From the NCBI GenBank assembly GCA_016840085.1, contig JAEOTA010000054.1, positions 32,001 to 96,000 of the forward strand: a stretch of 64,000 nucleotides of DNA. Reading direction: 5' to 3'. The position numbers and the translations under genes are program-made. This document shows positions 1-64,000 of this stretch, one piece after another (position 1 is the first letter of the stretch; each line of letters starts with the position of its first letter). The DNA comes from Promethearchaeota archaeon. Its GTDB lineage: Archaea; Asgardarchaeota; Lokiarchaeia; Sigyniarchaeales; SOKP01. The notes beneath the pieces were generated by a model, which did not search any database, had not been told where the DNA came from, and worked only from the letters and a program-made list of their open reading frames with translations.

Positions 1-378
1 TCCATGAAGGTGTGCAATCTTTAGATGATCAGTTGCTTTTTTCCGATGTCCTACACATATAGTATAGTCATCATTTATACAAATATATTCAATATTGTTC
101 CCTCTTCCTTGAGTCTCTATAAGAGTAGGAATTGCACCTTTAGATTTAATAGTTTCAATAACTTCACGCACATAGTCGGGACGTAAATATCGAGTATTCT
201 GTGCTTCTCCAACGTGAACTTTAACGCCTACCTTATCACCAGAATTAATATTATCTAATATTTTATCTAGTATAAATCGAGTTTTAACTAAATTATTAGT
301 TACCATATTTTTTGCGGTATTTGGTAAAGCAGCTATCTCAGTTGGCGGTGCCCAATATACTTTCGGTTTATTTTCCAT
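1..378 (-). CDS. DUF362-type Fe-S protein, N-terminal part (runs off the window start)
   Basis: Manual translation MENKPKVYWAPP...GDKVGVKVHVGEAQNTRYLRPDYVREVIETIKSKGAIPTLIET matches the DUF362 K-x-H-x-GE...RP motif; alternative in-frame ATG at 396. Confidence 0.7.
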   Translation of the reverse strand, partial: MENKPKVYWAPPTEIAALPNTAKNMVTNNLVKTRFILDKILDNINSGDKVGVKVHVGEAQNTRYLRPDYVREVIETIKSKGAIPTLIETQGRGNNIEYICINDDYTICVGHRKKATDHLKIAHLHG

Positions 379-403
379 ATTAACAATCTTCTTCATATTT
401 AAA

Positions 404-424
404 AACATTATTCAAAATAATGTT
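404..424. promoter_or_regulatory. Perfect inverted repeat AACATTATT-caa-AATAATGTT, candidate operator of the DUF362 gene
   Basis: 9-bp arms with a 3-nt spacer immediately upstream of the gene start; AT-rich context lowers significance. Confidence 0.35.
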
Positions 425-477
425 GAATTCATTAAAAATAGCATTAATTTACACAAGTAAAAAATAAAGAGTTAAAA

Positions 478-2377
478 TTAATAAAGATCCTTTATAACGA
501 AATCTAAATTGAGATCTATTAAAGTTTCTTTTAGTGGATATCCATTTTCAGGATTCCAACCTATTTTTTCACAGTAGCCTTTATAATCTGCTAAATAATC
601 GATCCCTACTGCTCTTTCCGGTAATTTATTATTAATAATATCAATACCCTCCCTTAAGGTGAATGCTTGTCTAAGGGTTTGAATTCTTATACCAATTTTA
701 ATTAATTCATCGATAGTAAGATTCCAGCCAACTACTGCTTTAATTAATTCTACGAGGGGATGCTTTTGATATATACTAACAAATTGACATAAGCCAAGGC
801 TGTTTAAACTTTGCCAAATTCCCACTATTAACTTTTCTGCTTCATTTCTATCATCACCGGGTTTTTTGAATTCTGTAGGCAATGAAAACCCATTCAATAA
901 TCCATTGGGCTGTCCTAATCGTCCAGAAGCACTAAAATCTAATGTTGGTGTAGTATGTCTTCCTGGTGTTGGATCAAATGCGTAAGTTGCACCCATACTC
1001 CTATAGAGTTTTGAAGAATGCATACCAAGTTCTTGACCCAATGAATGAATCGCATACACATCACTGCCTTTTCCAATTTTTTCTGAAGCGATTTTTGATC
1101 CATCTGCTAAAATGTTTCCAAAACCTTCTCGTTTAATCACTTTTTTTCACTAATTCAATTATAGCTGATGAATTTCCCCACCTTAACTCAAGCCCATCAG
1201 TATCATCTTTGTTTATAATACCATTTTCATAACACTCTATTGCAAAAGCAACAGTAGCACCGAGAGATATGGTATCTATTCCTGCTCGATTACATAAGTC
1301 ATTAATAATAAATATAGACATTAAGTCATCATTTAGCAACATTGGTCCAAATACAGAACATGTTTCGTATTCTGGGCGATGAGTATTTTTAATTCCTACT
1401 TCCGCCACATTCATAATAGCACCACATTGAACTGGGCATGCAAAACATCCATAAGCTTTCTGTTTATATTTATTTATTTCCATTCCTGAAATTTTATTTG
1501 CCATTACATCAGGAAAATCTACTTTTGAAGTCCCTCCCCAATTCTTTATTGGAGTATCTCCCATTTGGACCATAAGTGTATTACCAGCAGTAGTTCCTAA
1601 GTTTTTAAAAATAGAAATTAGAACACTAGTACTTTCATTTATAATTTTATTATATTCTTTTGTTAACCTATTTAATTCATCTCTATCCTCTACAGAGATT
1701 TTTTCATTCCCTTTAAGTACAATAGCCTTTAATTTTTTAGAACCCATAACAGCACCAAAACCGGATCTAGCAGCAATTCTAGCGTTATCATTTATAATAC
1801 CAGAGATAAGGGAAAGCTTTTCACCTGCTTGACCAATACTTGCTACTTGAACCTTTCCATATCTTTCAGTTAACTTATTTTCTGTTTGGACTACATCTAA
1901 GCCCCATAGGTCAGAAGCATCAATAATTTGCATGTCACCTTCAATAATGGCAATGCATTTAGGAACATTTGCTTTTCCTCTGATTAAAAGCGCATCAAAA
2001 CCTCATTTTTTAATTTCGGGTCCAAAAAATCCTCCACAGTTAGAATCTCCCCAAGTTCCTGTCAGAGGAGATTTTCCTGCTACCATAAATCGTCCAGTTA
2101 AGGGAGCAATAGTACCAGTTAATAACCCTGGAAAAAAACCAAAAATAGCTTCTTCTCCTAAAGGATCAATTCTTATTGGTAAATTATCATATAATAATTT
2201 AGCTGCTAAACCATAGCCACCCAAATACTGGCGATAGTATTCTTCAGGTAAAGTTTCTTCTCTAAAATTTTCTTCTGAAAGATCAATCCATAATATTTTT
2301 TCTAAATATCCATTTACTCCCAAAATATTCACTTTTAGATTGTTTAAATCATTTAAAGGTGAAGTTATATTAAACAT
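478..2377 (-). pseudogene. aor: Aldehyde:ferredoxin oxidoreductase (W-dependent AOR family), interrupted by an in-frame TGA (2003-2005) and a +1 frameshift in an A7 run (1141-1147)
   Basis: Three ORFs carry consecutive AOR motifs (YLGGYGLAAKLL, KSPLTG, AARSGFGAVMGSKKLKA, CFACPVQC, PEYET, GIDTIS, GLCQF); reading through the TGA gives KK*GFDALLIRGKA in the same frame. Confidence 0.85.
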
Positions 2378-2457
2378 TTTGATATTATTTTATAATTAGA
2401 AAATTTAAAAAGAGAATTTTAGAGTCTTTGTATAAAATTTTTATTCTTTATTATAAT

Positions 2458-3330
2458 TCAGCTAGATATGATGTTGAATTCGTTATTTGTAGAACCCCAC
2501 GATTTTAATATATTCTCTGCTTCCTTCATGATATTTTTAATCATTACCTTTAGAGGAATTATTTTATTTTGGAATCCTACTGATGGTGAAGGAACACGAG
2601 TACCTCCTAATCTTCGATGATAAAGTTGCCTATGATATTCCTCCGTGAAAATATCAGTATTAATTCTTTCTTCCTTCCTTTCTATAGACATCGGACTCTC
2701 TTCGGTAATTAAAATTGCTGTTCCAAGACACACAGCATCAGCACCCATAGCTAAAGCACCAAGAAGACCTCGTACATTCCCTATCCCTCCGGCAGCAATT
2801 AAAGGGACTTTTAATAATTTCCTACCCATTGTTAAGTTAACTAAGGTAGTGTGCTGAAAAGGATTTTTATTTCCTGCTGATTCCATCCCCATGAATGTAA
2901 TTGCATCTGCTCCTGCCTCTTCTGCTGATATTGCATGTCTCATTAAAGGACACTTCGGGAACCAATAGCAACCTGCCTCATGGACTCTTTTCCCTACATA
3001 TTTTGCTTGATAAGCTGATGTAGTGAATATCTTAACTCCCGCATTTATTGCGATCTCTAAATAATTTAAATATACCTCTTTATTGCCATCCTCATTAATA
3101 GTCATATTAACCCCAAAAGGCTTATCTGTAAGTTCTTGCATTTTCCTAAGCTCGTTTTTAAATTGATTCAGGTCATAGTTCATGGCAGTAATAATTCCAA
3201 AACCTCCAGCATTTGAAAATGATGCGGCAAATTCAGTTATGCCATATCTCGCAAATGCAGCCATTACAATTGGATATTTTGTTCTTGTTAACTCAGTTAT
3301 ACGTGTTTTCCAAATCATTATATTCAACAA
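2458..3330 (-). CDS. Nitronate monooxygenase / FabK-like FMN oxidoreductase
   Basis: KYPIVMA, TDKPFGVN, PLIAAGGIG, GADAVCLGT motifs. Confidence 0.85.
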   Translation of the reverse strand: MLNIMIWKTRITELTRTKYPIVMAAFARYGITEFAASFSNAGGFGIITAMNYDLNQFKNELRKMQELTDKPFGVNMTINEDGNKEVYLNYLEIAINAGVKIFTTSAYQAKYVGKRVHEAGCYWFPKCPLMRHAISAEEAGADAITFMGMESAGNKNPFQHTTLVNLTMGRKLLKVPLIAAGGIGNVRGLLGALAMGADAVCLGTAILITEESPMSIERKEERINTDIFTEEYHRQLYHRRLGGTRVPSPSVGFQNKIIPLKVMIKNIMKEAENILKSWGSTNNEFNIISS

Positions 3331-3442
3331 GTTATATCAATTTGAGTATGTAAAACTATAAAAAAAGCAAAAAAAAGTTTATGATTTTAAAGCTTTAATA
3401 CTTTCTTAGCAGAAAACAACCAATCATTTAAATTGGAAATAT

Positions 3443-4753
3443 TTATAAATAACTATCTATAGTTTTTTGAGTTTTAATAAAGCTAATTAACTTACTACTC
3501 TTTTTCCAATGTTTAAAATCAACCATCATCCCTTCTGCCATTTTTTTAAGAGAGCCATTAAAATTATCAATGATTAAGGGATTTATATTTTCCATAGCAT
3601 TTTTTACCGTCTCTCTAATAACCCATACTCCCAAAGGAAGGATGTACCCTCCACGAACTTCTCTAAAAATTAGAACTCTAGCTTGTTTCCCAATTTTATA
3701 AAGGTATTCACAAATTTCTTTTCGAGCAGCATAATAAGCGCCTGTAATATTGCTCGCATAATTCTTTCTTCCACTATAAAACTCAAAATCAGTCGCTATT
3801 TGAGGAGTTAAAGTAGGATTCCAAAGAGATTTAGCAGCCCATACTTCATTCATCTCATATGTGAATTTTCCAGGAAACAGGAGGATTCTAAAATGATTGT
3901 CAAGATAACTACTTTCAAAAATGCGATAATCATTAATTTCAGGGAACTTTTTTATTTCCTTAATTAACGCTTTAGATATAATGTCATCCACGGCGGTTAT
4001 GCTCCAACGAGTTGGAACAAGTCTGCGATTTTCTTTTTTTCCGAGTAATCCTGCTGAAAATACTCTCTTAATAGTCGATTGAGGTACATGTCCTTTAAAG
4101 TAAAGATATTCTGATACTGCATCTGTAGCTTTTAAATCAGTATCTGATACACAGTAATCTACTTTAGGATGGACTTTAATATTTTCTGTTACTTTTATTT
4201 TCTCTGTCATTCCAGTTGGTCCAATTGGGGGAGAATGATTATCCATCATCATCCTGAGATTCATTTTCTCCAACTTTGTTTCTGTATCTACTGGTCGAGC
4301 TGCCATAGCCAGTTCTTGAGAAGTGTCTAATAATCTCTGAATTTTTAATGGGAGTGTGTTTTTTCGATTGGTTCGACCTATTCTAACATTTGTTATAAAA
4401 TTATTTCTAATTAAACTACTCCTATATTTTACAATCTCAGCCATCTGTTTTCCGAACCATAATTCTGGTGCATCAAGAATGTAATTATCATTAACACCTA
4501 AATCTAATTTGAAATCTTGATAAGGAACAAGGGGACCAATATAGACTTTTGGATAATTAAAACGACCAACGAAAAAGCCTGGAGGACTAGCACCAAAAAC
4601 TTCTACATCTCTCATTGTTTTATCGAATTCAAAAGGAACTAAAGATTTTAAAACTGATTTTTTCAACAAGATTGGACAAGACTTTTTACCACAGAGAAGT
4701 CTTGCTCCCTTACATCGAAGGCATATATTTTTTTCTGTCGGAGGTCGTACCAC
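3443..4753 (-). CDS. nreA: Nre-family archaeal DNA repair protein with C-terminal PCNA-interacting (PIP) box
   Basis: N-terminal CxxCKG..LCG...CP, RRLVPTRWSITAVD, GAYYAAR, LGVWVIRE, C-terminal QKTIDSYL. Confidence 0.9.
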   Translation of the reverse strand: MVRPPTEKNICLRCKGARLLCGKKSCPILLKKSVLKSLVPFEFDKTMRDVEVFGASPPGFFVGRFNYPKVYIGPLVPYQDFKLDLGVNDNYILDAPELWFGKQMAEIVKYRSSLIRNNFITNVRIGRTNRKNTLPLKIQRLLDTSQELAMAARPVDTETKLEKMNLRMMMDNHSPPIGPTGMTEKIKVTENIKVHPKVDYCVSDTDLKATDAVSEYLYFKGHVPQSTIKRVFSAGLLGKKENRRLVPTRWSITAVDDIISKALIKEIKKFPEINDYRIFESSYLDNHFRILLFPGKFTYEMNEVWAAKSLWNPTLTPQIATDFEFYSGRKNYASNITGAYYAARKEICEYLYKIGKQARVLIFREVRGGYILPLGVWVIRETVKNAMENINPLIIDNFNGSLKKMAEGMMVDFKHWKKSSKLISFIKTQKTIDSYL

Positions 4754-4881
4754 TGTTCTCTCTCTAATAAAATTGATAGCTCTAATAAAAATTAATATTC
4801 TCTATTATTAAAAAGGAGAAAGAGTTTAAATTTTTAATATTTATATTAAAGAGGTAATATCAAACCTTATTTTAATTTTAA

Positions 4882-5463
4882 TTAAACTATTTTCTCATAG
4901 TTTAAATTATTTAAATCTAAGACCTTTTTCACTAGTTCTTTAAAACTTTTAATAATATTTGTATTTTCTTTAGAAGAAGTTAAAATGTAATCTTTTTCAC
5001 TATGTTTTTTAAGGAATTGCTCAATAATTAACCTGTCAACAGTACTTTGCTTATTCTTTATCTCAGCTAAATCCAGTTTTGTTCCAATCAAAACTTTGGG
5101 GCAATTGTTAAGATTATGTTCTATTAACCTGTTATACCACCAATCTAGTTTCATAAGACTTTCCAATCTTAATAAATCAAAAACAAGAAATATACCACTC
5201 GCTCCATTTACATAATAACCAAATAATGTTTTAAAATGCTCTTGCCCCCCAAAATCCCATATTAAGAGCCGAACAAAGCTTTGCTCACCTTCTACTATGA
5301 TAGGCATGTCATATTTGTAAAAATCTATTCCAACAGTTAATTGAGTATTCAAACTAAAAGTACCGTAACATAATCTTCGAGCGATACAAGTTTTTCCTAT
5401 GCCACCATCCCCCACTAAACAAATTTTAAAAATATAACTAGGAGATTTCTCATCTAAAACCAA
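4882..5463 (-). CDS. Rab/Roc-like small GTPase (Ras superfamily)
   Basis: G1 GDGGIGKT, G2 TVGIDF, G3 WDFGGQ, G4 GTKLD, G5 TSSK. Confidence 0.92.
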   Translation of the reverse strand: MVLDEKSPSYIFKICLVGDGGIGKTCIARRLCYGTFSLNTQLTVGIDFYKYDMPIIVEGEQSFVRLLIWDFGGQEHFKTLFGYYVNGASGIFLVFDLLRLESLMKLDWWYNRLIEHNLNNCPKVLIGTKLDLAEIKNKQSTVDRLIIEQFLKKHSEKDYILTSSKENTNIIKSFKELVKKVLDLNNLNYEKIV

Positions 5464-5648
5464 ATTGCTCCCCAGTGCTCACTTAGATATTATAATAATA
5501 TTTTTAAATAATCTTTATTATTTTATCTGAATTAATCTTATAGTTATATTTTTTAAATAAAAATATACTTCTTCTAATTTATAGAACCTTTAAATTTTAA
5601 AATTTAACATTTATATCTGTTTAAGATAAAAAAATCTAATGAAAATAG

Positions 5649-6236
5649 TTAAACTATTTTCTCATAATCTAAAGAATGAGCTTCTAACACTTTTTTTACT
5701 AATTCTTTAAAACTTTCAATGATATTTTTATTTTCTTTAGATGAAGTTTTAATGAAATCTTTTTCATTGTGTCGTTTGAGGAATTGTTCAATAATTAGAT
5801 CATCGATTTTATATTGTTTATCTGCAGTCTCAACCAAATCAAGTTTAGTCCCAATCAGTATTTTTGGGTGATCTTGAAGGTTGTAGGTAATCAACTGTTC
5901 ATACCACCAGTCCAATCTCGTTAAAGTCTCCATTTCTAATAAATCAAAAACAAGAAATATACCATTTGCTCCACTAATATAATAACTAAATAGATTCTTA
6001 AATTGTTCTTGCCCCCCAAAATCCCATATTGTAAGGCGAACAAAGGTTTCCTCATCTTTTACTATGATAGGTATATCAAAAGTGTAAAAATCTATTCCAA
6101 TAGTCATTTGAGTTCTAGCATCAAAAGTATCAAAACATAATCTTTGAGCAATACACGTTTTTCCTACTCCCCCACTTCCGATGAGACAGATTTTAAAAAT
6201 ATAACGAGGTTGTTGTTCCATCATGTTAATCAACAA
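5649..6236 (-). CDS. Rab/Roc-like small GTPase, tandem paralog
   Basis: G1 GSGGVGKT, TIGIDF, WDFGGQEQF, GTKLD, TSSK; colinear with 4882..5463. Confidence 0.92.
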   Translation of the reverse strand: MLINMMEQQPRYIFKICLIGSGGVGKTCIAQRLCFDTFDARTQMTIGIDFYTFDIPIIVKDEETFVRLTIWDFGGQEQFKNLFSYYISGANGIFLVFDLLEMETLTRLDWWYEQLITYNLQDHPKILIGTKLDLVETADKQYKIDDLIIEQFLKRHNEKDFIKTSSKENKNIIESFKELVKKVLEAHSLDYEKIV

Positions 6237-6479
6237 TAACTTGATATTGGCTAACTTCTAATGTATTGAATATGTTTAAGGTTATTAATTTCAATACTTT
6301 ATTTATTATTAATACTTCTTAGGATATTCTTATACTTTTATATAGATATTATTTCATTATCTCTAATCTAGATATTACATTATTATCATTAATAAATTTA
6401 AAGAAAATTCTACATTTTTTTAAAGATTTAAGAATCATATTTACAAATGTCTGAGTATAAAAAATTTAGAATAAGTGAG

Positions 6480-7331
6480 TTATCCTTTACCGTAAGTACC
6501 AATAGCATATAGATATTGTAATTTTCCTGAAATTTCTTGTCCATAGAACATTTTTAAATTCGGTTCACCTCTTTTAGTAAGTTGCAGCAAAGAGAATAGG
6601 TTATTTTGTAAGAGTGGATGAGTAGGAATTATTAAGTGTTCAGCTCCTAATGATATACTTCTCTTAATGAGATGTATTGCAGTATCCATATTCTTAGCAA
6701 TTATAGGTCCTAATCTTACTTGTGATAATATTTTAGAAACCAGGGCATAGCCTTCATTTTCGACGATTAAAATTTTTGCTCCAAGAACAAGTCTTGTCTT
6801 TAAATACTTAGTTCTATTGAAGCCCATAGCTTCTCTGTCAAGATTTACTAACCAATCTGGTAAAAAATTGATTTCCTTTAATTCTTTTTCTTTCATATCT
6901 ATTTTGGGAACTACTTTTGGCAAAAAATACATATCTGCATAGTAACTTCCTTGGAAACCATATTTTTTATATATTGGTTCTCCTAATTTTGATGCAAAAA
7001 GTATAGTGGTTTTGATTCCTAGATTCAAACCTATTTGCATTAAATTATTGAAGATTGCAGTACCTACTCCTTGACTTCGATATTCGGATAATACTCCCAT
7101 ATACCCTATACTAGCAACTTCCTGATATAGAAATAATCCTCCTGCACCAATTATTTTGTCATCTGTTAAAGCAATAAGAAATCTCGCAATATTTTCTTTG
7201 ATTAAGCTCAACCATACTTTTTTCTCTTCTTCCAGCTGATTGTAAGAGGTTCTACCAAAGGCTGACAAAAAAACTTTAATAGTTCTAAGAATTTCATCTT
7301 TTTTTGGTTCTCTAATTATATAAGGTTTCAT
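6480..7331 (-). CDS. GNAT family N-acetyltransferase (two-domain, YitH-like)
   Basis: VLSEYRSQGVGT acetyl-CoA motif, GEPIYKKYGF, C-terminal LGPIIA. Confidence 0.8.
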   Translation of the reverse strand: MKPYIIREPKKDEILRTIKVFLSAFGRTSYNQLEEEKKVWLSLIKENIARFLIALTDDKIIGAGGLFLYQEVASIGYMGVLSEYRSQGVGTAIFNNLMQIGLNLGIKTTILFASKLGEPIYKKYGFQGSYYADMYFLPKVVPKIDMKEKELKEINFLPDWLVNLDREAMGFNRTKYLKTRLVLGAKILIVENEGYALVSKILSQVRLGPIIAKNMDTAIHLIKRSISLGAEHLIIPTHPLLQNNLFSLLQLTKRGEPNLKMFYGQEISGKLQYLYAIGTYGKG

Positions 7332-7352
7332 TCTCTTCTATTATAAGATTTT

Positions 7353-7943
7353 TTATAATTTTCTACACAATAACTCTCCTTTACCAATCGGGACAATTAA
7401 TGCATCTACACGTTCATCTGCTAAAGCTTTATCTATCATCGGTTTTAAAGTTTCATAATGATTAATTGCATTATCAGCTACAAATATTCCTCCTTTAACC
7501 ATATTTGGTATAACCAGATCATAGCAATCCTCATATACTTCTTTTTCAGCATCTAAAAAACAGAAAGAAATATGATTATAATTCTTAATATAATTTCGAG
7601 CATCACCTTCGATTAATTCAATATATTCCTCCATATTCGTTTCTCTGAAGGTTTCTTTTGCTAAATGAATTTTATCTTCTAAAACTTCAAATGTAGTTAG
7701 TTTGTTTCCAATTAACTTACAGGCAAGAGCAATCCATAGAGTAGAATATCCGGCACTTGTACCAATTTCAACATATTTTCCTTCTGGAGCACTTGCCGCT
7801 AAAATTGAAAGAAATTTTCCTGTCTCAGGGGGGATTTGGCGAAGTTTTTTTAATCTTGGTGTCCCATCATTTCTATCTCTTGAATCAATATCTTCTAGAT
7901 ATTGCATTCGATTTCTTACTTCTTCAGATAAATTATGAAACAT
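7353..7943 (-). CDS. O-methyltransferase (class I SAM, YrrM/CCoAOMT-like)
   Basis: [25 protein letters not shown]. Confidence 0.88.
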
Positions 7944-7967
7944 TTTAATATCTCCTAGTATTTTTTT

Positions 7968-8867
7968 CTATCTTAGATTTGGAATAACTTCATTAGCTAG
8001 AGATGTTATATTCTGAATCTGTTTTGAATCAAAGAAAGGAAAATAGATTATAAATTCATTAATCCCTATTTCTTCTTTATATTGTCGAACAAGTTTGCGA
8101 AAATTATCTTTAGAGTTAATAATATTGCGTTCAAATCGGCTATAAAACAATATCGAGCGATTTAAGGTCTCGGGATCTCTTCCTATTTCTTCGCAATACT
8201 TATCTATTAATGTTGCTCGCATTCTAACATTATTAATGATTTTATCAACTGGAGTATCCCATTCACTTGCTCCATGTGTATTCCAAGTATCTGCATATTG
8301 AGCAGCAATTTTAAGCATCGAATTTCCAATAGCACCAATAGTTAATGGTGGTCGGGGTTTTTGAATAGTTGGTGGATTCATAGCTGCTTCATTTAATTTG
8401 TAGAATTTCCCCTTATAATTTGAAACACCTTGACGTAAGAGCCGATCAATCATCTCAATTTGTTCCTTAAAGCGATTAACTCTTTCTTTTGCACTCCAAT
8501 CTTCAATACCTATCATTTTATAAACAGGATCTCTATTACCGGGAACACCTGTACCTATTCCTAACTCTAATCTTCCATTCGAGATATGATCAATTGTTAG
8601 TGCCTGTCTTGCTAATATTGCTGGATTACGTAGTGGTATTGAGGATACTAACGTTCCAATCCTGATTCTTTTTGTCACCACCGCAAGAGAAGCAAGAAGC
8701 GTCCATGACTCGAACCAATGCCCAGTAGGATTTACAGGATCTGTAAAATGATCAGCTAACCATACATTATCAAATCCTAACCTTTCAATAAGTTTCCAAC
8801 GTTCAACTTCTCTTTCCCAAGGAAGATTCTGAATGGTCAATACACCAAATCGCACACTCTTTCTCAT
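7968..8867 (-). CDS. LLM-class flavin (probably F420)-dependent oxidoreductase
   Basis: GFDNVWLADHF, RIRIGTLV, RNPAILA, DHISNGRLELGIG. Confidence 0.9.
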   Translation of the reverse strand: MRKSVRFGVLTIQNLPWEREVERWKLIERLGFDNVWLADHFTDPVNPTGHWFESWTLLASLAVVTKRIRIGTLVSSIPLRNPAILARQALTIDHISNGRLELGIGTGVPGNRDPVYKMIGIEDWSAKERVNRFKEQIEMIDRLLRQGVSNYKGKFYKLNEAAMNPPTIQKPRPPLTIGAIGNSMLKIAAQYADTWNTHGASEWDTPVDKIINNVRMRATLIDKYCEEIGRDPETLNRSILFYSRFERNIINSKDNFRKLVRQYKEEIGINEFIIYFPFFDSKQIQNITSLANEVIPNLR

Positions 8868-9122
8868 AAATCATTCCTCTTAAAAAATTTCTTTAAAACT
8901 ACAATTATTTATGCAGAATAATAATAAAAATAATAATTTGATTGAATTATATGAATTCTATGTCTTATTAAAGAAATTTATAACATATCCTTAATGATTA
9001 GTTTTTACTTTTAGTGACCCCCCTCTTTATTTTTAAGTAAACATAAATATTAATTTTCAAATCAAATTAAAAATAAAATTCCTGAATTATGTGGATAAAA
9101 ATTAAAGAATATAGTAAATCAT

Positions 9123-9392
9123 ATGGGTTATATAAAGGAAACTCATGAAGTAATTAAGGATTCACTCAAGGGTATCTCTAACAAAAAGAAGTTTAAAAAA
9201 CTAATCGATAATATGATTTTTGCTATAGAAACAAATACTGTTAGTGAATATTTCTTTTTCAAATATAAAGTATTGGAAGAATTAGCACCACTTATTAATT
9301 TAAAAAAAGAAAAAGATAAAGAATATTTGGATAAATATAAAAAAGTGAAACATTTTTATAAAAATCAATTCAAAAAAATGACTTATTTTTAG
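9123..9392 (+). CDS. Hypothetical small basic protein
   Basis: 89-aa ORF filling an intergenic gap; no recognised motif. Confidence 0.5.
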   Translation: MGYIKETHEVIKDSLKGISNKKKFKKLIDNMIFAIETNTVSEYFFFKYKVLEELAPLINLKKEKDKEYLDKYKKVKHFYKNQFKKMTYF

Positions 9393-9408
9393 TTAGCATG
9401 TTTAGCTT

Positions 9409-10521
9409 TTAATGTTGGGATAATAATTCAATTAAAGCTCTTGGAATTTCTCTATAGTCATTTACCGCATAAAATTTTCCTCTCCCTACTTTAGCAATTT
9501 CTCGGCATGTATTAATTCCTTGATTTGCATCATTCTCTGCAGGCATTCCTATAACATGAAGTTTAGGAAACTTTTTTGCAAGCTCAACGGGATTATCTCC
9601 TCTATTAAAATTTCCATCACTAATTAATATTCCAAATTTTTCTTTTACTGGTTGTCTAATTTTATTTAACTCTTTTAAACCCTTTTCTAATCCAAGATAA
9701 ATATTTGTAAAACCAACAGCTTCTGAATCTAATATATCATCTATAATAGTAATAATTTCTTTTTTTTGGTCAATTTTTTTTAGAGTCATGGCGGTTGAGT
9801 TAAATAGAATAATCGCAAAATCTTCTTTTTCCATATGATAGGCTAAAACAGAGGCAGTAAGAGCAGCATTTAATAGTAAACGCCCATACATACTACCGCT
9901 AGTGTCTAAAATCAACACAACTTTCCTTTTTTGACGCTTTCTTACAATTCCAAAAATGTCTTGGTAATTCAAACTTTTTTCATATATTTTTAAAGGATTA
10001 TGTTGGATTGTTTCATCAAGACTGAATTCAGGCATTCCAATCTGATAATTTGGGGTTGTTCTTTTAAATTGACCTCTTATTCCTCTACTGGTTATTTTCA
10101 ATGAGAGTTTTAAAATACTCTGCCTTGCTAATCGTCTAAAAATAGATTTATATTTTTCGGAGATGGGTCGTCTAATAAAAAAGTAAATTTCTGGCATAAA
10201 ATCTCCTGATTCTTTAGCTTTTTCAGAGAAAAACTTCACACCATCTTCAGTATCTAAAGCATCTGTTGCAGCATAGACATTAGCTTTAAGTAAACCCATT
10301 AAAGCTTCTAAATTTTTGTATTGGATTGCGAGATAGGTCATTTCTTTAATTTGTTTATAATCTAGTGTATTAGCAAGAGCCTTGTAATAATCAGGTTTTT
10401 TCTTTTTTTTTCTGATTATTTCAAACTTTAAAATTTCTTTATCTGGTCGACTTTCAGTAAGTCTAACATGCAGTCTTTTCTCAATCTCCTCAGATCCTTC
10501 CTCAGAGAAATCATCGACTAT
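9409..10521 (-). CDS. von Willebrand factor A domain protein (MoxR partner); frame is open to 10533, beyond the first ATG at 10341
   Basis: MIDAS motif DTSGSM, GFTNI, ISDG; 64 additional stop-free codons upstream of the ATG, overlapping the MoxR stop. Confidence 0.8.
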   Translation of the reverse strand: MVDDFSEEGSEEIEKRLHVRLTESRPDKEILKFEIIRKKKKKPDYYKALANTLDYKQIKEMTYLAIQYKNLEALMGLLKANVYAATDALDTEDGVKFFSEKAKESGDFMPEIYFFIRRPISEKYKSIFRRLARQSILKLSLKITSRGIRGQFKRTTPNYQIGMPEFSLDETIQHNPLKIYEKSLNYQDIFGIVRKRQKRKVVLILDTSGSMYGRLLLNAALTASVLAYHMEKEDFAIILFNSTAMTLKKIDQKKEIITIIDDILDSEAVGFTNIYLGLEKGLKELNKIRQPVKEKFGILISDGNFNRGDNPVELAKKFPKLHVIGMPAENDANQGINTCREIAKVGRGKFYAVNDYREIPRALIELLSQH

Positions 10522-11390
10522 TGAAAATCCGTTTTATTTAGAACAGCTAAAACAATATTGGTGATTATTTCTTTCTTAGATTGAGTTAATCCGTCTTCTA
10601 GCTCTATTTTATTATATAATGCCATTACTGCAACTTCTACCCAGTTTTTCGTACTCCTACTATTTCCATATTGATCTATTAAAGTAGCTAAATCTATACC
10701 ACCTCTAATGGAACTTCCTCTGCGAATTGATGTGCTATCTCTCGTTGCTTGTATAACCAATTGAGAAATTGTAGAAATTCTATCAGAATTTATGTTAGCT
10801 TCTTGTTTGATGATTGAGATTTCTTCTTCTGGAGTTTGGTATTCTAAATTAATCCAAATAAATCTATCTTTTAATGCTTCACCTAAGACGGTAACACCTA
10901 CATGAGCTGCTGGATTTTGAGTTGCGATTACAAAAAAATCATTATGAGCTTTTATCGTCTCTAATTTTGGAATTTCAAGTATTCCTTCATCAAGAGCAGT
11001 TAATAATGAGTTTTGAGTGTTTTCAGGCATTCTATTTATTTCATTTATAAATAAACATCCTCCATTCAACATAGCTAAGGCTAAGGGACCATATTTATAA
11101 GAATCTTCATTATAACCTTTCGCAATTACAAGAGGTGGTTCAAAATAACCAACAAGGTTGTGCGGCAGTAATTCTTCACTACAATCAACTCTAAAAAAAT
11201 TAAAGTTATTAGAACCGTAATATTCAGCAATAGCTTTAGCTAATATAGTTTTCCCAACACCCACATTACCTTCTAATAATATATTTTTACCTACTGAATG
11301 AGCCAATGCAATTTGTTTTAATTCTTCTGTTCTACCAATTATTTTAAATTTCTCTTGTATTTCACTTACTAGACTGGTCATATCAACCAT
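10518..11390 (-). CDS. MoxR-family AAA+ ATPase
   Basis: IIGR, Walker A GNVGVGKT, Walker B variant FINEINR, ATQNP, ALKDRF, GSSIRG. Confidence 0.9.
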   Translation of the reverse strand: MVDMTSLVSEIQEKFKIIGRTEELKQIALAHSVGKNILLEGNVGVGKTILAKAIAEYYGSNNFNFFRVDCSEELLPHNLVGYFEPPLVIAKGYNEDSYKYGPLALAMLNGGCLFINEINRMPENTQNSLLTALDEGILEIPKLETIKAHNDFFVIATQNPAAHVGVTVLGEALKDRFIWINLEYQTPEEEISIIKQEANINSDRISTISQLVIQATRDSTSIRRGSSIRGGIDLATLIDQYGNSRSTKNWVEVAVMALYNKIELEDGLTQSKKEIITNIVLAVLNKTDFQ

Positions 11391-11454
11391 ATGTTTTGGA
11401 ATTAAACATTTCTAAAATAATTATAGATTAAATATTATTAAAATTAGAACCAAA

Positions 11455-11652
11455 TTATTTTGAATTATTGAGATTTTCTAAAATATCTTTTATATACAGA
11501 TCAAATGAGGTGTAACCAAAATGATAAGTGACTGTCTTAAACCCTCTAATCATTGTATTAATATGTTTCTTAAGCGACTCTCCGTGAATTTTCCCTCTTT
11601 CATAAGAAGACCCTTCGGTTTCTAAATAAATCATATTATTAATCTGCTCCAT
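11455..11652 (-). pseudogene. Truncated N-terminal fragment of a C45-family (acyl-CoA:6-APA acyltransferase-like) peptidase
   Basis: LETEGSSYERGKIHGESLKKHI resembles the C45 N-terminal motif; only 65 aa, with no catalytic Cys region. Confidence 0.5.
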
Positions 11653-12139
11653 ATAAAATTTTGAATTTCATTTCAATCATGAAAATTACATCTTCGATTG
11701 AAATATGAATAATTGGTTCTCAAATTAACATAAACTTATTAATTACTATTCAAGAAATGACAAATATTTAAATGTTTACATTTTTCAAAAGGAAGTGCAT
11801 AGTTCCATCATCCTTTCATAGAAATATTTAAATATAATCTATTCTTATTATATTATAGTTAATAATTTTTTTATTCACCTCGTTAGAATATCTTATACTT
11901 TTCATTGCTTTATCCTAAACACTCTTAAAAGACTTGATCAATAGTTATCATTTCCTTAAAAAATAGAATTTTTAAATCATTAACATGATTAAGATTAGTT
12001 AAAACTTTCATTTTCAAAAGAAAGTTTACAGATCACGTCTCGAACTTTTATTATATCATATTTTTTTCTATGAATACTAGTGAAACCAATAATTTTTCCT
12101 AAACTAGAGATTAAATATTCTCGTTCTTTTTAATAAAGT

Positions 12140-13168
12140 ATGGAGGAAAAAACATATAAAATAATCTATATTATTGGTTTAGCTATCACTACAGGATTGA
12201 TGATTTTAATTCTTTTTATGGGTGATTTATCTCTTAACTTTACATTTCTCATCTTCTTTTGGGTTGTAAAATTCTTAGCGGGTTTTGGGTTGGTCTTGAG
12301 TATATCAAACGGCTTCTTATTAATTATGGATAAATTAAGTAATAAATTGGGTAAACGAGGCACTATTATTTTAATCTTAATAGAGATTATCATTCCAGCA
12401 CTTTTAATTGGTTATGCAATTTATAAAATTATTTCAAGTTATACTGAAGCAGCAGCTGTTACTCAAACAGGCTTATGGTTATGGTTTGATAATATAATAT
12501 ATATTTATGGTATAGTTTCCTTATTACTAAATCTTTATATCATACCTTTAGCGAGTGAACAGTTTCATAAAGCCGCTGAAATGAGTAAACTTTCTTTTTG
12601 GAAAAAAGGTGCAAAAAAAGTAGCTAGAAAAATTAAAAAAGAATATTTTTCTTTGAGAAAAGAATACGCAAAAGCTCAAGTTCAAGATCAAATGGCTGTG
12701 AAAGATATTTTAGATTTATGGCGCAACAAATTTGCAGTTAATTTGCTATTAATTTTCGCAATTGGGTCATTTTTATTTATGCCTATTGCTTTTATTTGCG
12801 TGATGTATTGGCTTCATTTATATATTTTTTATAGATTGCAAATTAGATTATGGGAAAAAGCAGCCCTACTAATTGGAATGATATGGATTGGATTTATTGC
12901 TGTAGTTTTACCATTTTTAAGTTTTCCAAAGGTCGTGGAGATTTGGAGAACTATTGATCCTTACTTTTGGACTGTGAACGTATTATATTTGGTTGGAATT
13001 TCTTTAGCAACATTCATCTTTATTAAAAAAATACTTAATTTACAAGGGATTACTATTAGTGGACTAAAGATACAACTAAAAGACAAAAAAATTGAAAGGC
13101 TTAAACAAGAAAAAGAAGAATTAGAAAGGAAATTAGAAGAAAAACAAGCAAAAGAAGAACCAATTTGA
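12140..13168 (+). CDS. Hypothetical polytopic membrane protein with a C-terminal coiled coil
   Basis: About 7 hydrophobic segments, a basic internal loop and a K/E-rich tail. Confidence 0.75.
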   Translation: MEEKTYKIIYIIGLAITTGLMILILFMGDLSLNFTFLIFFWVVKFLAGFGLVLSISNGFLLIMDKLSNKLGKRGTIILILIEIIIPALLIGYAIYKIISSYTEAAAVTQTGLWLWFDNIIYIYGIVSLLLNLYIIPLASEQFHKAAEMSKLSFWKKGAKKVARKIKKEYFSLRKEYAKAQVQDQMAVKDILDLWRNKFAVNLLLIFAIGSFLFMPIAFICVMYWLHLYIFYRLQIRLWEKAALLIGMIWIGFIAVVLPFLSFPKVVEIWRTIDPYFWTVNVLYLVGISLATFIFIKKILNLQGITISGLKIQLKDKKIERLKQEKEELERKLEEKQAKEEPI

Positions 13169-13237
13169 AATAAATAATGCTTAAAAATATTGGAAAATAA
13201 AAAATTATTTAGAAGTATTATACTTTTCTAATATTTT

Positions 13238-14488
13238 TTACTCGGGGTGAAGTTTTACTAGAACAAAATCTCCTTTTTTCAAACCTTCTTGATGTGGAAG
13301 AATCTCAATTATGCCATCTGAAGAAGTAAGAGAACTAATTACACCAGATCCTTTTAATTTTACCGGGACAGCTAAAAATATATTTTCCTTTTTTTCAACT
13401 TTCACTCGTAAATAATGGAGAAATCCAAGACCAGAAACAGGAACATCACTTTTAATTGTTGCGAGTATCTCTACTCTTGGATCTAATACAGAACATCCAA
13501 GTATTTTCCTGATTGCCGGTCCAGTAATTTTTAAGAAAGAGACATATGCTGCAACTGGAGTTCCTGGTAAACAAAATATTAAGACATTCTCTACAAATCC
13601 AATTAAAACTGGAGCTCCAGGTCTCATAGCAATCCCATGGGTTAAAACCATACCTGATTCATTAATAATCTCGGGAAGATAATCTTTAGTACCAACTGAA
13701 GTGCCACCAGTAAAAATTATAACTTGAGAATTTCCAGCGGCTTCAAGCAATCTATTTTTGATAGCATCTTTATCATCTTTTACCGTTTCACCTCTAATAA
13801 CTGTTCCACCATACAAATTTACTAATGCGGATATCATAGGAGTGTTTGAATTATAAATTCTTCCCGGTTGAAGTGCCTCACCGGGTTCAAGTAATTCATC
13901 TCCAGAAGAAAAAATACTTATTTTTGGCTTAGTTCGCACTTCTATTTTATTAAACCCTAATGATGCCAAAAGTGCAATATGTTCAGCTTTTAAATCTGTG
14001 CCCTTGCTTAAAACGGGGGTGCCTTTCTTAATATCTTCTCCTTTCTTTGAAATATTTTTTCCAGGCGGTAGAGAAACATAAATATTTATGGATTTTTCTT
14101 TAATTTCAGAGTCTTCAATCTTTATAACGGCATCTGCACCTTCTGGTATCGGTGCTCCAGTAGAAATCTTAATTCCCTCACCTTTATTAAGCTTGAGGTT
14201 AGAAGATTCACCGATTTCAATTGTTCCCACAAGTTTAATCTTTTTTGGGGTTTTAGGAGATGCATTAAACGAATCTTCAGCTTTAATAGCAAAACCATCC
14301 ATAGCTGACCGATCAAAAGGAGGAAGATCTATATCACAAACTATATCACAAGCTAAAACACGATTTATAGATTTTCTTACATCAATTTCTTCAATTGGAT
14401 TTAGCGGGATTTGTGAAAATAACTTTTCTAAAGCATCTTCTAAAGATGTTAACTTTGAAAATCCTATCTTTCTTAATTTATTAACCAT
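13238..14488 (-). CDS. moeA: Molybdopterin molybdenum/tungsten transferase MoeA
   Basis: PPFDRSAMDGFA, ISTGAPIPEGADAV, SSGDEL, GGTSVG, LPGTP. Confidence 0.95.
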   Translation of the reverse strand: MVNKLRKIGFSKLTSLEDALEKLFSQIPLNPIEEIDVRKSINRVLACDIVCDIDLPPFDRSAMDGFAIKAEDSFNASPKTPKKIKLVGTIEIGESSNLKLNKGEGIKISTGAPIPEGADAVIKIEDSEIKEKSINIYVSLPPGKNISKKGEDIKKGTPVLSKGTDLKAEHIALLASLGFNKIEVRTKPKISIFSSGDELLEPGEALQPGRIYNSNTPMISALVNLYGGTVIRGETVKDDKDAIKNRLLEAAGNSQVIIFTGGTSVGTKDYLPEIINESGMVLTHGIAMRPGAPVLIGFVENVLIFCLPGTPVAAYVSFLKITGPAIRKILGCSVLDPRVEILATIKSDVPVSGLGFLHYLRVKVEKKENIFLAVPVKLKGSGVISSLTSSDGIIEILPHQEGLKKGDFVLVKLHPE

Positions 14489-14490
14489 AA

Positions 14491-15027
14491 TTATTCCTTT
14501 TTGTTTATCATGTATACAACATGTCTTAACTCTGGAATTAGCAACTCTTTAAAGGCGAGCTCTACTGCCTTAGGGGAACCAGGAAGCAAAAATATGGCTT
14601 TATCTTTAATTCTACCTCCAGTTGCTCTTGATAACATCGCAGCAGAACCAATTTCTTTATATGATAAATATCTAAAAAGTTCTCCAAATCCAGTAATTTC
14701 CTTATCTAATAGTGGTTTAATAGTTTCATAAGTAATATCTTTAGGTGTTAAGCCAGTACCACCACTAAATATTATGGAATGAATAGATTTATCTACTAAA
14801 AACGTATTTAAAATGTCTGTAATCTTTTCTTTATTATCAGGTACGATTTTAGTAGCATTTAATGAAATTTTCTCATGTTCTATTAGAATTTCTCTTATTA
14901 AGGGAATTGTTTTATCTGAGCTTTCTTTCTTTTCTTGTAATTCATTAAATCGAGTGGTACTGACAATAATTAAGGCTATATTAACAACTTCTGGACCTTT
15001 TTTCTTATGTTCTTCATGAACTTTCAT
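14491..15027 (-). CDS. moaB: Molybdopterin adenylyltransferase MoaB/MogA
   Basis: SGGTGLTPKDIT, GFGELFR, AMLSRA, LPGSPKAV. Confidence 0.93.
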   Translation of the reverse strand: MKVHEEHKKKGPEVVNIALIIVSTTRFNELQEKKESSDKTIPLIREILIEHEKISLNATKIVPDNKEKITDILNTFLVDKSIHSIIFSGGTGLTPKDITYETIKPLLDKEITGFGELFRYLSYKEIGSAAMLSRATGGRIKDKAIFLLPGSPKAVELAFKELLIPELRHVVYMINKKE

Positions 15028-16253
15028 TAAAAGAAATACACCTTTCTTTTATCTCCTTTGTCTATTATTGATTCCAACTCTTCAATTTCAATGTATCCAT
15101 CTGCATAGAACATCGTACTAATTGCTTCTGAACCTGTTTTAATTGGAAATATTTTCTTAATTCCCTTTTCTTCCTTGATTTTAACAGCTTTGAATTCATG
15201 TCTACCGACAGTGCTATATATTCTTTCACCAATTTCAAATTCCTTTGAAAATTTATCTCTTAAAGGATAGCCAGACATTTTTCTCAGAAAATTATCAATA
15301 AATACATAGAAACAACTCAATGCAGACGTTGGATATCCTGGTAAAATAAAAATTATTTTTTTCTTCACTTTAGCAAAAATTATTGGTTTTCCTGGTTTAA
15401 TTTTTACGCCATGGATTAGAATTTCAATATCATTATAACCTTCTAAAACTTTAGGTCCTAAATCTCCTTCTCCTTTAGATGTCCCTCCAGATAAAATTAC
15501 AATATCGCTGTTTTCTAAAGCTTTTTCTATACCATTTTTCAATTCGTCATAATTATCCTTTATAACACCTAAGAATTTAACTAGAACACCTGTATTTTCA
15601 ATAGCTTTTCTTAACACAACCGAATTTACATCATAAATCTTTCCAATTTCTAAGTTCTTCACTTCTTGGCTTACAAGTTCATTTCCGGTACTCATTAGAG
15701 AAACAGTTGGTTGTGTGTATACCCAGACTCCCTTGATTCCACATGATGCGAAGATCCCCATAGTTGCTAAATCAATTAAAGTGTCTTTTTTAAGTATTGT
15801 ACTACCTTTTTTTACATCATGTCCAATCTCGATAACATAAGTTCCAGGAGTAATAGCTTTAGAAATTGATACCTTATTTTCCTGCCTTTCAGAGAATTCA
15901 ACCATTACCACACCATCTGCGTTTCCTGGCACGGCAGCTCCAGTTGCTACATAAGAACATTGTCCTTTCTTTAACCTTTTTTGAGGAATATCTCCAGCTT
16001 GAATTGCCTCTATTATTTCAAGTTCTATTAAGTTATCTTCTTCTGCACCAAAAGTATCTTCTGCTAGTACAGCATATCCATCCATTCTTGATTTTCTAAA
16101 GTGAGGAACATCTATTTTGCTTTCAATATCACGTGAAAGAATTCTATTAAAACTTTCTCCGATACTAACTATTTCTTCTTCAACTTTTAATCTTGGAATT
16201 GAATCAAGAATAATCTTAAATTCATCTACGCTAATTGTTTTTAAAAATTTCAT
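15027..16253 (-). CDS. moeA: Second MoeA paralog
   Basis: PHFRKSRMDGYA, ATGAAVP, STGNEL, SGGTSKG, IKPGKP, LPGYP. Confidence 0.93.
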   Translation of the reverse strand: MKFLKTISVDEFKIILDSIPRLKVEEEIVSIGESFNRILSRDIESKIDVPHFRKSRMDGYAVLAEDTFGAEEDNLIELEIIEAIQAGDIPQKRLKKGQCSYVATGAAVPGNADGVVMVEFSERQENKVSISKAITPGTYVIEIGHDVKKGSTILKKDTLIDLATMGIFASCGIKGVWVYTQPTVSLMSTGNELVSQEVKNLEIGKIYDVNSVVLRKAIENTGVLVKFLGVIKDNYDELKNGIEKALENSDIVILSGGTSKGEGDLGPKVLEGYNDIEILIHGVKIKPGKPIIFAKVKKKIIFILPGYPTSALSCFYVFIDNFLRKMSGYPLRDKFSKEFEIGERIYSTVGRHEFKAVKIKEEKGIKKIFPIKTGSEAISTMFYADGYIEIEELESIIDKGDKRKVYFF

Positions 16254-16316
16254 GAGTAAATTAAAATTCTCTTAAATTTTATTTAAAACGTTATGATTAT
16301 TAATTTTAAATCGATT

Positions 16317-16766
16317 TTAATGGATCCATTCAGTTGATCCATCATTAAAATCTTCTCTCTTCCATACGGCTATTTCATTTTTATACATTTCAACTGCTTT
16401 ACTAATTACATCAAATCCTTCTTTTCTATGAGCTGAAATCACTACTACATATACTAAATCTTCAGAAAGTTCAAAACTACCTCTTAAATGAACGATCTTA
16501 ACATCAATAATTCCTTGTTCTTGTTTTAGTTCTTCGCATATTTTATTAATACTTTTATTTGCCAATTCATCATAAGCATCGATTTTCATACTAATTACAG
16601 GTTTCCCATTTTTCGAGGTTCCTCTGACTATACCTGTAAATGTATGAATAGATCCAGCTTCTTGGATATGAGGATTATTTTTTATTGATTTGATTATTGT
16701 CTCTAAATTAATTTCCCCTTTATTATAAATTCCTGAATCCATTTTTAAGTCTTTATCATCATCCAT
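16317..16766 (-). CDS. moaE: Molybdopterin synthase catalytic subunit
   Basis: GSIHTFTGIVR, HLRG, SAHRKEGF, VWKRE. Confidence 0.92.
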   Translation of the reverse strand: MDDDKDLKMDSGIYNKGEINLETIIKSIKNNPHIQEAGSIHTFTGIVRGTSKNGKPVISMKIDAYDELANKSINKICEELKQEQGIIDVKIVHLRGSFELSEDLVYVVVISAHRKEGFDVISKAVEMYKNEIAVWKREDFNDGSTEWIH

Positions 16767-16772
16767 GTCATC

Positions 16773-17054
16773 TCAACCCCCTGAAACTGGTAATAAAAAC
16801 GCGATTATATCCCCCTCATTTAATTGTTTCGATAAAATATTATCTCCATGGAAAGGTTGGTTATTTATTATTACAGAAATAAAATTACTCAACTTTTGGA
16901 GCTTATCATCCCATAGTAACTTGCGAAGACTATGATATTTTTTTAATAATAAATCTATTAAATCATTTAAACTCTGATTTGATAATTCTAATTCTTCCTT
17001 TTCTTTACCTGTGATATCTTTAAATTCTGCAAAATATAGAACTTCTACAATCAT
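16773..17054 (-). CDS. moaD: MoaD/SAMP ubiquitin-like sulfur carrier
   Basis: VLYFA start; LNEGDIIAFLLPVSGG with C-terminal diglycine. Confidence 0.92.
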   Translation of the reverse strand: MIVEVLYFAEFKDITGKEKEELELSNQSLNDLIDLLLKKYHSLRKLLWDDKLQKLSNFISVIINNQPFHGDNILSKQLNEGDIIAFLLPVSGG

Positions 17055-17070
17055 TTAATAAAACCAATTT

Positions 17071-17991
17071 TTAAAAATAGGGTTCTCTTGAATCTACGAC
17101 TTGTTTAACAATTTGCTCATATTTCTCTAAAGAATAATGATTTTTTAGAGCCTGTTTTAAATTTTTTCCCAAATCTGAACGGTAAAGGCATCCAAAAAGG
17201 TTTCCATCACACCCAACCCGAAGTTTAGTACACCCCATACAAAATTCATGACTAGGTGTAATTGTTTCTATAATCGCGGAATTTGGTAATATGAATACTT
17301 TTCGATTTTGCATGGAACCTCTAACTAATATTTTTTCTGCTTTTGATTCAAGTTCTTCGATAATAGGCTTAACATCTAAATGGTAATTATCATAAAAATC
17401 CCCATTTCCTCCTATTACCTCAGAAACTTGGTGTAATTCGATTAATTGTAAAACAAAACCATTTTTTGCACAAAAATCAATCATATCTTCCAATTCATTA
17501 TCGTTAATTCCTTTCATTAAGACAAAATTTAACTTTATAGGATTAAATCCGAGTTGGTTTGCTTTCTGTAAGCCTTCTAAAACTTTATCCAAGGAATCTG
17601 ATCCATAGATCTTTTTATATATCTCTGGTTTAAGTGAGCCTAATGAAACATTTATTCGATTTAAACCAGCGTTATACAATTCCTCGGCTTTATCATACAA
17701 GAGAGCCCCATTAGTAGTCATAGAAATATCCTTATAGAGATGTAAATCAGAAACATTTTTTATAATCTTTACAATTTCATTTCGACATAAAGGCTCTCCA
17801 CCTGTAAATTTAATTCTAGTAACGTTTAGGATTTCAGCTAATATTTTGCATAATTTTGTGATTTCTTCTAGAGCCAGCTCAGAAGTTTTTGGTATAAAAC
17901 CCTCTTTATCACAATAAACACAATTATAATTACATTTTGATGTAATTGAAAATCTGATATGTTTGATTTCTCGATTACAATTATCTTTCAT
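17071..17991 (-). CDS. moaA: GTP 3',8-cyclase (radical SAM)
   Basis: CNYNCVYC, KFTGGEPL, MTTNG, C-terminal FCMGCTKLRV...GC cluster. Confidence 0.93.
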   Translation of the reverse strand: MKDNCNREIKHIRFSITSKCNYNCVYCDKEGFIPKTSELALEEITKLCKILAEILNVTRIKFTGGEPLCRNEIVKIIKNVSDLHLYKDISMTTNGALLYDKAEELYNAGLNRINVSLGSLKPEIYKKIYGSDSLDKVLEGLQKANQLGFNPIKLNFVLMKGINDNELEDMIDFCAKNGFVLQLIELHQVSEVIGGNGDFYDNYHLDVKPIIEELESKAEKILVRGSMQNRKVFILPNSAIIETITPSHEFCMGCTKLRVGCDGNLFGCLYRSDLGKNLKQALKNHYSLEKYEQIVKQVVDSREPYF

Positions 17992-18001
17992 TTTATAAAA
18001 T

Positions 18002-18433
18002 CTAAGGTTTTTTAATTTTCTCCTCTACTTTAATATCATAAATTAATGTGTCAGGATATTGTCCCTCATTATTTTTCTCATACATTTTGACAACATCCCA
18101 TATATTTAAGAGTGCTATATTTACTCCTGTTAAAGCCTCCATTTCAACACCTGTTTTTGCGATACTTTTTACTGTGCATGTGACTTTTATAATTGTACCA
18201 TTTTCAAATTCAAAATTTACATCAACATTGGTAATAGGAATCGGGTGGCAAAATGGAATTATATCTGGAACTTTTTTTACTGCATTTATAGCAGCTATTT
18301 TAGCTATGGTAAGTACATCTCCTTTCTTAACTTGATTATTCTTAATTCTCGTGATGGTCTTATCTTTAAGTTTAATTCTTCCAGATGCCGTTGCAATCCT
18401 TAGAATTGTATTTTTTTCAGAAATATCAATCAT
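18002..18433 (-). CDS. moaC: Cyclic pyranopterin monophosphate synthase
   Basis: MIDISEK, KKGDVL, IPFCHPI, TGVEMEAL, WDVVK. Confidence 0.95.
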   Translation of the reverse strand: MIDISEKNTILRIATASGRIKLKDKTITRIKNNQVKKGDVLTIAKIAAINAVKKVPDIIPFCHPIPITNVDVNFEFENGTIIKVTCTVKSIAKTGVEMEALTGVNIALLNIWDVVKMYEKNNEGQYPDTLIYDIKVEEKIKKP

Positions 18434-18445
18434 TTTGGTGAGATG

Positions 18446-18469
18446 CGATATGTCTCTCCTTACACATCG
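18446..18469. promoter_or_regulatory. Palindromic operator CGATATGT-N8-ACACATCG upstream of the moa/moe operon (ModE/TunR-like)
   Basis: Identical arms and spacing to the site at 22373..22396; lies between an AT-rich TATA-like region and moaC. Confidence 0.75.
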
Positions 18470-18682
18470 AAAATTCTTAAATATTTATAAGTTTAACTAC
18501 TTCTTTTCAAAATATCTTGTTTCAAAAAATGAAAAAAAAAGATTTAAAATGAGATGAAATTTTTTCAAGTTTTAGTATAATTCATGCATCGATATTTAAC
18601 ATTTATGTGAAAAATTGAATTCTTTAGATACCTAATTCATAATATTTTAACGCTAGTTAAAATTAACCTAGAAAAGGTAGAT

Positions 18683-19396
18683 GTGAAGAATTTGCTTGAA
18701 TTAAAAAGAATTTATCATTATTATGGGAGTGCAAAAGTACTTGAAGAACTCAATTTAAAAGTTGAAAAGAAATCTCTAAATGCTGTTATTGGTCCAAATG
18801 GAGTTGGAAAATCAACACTCCTTAGATTAATATCTGGTTTAGAAAAACCTGACAAAGGAAAAATAGAATTCTTAGGTGAAAGAATAGATGGCTTGAAAGC
18901 TCATAAAATCGCTAAAAAAGGAATTTCTCAATGCCCAGACCGTCGTAGATTATTTTACGACTTGAGTGTTGCGGACAACATCAGAATGGGGGCTTATTTA
19001 TTAAAAGATAAGCAAAAATATAAGAGTTTAAGAGATTTTGTTTATGAAATATTCCCTCGATTAAAAGAGAGACGAAAACAGCGAGCAGGAACGTTAAGTG
19101 GTGGCGAACAACAAATGCTTGCGATAGCCCGTGCATTAATGTCAAATCCAAGACTACTCTTGTTGGACGAACCTTCAGTAGGTTTAGCTCCAAAGGTAAA
19201 GAAACAGATTTTTGGTGCAATTAAAAAAATAAAGCAAGAAGGAACAACCACTTTATTGGTTGAACAGGATATAGCTTTAGCAATGGATGTTGCAGAGATT
19301 ATTCATGTACTTGAAGACGGAAAAATTGAAATAAGAGGGACAAAAGAAGAATTAGAAAGAGAACCTAGAATAAGAAAAGTTTATTTGGGAATTTAG
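18683..19396 (+). CDS. livF: Branched-chain amino acid ABC transporter ATP-binding protein (LivF-like), orphan
   Basis: GPNGVGKST, FPRLKER..QRAGTLSGGEQQMLA, LLLDEPS, VEQ, YLG. Confidence 0.85.
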   Translation: MKNLLELKRIYHYYGSAKVLEELNLKVEKKSLNAVIGPNGVGKSTLLRLISGLEKPDKGKIEFLGERIDGLKAHKIAKKGISQCPDRRRLFYDLSVADNIRMGAYLLKDKQKYKSLRDFVYEIFPRLKERRKQRAGTLSGGEQQMLAIARALMSNPRLLLLDEPSVGLAPKVKKQIFGAIKKIKQEGTTTLLVEQDIALAMDVAEIIHVLEDGKIEIRGTKEELEREPRIRKVYLGI

Positions 19397-19458
19397 GTGA
19401 TTTAAAATGATAAATTTGGTGTTTTAATAGATTTAGGATTATAAATCATTTGAAATTT

Positions 19459-20544
19459 TTATAGTAGCTTGACATCTGTTGCCTTAAAATTAATATAAAC
19501 TTCAGATTCTTTTTTTAATCCTAATTTTCCTCTTGAAAATTCAGTTATTGTAATCAGAAACCTTTCTGATTTGCTTTTAACAACTAAATGACAAATATTA
19601 CCGAGTTCACGAATATTTTCGATAACTCCTTTAAATGTATTTCGATAACTCACATTCCTAGGAGGTTCCTTAACGATTCCAATACTTTCTGGTCGTATAC
19701 AAATTTTTACTTCACCCTCTAATTGAGTAGAAGCCGTTATAGTCAGATCATTAACTTGTATTAGCGTTAAACCAGAATTCTCATCTACTTTTGCAATCCC
19801 TGAAAGTATATTTTCATAACCTACAAAAAGAGCTGTGAACTCATCTTTTGGAGCTGTAAATATTTCATTTGGTGTTCCTATTTGAGTAATCTTTCCATTG
19901 CTGAGCACTGCTATACGATCAGCATACTTTATTGCTTCAAGGGGGTCATGTGTACTCATAATTATAGTTTTTTCTTTGTCTTGCTTTATTTTCATTATGA
20001 ATTTATCAAGTAGTTTGACATTCATAGGATCTAAATTAGCTGACACTTCATCTAATAAATAAATCTCAGGATTTATAATAAAATTCATAGCAATCGCAAC
20101 ACGTTGCATTTCTCCGCCCGATAATGTTCTAGCATTTTTGCTTTCTAATCCTCTCAAACCGATAAATTCAATAATTTCATTTACAGATTTACTATATTCT
20201 TCATAGTTCATTCCACGCACTTTTAAGCCGTAGGCAATATTATTAAATACAGTTGTATTTCGTACAACAGGTTTTTGCCTGACAAATGAGAATTTTCTCC
20301 GGGTTTGTATTTTTTCTTTTCTTGAAATAGCGTTTAAATCTTTTTCATAATATAATATCTTTCCTTGAGTTGGCGGTTCAAGTAAACCTATTATTCTTAA
20401 TAAAGTAGTCTTTCCACTTCCATTTGGGCCTATAATTACAAAACATTCTCCTTTTCTAACCGAAAAGTTGATATTAGAGAGGACTTTAATAATTGATTTA
20501 TCATCCTTATAAAATTCTTTGTAAAGATTCATGATTTCAAGCAT
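19459..20544 (-). CDS. tupC: Tungstate ABC transporter ATP-binding subunit with C-terminal TOBE domain
   Basis: GPNGSGKT, LSGGEMQR, TOBE-like LGLKKESEVYINFKAT; operon with tupAB. Confidence 0.85.
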   Translation of the reverse strand: MLEIMNLYKEFYKDDKSIIKVLSNINFSVRKGECFVIIGPNGSGKTTLLRIIGLLEPPTQGKILYYEKDLNAISRKEKIQTRRKFSFVRQKPVVRNTTVFNNIAYGLKVRGMNYEEYSKSVNEIIEFIGLRGLESKNARTLSGGEMQRVAIAMNFIINPEIYLLDEVSANLDPMNVKLLDKFIMKIKQDKEKTIIMSTHDPLEAIKYADRIAVLSNGKITQIGTPNEIFTAPKDEFTALFVGYENILSGIAKVDENSGLTLIQVNDLTITASTQLEGEVKICIRPESIGIVKEPPRNVSYRNTFKGVIENIRELGNICHLVVKSKSERFLITITEFSRGKLGLKKESEVYINFKATDVKLL

Positions 20545-20551
20545 GGTTATT

Positions 20552-21247
20552 TCACCCAGTTCTAGTTTGTAAACGAGTCATTCCATAATTCACTATAAAA
20601 GCTATTGAAATGAGAATTATACCCAGAGCAATTGCCATACCAAATTCACCCATCCGTGTTTGAAGCACAATTGAAGTTGTAAATGTTCTGGTATACCAAC
20701 GAATATTTCCTCCAACAATCATAACAGCACCAACCTCTGAAATAGCTTGACCAAAAGCGACTAGAAAACCTGCTATTATGGATTTTTTGGAATCCTTTAT
20801 CAACTCCCACCATAGCTGCCGTTCATTTGCACCTAAAGATAAAATCGTTTCCTTTAATATAGGATCTATGCTTTCAATAGCAGCTTTAGCAGTACCAGTG
20901 ATGATTGGTACAGCAAGAAGAATTTGAGCAACGATCATAGCTGATGTTGAATAGAGTAAACCTAATTCGCCAAATGGTCCACTCCTTGACAATAACAAAA
21001 ACACAATCAATCCCATTACTACAGGGGGAAATCCCATAAATGTATTGATTAAGTTTGAAATACTTTTCTTACCGCGAAATTCACGTAATCCTATAAAAGA
21101 TCCAATTGGTAATGCAACTAATGCAGCAAGAAAAGTAGATGTTAAAGAAACACGAAAAGAAACCCAAATTACTCCCCATAATTCATTATCAAAAGTAATC
21201 ATTAATCGAAGAGCTTCTAAAATACCATCAATAATTTCATTTGACAT
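20552..21247 (-). CDS. tupB: Tungstate ABC transporter permease
   Basis: NTFMGFPPVVMGL, LSRSGPFG, SEVGAVMIVGGNI...TR. Confidence 0.92.
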   Translation of the reverse strand: MSNEIIDGILEALRLMITFDNELWGVIWVSFRVSLTSTFLAALVALPIGSFIGLREFRGKKSISNLINTFMGFPPVVMGLIVFLLLSRSGPFGELGLLYSTSAMIVAQILLAVPIITGTAKAAIESIDPILKETILSLGANERQLWWELIKDSKKSIIAGFLVAFGQAISEVGAVMIVGGNIRWYTRTFTTSIVLQTRMGEFGMAIALGIILISIAFIVNYGMTRLQTRTG

Positions 21248-21324
21248 ATCAATCCACCATAATCACATGAGCCATATTTAAAGAAATAAAAAAAATTTAT
21301 TTTATTATCAGTTATTCTTAAAAA

Positions 21325-22353
21325 CTATATCGAAAGGTCTGCAAACTCACTCTGATATTCCGTCCAAAAATTGATTTCTTCAGCAGTTGTAGGACAATCG
21401 TGTGTTTCATTACAAATCCCAAAGCTAGGATGGAATAAAATTGCATTATTTTTTCTATATGTTCCTATTAAAATTTGACCATATTCAGAGGTTAAGAATC
21501 CACCAAATCTTAACACTGCTTTATACTTAACATGAGAATGCAAATCCGGATTAACAGGGATAAAACCATAGGGATTTAATAAATAATCCTCTCCTGCAAC
21601 AGATTCGGCTAAAATATTTAAAGTTGTATATGTATCATTAAAAGAAAGCCATGTTCCTCTGTCTACTAATGTGTATCCTTTATGAGCATCATTAACGTCC
21701 TGATAAGTCATTAGAAGTGTAGATCCCATTCCTTGACCTGTTTCTGTATATTTATCAGAGTCTTCAGACCAATAAGTATCTGGAGTTACACCAATAAGAG
21801 CCCAAAGAGATATCTCTTTAGAATGTGTTCCAGAGCCATCTCCTCTTGAATAAAAGGTAGTCTTTCCAGCATCCATAGCATCTTTTAATTTTGTTATCAC
21901 ATCAGTAATATTATCTCCTGGTTTTAAATTAGCAGGATTTGAACTGTGTCCAACAAAAATGAAATCATTATACATTATGCATGCTCTATGAACCCCATAA
22001 GGTATTTGGCTTCCAGTATCATTAACAAAAGCATCTTCTCTTGGTCTTGAGTGAACAAGAATAACATCAGCATCGCCACTTTGTCCATATGCTATTGCTT
22101 GTCCAGTTCCAACCGATAATATTTTAATCTCTATTCCTGTTTGTTCTGTAAATTTTGGAAGCAGATAATCTAATAATCCCGAATCATAGGTAGAAGTTGT
22201 TGTCGCTAAAGTTATTCGTTTTGGGCTTTGAGCAGTAAAATAATCAATTGCAAAATATGTCCCTACTGATCCCCCCGCAATAATTATAAGTGCTAAAACA
22301 ATAGCTGTTCTATGTTCATTTAGTACATTTTTTAATGGTGACATTTTTTCCAA
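21325..22353 (-). CDS. tupA: Tungstate-binding protein, membrane-anchored
   Basis: LATTTSTYDSGLL (TupA TTTS motif), GTGQA, SRGDGSGTH, LLNPY; N-terminal TM helix. Confidence 0.93.
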   Translation of the reverse strand: MEKMSPLKNVLNEHRTAIVLALIIIAGGSVGTYFAIDYFTAQSPKRITLATTTSTYDSGLLDYLLPKFTEQTGIEIKILSVGTGQAIAYGQSGDADVILVHSRPREDAFVNDTGSQIPYGVHRACIMYNDFIFVGHSSNPANLKPGDNITDVITKLKDAMDAGKTTFYSRGDGSGTHSKEISLWALIGVTPDTYWSEDSDKYTETGQGMGSTLLMTYQDVNDAHKGYTLVDRGTWLSFNDTYTTLNILAESVAGEDYLLNPYGFIPVNPDLHSHVKYKAVLRFGGFLTSEYGQILIGTYRKNNAILFHPSFGICNETHDCPTTAEEINFWTEYQSEFADLSI

Positions 22354-22372
22354 GTTTGTGATTCAATTTTAG

Positions 22373-22396
22373 CGATATGTTCATAGGAACACATCG
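22373..22396. promoter_or_regulatory. Palindromic operator CGATATGT-N8-ACACATCG upstream of tupABC
   Basis: Identical to the site at 18446..18469, including the flanking G and AA. Confidence 0.75.
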
Positions 22397-22502
22397 AACG
22401 ATAGGAATTAAAATAAATATCTCTTAAAAAAGTTTTCCTATCAAAATTGAATATGTAAAAATAAATTCTTTCTAGACTTCTTTCAATATATTTAATATGC
22501 CC

Positions 22503-23048
22503 TTATTTTTCCATCAAGAATTCTTTTGGAATTTCTTGGCCTAATCCTGCTTCTTTAAATTTCTGACCATTGTCAACGTAAATGTTGTACCCCCATTCTC
22601 CCATTCTGATAGTAGGATACGCTTTTTTTTTAATAGCAGGAACACCAGCATAAAGACAATTGTCTTCAGTTTTTCCCTTAAGAACAGAACCGCCAGCCAC
22701 AATAACTCCCTTCCCTACTTTTGAATTATGTAGAACAGTTGCCCCCATTCCTATCAATGTTGAATCTCCAATAGTTGCAGGACCATGTACTATACATAAA
22801 TGCCCTAGCGTGACATTTTTCCCTATCTTACATAGCGCGTTCACTGTAGAATGGATTACACAATTTTCTTGGATACTAGTGTTTTCTCCTACAATAATCT
22901 TACCCCAATCGCCTCGAATTTTTGCCCCAAACCATATATTGACGTAAGCACCAATTTCTACATCTCCTATAATTACAGCATCCTTGGCAATAAAAGCAGT
23001 GGGATGAATTCTGGGAGTTGTTCCGTTAAATGGGGATGCAACAATCAT
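22503..23048 (-). CDS. Gamma carbonic anhydrase family protein (LbH)
   Basis: IIGDVEIG, IWFGAKIRGD, IQENCVIH, LGHLCIVH, GVPA. Confidence 0.9.
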   Translation of the reverse strand: MIVASPFNGTTPRIHPTAFIAKDAVIIGDVEIGAYVNIWFGAKIRGDWGKIIVGENTSIQENCVIHSTVNALCKIGKNVTLGHLCIVHGPATIGDSTLIGMGATVLHNSKVGKGVIVAGGSVLKGKTEDNCLYAGVPAIKKKAYPTIRMGEWGYNIYVDNGQKFKEAGLGQEIPKEFLMEK

Positions 23049-23185
23049 TTGTCTAATTCAAACTTTAGATGAAAATAGGTTGATTTGTAAAGATTCAAAA
23101 ATTATTTAAGATTTTTGGATAAAACTAATAATTCTCGATTTGAAAAAGAAGTTCTTTTCAACCTTTTATATAGAACTAAGATATG

Positions 23186-23362
23186 TTAATCACTAAGAAG
23201 AGCTACAGAAATAATCATAGAACCAAACATTAAAATCAATAATAAGAAACTAAATGAAAAACATAAGAGCTCTTGAGTGTCATGACAAATAGAAGACACA
23301 AGTATAAACAATATAGTGGAAATAATAAACACAAGATATGATATAGTAGTTTTATACTTCAT
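23186..23362 (-). CDS. Small two-TM membrane protein (58 aa; not in the ORF track)
   Basis: MKYKTTISYLVFIISTILFILVSSICHDTQELLCFSFSFLLLILMFGSMIISVALLSD. Confidence 0.45.
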   Translation of the reverse strand: MKYKTTISYLVFIISTILFILVSSICHDTQELLCFSFSFLLLILMFGSMIISVALLSD

Positions 23363-23447
23363 TAGATTAGAATATCCCTTTACTCTATTAAGGTTTTCTT
23401 TATAAGAATATAAAGTATTAATATTAATAGTTAATTTATGACTAAAT

Positions 23448-23924
23448 TTAGAAATTCTTCTTTTTTACCATATGAGCCATTTCAAAAGACATTATAAATT
23501 CCTTTGATAAATCTGGATTTATTTTATTGACTTTGAATAATAAGATCAATATACCTCGGTCAGAATAAGTTTCTGACTCCTCTTTTTTAAGGATTTTAAT
23601 TTCTGCTTCTATGGTGTCGTTAACTCTAAGTGATGATTTAAATTTCAGATCTTGAACCCCTAGTAATGCAATAACAGTCTTCTCATAAAGTCCTAGTTTT
23701 AAAAAAAGACCTATTGCTAAAGGAATAATAAAGGGTCCTGGAAAAACTGGTGTTTTATAGGGCATTTCTTTAGTAGTATAAATTTCATCAAAAAACATTG
23801 ATAAATTAAACCAACATAAATTACAAAAGTCTAGTAAGTCTGCTTCTCTTAAAGTCCTTCTCGAAGAAATAAATGTTTGACTCTCAGCAAATTCCTCAAA
23901 AAATTTACCTCTTTGTTCAGAAAT
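23448..23924 (-). CDS. MaoC/hot-dog fold dehydratase; probable ATT start at 23924
   Basis: Extension ISEQRGKFFEEFAESQTFISSRRTLREADLLDF carries the MaoC N-terminal motif; frame closed by TAG at 23940-23942; SD GAGGT 7 nt before the ATT. Confidence 0.8.
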   Translation of the reverse strand: MSEQRGKFFEEFAESQTFISSRRTLREADLLDFCNLCWFNLSMFFDEIYTTKEMPYKTPVFPGPFIIPLAIGLFLKLGLYEKTVIALLGVQDLKFKSSLRVNDTIEAEIKILKKEESETYSDRGILILLFKVNKINPDLSKEFIMSFEMAHMVKKKNF

Positions 23925-24069
23925 GTTAAAAACCTCAGACTATATTATTTTCTAATTAAAAGAATTAGATTTCAATTAATAAAAAACTTCACTGAAAAAA
24001 TTTTAGTGTAATTAGAAATTTTGTTTTTTATAGATAATTTTAAAAATGATGGCTTAGTGCTTAAAATAC

Positions 24070-24540
24070 ATGCGGGAACAATTTAATGAGAATAATAGTT
24101 TTAAAAATAACTATTGTGAAGTCAATGAGTATATTTCGATTCAAAGATATGAAAATGAATCGAAAATAACTATCTATGTAAGCAATGAGCCCTTAATCAC
24201 GATACCTAGTCCGAAGTTTCCATCATTTGAATATGCTCTCCAAGAAGTAAATGATAACTCAGCTCACCATATACTTATCCAAGATAATAACATTACAGAA
24301 ATCATTTTCCAGAAACTTATTCGGAATTTAGATATCTGGTCTAAAAACGATTATGACACTCAATTACTACACTATAAAATAGCGTTTCCACTATTAAAAA
24401 AATTGAGAGATGTAGGAAAGACAAAATTTCAAATTATCTTCCAACAAGAAATATTGAAGAGATATTCTACTAGTCCATTAGAAGTTAAAGATTTCTTGGA
24501 ACAGGAAGGATATTTGAAACTTATTGGAGATTTTTTTTGA
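24070..24540 (+). CDS. Hypothetical protein with a Lokiarchaeia-type domain (W..NDYDT.LLH..IAFPLLKKL..VG...EGYL)
   Basis: Motif recalled from lokiarchaeal proteins, often LRR-associated; not verified. Confidence 0.6.
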   Translation: MREQFNENNSFKNNYCEVNEYISIQRYENESKITIYVSNEPLITIPSPKFPSFEYALQEVNDNSAHHILIQDNNITEIIFQKLIRNLDIWSKNDYDTQLLHYKIAFPLLKKLRDVGKTKFQIIFQQEILKRYSTSPLEVKDFLEQEGYLKLIGDFF

Positions 24541-24668
24541 GAGAATCATAATATTCATCATTATCAATTATTGGATTTTTACTCACTCAGCAATAAGTTT
24601 TAATTAATAATTAAAAACCTTGTTTTTTAAAAAATAGAAAAAGAAATTAAAAATAATAGAAATCCAGT

Positions 24669-25397
24669 TTAGGGAAGAGTTACAGTGTTAGTATTTTCAT
24701 CAAGATTAAGAATTCCCTTAACGGCAAGTTGTTTTATGGTTCTAACAGCCATTATTGGAGGAACATCTAAGAGCTTTTTCAAGTCATCTAATTTTACTGA
24801 GCTTTTTTCCATGATAGTGGAGATTATATCAACCTCATGGATTTCTTCATCGGAATTCTCAATCAAGAATGATGTAAAGAAGTTCTCATGTCTCAATTGA
24901 TTAATTCGTTTTTCTAACTCATCCATTTTTTTCTGGTAAGCATTTCTTAATTCCACTTCTCTGTTTTCATTTTCAACTTTCTTTTGATCCAGTGAGGTTT
25001 TTTCTGTTTCTTTCGTGGCAATCTTCTCATTTATTCCTTCTAATTTGCTTTTCAGACTATCTAATTCAAACTGAGGAGTTTTAAGATCATTAATAGTAGT
25101 CTCCAAGGTATTAGTAAGTTCAGAAATTTTTGAAGTTAATTCATCTTTTTTTGCTTTTAGACCATTAATAGCAGTATCCAATTCTTCTGATTTTGTTCTT
25201 AATTCTGTTAATTCTGAATTTTGTGCCGATAAATTCTCCTTTATGCTATCTTCTTCTTTTTGTTCAGCTTGCATACAACGCCATGCTTCTTTTAATTGAG
25301 AAAGAACCTCTTCATTATGCTTTTGCAAAATTTGCCAGTAGGTATCATATGCAGTTTCAAATTGTTCAATTAATGATAGAATTTCTTGTGAACTCAT
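24669..25397 (-). CDS. Coiled-coil protein with a C-terminal winged-helix-like domain
   Basis: Long heptad-rich region followed by VKLDDLKKLLDVPPIMAVRTIKQLAVKGILNLDE. Confidence 0.75.
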   Translation of the reverse strand: MSSQEILSLIEQFETAYDTYWQILQKHNEEVLSQLKEAWRCMQAEQKEEDSIKENLSAQNSELTELRTKSEELDTAINGLKAKKDELTSKISELTNTLETTINDLKTPQFELDSLKSKLEGINEKIATKETEKTSLDQKKVENENREVELRNAYQKKMDELEKRINQLRHENFFTSFLIENSDEEIHEVDIISTIMEKSSVKLDDLKKLLDVPPIMAVRTIKQLAVKGILNLDENTNTVTLP

Positions 25398-26143
25398 TAG
25401 AAATCCACCTCCTCAATTAACTTGACTGTTCCTGCTGCTTCGTCATATTCAATTGGTCCATTCTTTTGAACCATTTTCGCTAGTATATTTCTAAATACAT
25501 CTTCCCTCAAACCAGTTGCAGAAACTAAACCCTTTATTTCTAAGGTTGTTTGAGGCACTAATGAATTGATTACTTTTAATTGAGGTGATTGAATATATCC
25601 TGCTTTAATTAATGATTTCATAGCAGCTGCACGCATTGCGAATAAGTTACTGAATTTCTCTTTTTTGTCATATTCTTCTTGAAGTTGAGCTTCAAGTTCT
25701 GCCATCTGGTTATTGAATTTTTCTTGAACATCTGTTAATTCTGCAATTCTTTTTTCTAGTTCCTCTAAACGAGATGTACGAGTTGCCAATTCTTCTTTTT
25801 TCATAGTTATTTGTGCTTGGGTTTCATCTAATTCATTTTGTGTAGCTTGAATTTTATCAATAAGAGTTTTACGTTCATTGGTTAGTTCAGTATTGCTTTC
25901 CTCTAAGATTGTAATATCACGTTGATTCTGAGAAATCTTATTTTTTAATGAATTAATTTCATCATCATTAGATTCAATAGTTTTTAAATCATTAGCTTTA
26001 ATTTCTTCAAATCTCTGTATCTGTTCAAGTATAATAGTTGGTTGAGTTTTTAATTTAGGAACTGAATCTGAATTTAATCCATTTAACTCATCAATAATAG
26101 ATATTATTTTTTTAAGTGAGCTTTTTGTATCAGTAATACTCAA
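25397..26143 (-). CDS. Coiled-coil protein with a C-terminal winged-helix-like domain (partner of the downstream gene)
   Basis: Heptad-rich region followed by LEIKGLVSATGLREDVFRNILAKMVQKNGPIEYDE; 1-nt overlap with the next gene. Confidence 0.75.
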   Translation of the reverse strand: MSITDTKSSLKKIISIIDELNGLNSDSVPKLKTQPTIILEQIQRFEEIKANDLKTIESNDDEINSLKNKISQNQRDITILEESNTELTNERKTLIDKIQATQNELDETQAQITMKKEELATRTSRLEELEKRIAELTDVQEKFNNQMAELEAQLQEEYDKKEKFSNLFAMRAAAMKSLIKAGYIQSPQLKVINSLVPQTTLEIKGLVSATGLREDVFRNILAKMVQKNGPIEYDEAAGTVKLIEEVDF

Positions 26144-26228
26144 TTTAATTCCACTTTTAAATAAGTTTTATAAAATAATAAAAGAATTTATACTTAAATT
26201 TTGATTTTTTAGAAACTTCAAAATAAGA

Positions 26229-27068
26229 TTAAATTTCTTTAGAAATATCCTCAATAAATTTAGCTTTACTAATCACTCCATAAGGAAGATTTCTTCTTTC
26301 TATCACTACGTTTAGATCTTCTATTATTTTTTCTGCTAAATAATTAAAATCAAATTGAAAAGATGAGCTTGTTTGATAATATTTTCTTAAAAAAATATTT
26401 ATTAAGTCAGTTTTATGTGTTGGTTCGTCCATTTCAAATATACCTGGCTCGGTATCAAGAAGGGAACAACAGATCCATGCCAAATCATCAATATGGCTTC
26501 CCTCATAAGCATCTTCAAAATCAACTCCATAAAGGGTGTCGCCTGAAAAATCCATAATAAAATCTCTTAGTCGAGTATCCCCTTTGTTTAATACAAAAAT
26601 CTCTGAAAACTCTTTTTTTCTTACAATATTTTTTTCATGTAACTGAGCAAGCCACTTAGCAAGGCTTTCAACACATTGTATCATCTTATTTCTTAAATTT
26701 GAATCGAGATCGTTTAATTTTTCAACTTTTATTAAATTTTCATTGATGAAATCACATAAATTAACGCCATTAACTTTTTCAAGTACCAAGTATGGAATTT
26801 TTAAAAGTAATATTTGTGGGACGTGAAAATTTTGATTTTTTAATCTAATAAGTATATTATATTCAATCGCAATGTTAGGCCTATTAAAAATTTTAACTAT
26901 TGACTCTTTAGGAAAGTTAAGTGGTTTTTTATCGAAATGTAGATTAAAAACGATATTTTTCTTACTTGGTAATTCAGTAATATTATAACTATAATTACGG
27001 TCTCCAAGTTCAGGGATACTTTCCTTTAAGTCTGCTATTGCTTTATTTACTAATTTTTGCGATTTCAT
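26229..27068 (-). CDS. Atypical kinase-fold protein (APH/Bud32/RIO-like)
   Basis: IVKIF (VAIK-like), VPQIL, catalytic loop KGDTRLRDF, metal loop VDFED. Confidence 0.7.
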   Translation of the reverse strand: MKSQKLVNKAIADLKESIPELGDRNYSYNITELPSKKNIVFNLHFDKKPLNFPKESIVKIFNRPNIAIEYNILIRLKNQNFHVPQILLLKIPYLVLEKVNGVNLCDFINENLIKVEKLNDLDSNLRNKMIQCVESLAKWLAQLHEKNIVRKKEFSEIFVLNKGDTRLRDFIMDFSGDTLYGVDFEDAYEGSHIDDLAWICCSLLDTEPGIFEMDEPTHKTDLINIFLRKYYQTSSSFQFDFNYLAEKIIEDLNVVIERRNLPYGVISKAKFIEDISKEI

Positions 27069-27118
27069 TTAGGTTTAATTATGTAATTCCTCTAAATTTG
27101 ATATCGTAATTCAAATAC

Positions 27119-27679
27119 TTAATTTTGCTGGTTTTTCTCTATTAAGTTTAAAATAATGTCTTTTATTTTAGAAAATTCTGGGATAACTACAATACCCTCC
27201 ATTTGTTTTAATCTTCTTATATTTTCAATTTCAATATCCCTAATCTTGAGAACTAAGGGGGACCCATCCGGTCTTGATGTTACTATTGGTTGTAAGTCTT
27301 GATCTGATGGAAAAACATGTACCTTCATACCGCCCTTAATTGCTTGAGCTACACAATTTGTAATTAGAGAATCTGCTATTCCGTATACTGTTTTTGCAAC
27401 AGAATTGGCTGAGACAGGGCAGACTAAAAACATATCATATTGCCCTAGTTGTAGAGGACCAGCATAAAATGGAATGTTGGGAGTTTTTTCTACTTTAACT
27501 TCTTTTACTACCTCGGTTAATGCTAACCATTTTTTATACCATTTAACAACAGCTGTTCCTTCTTTTGATAAAATCACAGTTAAATCTACATTATAATCTT
27601 CCTGCAATTCTTTCATTAAGTCTATTGATTCTTGAAGCACATATCCTGTACCTGTCATACCCCATATTAATTTAAACAA
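27119..27679 (-). CDS. Archaeal flavoprotein (AfpA/HFCD family)
   Basis: WGMTGTG, LSKEG..VVKWY, CPVSANSVAKTVYGIADSLITN. Confidence 0.85.
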   Translation of the reverse strand: MFKLIWGMTGTGYVLQESIDLMKELQEDYNVDLTVILSKEGTAVVKWYKKWLALTEVVKEVKVEKTPNIPFYAGPLQLGQYDMFLVCPVSANSVAKTVYGIADSLITNCVAQAIKGGMKVHVFPSDQDLQPIVTSRPDGSPLVLKIRDIEIENIRRLKQMEGIVVIPEFSKIKDIILNLIEKNQQN

Positions 27680-27808
27680 ACAAATCCCTTTTACTATTTA
27701 TTTTCTTATGATATTTATTATCTTTTTTCCCTAATAAGAAGAATTAATAATTTAAGCATAATAAATATTTAATGAGAATAATCTATAATTATAACTTTTA
27801 GATGGAAT

Positions 27809-29041
27809 ATGAATACTTCAAAATATATTTACCTTGATAATGCTGCAACTACACCAATGGATCCTCGAGTTATTGAAGAATTAAACAAACATTTTAAAGA
27901 TACTTATGGAAATTCCTCAAGTTTACACTCATTGGGCCAAAAAGCAGGTCAAATATTGTTGAAATCACGTGAAATAGTTGCATCATTAATCAATGCGAAT
28001 AGAGACGATGTTTTTTTTACATCTTCGGGAACAGAAGCTGATAACATCGCCATATTTGGTGTTACATCAAAAAATAAAGAAAGAGGTAATCATCTTATTA
28101 CTTCTTCTATTGAACATCATGCAGTGGAAAATCCATTTAAACAATTGGAAAAAAAAGGGTTTGATGTAACTTTTTTACCCGTTGATAAATACGGTCTAAT
28201 TGATGTTGTAGAGTTAGAGAATGTTATAACAGATAAAACTATACTAATTAGCATTATGTTTGCAAATAATGAAATTGGTACAATTGAGCCAGTAAAGGAA
28301 ATTGGAGTAATAGCAAAAAAACATGATGTTATATTTCATACAGATGCTGTTCAAGCTTTCGGGAAAGTTCCAATTGATGTAAATGATATGAACATTGATT
28401 TGCTCTCTGCCTCTGCCCATAAGCTTCATGGTCCTAAAGGAGTAGGGATGTTATATATTCGTAATAAAGGAGTAAGAAAGGGCTGGGGAAAATTTATTGA
28501 ACCAATTATGTTTGGCGGAGGTCATGAAAAAAACATAAGACCAAGCACTGTAAATGTTCCTGGAATTGCAGGTTTTGCAAAAGCAGTAGAGATTGCTAAG
28601 GAAGAAATGCCAAAAGAAATAGAAAGACAGACTAGATTGCGTGATACAATTATAAAATGGGTAATTGAAAATATTGAGGATTCTTTTCTTAATGGTCACC
28701 CAACTCTAAGACTTCCAAATAATATAAATTTAGGATTTAAATATATTGAGGGCGAATCAATCGTATTAGACTTAGATACTGAACGAATAGCTACTTCCAC
28801 GGGTTCTGCATGCTCCTCTGAATCATTAGAACCTTCGCATGTATTATTAGCAATAGGTCTAAGACCTAAGGACGCTCACGGTTCATTGAGGATATCATTA
28901 GGTAGATTTACAACTGAGGAAGATATAGATTATTTCTTAGAAAAATTACCCCATGTAATTGAAAGACTTAGAAAAATCTCTCCTCTTAAAAAGGGAGTTA
29001 AATATATGTTCGAAGAAAATCCTAAAAATTACCAACATTAA
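27809..29041 (+). CDS. iscS: Cysteine desulfurase (NifS/IscS)
   Basis: YLDNAATT, FTSSGTEADN, HTDAVQ, SAHKLHGPKG, STGSACSS. Confidence 0.95.
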   Translation: MNTSKYIYLDNAATTPMDPRVIEELNKHFKDTYGNSSSLHSLGQKAGQILLKSREIVASLINANRDDVFFTSSGTEADNIAIFGVTSKNKERGNHLITSSIEHHAVENPFKQLEKKGFDVTFLPVDKYGLIDVVELENVITDKTILISIMFANNEIGTIEPVKEIGVIAKKHDVIFHTDAVQAFGKVPIDVNDMNIDLLSASAHKLHGPKGVGMLYIRNKGVRKGWGKFIEPIMFGGGHEKNIRPSTVNVPGIAGFAKAVEIAKEEMPKEIERQTRLRDTIIKWVIENIEDSFLNGHPTLRLPNNINLGFKYIEGESIVLDLDTERIATSTGSACSSESLEPSHVLLAIGLRPKDAHGSLRISLGRFTTEEDIDYFLEKLPHVIERLRKISPLKKGVKYMFEENPKNYQH

Positions 29042-29097
29042 GTACTAAGATTATTTATTATATTTAACAAATATTAACTCTTAACTACTTCAATGTT

Positions 29098-29526
29098 TTA
29101 ACCATAAATTAGTGTTAAGAGAAATAAGAATCCAATTGATAAAATTACATGAATAATTGCAAATATAGCACCTACTTTTAATAGCCTTTTATAGTTTAGG
29201 TTTTCAACACTATTGTTCTGAGCTATTTTAAGTGTTAGCATATCGCATGCTGCTCCTTGGGGAATTAAATTTCCTCCAATATTTATTCCAATTATAAATG
29301 CAAAGAATAAAGGAATTGAGGGGAAATTAAATCCTTCTATTAGTAATCCGACTATTGGGATAAAAATTAAGGCTGTTGGAGTGTTTGCTACAAAGCCAGA
29401 TATTAAACTAACAATAATTAAAATAATTAAACTTACTAGAAATGGATTTAGCACTTGAAATGGTATTCCCTTAAAAAGGTCTTCAAAACCAGCTTCTAAA
29501 AGACAACCTATAACAACATATAATGA
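29098..29526 (-). pseudogene. C-terminal fragment of an ArsB/NhaD/CitM-type ion transporter
   Basis: SGFVANTP and NIGGNLIPQGAACD motifs; homology-like sequence stops near SLYVVIG at about 29526; N-terminal two-thirds absent. Confidence 0.7.
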
Positions 29527-29565
29527 ATTTCTTAAAAAAATAAAACCTATTTTGCTGTTCTATTA

Positions 29566-30153
29566 ATGGGTGAAAATCCTTCTTTAAATCTACATCAAAA
29601 TCAAGTAAATAATACATTAGAACATTCCTTCTCTTTTTTGAAAAATGATTTGGTAATTTTTGATTTTGATAGATGTTTGATTATTGATCCAAATTGTGAT
29701 TATGAAGATATATTACTAATTACTGAAATTGCAAATTATCAATTACTTGAATTACGTGCGTTAGATTATTTATTAGATAAAAGATTAACTCTAGCTGAAG
29801 GTGATATACATAAAATTTACTTTAAAAGTCGTGGTATATTGAAAAGATTAAAGAAAAGGGTTAGAAATTTGCTCAGATTACGTCATGATTTTATATTTTT
29901 ATTAAAAAATATCGAAAATGTTTCAAAACTAATTGGTGATTATTATTTATCTCAAAATTATACATGTTTAGCAAATTTATTTCAATTGAAACAATGGAGT
30001 GATAGTATTCGTCATCGTATTGAGACTTTAGGTGATATCTATAATATTGCTCAAACAAATATACATAAAAAATTTCTGCTTTACTACCAGATTTTATTAA
30101 GTTTTGTATTTATAATGGAATTTGTGTTTTTAATTCTAGATTTTTTCAAATAA
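29566..30153 (+). pseudogene. 5'-truncated RMD1/DUF155- or CorA-like protein with a C-terminal TM helix
   Basis: EIANYQLLELRALD, SKLIGDYYL, W..SI...IETL motifs; no intact N-terminal half. Confidence 0.5.
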
Positions 30154-30228
30154 ATTAAAGAGATTAAAACTAAAATAGAATTTTAGAAAATTCAAATTTA
30201 TTAATTGAATAATCTAAGTTTCTGTTTT

Positions 30229-32166
30229 TTATTTATATATTTTTAATCGCTGTTCGACAGTATTAAGTATTTTTATTAACATTTCTTTATATGAATAACT
30301 TGCAAACCTAGACATTTTAGCTAAATGTCCATCCCAACACCAACCAGGATTTGGATTAACTTCCAATAATTTTGGATTTCCATTAATATCAAGCCTCCAG
30401 TCAAATCTTACATAATCTTTGCATTCTAGTCTTTCAAATAATTTTAAAGAACAAGATTCAATTAACTGAGTTGTTTCTTCTGGAAGTTCAGCAGGTATTG
30501 ATTTAATATTCCAATAAGGAGAATCTGGAAGCCATTTAGCCTCATATCCACAAATTTTCGGTAACTCTGGGGGTAAACTTGAATAATCTTCTTCTATTAT
30601 CGGTAGAATTATATAGTCATCAGGAGGATTTCCAATAAAACCTAATGTTAAGTCTTTTCCAGTGAGGAATTGTTCAATTAAAATTGGTTTATCATATCCA
30701 AATTTTTCTCTAATTTCTGTTATTGCATTTAATAATTCTTCTCCATTATTAACCACACTTCTTTGAGTAATACCAAAACTCGAATCTCCGAAATTGGGTT
30801 TTACAATGGCAGGAAAATATAATGGTAAATCAATAATTTTATCTTCAGGTTTAATATATATAGCTTCTGGTACAGGAATTTCTAACTCTTTAGCAATACC
30901 CCTTACTAATGATTTATCATAACAGAAAGCAAGACATTGTGGACCAGATCCAGAATAAGGAATTTTAAACATTTCCATCAGGGCAGGGATATGTAATTCT
31001 TTTCGAGGATCATTATAATACCCCTCATCGCATAAATTAAAAATATAATCAATTTTTCCCTTTGCTTTTAGTAAATCTTGAATTAAAGTATCGTGGTCAT
31101 TTAAATATGTAAAATTATATCCTTTTATATCTTTTAAAGCTGCTTTTAGTTGATCTATTGTATATAAATCATCATCATCAAAGATTGTTGAAGGTTTAAG
31201 CATATCAGGCTTATTTGGATCTCCAAATAATATTACTACATTTTTATCTGAAAATTTGACTTTTTTCTTAAGATATGTCCATTCTTTTTTTGCTATAGCA
31301 CTTACTAGAAGTCTTCTTTCCATCATTCCCAAATCTTGATCACGTTGAGATTCAGGTTTAATAATGCCATGAAATATTATTTCACTAAAGCCCGCCTTCT
31401 CTAATAACTCTAAAATTTGATTCTTGGAATATAATCTTTCAGCATAAAATTGATCTACGAGTACCCCTTTATTAACATGTGTAATGACTTCACGTGAAAT
31501 TAATCTTTGTTTATCTAATGATAAAGATCTTTCACGACATACGAAGTATTCTTTATCAATCCATTCCCATGAACGTTCCTGAAAATTATCTCTTAAATAT
31601 TCACCATCGGTAATATCAATCAGTATTTTTCCCCATGGTTTAAGAGTACGAAATGTTTCTTTTAATATTTTAAAATCATCATTAATTACCTCAAAATAAC
31701 CGAAACTATTTCCTAAGATCATAATAAAATCAAAAGTATCAGGAGCATATGGTAATTTTCGGGCATCTCCTTCACGAAATTTGCATATAATGCCATTCCT
31801 TTTCGCATTAGTTCTGGCTTTCTGTATTAAGTATCTTGATCGATCCAAACCTTCAATATTTTCAAACCCTCTTCTTGCTAATTCAATTGAATGTCGTCCC
31901 TGACCACAACAAAGGTCTAAAATACGATTTTCTGGTATAAACCCCAAAATTTTTGAAAAGACATCAACCTCAAATGAAGTAATCTTTTTATCCTCAACAA
32001 CATCTCCATCTGTTTTCAAATAATAAGAATTAAAAATCCGTTTCCACCAATCTTTCCTAACATATTCCTCTAAATTAGTTAGTGGTCCAAGACAATGCGA
32101 ATTATTACTTTCCTTCTTATCTAAATTAAAATTTTTTCCTTTATTATTCTCGGTTTGTATATTCAT
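30229..32166 (-). CDS. Fusion of a class I SAM methyltransferase and a D-Ala-D-Ala ligase-like ATP-grasp domain
   Basis: ILDLCCGQGRH (motif I); FNLCDEG, IVKPNFGDSSFGI, RFDWRLD, LEVNPNPG. Confidence 0.88.
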   Translation of the reverse strand: MNIQTENNKGKNFNLDKKESNNSHCLGPLTNLEEYVRKDWWKRIFNSYYLKTDGDVVEDKKITSFEVDVFSKILGFIPENRILDLCCGQGRHSIELARRGFENIEGLDRSRYLIQKARTNAKRNGIICKFREGDARKLPYAPDTFDFIMILGNSFGYFEVINDDFKILKETFRTLKPWGKILIDITDGEYLRDNFQERSWEWIDKEYFVCRERSLSLDKQRLISREVITHVNKGVLVDQFYAERLYSKNQILELLEKAGFSEIIFHGIIKPESQRDQDLGMMERRLLVSAIAKKEWTYLKKKVKFSDKNVVILFGDPNKPDMLKPSTIFDDDDLYTIDQLKAALKDIKGYNFTYLNDHDTLIQDLLKAKGKIDYIFNLCDEGYYNDPRKELHIPALMEMFKIPYSGSGPQCLAFCYDKSLVRGIAKELEIPVPEAIYIKPEDKIIDLPLYFPAIVKPNFGDSSFGITQRSVVNNGEELLNAITEIREKFGYDKPILIEQFLTGKDLTLGFIGNPPDDYIILPIIEEDYSSLPPELPKICGYEAKWLPDSPYWNIKSIPAELPEETTQLIESCSLKLFERLECKDYVRFDWRLDINGNPKLLEVNPNPGWCWDGHLAKMSRFASYSYKEMLIKILNTVEQRLKIYK

Positions 32167-32792
32167 TTTTTTTATTATTTATTTTTTATTATAAAATGTT
32201 ATTGGATTGCTATTTAAACTTGAAATAATATAATTAACATGTAATTTTTCTTGAAATATTCTATCATAAACCCCGTGTAAATTAACAAAGTTTTTTCTAA
32301 GCACAATATTGTATGTATACAATATACCTTAAAATTTTGATGTATTTAATTTCAATATTATATAGATTTGACTTTTTTTTATTTAAATAAACCATTCTAT
32401 TTGAAATCAAATAAAATCAACCTTGTTTATAAATCTTTCTATTAGTATCTATTAAGAGTAAGATAACATATGAAGCCTTTTTCTGATATTATTTTAAATA
32501 TATCCCTTCATTCTATTCAAATTTTTCAATTAATTATTAAAAAAGAATAATATAAATCACGTTGTTATATTAGAGTCTTTTTAGATTTTATATTGGAATA
32601 TATCTAAACAAGAGATATCAATAAGGAATTCGCTGAAATTGTCAAATCTATTAATGAATCAGATATCGTCATGTTAGAATATAAAAACAAAAATATCACT
32701 TATATTCCCTTGGCAGAAATAAGTATAGTCACAGAGCGCTTATAATAATTTTTCTCTTTAAATTAGTTTTTTACAAATTTTATTTCAATGAA

Positions 32793-33380
32793 TTACTTCT
32801 TTCGCCTTTTTAAAAGTTCCCACCTTGTCTTTGTTCTTGGAGGAAAAATGCCTCCTTTCACCGATTGTACATGTTCAATTGAAATAAATGCATTAGGTCT
32901 AATTTCCCTTAAGATTTCTAATATGATAGCTAAATTTTTACGTTTAATTATCATTATTAACAATTTCACATTTCCTTTAATACCTTCAGCAGTCATAGTA
33001 GTTAAGCCATAACCTTGATTTTTTAATATATTAATTAAATCTTCTGGATCATCTTCTAAGACAATATGAAGACTCAATAATCCTAATGAGATTTTGTTTT
33101 CAACAATGAGACCCACATAATTCCCCATAGCAAAGCCTCCTGCATAAGCAACATAATAGATTATATTACTCAAATCGCTAAAAATTTGACCAATAGCTAA
33201 TAACCAAATAAAAATCTCGAAAAAACCAACAATTGGTGCTAATTTACGCCTTCCTTGAGAGATAAAAACAATTCTTAAAGTACCAAGAGTCACATCAACA
33301 ACTCTAGCTGAGAAAATTAAAAATGGTAATATAATTAAAGAAAATATCTGATTATCTGTCCAAATCATTGATAAACTCAT
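32793..33380 (-). CDS. UPF0316 / DUF2179 membrane protein
   Basis: ARVVDVTLGTLR, GFFEIFIW, YAGGFAMGNYVG, LKNQGYGLT. Confidence 0.88.
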   Translation of the reverse strand: MSLSMIWTDNQIFSLIILPFLIFSARVVDVTLGTLRIVFISQGRRKLAPIVGFFEIFIWLLAIGQIFSDLSNIIYYVAYAGGFAMGNYVGLIVENKISLGLLSLHIVLEDDPEDLINILKNQGYGLTTMTAEGIKGNVKLLIMIIKRKNLAIILEILREIRPNAFISIEHVQSVKGGIFPPRTKTRWELLKRRKK

Positions 33381-33538
33381 AAACCCTAGAATTACTTTTA
33401 ATTATTCTATCAATTCTATTATCTAAAAAACTCTACTATATTTTTAGTTAGTTTAAAAAAATTAAATTTATAGAAAATGAATAATTAAATCTAGTCAAAA
33501 AATATATATCTCCTTTTCATGTAATAAATATGCTTAAA

Positions 33539-34750
33539 TTATATAAAAAGGTCTGAAGTAGAGAAATCTCTTATTTTTTTTATCATAATTTTATTTACAG
33601 CTTTCAAGAAATCATCATTAGAAATTATATCAGAATCCCTTCTGATAGTATGCATTCCCGCTTCTGTACAAATACCTTTAATATCTGAACCTGTAGCACC
33701 CTCAGTAAGAGAAACTAAAACTTTAATATTTATATTTTGTTCCAAATTAAGCTTTCTCATATGAATTTTAAATATTGATTCTCTCGCTTCTTCATTAGGT
33801 AAAGGAAATTCTATTATCCTATCAAATCGACCAGGTCTCAATAATGCTGGATCTAATATATCAATTCTATTTGTTGCGGCAATAAATTTAACGTCTCCTC
33901 TCTGATCAAATCCATCTAATTCACTCAATAGTTGCATTAACGTTCTGTTGACTTCTCTATCACCTGAAGTTGCATCTTCCATCCTTACAGCACCTATAGC
34001 ATCTAATTCGTCAATAAATAAGATAGAAGGTGCTTTTTGTCTTGCTAAATTGAAAATTTCTCGTACATATTGAGCACCCTCACCAATGAATTTTTGTACT
34101 AATTCAGAGCCAATCACTTTTATAAATGTTGCGTTTGTTTCATGAGCAACTGCTTTTGCTAATAAAGTTTTACCTGTTCCAGGATATCCATGAAAAAGGA
34201 CACCTTTAGGGGGTTCTATCCCAATTTTTTTAAATAACTCTGGTTTTTTTAATGGTAATTCTACGACTTCTCTAACTTCTTGAATTTGCTCATTTAATCC
34301 TCCAATATGATCATATGAAACATCAATTAGATTATCTATTATCTCCATCCCTCTGATAAATGGATCCAATTCTTTTGGTAAAATTTCCATTACTGTATAA
34401 TTTCTTTGATTCAATGCTACATTTAATCCAGGAATTATTTTCTCCTTTTGTAATTTATGACTTAACTTAACAATATAACAAGCATTAGTAGTGCATTTTA
34501 TTACAACTCGTTCGATTTTATCATCTAAAATGTCAGTTATTTGTCCTGTCAATAATGGAGGTTCACATAAACGATCTATCTCTGATCTCAGATTCTTTAC
34601 TTCATACTCCAACCTTGATAATTCAGATCTTACTATATTTTTTTCTAGTTCAATATCTTTAATTTTTTTCTCAAGATGATTAATATATGAAGTAGTCTTC
34701 TCAGTATTCTCCGGTTGTTTTTTTCTATTATCAATTTCTGGTGAGTTCAT
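33539..34750 (-). CDS. pan: Proteasome-activating nucleotidase (AAA+)
   Basis: N-terminal coiled coil and OB domain, IGGLNEQI, PPKGVL, GTGKT, QKFIGEG, DELDA, ATNR, RPGRFDR. Confidence 0.93.
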   Translation of the reverse strand: MNSPEIDNRKKQPENTEKTTSYINHLEKKIKDIELEKNIVRSELSRLEYEVKNLRSEIDRLCEPPLLTGQITDILDDKIERVVIKCTTNACYIVKLSHKLQKEKIIPGLNVALNQRNYTVMEILPKELDPFIRGMEIIDNLIDVSYDHIGGLNEQIQEVREVVELPLKKPELFKKIGIEPPKGVLFHGYPGTGKTLLAKAVAHETNATFIKVIGSELVQKFIGEGAQYVREIFNLARQKAPSILFIDELDAIGAVRMEDATSGDREVNRTLMQLLSELDGFDQRGDVKFIAATNRIDILDPALLRPGRFDRIIEFPLPNEEARESIFKIHMRKLNLEQNINIKVLVSLTEGATGSDIKGICTEAGMHTIRRDSDIISNDDFLKAVNKIMIKKIRDFSTSDLFI

Positions 34751-35328
34751 CTGTTTTTTAAAACTTTTTAATTATACTCAGAATTTTAATCTATTTTTTT
34801 TAAAAAATGTCTGTGGAAATATCTTTACTTTTTATTATTTTTGCGCTAATATAATATATCCTTCATATAATAGATTTTCTATAGCTTTGGGTTATAAATG
34901 TAAAATTATGTTTAATTTAATTTAAAGTTAATATCTGAAATTAAATATAACCAAACCAATTTATAAATTTTTTTAAACCATATGTTATAAGTAAAAAAAA
35001 TTTAATGGATTTATATCTATTCATTTTAATGATTGAATGCCTTTACATTTATTATTAGAACTTTATTTGTATCAAGAAGATAAATGTTAATTGGATTAAA
35101 TATTCTCTTATCATTTAATATAAATTTTAGAAAATTGTGCGATTTCTCTGATAATAACTTTACGATTCCTTTTAAAATCAAAAAAACAAAGTAGTAATTT
35201 GATTTTAAAAATTTTTATCAAAAATACATAATTTTCTAAGTTCAATTACAAAAAAAATTCTTGCGAAAGAAAAGAAGGTTAAAAATCTATGATTTTTCAG
35301 TTATCCATATCTAAATTTATAAAGAAAT

Positions 35329-37683
35329 TTGGCTAAAAAATTCGTAATAATTTTTTGGAAAGAAAATTTGTTAAAAATAATGAGTACTGAGGAATTTAAA
35401 TTTTCAGATAAGACAATTCTAATTGAAAAGAGAGAGAAATTTGGTTCTTTTTATAAAATTAAGTCTTACAAAACTAAACTAAAACTAATGGAAGATCGAA
35501 AAATTCCTCAAAAAAAAATTGATGTTGTATTTAACCATTTATTTTTTAAAGATAGACTTATCTCAAGTAAAACTAAAAATTCTATTTCTAAGATAATCTA
35601 TTCTCAAAATGATAGAATTATTGTAGCAATAACGCAACATGGAAAAGATATAATAACAAATCGGGATAAATTAATCAAAAATTATGGATGGTTCTTTTTT
35701 GTATCTGAAACAGATAAAGAAGAAGTTACACCTAAAAAAAAGAAATCTAAAAAAAAGGATGAGAAAAAAGAAGAAAAAACAATTAGTATAGAAGAGTTCC
35801 AATATGACGACTTAATCATTCCTTTAAAACAAAAGGAAAACATGCGAGCACTATATATGACCAAAGAATATAGATATTATTTAAAATTAATCAAATCAGA
35901 GAATATATCTCAAACTCCTATAAGAGATGTTCTTAATGATTTTTTTTTAAATAATACATTAATTCCAAAGGAAGAGAAACAAGGAATTAAAAAAATCATC
36001 TATTATAGAAAAGAAAAGGTCATCGTCATTAAATCACTTATTGGTGATGATATGTATGAAAACCTAGAGAATCTAGTGAAAGAATATGGATGGTACTTTT
36101 ATATAACGGGCGTACCTGTTGGAAAAAGTGACCTTTCAATTGCCATCGATAAAATTGAAAAAAGATTTGATATGGATTATTTTTCTAAAGTCTCCCTCAT
36201 AGAAAAATCAAGCAACCCCAAGGATATTAGGGTAACTATATATCCTATTGTTCTAAAGCCAAACCATAATTGTCATATTTTAGGTTTAGGAAATATTAAT
36301 ATCTTGTTGGATTGTGGTCTTTCAGAGAAAGATGAAGAAAATGAACAAGAAGGTGATATAAGATATATAGAAGAATATCTTCAGAATTTAACGCATTTTA
36401 TCTTAGAAGAGGAGAAAAATAGAAAAAATATTTCAGATGAAGAATCGGATGAGTTAATTTTAGATAATTTTCCTGATAATCCTAAAATTGACGCGATTTT
36501 TATATCGCATAGCCATTATGATCATCTCTCAGGACTTAAAGAATTAATTAAAATATTTCCAGATATTCCTATTTTGTGTTCTCGCATAACATTAGATTTA
36601 TACTTACTTAGAGATTCAAATTTTTTAAAACAAGAAAATTATGAGGAAATAGAAGAAGAAGAATATCAAAATATAATTAGAAATGTTATTTATGTTGAAA
36701 ATGGCACTAAGATAGAATTTAAAGAAAATAAATGTTTTCTTTCTTTTTATCACGCAGGACATATGCCTGGTGCATTAATGATGTTAGCTAAAGCAAATGA
36801 TTTTAGATTTCTTTACACAGGAGATTATACTTATTATGATATAACACCATTCGCAGGAACAAGACGTTTTTTAGATCAAGTTCCTCGTCCAATAGATTAT
36901 TTATTAATTGATGGAACTAGTGCACGGGAGGACTTTGGCAATATCTCTGATCAATTTCATAGTTTAATCTTATTTTTAGAACAAAAAGCAGAATATGGAG
37001 ATAATTCTTTGATTGGAGCAGATCCCTCAAGTTTAGCAATAAGTTTTATGTTAATCTTCTGGAGATATTTTAGAAAATTACAGCTGAGACGAGGTTTTAA
37101 AAAACGTCCTAATATATATGTAGATATGATGGTTAGAAAAAATATTCAGGTTATTAATCATCGGTATGAATATATTTATGGTCCGATTTCAAGACTAATT
37201 CGAGATAAAGCAAATCCTTTTAACAGCATAAAATTTAGATGGTTTGATCATACTAATCTAAATTTTCTACGTAAGAAAAATAACATAATAATTTCACATC
37301 CACCTGATCTTTCTTATGGGTTAATAAGAAATATTATTAATGTTGTAGGACGAAATCCACACAATTTTGTTTTTCTAGCCGGATCAATCCATGATCCTCC
37401 CGGATCAGATTTAATCGAAGGTGCTGAAGAGATTGAATTTTCTGAGACATGGAAAATGCCTTTTCGGGCATTGTTACTCAACACTTTTGCACCTCATATT
37501 AAAATTAAGCTCCATGCGGATAAAAATCAACTTAAAGAAATGATAAAAACCTTGGAACCAAAAGAGGTATGTTTTTTCCATCAGTCAGCTAAAAAATTAA
37601 CTGAAGTAGTTGAATATGTAAAAGAATTAGGAGTTGATAAAGTCTCTCTACCCGTAAAAAGAAAGCTTCTAATATTGAATTAA
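35329..37683 (+). CDS. Beta-CASP metallo-beta-lactamase ribonuclease with a duplicated N-terminal domain (divergent aCPSF1/FttA-like); likely start ATG 35380
   Basis: LLDCG, SHSHYDH, HAGHMPGA, YTGD, LHAD motifs; two N-terminal repeats ending K.YGW.F.V/I. Confidence 0.8.
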   Translation: MAKKFVIIFWKENLLKIMSTEEFKFSDKTILIEKREKFGSFYKIKSYKTKLKLMEDRKIPQKKIDVVFNHLFFKDRLISSKTKNSISKIIYSQNDRIIVAITQHGKDIITNRDKLIKNYGWFFFVSETDKEEVTPKKKKSKKKDEKKEEKTISIEEFQYDDLIIPLKQKENMRALYMTKEYRYYLKLIKSENISQTPIRDVLNDFFLNNTLIPKEEKQGIKKIIYYRKEKVIVIKSLIGDDMYENLENLVKEYGWYFYITGVPVGKSDLSIAIDKIEKRFDMDYFSKVSLIEKSSNPKDIRVTIYPIVLKPNHNCHILGLGNINILLDCGLSEKDEENEQEGDIRYIEEYLQNLTHFILEEEKNRKNISDEESDELILDNFPDNPKIDAIFISHSHYDHLSGLKELIKIFPDIPILCSRITLDLYLLRDSNFLKQENYEEIEEEEYQNIIRNVIYVENGTKIEFKENKCFLSFYHAGHMPGALMMLAKANDFRFLYTGDYTYYDITPFAGTRRFLDQVPRPIDYLLIDGTSAREDFGNISDQFHSLILFLEQKAEYGDNSLIGADPSSLAISFMLIFWRYFRKLQLRRGFKKRPNIYVDMMVRKNIQVINHRYEYIYGPISRLIRDKANPFNSIKFRWFDHTNLNFLRKKNNIIISHPPDLSYGLIRNIINVVGRNPHNFVFLAGSIHDPPGSDLIEGAEEIEFSETWKMPFRALLLNTFAPHIKIKLHADKNQLKEMIKTLEPKEVCFFHQSAKKLTEVVEYVKELGVDKVSLPVKRKLLILN

Positions 37684-37710
37684 GAATTTTAAAAAAAAAA
37701 AAATTTTAGT

Positions 37711-38076
37711 TTATTCAGTAAAATCTCCTAGATCTTTTATAGCCATAAAATCACCCAAAAATGCTCTTTTTAGGAGTTCAGAAGCATTTTCCCATAGATT
37801 CTTTAAAACAGTTTGTACATTTATCATATCTTCCTTATTTTTAAATTCAATAGTAATTTTTTGAGATTCTTCATCTACATTTATATCCATTTGAATGTCT
37901 TCTGTTAAACCCCCAATTACTTTAAGCATGTCTTTTACTTCACTCTCTTTACCTAATTCATCCTTTCTTTTTTTTTCTCCTTTAAAATCTAAACTAATTT
38001 TAAGTTTTGTATCATCTATATTGATTGACACTTGTTCTTTTAACATATCTTTTAATCCATCTATTATATTTTCCAT
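37711..38076 (-). CDS. Hypothetical acidic protein
   Basis: 121-aa ORF with strong SD (GGAGGA), cotranscribed with the CocE gene. Confidence 0.65.
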   Translation of the reverse strand: MENIIDGLKDMLKEQVSINIDDTKLKISLDFKGEKKRKDELGKESEVKDMLKVIGGLTEDIQMDINVDEESQKITIEFKNKEDMINVQTVLKNLWENASELLKRAFLGDFMAIKDLGDFTE

Positions 38077-38099
38077 ATTAAATCCTCCTTCTTTAACTA

Positions 38100-39923
38100 T
38101 TATTCTTTTTTTTTAATGGGAATATCAATACGGGACGCGTAAGAGGCATTTCGTGCAATAGTGATAGTAGGTTTTCCATCAGGTGGGTATTTTCTAAAAG
38201 TGTCTTTATCAGCTCCCGCGATGGCAAGTTTAAGTCTATGTCCTTTTCGAATAAGGACAGACGTCGGTCGAAATCCGAAAGTTACTTCTGTGATTTCCCC
38301 CGGTATCATTGGAGAGGCATCCTTCTTTTTAAAAGAATGGTAGGGGATTAATATTTCATATGGGGGTGTATCCGTGGATATTTTACGGTGAATTAGTCTT
38401 AAATTTCCATCTGTAAAATAATGTATGTTTCCATTATCATCTACTTCTTCTAAATAAGCAAATATTGCTCCATCATCGTGAGTTGATCTAAGAAATAATG
38501 TAATCGTCGCATGACCTGTGATCTCTACATCTTCTTCAAAAGGCGGACTCGTATATGTCAATAACTTTTTATCTGCTTTTTCTCTATTTGAGTAATCAAT
38601 TGGTAAACCTAATAATGTCCACCACCTATTTAATCTACCAGATGTGGCGGTAAAGCTTACTTTATAATTATCTTCTCCAGCATCATTTTCAGGTTTCTTT
38701 GTAGTTATGGTATTATTTTCAGATAAATACCACTTCATTCTTGTAAATCCTTCAGGTGGCCAAACATGAGTTTTCTTCCATTTTTCTTCTCCCATTGTGT
38801 AATAATACATTGTTTTTCCTTTAATTCCCTCTCCATATAGAATTGAGTCAAAAAAATCAATCCATGTAGTAATACGCTCTTTTGGAGAAGGAGTGACTTC
38901 GGGTTTATCCGGAATTAAAGGATCAGCAGGATATGAAGCTCCATGATTCCATGCTCCAATTATTGCAATGTGAGGATTTTTCAAATTTATAAACCTATTT
39001 ATGTGAGCATCAATATAAGCTGAATCTAACCAAGCACACCAACTCAATATATGCACATTAGATTTTTCAAGCTGATCTTGGTAAATAAAAGAACTAATCT
39101 CATCTGGTGTTGTCCCATCTGGAAGAGAATCATCTCGAAAATCTTTATCATGAAGTAAATCATAGACATATTCATTTGAAAGATGTTCTTCCTTAGTTTC
39201 CTCTAATTTTTTCTGATCTATATCAATATCAATAGGTTTTACCCCTTTCATCAATAACCATAAGTACGGAATTAGTTCTTTAAAGCCTTTAGAATTGTTT
39301 TGATCAAGATTTCTTCCTACAAAGGACCAAAGTTGTATAAATGCTTGATCAAAACAGCCTCCAGGAAAAGCGACATCAGTATAAGCATCCCATAACCCGT
39401 GACCCGGCATAATAGCTTTGACAGCGGGATGATTATTTACTGCTAACTGTTCCGCAGTTGTTCCAGTATAAGATATTCCATTAGAAACAACATTTCCATC
39501 TGACCAAGGTTGAGAAATAATCCATTCTACAATATCAGCGCCATCTTTAACTTCTTCTTTTGAAAATGGATAAGGTCTTGATCCAAAAGAAGCACCACAT
39601 CCTCTCACGTCTACATACACTATTGCATAACCACGCTTAGTGAATAATGTAGGTGAGGGTGTAAAAATTGATGTTTCTTTAAGTACCCATCGAAAAGGAA
39701 TTCTAAGTTTTGCAGCTCTCCAATATCTTGTTTGATATAATAATGTAGGAAGTTTTTCTTCGGGATCTATTCCTTTAGGAAGACATATTGTTACAGCAAT
39801 TTTCACCGTATCTCTCATAGGAATATGGATATTACTGGTTGTATAATCTTTATAGGTCTTTCTTTGTGGAAAATTCCACTTCAGATGAAATGGATTATTA
39901 CCACTTTCGATATTTTTACTCAT
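38100..39923 (-). CDS. CocE/NonD family serine hydrolase
   Basis: PMRD.VKI, TRYWR, DVRGCGASFG, QPWSDG, GISYTG nucleophile, GAWNH. Confidence 0.92.
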   Translation of the reverse strand: MSKNIESGNNPFHLKWNFPQRKTYKDYTTSNIHIPMRDTVKIAVTICLPKGIDPEEKLPTLLYQTRYWRAAKLRIPFRWVLKETSIFTPSPTLFTKRGYAIVYVDVRGCGASFGSRPYPFSKEEVKDGADIVEWIISQPWSDGNVVSNGISYTGTTAEQLAVNNHPAVKAIMPGHGLWDAYTDVAFPGGCFDQAFIQLWSFVGRNLDQNNSKGFKELIPYLWLLMKGVKPIDIDIDQKKLEETKEEHLSNEYVYDLLHDKDFRDDSLPDGTTPDEISSFIYQDQLEKSNVHILSWCAWLDSAYIDAHINRFINLKNPHIAIIGAWNHGASYPADPLIPDKPEVTPSPKERITTWIDFFDSILYGEGIKGKTMYYYTMGEEKWKKTHVWPPEGFTRMKWYLSENNTITTKKPENDAGEDNYKVSFTATSGRLNRWWTLLGLPIDYSNREKADKKLLTYTSPPFEEDVEITGHATITLFLRSTHDDGAIFAYLEEVDDNGNIHYFTDGNLRLIHRKISTDTPPYEILIPYHSFKKKDASPMIPGEITEVTFGFRPTSVLIRKGHRLKLAIAGADKDTFRKYPPDGKPTITIARNASYASRIDIPIKKKE

Positions 39924-40082
39924 ATTTGTTTCTCTAATCCTAATTTTAATTCATAAAATAATATAATACTATTTTTATCTTCTGTTATTTATTAAGTTAC
40001 TTCTTCTGATAATTAATTGAATTGATTAGGTGTAAACCATAAATCTTTAAGGAAATGATCTCTTATACATCATAGAACTAAA

Positions 40083-40484
40083 TTGTTGATAAGGTGCATA
40101 AAGATTTACTCTGATAAAGTCATGGAACACTTTAAAAATCCCCGAAATATGGGTGAAATGAAGGACGCTGATGCGGTAGGCGAATATGGAAATCCTATAT
40201 GTGGTGATTTAATGCATATATATATTAAGGTGAAAGAGATGAATGGACAAAAAATTATTGGTGACATCTCTTTTCAAACTTTTGGTTGCGCTGCTGCTAT
40301 TGCTACATCTTCTATGATTACAGAGATTGCAAAAGGAAAAACTTTAGATGAAGCTTCAAATATTACCAGAGATGATGTAGCTAATTCTTTAGATGGACTA
40401 CCTCCTATTAAATTGCATTGTTCCAATCTCGCTGCTGATGCATTAAAGGCAGCTATTGACAATTATCGAGAAAAGCAAAAGTAA
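40083..40484 (+). CDS. iscU: Fe-S cluster scaffold IscU/NifU (start may be ATT at 40104)
   Basis: YSDKVMEHFKNPRNMG, GNPICGD, FQTFGC, LPPIKLHCS. Confidence 0.93.
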   Translation: MLIRCIKIYSDKVMEHFKNPRNMGEMKDADAVGEYGNPICGDLMHIYIKVKEMNGQKIIGDISFQTFGCAAAIATSSMITEIAKGKTLDEASNITRDDVANSLDGLPPIKLHCSNLAADALKAAIDNYREKQK

Positions 40485-40532
40485 AATTCTTTTTACCTTT
40501 CAATTAGAAATAAAAGTTTATTCTTTACTATT

Positions 40533-41404
40533 ATGGAATTTTCTAAACCAATAATTGATATAATTCAAGAGCGAATATCTCATAGAACTTATTCTGGACA
40601 CTCTCTTGAAAAAGATCTAAGAGAAAAGGTACTAAATTTATTGAAAAATCATGATTCGATAAGTCCTTTTAGTGAATATGCTGGAAAAGCAAGATTTAGG
40701 CTTTTAAGCATTCCAGAGTTTAACTCTAAAGAAAAGAAAAAGTTAGGGACTTATGGATTTATAAAGGGTGCTCAAGATTTTATTGTAGGAGCAGTTGAAA
40801 AATCTCAGTACAGTCGAGAACATTATGGATATCTTATGGAAACTATTATCTTAGGTGCCACAGATTTGGGGTTAGGTACATGTTGGTTAGGTGGTTTTTT
40901 TAACAGAAGTCTTTTTGCTTCGAAAATTAATTGTACATCAGATGAAATCGTACCTGCTATTACTCCCATTGGATATTCTACTCAGAGAACAGTTAGAGAA
41001 AAAATTATTCGATCATTTGCTAAAGCTGATAAACGATTGCCATGGGACCAATTATTTTTTGAAGGAAATCATAATGTCTTTCTGACTGAGGATAAAGCAG
41101 AAGAATATTCAAAATTACTTGAAATGATTAGATTAGGCCATCTGCGGGAAATAAGCAACCTTGGCGGATAATTAAGGGACCTAACAGAAAAATTTTTCAT
41201 TTTTATACGATTAATCCTAAAGATGGACGCTTTTTGCATTATAGCAAATTTCGACCTATAGATATTGGAATAGCAGTTAGTCACTTTGATCTTACGGCAA
41301 AAGAATTAGGTATCAATGGAGAATGGATATTTGAAAATCCTCAGGTTCCTGAAGCAGAGAATTTATTATATAAGATTACTTGGAATGGGGATAACAAAAA
41401 ATAA
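40533..41404 (+). pseudogene. Nitroreductase-family protein with a 1-nt deletion near 41136-41140
   Basis: RISHRTY, LGTYG, GLGTCWLGG; after GGCCA the other frame continues SAGNKQPWRII...DIGIAVSHF...ITWNGDNKK* to 41404. Confidence 0.8.
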
Positions 41405-41545
41405 TCCACCCAATAATTAGTGTTTTTTCTAAAAGTAAAGTTGATAAAAATATTTTAAATTATTATCAATAACTATAATTACTGAATGTAGTAATTTATC
41501 TTAAGAGAATATACTTTAAATTTTGAAAATAAAAGGAGTTAAAAA

Positions 41546-41782
41546 ATGATCTTCAATATTTTGCACACATATCCATTGGGACCATATCATTGGGTTTTCA
41601 TGTTAGTGGGAGGTTTAATTTATTTTGTATTAAGCCTATTTATCGCTAAATATATGCATAAAGATGCAATCAAGAGAGGAATCAAAAATAGTGAATTCTG
41701 GCTATTAATAGGTTTTATCCTTAACGTGATTGGTTTACTACTTTATATCTTTGTTAGGAATAATTACGAAGAAAGAACATAA
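41546..41782 (+). CDS. Small two-TM membrane protein (PLDc N-terminal-like)
   Basis: AAGGAG SD; YMHKDAIKRG...W....ILNVIGLLLYIFVR. Confidence 0.7.
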   Translation: MIFNILHTYPLGPYHWVFMLVGGLIYFVLSLFIAKYMHKDAIKRGIKNSEFWLLIGFILNVIGLLLYIFVRNNYEERT

Positions 41783-41984
41783 GACTTAAGATATGGGTAA
41801 AAAAGCAATTAAATTTCTATTTAATATTTTTTTCTTTTTTGAAATGGAAACATATCAAAATTCTATTGATATCCATATCTAAACCTTTTAAAATACTTCT
41901 AAAAAATAAACTTTAGTAAGAATTTGTCTAAGTTTTACAATTAAAACCTAATAGAAAATTTTCAAATTATAATCAAAAGCTATA

Positions 41985-41997
41985 TTTACGGGGTAAA
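41985..41997. promoter_or_regulatory. TTTAC-GGG-GTAAA inverted repeat with a G-tract, candidate CsoR/RcnR-type operator of copA
   Basis: Overlaps a BRE/TATA-like AAAAGCTATATTTA about 35 nt upstream of copA. Confidence 0.35.
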
Positions 41998-42030
41998 GTA
42001 ATAAATCATTAGACTTAGAGGTGATATGAA

Positions 42031-44907
42031 ATAGAAACAAAATCTACTGAAAAAGTAAAAATTAAACTTAGTGGTATGACATGTGCAAATTGTGCATACA
42101 AAATTGAGACAAAACTAAAAGGATTAGACGGAGTTAATAATTCAGTTGTCAATTTTGCTAATGAGGAAGCAACCGTTGAATTCAATCCCACTCTTGTAAA
42201 TTACGGTGATTTCAATAAAGCTATTCACGACTTAGGATATAAAGCTACTTTAGCTAAGATTGATCTTAAGATAATTAATCAGCTTACAGAAGAAGAATTC
42301 AATAACGTGGTTAATAAAGTAAGAGAAATAAAAGGAATTTATGGTGTTAGAGGAAATTTTAATGTAAATAAGCTATTTATTGAATTTAATGAATTGGAGT
42401 TAGATGAAAACAATGTATTTTCGCATGTTAAAAGCTTAGGTTATAAGATAGAAAAAACAGCTGGTGCAATGGATAAAGAAATTGAAAAGCATAAAAAAGA
42501 AATGAGATATCGACTTCGGATTCTAAGTATTTCTTTGATTTTTACCTTTATTATTACACCAATTAGTTGGTTTATAGAAGAATCATTTACAAGAAATCTA
42601 ATATTATTCTTTTTCGCTATTGGCAATTATACTATTGCAGGGTCTTTCTTTCTTATAGGTGCTTATAAATCTTTAAAAAATAAATCAACGAATATGGATG
42701 TTTTAGTTGCATTAGGTACGACAACAGCTTTGGTCTATTCGATTTTAACAACGTTTCTTATAGAAGGCAAGACGTTTTATGAAGCAATGAGTATGATTTT
42801 ATCATTCTTACTTGTCGGTAAGTATTTTGAACATAAAACGAAGGGTCAAACCTCTGAAGCAATTAAAAAGTTAATAGGTTTACAACCCAAAACAGCAACC
42901 CTGTTAAAAGATAATTATGAAATCGAGATTCCCATTGAAGAAATCGAAGTAGGTGATATTTTAGTAGTGAGACCTGGTGAAAAAATCCCCGTTGATGGAA
43001 AAGTGGTTAAAGGAAAGACAAAGGTTGATGAATCTATGATTACAGGTGAAAGTAAATATATAAAGAAAGAAGTAAATTCTGAAGTAATTGGTGCTACTGT
43101 CAACCAAACTGGATTAATTCAAATTATAACTGAAAAAGTAGGAAAAGACACTCTTTTATTCCAAATCATCGATTTTGTTAAAGAAGCTCAAAGTAAAAAG
43201 GCAGCAAAGCAAAAGTTAGCTGATAAAGTTAGTAATTATTTTGTTCCAGTTGTAGTGTTAATTGCAATGGGTGCATTTCTTTATTGGTATTTTTTTGCTC
43301 AAATTGGATTAGAATTATCATTATTAGTTTTTACTTCTATAGTTGTTATATCATGTCCATGTGCACTAGGTTTAGCTATTCCTACGGCCGTAATTGTCGG
43401 AACTGGTAAAGGTGCTGAAAATGGAATTTTATTAAAGGGAGGAGATTCTCTAGAAGCCATAAATACAATTAATGCCATAGTTTTTGATAAAACAGGAACA
43501 TTAACGGTTGGAAAACCTAAAGTATCTGTAATATTTACTGAAAAGGATTTAAAAGGCGAGGGATATGATGAGAAGGACCTTTTATTTTTTGCTGGGAGTG
43601 CTGAAATGGGATCTGAACATCCTCTAGCACAAGCAATAATAGAAGCGTCTAATCAAAAAGGCTTAACTCTTGAAACACCAATAGATTTTGATGCAATACC
43701 CGGAGAAGGCATCATTACTACTATTAGGAACAAAAGTGTGTTGATTGGTAATGAAAAACTGATAATTGAGAATAACTTCTCTTTTGAACCTTATAAAGAA
43801 AAGTATAATGAATTCCAGGAACAGGGAATAACCACGATATTAATTAGTATCGATAAAGATGTACGAGGAATTATTGGAATATCCGATAAAATTAAAGATC
43901 AAGCACCTTATGCTTTAGATAAATTACGAGAAAAAGGATTAGAACTTTATATGATTACTGGAGATAATAAACAAACTGCCTTAAGTATAGGAAAGCAATT
44001 AAAAATTAATGAGGACCATATTTTAGCAGAAGTTTTACCTAACGAAAAAGCGACTAAAATACAGGAATTACAGCAATTAGATGATCACAAAATAGTTGCC
44101 ATGGTAGGAGATGGTATTAACGACGCTCCGGCATTAGCACAAGCGGATGTTGGAATTGCTATAGGTTCTGGAACTGATATTGCTATAGAAACTGCTGATA
44201 TAGTCTTAATGAGAGGAGACCTAAGAAACGTTGTATCAGCAATCAATTTATCTAAAAAGACATATAGAAAAATGATTACAAATTTAATCTGGGCTTTTAT
44301 TTATAATCTTATTGGCATTCCTATTGCAGCTGGTATTTTATATTATGCTACAGGATTTTTCTTACCACCTTATTTAGCTGCGGTCTTTATGGCTTCCAGC
44401 TCAGTTTCAGTTGTAACAAATGCATTGTTTTTGAAAAGATTTGAACCTAAAACACCTCAACAATTAGAAGAAGAACGGTTATTGATCTCTCAAGAAAAAG
44501 TTATTGATCCTGTATGTGGTATGCAAATCGAACCTAGGCGTGCTATTGAATATGAATATAAAGATAAGATTTATCATTTTTGTAATCCAAACTGTGAAGC
44601 TCATTTCAAACGTGATCCTGAGAGATTTAAAAACTATGGTGCTATGGATCCGAAATTAATGCAAATGAAAAGCTCTAATAATAAAGAGATAAAAGAAATT
44701 GTAAATGAAAATAATCTAAAAAAAGAGGATGATAAAAAAATGGGAAAATTAAAATGTAAAGAATGTGGATTTGAACAAGAAATCCCAATGCATTGTGGAC
44801 AACCAATGCATAAAGAAGGAAATCAGTTAGTCTGTTGGATGGGTGCATCTTGTGGAGCGCAACCAATTCCAGAACATCATAGTAAACCAATGGAAGTAGT
44901 TAAATAA
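42031..44907 (+). CDS. copA: Cu(I)-translocating P1B-type ATPase with two N-terminal HMA domains, a YHS/TRASH domain and a Cys/His-rich C-terminal domain
   Basis: [41 protein letters not shown]; DPVCGM...YHFC..C; the HMA beta1 strand lies upstream of ATG 42076, so ATA 42031 is used as start. Confidence 0.93.
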
Positions 44908-44935
44908 AAAATTTTGAAAGGAGGTGGATAAAAAT

Positions 44936-45109
44936 ATGGGATTGTACAAGTGTAGTGGATGTGGCAAGGTAATAGATACATTGCCGAAATGTTGCGGAGA
45001 AGATATGATCTATGATGAAGAAGAAAATCAATTTGAATGTTATATGGGACCAAAATGTGGATATCTTCCATTGAATAATCTTAAATGCGAAGATTGTTGT
45101 AATGATTAA
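44936..45109 (+). CDS. Small Cys-rich metal-binding protein (57 aa, 9 Cys), paralog of the CopA C-terminal domain
   Basis: GGAGGTG SD then MGLYKCSGCG...PKCCGEDM...NQFECYMGPKCG. Confidence 0.8.
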   Translation: MGLYKCSGCGKVIDTLPKCCGEDMIYDEEENQFECYMGPKCGYLPLNNLKCEDCCND

Positions 45110-45208
45110 TCAATAATAAATACAATTTTTTCTTTTAAATTTTTAGCATTAAAAAAAGGCTTTTAAAATTTTTTTCTATGAATAGTGTAAAGAATTAATA
45201 TAATCTTT

Positions 45209-46510
45209 TTATTCATTAATAGGATTATTTTTGTCTTTCAGTTTCAACCAGATTTCTAGAAACACAAACATTAATAATCCGATAAAGCAAAGCAGAGCGC
45301 CAATGAGAAATGCCACTTGATATGCAAAAATTTCACTTTTTCCTTGGTTTATGAGAGCATCTATCAGTGGACCACTGATCAAAGTGCTGGCAGACCCCCA
45401 ACTCAAGAAAAAAGTAGTGTTATATACAGCGAATAATTTTGCGCGAATTCTTGCTGGAATCAGATTTGAAGCTATCGCATAGGAAGATGCATATATTATT
45501 ACTTCTGCTGCCCCTATTAAGAAACCCCCTACAAAAATGAGCTCTAAATGAATGGTAGTGGCTGTAATTATTAAAGCAATAATTCCTATAGAAGTTCCAA
45601 GTATTAATGATCGAGAATGACCAAATTTTTTACTTAAAAATCCTGCTATAAATCCAATTATTACTACTGCTACTGAACGCATATTTGCTATAAAACTTAA
45701 CATTATACTATTTACATTAAAACCCGAATCCAAAGAGAGGTATTGAGAGTATGGAACTGCGATTGAATTTCTTCCAAAATTAATAAAAATCAATGAAATT
45801 ATGAATACAATAAAGATGACTATATTTTTTTGATTATTTTTATTGTTTAATTCAACTAGATTTTTCTCCTCTTTTTCTTCTAAATTAATACCTCCTTCTG
45901 GACAGAATAACATAGGTAAAGTAGATATAAACATAACAAACGATGCAACAAAAAACAATGACCCGTTTCTAAATCCCAACCCTTGATCATACAAAAATCC
46001 TCCTATGAATATTCCAATAATACGCCCCAATCCTCCTATACTATTAAGCTCACCCATAATTTTTGTGCGTTTTTCATAAGGATATAAATCAGTAACCAAT
46101 GCGCTCCAACCAATATTAGACATTGACCAAAACATTTCTACACAACTAAGACCAATTATAATTACATATCCCGCAAGGTATAGGTTACTAAATGAATAAT
46201 GTATTAGCCAAATACTAAGTGTGCCAATCCCCGCAAGAATCTCACCTAAAATTATTAAAGTACGGCGGAGTTGAAATTTATCACTAATAGGCCCCCATAC
46301 AAAGTTCTGAAATATAACACTCATTATCATAGGAAGCGTAGCGTATAGAGTGGTTTCCCATACTGACATATTTAAAAATTCTTTTAAATAAATTGATAAA
46401 AAAGTGTAAAATAAACCCCTTCTAAACATTGCTAACATTTGAAAAGAAGATAATCCAATAAAAATGTTAGAAGATGATTTGGATGCTGTTTTCGTCAACA
46501 AATCTCTCAA
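45209..46510 (-). CDS. MFS transporter
   Basis: About 12 TM segments, WGPISDKFQLRR motif A. Confidence 0.88.
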   Translation of the reverse strand: MRDLLTKTASKSSSNIFIGLSSFQMLAMFRRGLFYTFLSIYLKEFLNMSVWETTLYATLPMIMSVIFQNFVWGPISDKFQLRRTLIILGEILAGIGTLSIWLIHYSFSNLYLAGYVIIIGLSCVEMFWSMSNIGWSALVTDLYPYEKRTKIMGELNSIGGLGRIIGIFIGGFLYDQGLGFRNGSLFFVASFVMFISTLPMLFCPEGGINLEEKEEKNLVELNNKNNQKNIVIFIVFIISLIFINFGRNSIAVPYSQYLSLDSGFNVNSIMLSFIANMRSVAVVIIGFIAGFLSKKFGHSRSLILGTSIGIIALIITATTIHLELIFVGGFLIGAAEVIIYASSYAIASNLIPARIRAKLFAVYNTTFFLSWGSASTLISGPLIDALINQGKSEIFAYQVAFLIGALLCFIGLLMFVFLEIWLKLKDKNNPINE

Positions 46511-46652
46511 TAATTAATCTTTATCTTTTTTAAATAACCAAAAGAAAAAAATTTTATTTATTCTGATTTTGACATACAATTTTAAAAAATAGTTGAATTA
46601 AAAAAAAGTTTGAATTTTTTGATACTAACAGTTTAGAATTATTTTATTCGTT

Positions 46653-49031
46653 TTATGTCTGTTTTTTCTCAAAATTTTTAATAATCGAATCTAGTAGATT
46701 TCTTATCTTAATGTTATTTGGGATAAGTTCCAATTGTTCTGTATATAATGGATAATTTTTATGTAAAATATTTAATAACTCAAGCCAAGACTTCTGATTT
46801 TCCGTTTGATTCGGAATGTCTTTTTTTAATTGAAAAATAATCCTCTTTTCTTTCTTAGATTTTATAGCTCTTAGGAAATTTTTGGCAACTAAAATTCTAA
46901 AAGCAAAATATTCTTCAGGTCTAAAATGAGCTAATGAATAATTCATACTATCATCTGAAAACGGCAAAATTTTAATCCTTTTATCCTCAGGTTCCTCGGG
47001 ATTTTCAATTAACGTAAATTCTAAGTCTCTTTTACTAATTTCGTCTAAAATAAAATATAATTCTCCTAAAGGTATTTTAGTACTGCGTTCTAGCTGATTG
47101 ATAATTTTTGAAACGGGGATATAAAACTCAGGATTTCTATCAGGAGTTTCTATTCTATACATATATTCTTTTTTTACATTTTCTATAATTTGATTTTTTA
47201 GATCTTCTGATAATATTGCTTTAAAAGTCTCAGTTACATGAGCTTCCTCTTTAATTTTTTCAACTTTTTTTTCATCAATATGCTTTTTTCTATAATTTGT
47301 TGTAAGGGATTCAATAAATCTATCTGAAGCTTTATCTGATTCAGCTTTAGTTTTTAATCTACTTACCCCACTCGCTGTTGCAGTAGCTGTTTTGAATAAT
47401 CTTTCTTGTAAATATTTCTTTGCTTTTTGTTCTGCTACTTCTTTTTTCTCAAATCGTTCCGTGACGGAAGTAAAATCGATGAATTTTGTCGATTTACCTA
47501 ATTCATCTCTCCTTTGTGTTATAAGAATATCCATATCTTTTTCAGCTAATTGCCTTATCATAGAATAGACATTTGCTTTTGATAACTGAGTCGCTTTAAT
47601 CAATTCACGCTCAAGAATCTCAATTGGAAATGCTTCTCCTCTTCTTATATATTCACTTCTAATAATTATATAGATTTTTTCCATACTTTTCTCTTCTTCG
47701 TTGACAGTTTCTTTTTGCATCCTCATAAACATCGAAGTTTCATGAGGTTTGAGATAATAAACTAATATTGTCAAACCTAAGAAACAAATAATTAAAACAG
47801 ATATGATATATTTATCAAATGATAATATTTCTCCTACAAAAGTTAGAGTTTGATTAGGGATTTCAGCGATATTAATATATCGAGTAAAAGTTTGAGCAAG
47901 TACACTAGCTAAAAGAAATAAAATTAATCCATCTTTTTTAAAGATCAATATTTGCCAACCTAATGATTGTCCTGTTTTTTTAACTATACGATATAAGAAA
48001 AACATAGAAATTAAAAATTCAAAAAGAAATATGAATGAAAATATTGACTCTGTTGCCCCAACTGTTGCTTTGAAAGATGTTATGGTTTCTGGACGCATAA
48101 CAAGAAAGATTGTCATTTGTAATATTTGAAAGAAAAATATAAAGAATACGATTAGTGAGAAAGTAAAATTATCGAAAGAACCAGCTCTTTTTGTTTCAGC
48201 TCGTCTTCTGGTAAAAACTATTTCAAAAATAATAAATAAAAGAGTTGCTACCAAACTCAAATAAATTAAAGGCATAACAAGGCGCATTTCTGTTTCATAT
48301 ACTTTTACAGCATTTTCAGGGTCAAAATGGCTAAAAAAATCTAGAGATAAAAATACTAAGAAGCTCCTGTAAAATAATGAAATTATAACTAGAATACCTA
48401 AAATAACAAAAGGGGTAATTAATACCCCTGCATATCTAGGAATAGAATATTTTTTAATGAATCTGGCTTCTATTTTAGTAGAAAATTTACGCGAATAAAC
48501 ATAAAACCTACTACTTAAAAGGAATAGCCATATCATTGCTAATAACAATAAATAGGATGTAAAATTAATACTCGTACCTATATATAAAAACATGAAGTAG
48601 AGACTAACTATTAATCCAACATATAAGATAAATTGCTTGATTGCAGATTTTTCTTCAAAAATAAAAAGCCTTACTTTATCAATACTAAATATCACTGATA
48701 AAATTAAGAAAAAAGCTATAATTGTGTTTGAAAACGCAAAAGGATTTCCAAACATCAAGATTGCGGTTAATGGATTTCTTGAAATATTAATTTCTAAAAT
48801 TAACAGGAATGCATATAAAATAAAAATACCATATAAACCAATAAATTTCTTTTTAAATGAGTAAAATTTAGGCTCTTGCCCTTCAAGGTACACTTCTTGA
48901 TGAACTATTTTATCATAAACATATTTCAACTTTTTTTTTACATTTGAGAAAAATCCGCCTATTTTTGTATTTAGTCTCGAAAAAAAGCTGATTTTCCTAT
49001 GTTTAATCTCTGGCGATTCCTTTTTAGACAT
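46653..49031 (-). CDS. Large hypothetical membrane protein: about 11-TM N-terminal region plus cytoplasmic winged-helix-like repeats
   Basis: Hydrophobic segments through about aa 425, then two similar helical units (IRSEYIRR...LERELIKAT and VKKEYMYR...INQLERST). Confidence 0.75.
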   Translation of the reverse strand: MSKKESPEIKHRKISFFSRLNTKIGGFFSNVKKKLKYVYDKIVHQEVYLEGQEPKFYSFKKKFIGLYGIFILYAFLLILEINISRNPLTAILMFGNPFAFSNTIIAFFLILSVIFSIDKVRLFIFEEKSAIKQFILYVGLIVSLYFMFLYIGTSINFTSYLLLLAMIWLFLLSSRFYVYSRKFSTKIEARFIKKYSIPRYAGVLITPFVILGILVIISLFYRSFLVFLSLDFFSHFDPENAVKVYETEMRLVMPLIYLSLVATLLFIIFEIVFTRRRAETKRAGSFDNFTFSLIVFFIFFFQILQMTIFLVMRPETITSFKATVGATESIFSFIFLFEFLISMFFLYRIVKKTGQSLGWQILIFKKDGLILFLLASVLAQTFTRYINIAEIPNQTLTFVGEILSFDKYIISVLIICFLGLTILVYYLKPHETSMFMRMQKETVNEEEKSMEKIYIIIRSEYIRRGEAFPIEILERELIKATQLSKANVYSMIRQLAEKDMDILITQRRDELGKSTKFIDFTSVTERFEKKEVAEQKAKKYLQERLFKTATATASGVSRLKTKAESDKASDRFIESLTTNYRKKHIDEKKVEKIKEEAHVTETFKAILSEDLKNQIIENVKKEYMYRIETPDRNPEFYIPVSKIINQLERSTKIPLGELYFILDEISKRDLEFTLIENPEEPEDKRIKILPFSDDSMNYSLAHFRPEEYFAFRILVAKNFLRAIKSKKEKRIIFQLKKDIPNQTENQKSWLELLNILHKNYPLYTEQLELIPNNIKIRNLLDSIIKNFEKKQT

Positions 49032-49365
49032 TATTTGACAATAAAATTATTATAATTAAATGTTATAAATGAGAGTTTTTAAAATTTAAGAAAAAAAATT
49101 ATTATTACATATTATTCACTTAGAAAGCCACCCATCAAAAACTCTCTCTTCTTCTTGGTTTGAAATATCTTGTAAACACTGCTTCTGGGAATCCGTCTTA
49201 TAATAGAAACTATAACACTTGATGCAATTCCATCTTTTAAGAACTGGGTTCCACACTAATACGGTGAATCATTTAAATCGTAATGCTGCTGGAAAGCGTG
49301 AAGAGCTAGATTGCTTTAAAAGAACCCTGAATTCTGTTGTGGAATTTGGGTTTATGGACTCGCGG

Positions 49366-50757
49366 TTACATAGTAATTTCCTTAATTTTTTTAAGGATAA
49401 TTTCTGAGCATTCAAGAGCACTTTGTGCTGCAAGTTCTGTCCCAATGCCCCAACCACCCGCATCTCCACCCACCATGTATAGTCCTTCAATTGGTAAGGA
49501 TATTGAAGGTCGATTGATTCCTGCCTGTTCTGTTGTTTGAGAAATGCCAATAACCGAACCTTCTTTTCCCCACATTGTTTCGATATCATGTGGAGTAGTA
49601 ATATCGCACCATAGTAAATTATTGGATAAACCTGGAAAGACTTTTTCTAACGTGTTCATTGAATTCTCAATCCATTTCTCTTTATTTTTTTCAAAGATCT
49701 CTTTCGGTACAAATGTTCCAGCTGTCATCAGCTGACACCCTTCAGGAGCCATTGAGGAGTGATAATTCGAAGGTATGGGAATGAAGTAATCTATCTCGTC
49801 AGGTACTTTACCTTTTAAAATTGACTTAAATTTCTTTTCTGGGTCTTCTGAAGTAAACGATACAACGATTTTATATGGAGATAATGGCTTTTTAAGAGCA
49901 ATTTTTATGGTAAGAGCACTCACCGAGTACTTTAAATTGTCAATCTCTTTCAGAAAACTTTTATCAAAGTATTTTCTGCCAATTAAAGTATTGACAGTTT
50001 CTTTTATTCCGGCATTTGAGATAACAATATTCGAAGTAAAAAATTCACCACTATCTAGTTTCACGCCTTTTACTTCATCGTTTTCTATAACAATTTCTTC
50101 TACAGTAGTTCCTGTTTTAACTGACCCTCCATGTTTTCTAATTCCATCGGCATAAGCAGAAGGAATAGATATACACCCTCCTTTAGGATAACCTACACTC
50201 TGATGTTTATTAAGTGTAGTCAAACATCTGATAAACTCCCCGGTTGATACTGCGTGATATGGGATTACAAAATATAACCCACAAATAATATAAAAATATG
50301 AATGTATAAGGGTATTTGTTGTATATTGATTCAACCAAGACTTTACATTAATTGTGTCTAATTCATTTGTATTTTTTATCTTTGATGTTTCACTAATCAA
50401 TTTTAATAAACCCAGAAAATCTTCTTTCGGTAATAATTTTCTGAAATCTTCTGGAAATTGATAAAGCTTACTTTCAAGGTGCCAGCGTGCTTCATCACTT
50501 CCTATTATACTCCAATCAATGGTATTTTGCATTCCAATCTTATTTAAAACTTCACCAAGAGGCCCGTGTTGGCATCTAGCAAATGAATGCACACCAAGAT
50601 CGACTTTAAAGCCTTCCTTCTCATAAGTACTACACCGCCCTCCTATAAATTTATTTTTTTCAACAAGTAATGTTTTTAATTGATTTGAGGCTAAAAGAGC
50701 TCCAATTGCTGTGCCTCCAATACCACCACCAATAACAACTATATCATAATCGGTCAT
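49366..50757 (-). CDS. Phytoene desaturase-family FAD-dependent oxidoreductase
   Basis: VIGGGIGG, EK...GGR, GFKVDLG, YPKGG, TTPHD, IEGLYMVG. Confidence 0.88.
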   Translation of the reverse strand: MTDYDIVVIGGGIGGTAIGALLASNQLKTLLVEKNKFIGGRCSTYEKEGFKVDLGVHSFARCQHGPLGEVLNKIGMQNTIDWSIIGSDEARWHLESKLYQFPEDFRKLLPKEDFLGLLKLISETSKIKNTNELDTINVKSWLNQYTTNTLIHSYFYIICGLYFVIPYHAVSTGEFIRCLTTLNKHQSVGYPKGGCISIPSAYADGIRKHGGSVKTGTTVEEIVIENDEVKGVKLDSGEFFTSNIVISNAGIKETVNTLIGRKYFDKSFLKEIDNLKYSVSALTIKIALKKPLSPYKIVVSFTSEDPEKKFKSILKGKVPDEIDYFIPIPSNYHSSMAPEGCQLMTAGTFVPKEIFEKNKEKWIENSMNTLEKVFPGLSNNLLWCDITTPHDIETMWGKEGSVIGISQTTEQAGINRPSISLPIEGLYMVGGDAGGWGIGTELAAQSALECSEIILKKIKEITM

Positions 50758-51022
50758 TTTTAAGACACTATGCCCTCTTTTTTATTAAAAATTATATAAA
50801 ATTTTAATCAATCGATAATATGAATGCTTTTTATATAAATCTTATAAAAATGAATAAAAAAACATCCTAATGTTTATTGGATTCTCTCAGATTTTCTCAT
50901 ACTATGTTTTTTTAATTTAAACCTAATTATAGTATTATCATAGAAATCGATTAGATAAATTATGGTTGAAAGTTTTAAAAGGAATCTTTAAATATTTTTA
51001 AATATAACACAAATTTTTTATT

Positions 51023-51307
51023 TTGAGAATGGAAAAAAAACAATTACAAAATAGAGAAACATTAATCCACTTAGTTAAAAGAGCAATTGAATTACTCTGT
51101 GAAAAAAATATCTCAAGTATAGTTGTTCTCTCATCATATAAAATTAATTCGGTACTAAGAGAGTCCTTCGGGATCGATATAAAAGTAGATAAAATAGGTA
51201 GGGTTTTGAGCAAAATCGCTAAGTTAAATGAATTAAAAAGATTAAGTACAAATATTCCTAAATATAAATTACAAATCTCTAAAGTTTCAAGCTTAAAATT
51301 CTTTTAA
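51023..51307 (+). CDS. Small basic hypothetical protein (possible winged helix)
   Basis: 94-aa ORF; VDKIGRVLSKIAK helix followed by a beta-wing-like segment. Confidence 0.6.
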   Translation: MRMEKKQLQNRETLIHLVKRAIELLCEKNISSIVVLSSYKINSVLRESFGIDIKVDKIGRVLSKIAKLNELKRLSTNIPKYKLQISKVSSLKFF

Positions 51308-51315
51308 AATAAATT

Positions 51316-52701
51316 TTAAGTTATATTACGGAAATCTGTAATAATTTTTTGAAGTTTTTCAAGTAAATTATTAATTTCTGTGTAAGCTTCTCTAAGTGGC
51401 TGTAGTTCTAAGCTTATTTTTTCAATTTTTTCATTAAAATTATTCTCAAGTGGTGAAATTGATTTTTTAAGTCCTTTCTCTAAATTTTGAATAATAGATT
51501 TTAGATCATTATCAGTTGAAGAGATAGATGATTCCAATTTATTAACTAATTCTTCCATATTCGAGTTTTGTAGGAGGTTATCTGTTATTTTGTCTGTGAT
51601 TGTTTTATTTAAATTATCCATATCAGTTTTAAGATATTTTATGTTATCATCAACATTATTAGTCAATTCACAAATAAGATTCTCCTTGGCTTGAGCTGTA
51701 TCGATTATTAATTGCTTTTGTATTTCAACTGGACCCTCTACATATTTTGAGACACCTCCTTTAAAATCGCCTACAATATTATCCATATTTCTGTTAAACC
51801 ATTCATCTGCTCTTAAAAAACCAGAAGATATCGATTCTTTTAATTTATTTACAGATTCTACCATTAATTCATTTCCGTTCGAAGAACCTTTATCTATATC
51901 ATTAATCCACTTACTAATTTGAGATTTCAATGAGTTCATAAGAATTTCAGAGAACTTTCCGAATCCGTTTTGAAAACTTGAAATTGCAGCTGATACTTCT
52001 GAGTATTTTTCTAATTCATCTCCTCCTAATAAACCTTTCTCAGCCACTGGAATTTCCTGAAGATCTTCTGTAATTACTTCTTTCATTTCCTTTATTTCTT
52101 TAATTAAAATAGGATTTCTTTTATGAAAATCTTCCATAAATTTTTGAACCCATTTAAAATATTCTAATGTCGCAGGTATCTCAACTTCATAAGCAACTTC
52201 ATGATACTTATCAGGAATTTTATAGTCATCTAACCTATAAATTTCAAATCCAAGATTTCCATCTTTACTCATTAAGGTATGATCGAATACTATTCCAAAA
52301 CCATATGGGGCTTTTTCATTTTGAAAGTATTGTAGATTTCTTTTATCGCTTTCGCTTAAATATAATCCCCATGAAGGATGCGAGTGGTAGTATCCTATAA
52401 TTTCTCCAGAATACTGCTTTCCCAAATTGGAAAACAATTCATAGTCTTCTCTGTCAAATCCTACTTCTACAGTACCACCGTGAGTTACAGGCACTGCATT
52501 TTCCATAATAACCTTATCTTCATTTGGATCATAATTACCAATACAAATTCCCATTACTTCTTTACTTTTTTCTATTGCTTTATGGCCAAATCGTAGGACA
52601 TGGCTTATCATGTTTCGAAGTGCTTCTTTTGTTATGAAAATTTTACCCTTTTCTGAAATTTTATGTTCATTAAGCGTATCATTTAAATCATTGTTTGACA
52701 T
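51316..52701 (-). CDS. JAMM/MPN+ metalloprotease (Rpn11/CSN5-like) with a long C-terminal coiled coil
   Basis: EVMGICIG; GYYHSHPSWGLYLSESD is an intact E..HxHx7SxxD. Confidence 0.88.
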   Translation of the reverse strand: MSNNDLNDTLNEHKISEKGKIFITKEALRNMISHVLRFGHKAIEKSKEVMGICIGNYDPNEDKVIMENAVPVTHGGTVEVGFDREDYELFSNLGKQYSGEIIGYYHSHPSWGLYLSESDKRNLQYFQNEKAPYGFGIVFDHTLMSKDGNLGFEIYRLDDYKIPDKYHEVAYEVEIPATLEYFKWVQKFMEDFHKRNPILIKEIKEMKEVITEDLQEIPVAEKGLLGGDELEKYSEVSAAISSFQNGFGKFSEILMNSLKSQISKWINDIDKGSSNGNELMVESVNKLKESISSGFLRADEWFNRNMDNIVGDFKGGVSKYVEGPVEIQKQLIIDTAQAKENLICELTNNVDDNIKYLKTDMDNLNKTITDKITDNLLQNSNMEELVNKLESSISSTDNDLKSIIQNLEKGLKKSISPLENNFNEKIEKISLELQPLREAYTEINNLLEKLQKIITDFRNIT

Positions 52702-52705
52702 TTTC

Positions 52706-54193
52706 TTATTGTCCTCCTTCCAATTTTTTAAGTTTTTTTAAGAGATTTTCATTTTCAGTCCTTAAATCTTTTATATTCTTTTGAAGGCTCTTATTTTCTG
52801 TTTCTAATGTATCTATTTTATTCTTTATAGGATTCTTTGAACTTTCTAATACTATTATAGCTGCTTTTAAATCTGATAAAAAACTTTTTGTTTCTTTATT
52901 TAAATTTATGAAATTCCCAACAATTTTATTAGTATTTTTGACAACTTTAGCTAATAATTCCTCTTGAAGAGAATTAATTTTATCTAGCGTTATATTTTCA
53001 ATTGTTCTAATTTTCTCAGAATTTTTATCCAATGTGGCAAATTGATTTTTTAGTTTTTCAGAAAGTAATGATGTTTTCGTTCCTATTTTTGCGAATTGAT
53101 CTGTTGTTTGTTCAAAAGAACTCAACATTTGACCTAAAGAGTTTCTTAATTTTGTTTCAAGTAAATCATTCAATTGATCCTTAAGTTCTAAAATAAATTG
53201 ATTAAATTGCTCTTTAAGTTTTTCTTGATCTTCTCCAAATTCTTCAAATTTATCATCAATATACATATCAAGTTCATTTAATTTATCTTTGAACGAAAAT
53301 TTAAGTTCCTTTTGTAAATTTGAAATCCCTTTATTAATATTTTCTTTTATTGTAAGCAAATTAATTCTCATCTGAAAATTATTTTCGACAATATTCTTTA
53401 TTATATCTTTACTCCACGAATTTAGAAATGAAATCAATGGGTTAATTGATAGATCAATAAATTTAGACAGTCCGTTATGGATTGCTGAGATTATTTCTTC
53501 TACATTAAGTTCTGGTCTTTTAGCTCTAAGTTGTTCCTCACTTGGAAAGGCAATATCTCCAAATAGATCTGGCATCTCATTAATTTCTAAAATAGGAGGT
53601 TCTTTAGTATGTATACTGCCAATTAAATCCATCAATTTCAAATAATATTCTTTATCATCAGGAGGTTCTACTATTGTTTTAACTTCATAATAACCCTCTG
53701 AGGGTTTTGAAGGATTATTTAATCTAAATGTGCGAAATCCTAAATCTCCTGGTTTTTCTAAATAAGTATGATCAAATACTATCCCTATTCCACTAGGATT
53801 GAAGTCAGTTTGCCACCCAAGCTGATTCTTTACATCTGTGCTTGAAAAAAATATATCTAAGCCCGGATGGCTGTGGAACCATCCACAACTAAATAACCCT
53901 TTATCAATATATTCGTTGTCAACCATAGAAAATGTTACGTAATCTTCTGGAGCAAAATCAACTTCAATTGACCCTCCATGGGAGATGGGAACAGCATCTT
54001 CTATTATAACATCTCTTATTCCTTTTTTATCAGGTTCACCCTCTTCTAATCTCCCGATCAGTATTCCCATTACTTCACGATACTGCCCTCGCTCTATAAC
54101 TTTATTTCCAAATCTTAGCACATGAATAAGCATTTTATAATATGCATTTGGTTTGATAATAACAACCTTTTCATCAGAAGTCAATTTAATCAC
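52706..54193 (-). CDS. JAMM/MPN+ metalloprotease with a long C-terminal coiled coil
   Basis: EVMGILIG; GWFHSHPGLDIFFSSTD intact. Confidence 0.88.
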   Translation of the reverse strand: MIKLTSDEKVVIIKPNAYYKMLIHVLRFGNKVIERGQYREVMGILIGRLEEGEPDKKGIRDVIIEDAVPISHGGSIEVDFAPEDYVTFSMVDNEYIDKGLFSCGWFHSHPGLDIFFSSTDVKNQLGWQTDFNPSGIGIVFDHTYLEKPGDLGFRTFRLNNPSKPSEGYYEVKTIVEPPDDKEYYLKLMDLIGSIHTKEPPILEINEMPDLFGDIAFPSEEQLRAKRPELNVEEIISAIHNGLSKFIDLSINPLISFLNSWSKDIIKNIVENNFQMRINLLTIKENINKGISNLQKELKFSFKDKLNELDMYIDDKFEEFGEDQEKLKEQFNQFILELKDQLNDLLETKLRNSLGQMLSSFEQTTDQFAKIGTKTSLLSEKLKNQFATLDKNSEKIRTIENITLDKINSLQEELLAKVVKNTNKIVGNFINLNKETKSFLSDLKAAIIVLESSKNPIKNKIDTLETENKSLQKNIKDLRTENENLLKKLKKLEGGQ

Positions 54194-54392
54194 GTTTTAT
54201 AAAAGATTGAGATATAGTTTGTTAATGATATTATATATGATTTTATTGATTTTAAATATTTGAATAAAAAGTTTGAAATTTATTTTTTAATTTTGGCAAT
54301 TATATAATTTTCTAATCCAAATGAAATTCAAACTAATATCAAATTTCTCTAACTAGAATTAAAGTGAATAAGTAGAACCATTAAAAATATAT

Positions 54393-55046
54393 TTAATCAT
54401 GTTCGGGCAGAGGTCTTCCGCAGAAAGGGCAGAATCTAAATCCTAAGTCTTTACCACAAAAAGGGCAAAATTCCTTCTCTGAGCCTGCTTGAACTTGTGT
54501 TTCACCACCAACTTTTGGGATTGAAGGCAATTCTCGGGATGTTCTTATCGTTGTAGCTGATGAAGCTTGAGGTTGTTCACTTCTCGCAGCTACCCTCTCT
54601 TTAAAGGCTTGCCTTTGTTCTTTATCAATTTCTTGTTGGGACTTTATACTATCTCCTTTTACCCAACCTTGAACTTTTGGTCTCTTTAATTCACTTTCAG
54701 GAACTTTTTCTAATTCAATATCTCTAGTTTCTGATACAGGAGCCATCATTTTCCTTTGTTCTTTTTTCTGAATTGCTTGTTTAACTAAAGCTTGGGTTGT
54801 TTTCATTACTTGATGTGGATTTATATTGGGAATTGCAACAGTCCTTAATACCCACCCTACTACTAAATTTTGATTCGGAAAATTACCTTCAACATCCTCA
54901 TCCTTAAAAACATAGGAATCGATTATATCTCTCCCTTTTAACAAGCGAACTGCCCATTTCTCATTGATAAGTCCTAGTTGAAGCCTATAGCTAGTCCCAG
55001 GCACGCCAAGCTGACTTGTCAATGGCTCAAATCCTCTTTCTGTCAA
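54393..55046 (-). CDS. Hypothetical protein with a C-terminal double zinc ribbon
   Basis: FCPFCGKDLGFRFCPFCG; compact N-terminal domain and low-complexity linker. Confidence 0.75.
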   Translation of the reverse strand: MTERGFEPLTSQLGVPGTSYRLQLGLINEKWAVRLLKGRDIIDSYVFKDEDVEGNFPNQNLVVGWVLRTVAIPNINPHQVMKTTQALVKQAIQKKEQRKMMAPVSETRDIELEKVPESELKRPKVQGWVKGDSIKSQQEIDKEQRQAFKERVAARSEQPQASSATTIRTSRELPSIPKVGGETQVQAGSEKEFCPFCGKDLGFRFCPFCGRPLPEHD

Positions 55047-55300
55047 TATCCTTCACTTTTTAGATATTAATATTTTGAATTTAGTAATATTATAATGGTG
55101 GTTTTCGAATTTAAATTATTATTTGTTTTATATTTTTTAACATTAAAAATTTTATCTGTTAACCTTCTTCTGAACACATGAGAATTTGTATCTAAATTTT
55201 AAAAACCATTATCTAATAAAAAAGACATAAATAGAAAAATTTGTATTAATTTGTAAAGCACCATTTAGATATTAAATTAAAAAAAAAGATCTAGTATAAG

Positions 55301-56257
55301 ATGACTGTAATTATTCCAAAAAAGGCATATAAAGCTATTGTAGCAGCCTCAGTGCGGTTCGCTAATGCAAGAATTCCTAAAGATGATTGGCTTGAAGTAA
55401 GTGGTATTTTTACAGGTAGAAATGAGGGAGATGATGTTATCATTACTGAAGTATGCCCTATCATGCATCAAGAATTAGATAAAAATGCCATTATTGATCA
55501 ATATAAGTGGAGCGATGAAGATTATGAAGCTTTATATATAATTGATGAACAAGCCTTTTCAAGAGATCCACTGGAATTTGTAGTTGGTTGGTGGCATTCA
55601 CACCCTGGATTTAAAGTCATGATGTCTCATATCGATATTCGTACTACCTTATCTTATCAACAAAATAATCCTTTAGCAATTTCTCTTGTTTTTAATCCTC
55701 AAAGATTAGTTCGCCAAATTGAAGTTGCAGAGAAAAAAGGAGATCCAGATAAGCAACTTAGGAATGATCCTGGGTTTAAAATATTTAGATTGGATGACAC
55801 AAGTCGCGGTATAGAAGCTTCATATCATACAGTAGATTATCGTATAGAAGATTATGACAGTATGGAACAATTGGTATCTTTCACACAAAAATTCATAGTG
55901 GATGTTACTAATTTATTTCCAAATGAAAAAATACCTCAAACTTATGAACAGATTATTGATGATAAAGTAAACCAATTAAGCTCATTAATATTAGGGACAG
56001 AAGAGTATTTAACCACTCTCTCTAGAAGTGGAGAAACTCATAGAATTCCAGAAGTATTACAGAATCAAACTCAAGAAATTCTTAAATTTGTAGATCAAAC
56101 TAATAAAAAAATCGAAGAAATTAAGGAACTTATGGATTTCTTGGAATATAAAGAAAAAGAAATAGTTATCTCCCAAGTAGAAACCATTTTATCAAAATGG
56201 TATGATGCAATTAAAGGATTAGATAAAAGATTGAAGGAATTATCTAAGAAATTTTAA
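55301..56257 (+). CDS. JAMM/MPN+ metalloprotease with a C-terminal helical bundle
   Basis: LEVSGIFTG; VVGWWHSHPGFKVMMSHID intact. Confidence 0.88.
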   Translation: MTVIIPKKAYKAIVAASVRFANARIPKDDWLEVSGIFTGRNEGDDVIITEVCPIMHQELDKNAIIDQYKWSDEDYEALYIIDEQAFSRDPLEFVVGWWHSHPGFKVMMSHIDIRTTLSYQQNNPLAISLVFNPQRLVRQIEVAEKKGDPDKQLRNDPGFKIFRLDDTSRGIEASYHTVDYRIEDYDSMEQLVSFTQKFIVDVTNLFPNEKIPQTYEQIIDDKVNQLSSLILGTEEYLTTLSRSGETHRIPEVLQNQTQEILKFVDQTNKKIEEIKELMDFLEYKEKEIVISQVETILSKWYDAIKGLDKRLKELSKKF

Positions 56258-56384
56258 ATTCCATAATAATTTTAATCTTATTTTTAATTTTGATATATTT
56301 TTATTTGATTACACTTTTCTTTGATTAAGTATACGTTTATTTTTAAAATAAATATCGGAGTATTTTTGCAATACAGTCATTATC

Positions 56385-58592
56385 ATGAAAAAGATTAATT
56401 TTCCCTATACCGCAATCCTTGGACAAGATAAAATGAAGATGGGGTTAGTATTGAATGTTATTGACCCTCAGATAGGAGGCGTTTTGCTTACAGGCCATCA
56501 AGGCACGGGAAAAAGCACAGCTGTAAGAAGTCTCGTCGAATTGATGCCACAAATTGAGGTTATTAAGGGATGTGAATTCTCATGTGATCCTAATTCAGAT
56601 ATAGATGATTTATGTGAGAATTGTATAGAAAAAAAAGGAAAAGAGAAAATTGAAACTGAATTCAGGGATATGTGGTTAGTCAATTTGCCACTAGGTGTCA
56701 CTGAAGATATGGTTTGTGGATCTTTATCTATTGATAAAGTGCTTACTGAGGGAATAAGAGCTTTACATCCCGGATTATTAGCAAAAGCAAACCGAGGTAT
56801 TTTATATGTAGATGAAATAAATTTACTTCAAGATCATATTGTTGACGTATTATTAGATTCTGCTGCTTCAGGAGTTAATATAATAGAAAGAGAAGGAATT
56901 TCTGTGTCCCATCCCTCTAGATTTGTTCTTGTGGGAAGTATGAATCCCGAAGAAGGGGATTTAAGGCCACAAATAGCGGATCGCCTAGGTTTAGAGGTTA
57001 AGATAAAAGCACCTCGCGACTCAGAATTACGTGCTGAAATAACTAGGAGAGTAATCAGTTTTGATGATAACCCAAAAGAATTTATTAAAAATTTTGAAGA
57101 GGAACAAGAAAAATTGAGACAAAAGATTATTAATGCTCGAAAAATCCTAAAAGAAGTCCAAATTCCAAGTTCAGTTTATGAATTTGTGTCTAGAATTGTA
57201 AGTGAGTTAGAAATCTTTTCTCAAAGAGCAGATATTACCTTTATTAGATGTGCTAGAGCCCATGCTGCTCTTAATGCTCGAATAGTTATGAATGAAGAGG
57301 ATTTAAATGTCGCAATGGATTTGGTATTTGAACATAGGATTCAATCTCTTCACTATGAAATGACACCAAAAGAAATTAAAGCAAAAATCGCTGAGGTCTA
57401 TGGGAAAATAAGAGAAGCATATGAGAATACAAAAGTTCTTCGTCCTAATAAAGAGACAGAAGGTCCTTTAAAACATTCAGACGAACCCCAAAAAGAATTT
57501 AAACGCCAATCAGTTGATCCCGACAAAGTAGATATTCCAGAGTCAAAAGAACAGAAATTACCTCCCCCAAAATACCCTGATAATAGAAAGAGAAATCCTA
57601 AACCCGCTGGAGGATGGAAAGTAAAAAATATTCCATATGCGGAAGATGATTTTAAATTTTTTGAAGTAAAAAATGGAGTATCACCCTTCATCTATAAAAT
57701 GGAAAAAAAGATGACCTCAATCTTAGATAATATTAGAAAAGATCGAAAAATTTCTGATTATGGGGGGAGAGGTATAGGTCGCAGAATTAAAGTCTCCTCC
57801 TCTCAAAAAGGTAGATATATTTCTTATAGAACACCAATACGTGAGCAACCCAAAAGAATCGCTTTAGATGCGACTATCAGGAATTATCTAAAAAATATAG
57901 TATATAATAAGACTGAAATTGATTTTCCTATTCATTTTAATAAATATGATTTAATGGATAAAATCTACGAATATCGAGCTCCATTAGCTCTTTTCTTTGT
58001 TCTCGATAGTTCCGCATCAATGTATTATGTACTAAAACAAATGACAGATGTAATACTTTCTTTACATCGTGAAGGATACAGAAAACGAGATAAAATAGCA
58101 TTAATAATTTTTCGTGGTAAAAATGCAATCGTATTACAGAAACCGACTGTTAATTTTAAGATGGCTGTTAATAAATTGAAAAAAATCGAGGGTAAGTCAT
58201 ATACTCCAATGGCTGCAGCATTAAAAAAGGTATCAGAGCTAATAAAAGTTGAAAAATTGAAGGATAGAAACATTATACCTATTGTTTTTGTATGTAGTGA
58301 TTGTGGAGCGAACATATCAGTTAAATATCCTAATTTGATCGCCCAGACAGAAAGCGACTATATTTTAATTACAAATGAATTAAAAGAACTGACTAAAAAG
58401 ATAAATAAACAGAAAATACATCTAGTGGTTTTGGAGCCTAAGAAATCCTATGCAACACACGCGCTTGGTGTGCATACTTATTCTGCAGATCAAATTAAAA
58501 AGAATTTTAAGAAATATGCCAATGGTCAGATTTACAAGTTCAACAAATATGATCCTAACTCATTAATTTTAGAATTGAAGAAAATACTTTAA
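56385..58592 (+). CDS. ChlI/ChlD-like (Mg/Co chelatase family) AAA+ ATPase fused to a vWA domain
   Basis: FPYTAILGQ, GHQGTGKST, TEDMVCGS, PGLLAKANRGILYVDEINLL, SMNPEEG, Pro-rich linker, MIDAS DSSASM. Confidence 0.9.
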   Translation: MKKINFPYTAILGQDKMKMGLVLNVIDPQIGGVLLTGHQGTGKSTAVRSLVELMPQIEVIKGCEFSCDPNSDIDDLCENCIEKKGKEKIETEFRDMWLVNLPLGVTEDMVCGSLSIDKVLTEGIRALHPGLLAKANRGILYVDEINLLQDHIVDVLLDSAASGVNIIEREGISVSHPSRFVLVGSMNPEEGDLRPQIADRLGLEVKIKAPRDSELRAEITRRVISFDDNPKEFIKNFEEEQEKLRQKIINARKILKEVQIPSSVYEFVSRIVSELEIFSQRADITFIRCARAHAALNARIVMNEEDLNVAMDLVFEHRIQSLHYEMTPKEIKAKIAEVYGKIREAYENTKVLRPNKETEGPLKHSDEPQKEFKRQSVDPDKVDIPESKEQKLPPPKYPDNRKRNPKPAGGWKVKNIPYAEDDFKFFEVKNGVSPFIYKMEKKMTSILDNIRKDRKISDYGGRGIGRRIKVSSSQKGRYISYRTPIREQPKRIALDATIRNYLKNIVYNKTEIDFPIHFNKYDLMDKIYEYRAPLALFFVLDSSASMYYVLKQMTDVILSLHREGYRKRDKIALIIFRGKNAIVLQKPTVNFKMAVNKLKKIEGKSYTPMAAALKKVSELIKVEKLKDRNIIPIVFVCSDCGANISVKYPNLIAQTESDYILITNELKELTKKINKQKIHLVVLEPKKSYATHALGVHTYSADQIKKNFKKYANGQIYKFNKYDPNSLILELKKIL

Positions 58593-58634
58593 ATATAAAA
58601 AACTGCTTTAAGTTTTTATTCGTATATTTATATA

Positions 58635-59876
58635 ATGGCTAATAAATCAGTCTCAGTTCTTGTTGTTGGATTTAATACTCGTCCTTTAGCTTATTCCTTA
58701 AATAAAGCGGGATATGATGTTTATGCTGTAGATTTTTTTGGTGATTTAGATTTATATCCATATGTAAAAGATTCTATTGTAGTTGTAAATGCTTTAAGTA
58801 GTAATTACAATTCATTGAAAGATAAATATAGTAAATTTTTAGCACATTATACGTTACAATTACATAGTAAACATCGGGATGTACAGTTTTTATTAATTGG
58901 GAGTGGTTTAGATGATGATTATGAAGGAAGACAACTTATTTTAGATGAAATTAAGACATCCAATACAAAAAGTGTCAATAATGATCCAGAGATTATTAAA
59001 AAGGCAAGAAATATTGAATTAATTTTTGAATTTTTAAAATCTCGTGGTTATAAAATTCCAAGATCTTATTCATTCGAAAAATTTCAATCGAAACAATACA
59101 ACATGGAATATCCTTTTATCTTAAAAAAAAAAAGAAGTGCTGGTGGCATTAATGTTTTTAAATTAGAAGATAAAACGACTTTAATTTCTCAACTAGAAAT
59201 TTTAGAAAAGAAAAAATTTATCCCATCAGAATGGTTGATTCAAGAATATATACACGGGATTCCCATTAGTTGTACGACAATTTCAAATGGGAAAAAATGT
59301 GAAATTATTTCAATCAATCGTCAAATCATTGGAGAAGAATATCTTAATCCACCAAAAATGTTTATGTATTGCGGAAACATTGTACCTGCTGGACTTTTAA
59401 AAGAGGAAGAAAGAATTATTTCTGAGATATCTATTATTTTAACCAAAGAGTTAGGATTAAAAGGAATTAATGGATTTGATTTTGTATTAAAGGACCATTA
59501 TCCTTTTTTTATGGAATGTAATCCAAGAATCCCTGGCTCAATTAGAGCTTCAGAATCAGCGCTTAATTTGAACTTAATGGATTTACATATAAAAAGCTTT
59601 ATACCTAAAGAATGGAGAAATATCAAAAAATTGATTAAATCAGCGAAACCTAATACTGTTGCAACAAAGTTAATCTATTTTGCCCCAAAAGAAATTGATA
59701 AAAGCTTTTTACTAAAAATTAATAATTTAGAATGTATCCATGATAAATCTGAACCAACTAAAAACATTTTGAAGGGTGAACCTTTATGTACTATTTTATA
59801 TATCTCAAAAAGTTTCTCTGAATCTTTTAATGGAGCGAAAAAGATAGTAAATCAAATAGAAAGTATTATTGAATGA
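58635..59876 (+). CDS. ATP-grasp superfamily carboligase (COG2232-like)
   Basis: DFFGDLDL, GSGLD, PFILKK..SAGG, QEYIHG, YCGN, GINGFDF, ECNPRIPG. Confidence 0.82.
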   Translation: MANKSVSVLVVGFNTRPLAYSLNKAGYDVYAVDFFGDLDLYPYVKDSIVVVNALSSNYNSLKDKYSKFLAHYTLQLHSKHRDVQFLLIGSGLDDDYEGRQLILDEIKTSNTKSVNNDPEIIKKARNIELIFEFLKSRGYKIPRSYSFEKFQSKQYNMEYPFILKKKRSAGGINVFKLEDKTTLISQLEILEKKKFIPSEWLIQEYIHGIPISCTTISNGKKCEIISINRQIIGEEYLNPPKMFMYCGNIVPAGLLKEEERIISEISIILTKELGLKGINGFDFVLKDHYPFFMECNPRIPGSIRASESALNLNLMDLHIKSFIPKEWRNIKKLIKSAKPNTVATKLIYFAPKEIDKSFLLKINNLECIHDKSEPTKNILKGEPLCTILYISKSFSESFNGAKKIVNQIESIIE

Positions 59877-60603
59877 TTGCTTTAATTTTCGCAATTATTT
59901 GCCCTAATTTCCTTTCGTCTGATTCAGGAACAGCAAGAGCTAATATTCTATTTTCATCTAAATCATGGATGATTACAGAACCATTTTCACCTCCAATTAT
60001 GGAATATTCCATTCCGCTTTCTAATAGGACTCCTGATAAGTTATATAGAGCAGCAATCATAGCTGAAAGTATTGGTTCTGCCATTGTTGATTGAATTTTA
60101 ATGGGTAATCCATCTTTGGTAATAATTGCTAATACAAGTGTATTCGGAATTGCTCTTTTAAGTCCTTTAAATATCTCTTCCTTTAGAATATCTGAAGTTT
60201 CTATTATAGCTGAAATTTGGAGAGCCAATTTTTGTAATTTAATTATATAAGTCTCTAATCCTTCAAGTTCTGCTAATTCTCGATTTAAATGCGTTATCAT
60301 AGTAATATTTTCTGTTAGTATAGAGAGCACAATTAAATCTTTTCCCGTAATCAAATTATACGCTACATCTTGATTTAAGGTATCTTTTAACATTTTTGAT
60401 GATAGGAATACAAGACTGCTATTAGCTGCTGTGATTTCTCCCTCCGTCATTCTAACTGACTTTTTAAACTTACTTGCAACTTTGGTGCCCTCAGGTGTTC
60501 CAATATTAATCCCTAATATTGCTGATGATGATTCAAGCTCCTTATCTATTAATTCGGATATGTCTGACTCTAGTTCTGCAATTATTTTTTCTTGGTCTTC
60601 CAT
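59866..60603 (-). CDS. Tandem Roadblock/LC7 domain protein
   Basis: Two roughly 120-aa repeats: INIGTPEGTKVAS...ITAA and LAIITKDGLPIKI...LSAMIAAL. Confidence 0.7.
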   Translation of the reverse strand: MEDQEKIIAELESDISELIDKELESSSAILGINIGTPEGTKVASKFKKSVRMTEGEITAANSSLVFLSSKMLKDTLNQDVAYNLITGKDLIVLSILTENITMITHLNRELAELEGLETYIIKLQKLALQISAIIETSDILKEEIFKGLKRAIPNTLVLAIITKDGLPIKIQSTMAEPILSAMIAALYNLSGVLLESGMEYSIIGGENGSVIIHDLDENRILALAVPESDERKLGQIIAKIKAIIQ

Positions 60604-60701
60604 GAATGAATATATGTTTATTTGAAAATAAAAAGATATTCTAATAATTAAGTAATAATATTAAGATTATACGAATGAAGAATAATTAGAATCCCAATAT
60701 A

Positions 60702-61823
60702 ATGGAGTCTAAAGCAAGTCACTTTGTAATAATTCTAGCTGCGGGTTATGCTACAAGATTAAGACCACTTTCAGACAAAATCCCAAAACCATTAATAGAT
60801 ATTAACGGAAAAAGCATAATCTCTCGAATAATAGCAAATTTTAGAGAAGCAGGATTTACTAAGTTTTGTATTGTATTAGGGTATAAGAAGGAAGCGATAA
60901 AAAAAGAAATATTAAAAAATAAAGATTTAGAAATACTTTTTGTAGAACAAAAGCACTTAGTTGGAATGGCGGATGCGATACTATTAAGCATAAACCATAT
61001 AACTCAAAATGTAAATAGTATTACTAATTTTTTCATAACAGCTGCAGATATACTTTTCTCAAAAAATAAGATAATTCAAATGTTCAACCTTTATAAAAAT
61101 TCTAACGCAGACATAATCTTAAGTCTAATGAAATCACATGATATTGAGATAGCAAAAGGACATGGAAATGTTGAAATTTCAAATGATTCAGATGAGGTTA
61201 ATGATACAGATCCTACTCGTGGACTGATTATTACTGATGTTATTGAGAAACCAAAAGCTCACCAAATTTTAAGCGTGTATTATTCTTTACCTCTTTACTT
61301 GGTTAATCAAAAAATAGTAAATTATTTAGAAACAATTAAAATTTCTAAACGAGGCGAAAAAGAATTCCAAGATGCGATAAAGAAAGCGATAATTCAGGGT
61401 GATAACATTCGAGGAATAAACATTATCAAACATTTGATTACACAGAACAATATAGGTCAATATCATTTAACCAATTTAAAGGATCTTATTAGAATGAACA
61501 AAAGATTCTTAAAAGATTCGGTTAGTGGGAAAATTAAAAATAAATCAATAAAGATTGTTGAACCCGTTAGAGTTAATCATGATGTTATTATTGATAATAA
61601 TGTTTTATTAGGCCCTTATGTTATTATCGGTAAAAATTGCAAAATTGGAAAGCATTCTAAATTATCAAATGTGATACTTTTCGATAAGGTAGACATTGGG
61701 AATTATTGTGAATTAAACTGGTGTATTTTAGATGAAAATGTAACCTTATCAGATAATTCATGCCTGAAAGATTGTTTCATAACAAAAAATGAAAAAAACC
61801 AATTGGAAATAATAAATTTTTAA
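60702..61823 (+). CDS. NDP-sugar pyrophosphorylase with a C-terminal LbH domain
   Basis: ILAAGYATRLRPLS..PKPL, EKP, S.RGEKE..DA, hexapeptide repeats. Confidence 0.88.
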   Translation: MESKASHFVIILAAGYATRLRPLSDKIPKPLIDINGKSIISRIIANFREAGFTKFCIVLGYKKEAIKKEILKNKDLEILFVEQKHLVGMADAILLSINHITQNVNSITNFFITAADILFSKNKIIQMFNLYKNSNADIILSLMKSHDIEIAKGHGNVEISNDSDEVNDTDPTRGLIITDVIEKPKAHQILSVYYSLPLYLVNQKIVNYLETIKISKRGEKEFQDAIKKAIIQGDNIRGINIIKHLITQNNIGQYHLTNLKDLIRMNKRFLKDSVSGKIKNKSIKIVEPVRVNHDVIIDNNVLLGPYVIIGKNCKIGKHSKLSNVILFDKVDIGNYCELNWCILDENVTLSDNSCLKDCFITKNEKNQLEIINF

Positions 61824-61873
61824 ATTCAAATCGTTATAGTAAAAATATAGAATAAAAAATATTGTGATTTTTT

Positions 61874-62677
61874 ATGGACGACTACTTATTCAAAAAACAC
61901 CTTGAAACAAAAGATAATCTTCTTAAGTTAAAAGATGATCAAGTAAAAACTCTCGAGAATTCATTAAGATTGAAAGATGAGCAAATACAAACTCTCGAAA
62001 ATTCATTACAAATCAAAGATGAAAAAGCGGAAACTTTAGAAAAAACAATTAAACTTAAAGAGGAGGAAATCAGTAAATTGAAGTCTTCTGCCCTTGATCC
62101 AAATGTTGTAAAAGCAAAAGATGAAAAGCTTAAAGAACTTGAAAAAGAAATAGAAATTTTAAATGGAGAATTAGCAAAAGCAGATGAAGATTTAGAAAGC
62201 TTAGAATTAGAAAATGAGAAACTTAGAACTGCTAAATCTAGCTCTACAGATGCTACAATCACTGATTTTACAAATGCTCAAATCAGTAAATCAGAGATTC
62301 TTGAAAAAATGAGAGAAATAATACAAAATGCTAAATCTAATGTTACAATTGTAGTCCCTAGTATTGAAGATTTACAGGCGCTTTACTTATATGAAGCTAA
62401 AGCCTCTACTACTCTGAAGATAGCTTGTTCAATCAATGCTGGGATCGAAGAACATAGTGAACTTTTAGATGAACTCGAATCATTTGATAATATTACTCTC
62501 AGAAATTATGTGCGAAAAGATAGATATGCTCTTGTTCGAGATGGAGAAGAATTACTTGTCGCAGTAATTGGAAAATCCGAAAGTAGTCATTTAACTTTCC
62601 ATACAAAAGACTCAAAACATATTCGATTGTTAACTTCTTTAATAACAGAATCTTGGATCCAAAGTAGGAAAGTATAA
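61874..62677 (+). CDS. Coiled-coil protein with a C-terminal TrmB/PLD-like domain
   Basis: 14-aa heptad repeats, then REIIQNAKSNVTIVVP...VRDGEELL...LITESW. Confidence 0.65.
   Translation: MDDYLFKKHLETKDNLLKLKDDQVKTLENSLRLKDEQIQTLENSLQIKDEKAETLEKTIKLKEEEISKLKSSALDPNVVKAKDEKLKELEKEIEILNGELAKADEDLESLELENEKLRTAKSSSTDATITDFTNAQISKSEILEKMREIIQNAKSNVTIVVPSIEDLQALYLYEAKASTTLKIACSINAGIEEHSELLDELESFDNITLRNYVRKDRYALVRDGEELLVAVIGKSESSHLTFHTKDSKHIRLLTSLITESWIQSRKV
61925..62065 (+). repeat. Degenerate 42-nt tandem coding repeat (3-4 units, K/R-L-K-D-E-Q-I-x-T-L-E-N-S-L)
   Basis: aaagatgatcaagtaaaaactctcgagaattcatta / aaagatgagcaaatacaaactctcgaaaattcatta. Confidence 0.6.
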
Positions 62678-62706
62678 AAAATTCCATCATTTAATTCTGA
62701 TTATAT

Positions 62707-63423
62707 TTAAAAGATAGGGCATTTTATTTTTTCACATTTATCATTTATAGCTGAAAAAATACACTTATTATAAGTATATTTCAATTCAATATTGAATTTT
62801 TCTTTTAAGAAAGCTAAAGTTTCGCATATTGATAATTTAACCGATCTCTTGCAACAATGCTCTAGATTATCTGCTATCTTAGCTAATGATCTTGATGTCA
62901 TTTGATTCGCTAATGTTCTAGGCTTATCTGTAGAAGGGGTTGCATCCGTGAAGATACTGATTGCAACTCCAGATCCCATACCTGCTCCACATGATCCATA
63001 AAAACCACACCATCCTCCTGGGATCTTAGAGGCTCTTCTAATTGCTTCTTTGATATCAAATAAACTGATATCATTACCATCTAATTTTTTTATTTCATTA
63101 TTTTTAAGAGCTGTTAAAATAACTGCGGGTGTTAATACATGATGTTCGGGTCCATATAATTTAAAATTTGGGTGCTTCATTATTAAATCTGCTAATTCAA
63201 ATGGATCTTTTATACTTGTTTCAGCACAAATCTTTTCAATAATATCAATTGGACCTTTTATATGGCAATCATTACAAATATAATGTCCATCTTCACAATA
63301 AATATTAGTATTAAATATATTTCCACAGAATTTGCAGGTAAGATCGTTATAATCTTCAGGTTTCGTCGCATAAATTAACTTTTTACCGCAAATCTCACAT
63401 TTATCACTTTTATTCTTAGTCAT
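62707..63423 (-). CDS. DUF5714-like Cys-rich protein
   Basis: CEICG, CKFCG, CEDGHYICNDCH, GPEHH, PGGWCGFYGSCGAG, CCKRS. Confidence 0.78.
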   Translation of the reverse strand: MTKNKSDKCEICGKKLIYATKPEDYNDLTCKFCGNIFNTNIYCEDGHYICNDCHIKGPIDIIEKICAETSIKDPFELADLIMKHPNFKLYGPEHHVLTPAVILTALKNNEIKKLDGNDISLFDIKEAIRRASKIPGGWCGFYGSCGAGMGSGVAISIFTDATPSTDKPRTLANQMTSRSLAKIADNLEHCCKRSVKLSICETLAFLKEKFNIELKYTYNKCIFSAINDKCEKIKCPIF

Positions 63424-63447
63424 TCTTAATCATCCACTTAAAGTATA

Positions 63448-63999
63448 TTATATTTCTATAAATGTTCTTTTTCTTTTATAAAAGTGAGCTAGTTTATTAT
63501 AACCTATCCTGCTTACCAATTTAACCATTTTTTTAAATTTATAACCTACTTCATTAGGATGATGAGCATCTGAGCCTAAGAGAATAGGGATTCCCAATTC
63601 ATACATTTCTTCGATAATTTCTAAACTAGGATATTGTTCTTTTATCTTTTTTCTTAATCCCCCTGTATTAATTTCAATCGTCAAATCTCTTTTTTTAACA
63701 AGCTCAAGAGTTTTAATTGCTTCATTTATAATCAATTCTTTGTCGATAGCTCTTTTATTATATTTTTTTGGTAAATCAAAATGACTTACAACATCAAAAT
63801 CAAATTCTTCTGAAGTGATCATATCCTTTAATTTATGATAATATTCCAGATAAATATTATCAATACTGTCATATTCTTTATACATACTTAAAAATCTCCT
63901 ATCATCAAAAGCAAAAAGTTTTGATTTTCCATGTAATGTATGGACAGAGCCTAAGATATAGTCTAAATTATTTAAACTATTATTAATTTTTAAATTTAA
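63448..63999 (-). CDS. Histidinol-phosphatase, PHP family (HisJ/HisK-like), C-terminal part; runs off the window end
   Basis: LDYILGSVH, SHFDLPK, EINTGGLRK, YPS, GSDAH; frame open to the window edge. Confidence 0.88.
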   Translation of the reverse strand, partial: LNLKINNSLNNLDYILGSVHTLHGKSKLFAFDDRRFLSMYKEYDSIDNIYLEYYHKLKDMITSEEFDFDVVSHFDLPKKYNKRAIDKELIINEAIKTLELVKKRDLTIEINTGGLRKKIKEQYPSLEIIEEMYELGIPILLGSDAHHPNEVGYKFKKMVKLVSRIGYNKLAHFYKRKRTFIEI

Positions 64000-64000
64000 A

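Follow-up and report, generated by a model that had tools for sequence, protein, structure and literature searches.

To our knowledge, the eukaryotic JAMM enzymes (lid, COP9 signalosome, BRISC, eIF3) are all paired with a catalytically dead partner. MPN heterodimer organisation of PCI complexes is not known in archaea (PMC6043591). CsRpn11 of Caldiarchaeum subterraneum (PMC6043591; PDB 6FJU, 6FJV), the best PDB sequence match obtained here (E-value 1e-9 with a single sequence, 1e-20 with a profile), is likewise an archaeal Rpn11-like JAMM, and its crystal dimer is formed through helices H1 and H4, the same helices as predicted below for JB and JA, yet it is monomeric in solution. It further differs from the proteins described here in being short, in its location beside a ubiquitin operon, and in having neither stalk nor paralogous partner. 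The haloarchaeal JAMM1 desampylase shares the JAMM zinc motif, whereas the three JAMM proteins of this study (318–495 aa) are not short stand-alone enzymes and reached 15–23 bits on the NCBIfam model desamp_Halo against a cut-off of 130.

The locus is located in a 64,000-nucleotide stretch of Promethearchaeota DNA (the window), in which the five ORFs listed in a preliminary description were recovered at the coordinates given there (Table 1). Three of these were identified as JAMM genes with a complete motif, as had been claimed: JA, JB and JC passed the Pfam JAB cut-off and carry E..HxH-x7-S-x2-D in an MPN fold, i.e. E48/H106/H108/S116/D119 in JA, E40/H107/H109/S117/D120 in JB, and E32/H99/H101/S109/D112 in JC. 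The eukaryote-like sequence context attributed to all three was complete (EVMG.L.G and GW.HSHPG) only in JB, whereas JA has GYYHSHPS and JC has EVSG, and context of this type is common to Asgard JAMMs in general. The source genome contains eight MPN matches, six of them Rpn11-like, and separate Prok-JAB-type genes. We propose, with a probability of about 0.6, that JB and JA are the two halves of a pseudo-symmetric MPN heterodimer specific to Lokiarchaeia, in which a zinc isopeptidase head would be carried on a two-chain helical stalk. No description of this pair was found in the literature searched, which was mostly without subscription papers.

Table 1. Genes and sequence features of the JAMM locus, with positions in the window.
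Feature	Position	Strand	Description
JA	51316-52701	-	461 aa; JAMM paralogue downstream of JB
JB	52706-54193	-	495 aa; active-type JAMM/MPN+ subunit
JB-JA gap	52702-52718	-	4 nt; GGAGG ribosome-binding-like motif inside end of JB
Zinc-ribbon protein	54393-55046	-	217 aa; conserved; N-terminal domain and C-terminal double zinc ribbon
JC	55301-56257	+	318 aa; separate JAMM orthologue group, MPN+ and C-terminal three-helix bundle
Empty intron site within JC JAMM motif	55612-55613	+	HSHPGF/KVMMS (slash marks the site); insert absent here
AAA-vWA protein	56385-58592	+	735 aa; ChlI/ChlD-type, chelatase-like; syntenic neighbour

JA and JB are paralogues with 31–32% identity, and the common post-MPN segment noticed earlier was confirmed by an in-register alignment extending to about residue 375. 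JB comprises an MPN domain (ca. 8–176), a dimerisation helix (ca. 177–200), and an amphipathic helical stalk of ca. 260 residues with a conserved distal tip (ca. 422–453), the catalytic motif and the Ins-1 region being the most conserved part of the protein. Of the coiled-coil tails assigned previously, those of JA and JB are long amphipathic helices and coiled coils only loosely, with a hydrophobic period of 3.6–3.8 and not 3.5 except in the last ca. 60 residues of JB, whereas JC ends in a three-helix bundle of ca. 110 residues. Pfam matches to BRCC36_C, RPN11_C, CSN5_C or MitMem_reg were absent (E-value up to 0.1), the JB tail matched own-family clusters only in the ESM Atlas, and the single-chain AlphaFold model of JB was poor (pLDDT 52) and weak in the MPN part. 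The reported 4-nt spacing of the two genes was correct; in 51 of 52 relatives the gap ranges from -35 to +57 nt, and together with the GGAGG inside the end of JB this suggests translational coupling from JB to JA.

JB and JA stand side by side at 53 of 54 loci (genus, 29/29; other genera, 17/18; other families, 7/7), and they do so even beyond the family, where none of the other neighbours is retained. Over the same distances the control pair JB-zinc ribbon fell from 27/29 to 12/18 and 0/7, and JA-HTH from 27/29 to 14/18 and 0/6, with TM792-MFS adjacency declining from 22/27 to 3/12. In two genomes (L053, L054) JB-JA was duplicated as a unit, and three single-contig genomes of a sister family showed no such pair. 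The co-conservation expected earlier thus stood for JB-JA; it failed for JC and the AAA-vWA gene, which have differing distributions and are unlinked from JB/JA outside the family. By gene order, JB-JA is the conserved core, and the five genes do not make up a single conserved unit.

Complex prediction, which had been suggested as a check, was positive for JB-JA, with a score of 0.72 against 0.00 for the best of three controls, on a mark that 58 of 80 solved complexes and two of 110 mismatched pairs attained; the score does not separate a heterodimer from a homodimer, may stem from resemblance to MPN dimers already solved, and would also be passed by close cousins of a true partner. The runs shared at least 37% of contacts with a partner pLDDT of at least 61. 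Confident contacts lay in helix 1 of the MPN domain and in the post-MPN helix (JB 15–33 and 175–200, JA 28–43 and 173–199), and no confident JB-JA contacts were predicted in the stalks. JB and JA probably work as a pair.

The catalytic motif was intact in 52 of 53 JB copies, and the lone exception was due to masked bases, so that every readable copy is intact. The JA motif in turn was intact in 30 and degenerate in 25 of 55 copies, with at least six switches between these states on a tree from which the motif columns had been left out, and JA activity may have been regained on some branch. A catalytically dead partner is consequently a feature of 25 of 55 relatives and not of this window, and the earlier view that all MPN subunits are still active fits the motifs of this clade but not the family as a whole. 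Across the genus, the motif residues of the 24 intact JAs hardly varied, and half of the codon pairs for identical residues differed synonymously; by this pattern the JA motif is under purifying selection in the clade, where JB and JA are both probably active. Recent spread of the intact motif by recombination was considered and found unsupported, synonymous divergence being 0.50 in the motif and 0.33–0.36 in its flanks. Motif and selection together suggest zinc isopeptidase activity on a ubiquitin-like substrate.

On the basis of phylogeny, JA and JB were sisters (support 100/98) inside an Asgard clade consisting almost entirely of Lokiarchaeia (100/97) and without Rpn11/CSN5. The MPN tree, of 162 columns and with BRCC36, Abraxas, Rpn8, CSN6, AMSH and JAMM1/2 left out, answers the earlier suggestion of such an analysis against an Rpn11/CSN5 grouping, a joint clade being rejected by the AU test (p-AU 0.021). 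As far as sequences can tell, JA and JB arose by whole-gene tandem duplication inside one Lokiarchaeia order and apart from Rpn11/CSN5, and the supposed pre-eukaryotic state was not supported. Some relatives encode a second, short MPN pair that arose by an independent duplication and in which both members are dead; it was tandem in six of six genomes and directly upstream of JB in three. It is possible, though somewhat less likely than not, that one Asgard order invented obligate MPN heterodimers twice, independently, that living genomes show the complete series of active/active (this window), active/dead and dead/dead pairs, of which eukaryotes retain only end points, and that the two pairs may form a four-MPN complex in some lineages.

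In the proposed heterodimer, the heads are predicted to pack via helix 1 and the helix that follows the MPN core, and JB would cleave after the C-terminal Gly of a ubiquitin-like modifier, either in deconjugation or in precursor trimming. Proteins of E1-like, E2 and ubiquitin-like type are encoded in the source genome, and one of the ubiquitin-like proteins ends in -GGI; because genes for ubiquitin, E1, E2 or E3 are missing from the vicinity of JB/JA, this substrate is one that we infer. JA would be mainly a structural or activating partner, its own catalysis being dispensable in many lineages and still selected in this clade, where the dimer would be MPN+/MPN+, and the conserved stalk tips probably dock the pair on some partner. 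The whole may represent an independent archaeal replay, in which a gene is duplicated, the copies pair, and one partner is let die. That JB and JA are merely co-expressed as separate homo-oligomers or monomers, dead JAs acting as substrate-binding decoys or scaffolds, appears unlikely: a homotypic contact between such paralogues could mimic the prediction, other Lokiarchaeia families have long-tailed relatives that stand alone, with no tandem partner, and CsRpn11 is monomeric in solution (PMC6043591), but this reading is opposed by the near-perfect coupling and duplication of the genes as a pair, and by conserved faces that are specific to each subunit on helix 1 and on the post-MPN helix. Moreover, in dead JAs the substrate-binding Ins-1 region has decayed more rapidly than has the predicted interface (conservation 0.44 in the interface, 0.27 in active site and Ins-1, 0.36 in the rest of the head), a marginal interface signal (permutation p = 0.05) that was absent in intact JAs (p = 0.77). 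Still less probable is a stalk-tethered pair that acts at membranes or on a target other than ubiquitin, with tails binding lipid or an ESCRT-like polymer and JAMM activity secondary. The tail periodicity, weak apolipoprotein-like profile matches to the tails, and the dispensability of catalysis in JA and both short paralogues point that way, but any long amphipathic helix tends to yield such matches, neither transmembrane segments nor an ESCRT gene beside JB/JA were detected, and the conservation of the JB catalytic motif and Ins-1 argues against a secondary activity.

The preliminary description had united JA, JB, JC, the zinc-ribbon protein and the AAA-vWA protein in one multi-subunit deubiquitinase, a pre-eukaryotic state resembling lid, CSN or BRISC, which we regard as highly improbable. 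Synteny of all five genes extends to most members of the genus and to many of the family, and outside the family JC adjoined the zinc-ribbon gene in seven of 12 loci and the AAA-vWA gene in one of 12. However, a five-gene unit drawn from genus-level synteny was rejected, as an entire ca. 20 kb block including Cu-ATPase, MFS and ATP-grasp genes is conserved there. JC is more widely distributed than JB/JA, occurs in single-contig genomes without them, and lies ca. 1.65 Mb from JA in the single-contig genus member G188. TPR-PCI subunits were absent from the genome (98.8% complete), where one marginal PCI match (25 bits) fell on a protein with coiled-coil and winged-helix-like parts, and the tree and AU test are also against this complex. 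The AAA-vWA gene was confirmed as ChlI/D-like: it resembles ChlI/ChlD (BchI/BchD) and cobaltochelatase AAA+-vWA subunits by 586 bits on TIGR02442 and by a vWA domain that significantly matched nothing in the PDB other than the Mg-chelatase 60 kDa subunit, but differs in falling below the curated cut-off and in not adjoining CobN, as its paralogue does. The proposed Rpn10/MERIT40-like role was rejected on the same matches, on the CobN-linked paralogue and on the fusion to a ChlI-type AAA+ domain, unlike the AAA+-free vWA of those proteins; on present sequence evidence the gene is a syntenic neighbour of the JAMM genes.

The zinc-ribbon gene, divergent from JC, is linked to JC and not to JB/JA, and by this linkage the two are a module separate from the pair. 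The AlphaFold model of JC was weak in the MPN part (pLDDT 57), and no MIT or spectrin assignment was made for its C-terminal bundle because the matches were generic (Z up to 10.7) and below the helical-bundle threshold; the N-terminal domain of the zinc-ribbon protein had no usable ESM Atlas match. In relatives, JC is split within the JAMM motif by a 30–32 nt insert of bulge-helix-bulge type, a predicted tRNA-type mini-intron fitting the EndA-type form, with a 4-bp central helix that was 100% paired, two 3-nt bulges, and four pairs with compensatory change. In silico excision gave stop-free ORFs of 315–322 aa in eight of eight cases, and the insert was preferred over frameshift or selenocysteine, which were rejected. 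A search for RNA runs spanning a locus with the insert listed none.

The origin of eukaryotic MPN pairs cannot be watched in eukaryotes, whereas close genomes here carry JA alive or dead, so that JB-JA makes it testable whether pairing precedes loss of catalysis and whether a partner activates the enzyme. The active/active pair of the window would be a natural 'before' state for such a test, as a parallel to eukaryotic MPN+/MPN- dimers of apparently separate origin and not as an ancestor of Rpn11-Rpn8 or CSN5-CSN6. BRCC36 with KIAA0157/Abraxas (BRISC, BRCA1-A; PMC4579573) is alike in MPN pairing around helix 1 followed by bundled helices of both chains, and its combination of active enzyme and pseudo-enzyme is matched in 25 of 55 JA copies. 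JB/JA differ by the missing BRCC36_C match, by stalks of ca. 230–260 residues, by both motifs being intact here, by being recent sisters, and by the absence of an identified BRCC45 or MERIT40 equivalent, and PDB matches to BRCC36 were weaker than to Rpn11/CSN5. With Rpn11-Rpn8, CSN5-CSN6 and eIF3h-eIF3f, the pair shares the MPN fold, the motif, and a predicted dimer that uses helix 1 together with the post-core helix, and JB/JA and the short pair together span the family range of +/+, +/- and -/-, but in the alignment their MPN core is 30–40 residues shorter than that of Rpn11/CSN5, PCI subunits are lacking, and they belong to a separate clade.

The five ORFs of the preliminary description were recovered at their positions (Table), and the minus-strand JAMM pair JB-JA and the divergent third gene, JC, each encoded a complete JAMM motif (Glu and HxH-x7-S-x2-D). 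JB ends 4 nt before the start of JA, and a GGAGG lies inside JB shortly 5' of that start. The post-MPN segment was common to JA and JB, and a whole-gene duplication is indicated as their origin, since the two proteins align in register from the MPN head (protease domain) through this segment into the tail, to approximately residue 375. The motif context described as eukaryote-like was full in JB, but incomplete in JA and JC and widespread among Asgard JAMMs. Likewise, the presumed coiled-coil tails were helical and amphipathic, but with a period of 3.6-3.8 instead of canonical heptads; the C-terminus of JC is a three-helix bundle. In total, eight MPN matches were found in the window's genome.

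Coordinates of the JAMM locus (window positions), of loci in relatives (L) and on other contigs of the window's genome (G000:C)
Feature	Location	Strand	Remark
JA	51316-52701	minus	JAMM gene, Pfam JAB cut-off passed
JB	52706-54193	minus	JAMM gene, Pfam JAB cut-off passed
JC	55301-56257	plus	JAMM gene, Pfam JAB cut-off passed
Zinc-ribbon gene	54393-55046	minus	
AAA-vWA gene	56385-58592	plus	
Membrane protein	46653-49031		792 aa, multi-pass, conserved, no Pfam match
JC insert	L001:8545-8575, L009, L013, L014, L016, L018, L021, L103:1206-1235		site = window 55612/55613
Second JB/JA pair	L053:531-2634, L054:7194-9270		shorter tails, active/dead
Short dead pair	L032:946-2163, L048:5446-6838, L107:2136-3353, L113:3-1100, L114:1489-2776, L115:1492-2798		zinc ligands and stalk lacking
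Ubiquitin-like protein	G000:C25:5895-6149		-AGGI end
Ubiquitin-like proteins	G000:C18:1793-2128, C67:8300-8689		acidic N-termini, -STAG ends
E2 gene segment	G000:C78:~52850-52890 (L126)		in-frame TAA
Paralogue of the zinc-ribbon protein's N-terminal domain	G000:C62:193-699		distant

Relatives used in the comparisons were Promethearchaeota/Lokiarchaeia MAGs. Inside the genus, synteny was uninformative on gene grouping because the entire block of ca. 20 kb, transporters included, is conserved there. With distance, JB and JA remained coupled, being adjacent in 29/29 loci of the genus, 17/18 of other genera and 7/7 of other families, while JB-zinc ribbon and JA-HTH adjacency dropped to 0/7 and 0/6 in other families. 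For 51 of 52 loci, the JB-JA intergenic gap lay between -35 and +57 nt. JC was found in 124/134 family and 12/14 sister-family genomes, including single-contig genomes in which the JB/JA pair was not found; outside the family it lay beside the zinc-ribbon gene in 7/12 loci and beside AAA-vWA in 1/12. Some of the denominators in these adjacency counts take in loci truncated at contig ends. The locus thus resolves into a JB-JA module and a zinc ribbon-JC module, the other genes being neighbours, because adjacency separates with distance, the AAA-vWA protein is chelatase-like, and a PCI subunit set is absent from the window's genome. Of the five genes grouped in the preliminary description, JB-JA and in part zinc ribbon-JC stayed together, but JC and AAA-vWA are separate from JB-JA.

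The zinc-ribbon gene and JC were adjacent, mainly divergent, over two families, and the zinc-ribbon protein has an N-terminal domain of ca. 100 residues without family match. In the family, the gene for the 792-aa membrane protein is typically no more than a few genes downstream of JA; one genome from a further family (L048) also has it close to JB-JA.

The AAA-vWA protein had been taken for an Rpn10/MERIT40-type partner, a role argued against by its ChlI/ChlD-type chelatase-like fusion, by the sole match of its vWA domain (Mg-chelatase 60 kDa subunit), and by a paralogue adjoining CobN. The gene in the window has no CobN neighbour, and its product is 81-96% identical across the genus, much more conserved than the JAMMs.

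At HSHPGF/KVMMS, JC is interrupted by 30-32 nt in 7 of ca. 26 genus loci and in L103; the window's copy is intron-free. The insert forms a 4-bp central helix with two 3-nt bulges and compensatory changes (bulge-helix-bulge type). Left unspliced it yields a truncated protein, and excised a stop-free ORF in 8/8; in 12 genus genomes JC was split or had stops at this point. The insert very probably represents an mRNA intron of tRNA type, as documented in cbf5 and HVO_1309 (PMC10485636). In the E2 gene of the window's genome, a hairpin-like segment of ca. 30 nt near the 3' end, with an in-frame TAA inside it, is possibly another mini-intron. In JC of L044, L046, L050, L105 and L106, from several genera, the motif is one residue longer (HSHPGF-x4-SGFGD).

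The tree comprised JA, JB, JC, other Asgard JAMMs and eukaryotic Rpn11 and CSN5, without BRCC36, Abraxas, Rpn8 and AMSH. JA and JB were sisters (100/98). The clade around them (100/97) also took in JC and single long-tailed proteins, and all its sequences came from Lokiarchaeia except one, which belonged to a different Asgard class. Rpn11/CSN5 fell outside, grouping weakly with short JAMMs of a different Lokiarchaeia order, and constraining JA+JB with them was rejected (p-AU 0.021). This topology places the JA/JB duplication inside one order and does not support the suggested pre-eukaryotic state. Proteins related to this JAMM subfamily (P0148, P0170, P0175, P0180, P0192, P0197) carried fused TPR arrays N- or C-terminal of MPN.

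All MPN subunits had been described as active, which agrees with the intact motifs of JA, JB and JC in the window, but the JA motif was lost in 25/55 copies (intact in 30). Many different substitutions were involved, and a tree from which the motif columns had been left out required six or more changes of state. The JB motif was intact in 52/53, the exception being masked sequence. Over 24 copies of the window's clade the JA motif was almost invariant despite synonymously diverged codons, one Ser being encoded by both TCN and AGY, which argues that selection keeps the motif and that this JA is probably functional. In dead JAs, conservation was 0.27 for active site and Ins-1, 0.44 for the predicted interface and 0.36 for the rest of the head (p=0.05), so that the catalytic region decayed and the interface was retained. 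L053 and L054 carry a second, active/dead pair in addition to a long pair with both subunits intact. Six genomes, the window's not among them, contained a tandem ca. 200-residue pair of head and dimerisation helix, both dead, immediately upstream of JB in three. Its genes were sisters (100/98, support that long branches may inflate), suggestive of a second independent duplication.

Complex prediction gave JB-JA 0.72 (best control 0.00), past a mark reached by 58/80 solved complexes and 2/110 mismatched pairs, a pass that may stem from likeness to solved MPN dimers; the score does not distinguish hetero- from homodimer. Runs agreed in at least 37% of contacts with partner pLDDT of at least 61. 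In both chains, confident contacts fell only in helix 1 and the post-MPN helix, the elements on which the CsRpn11 crystal dimer is built (PMC6043591); helix 1 is also the centre of the BRCC36-KIAA0157 dimer (PMC4579573). The stalks were without confident placement.

JB-JA is read, with a probability of about 0.6, as a pseudo-symmetric heterodimer in which the JB head would act on a ubiquitin-like modifier, cutting behind its C-terminal Gly. JA would stabilise or activate JB, adding a second active site in the window's clade, and the stalks would run in parallel, their conserved tips probably docking on a partner. Gene coupling, duplication and asymmetric loss are sequence results here, dimerisation is a structural prediction, and the substrate, the activating role of JA and the docking are inferences. 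E1-like, E2 and ubiquitin-like proteins are encoded in the window's genome, and the three ubiquitin-like proteins listed are candidate substrates; the one ending -AGGI is a precursor that requires one-residue trimming.

Heterodimers of MPN type were not known in archaea as of 2018 (PMC6043591), and a literature search returned no later description. The window adds an active/active JB-JA state under selection. The analysis further counts the repeated losses of the JA motif, describes the short pair with both members dead, and sets JC and the vWA gene apart. In membership tests JB-JA fell outside the PCI complexes; it is proposed to work like BRCC36-Abraxas or Rpn11-Rpn8.
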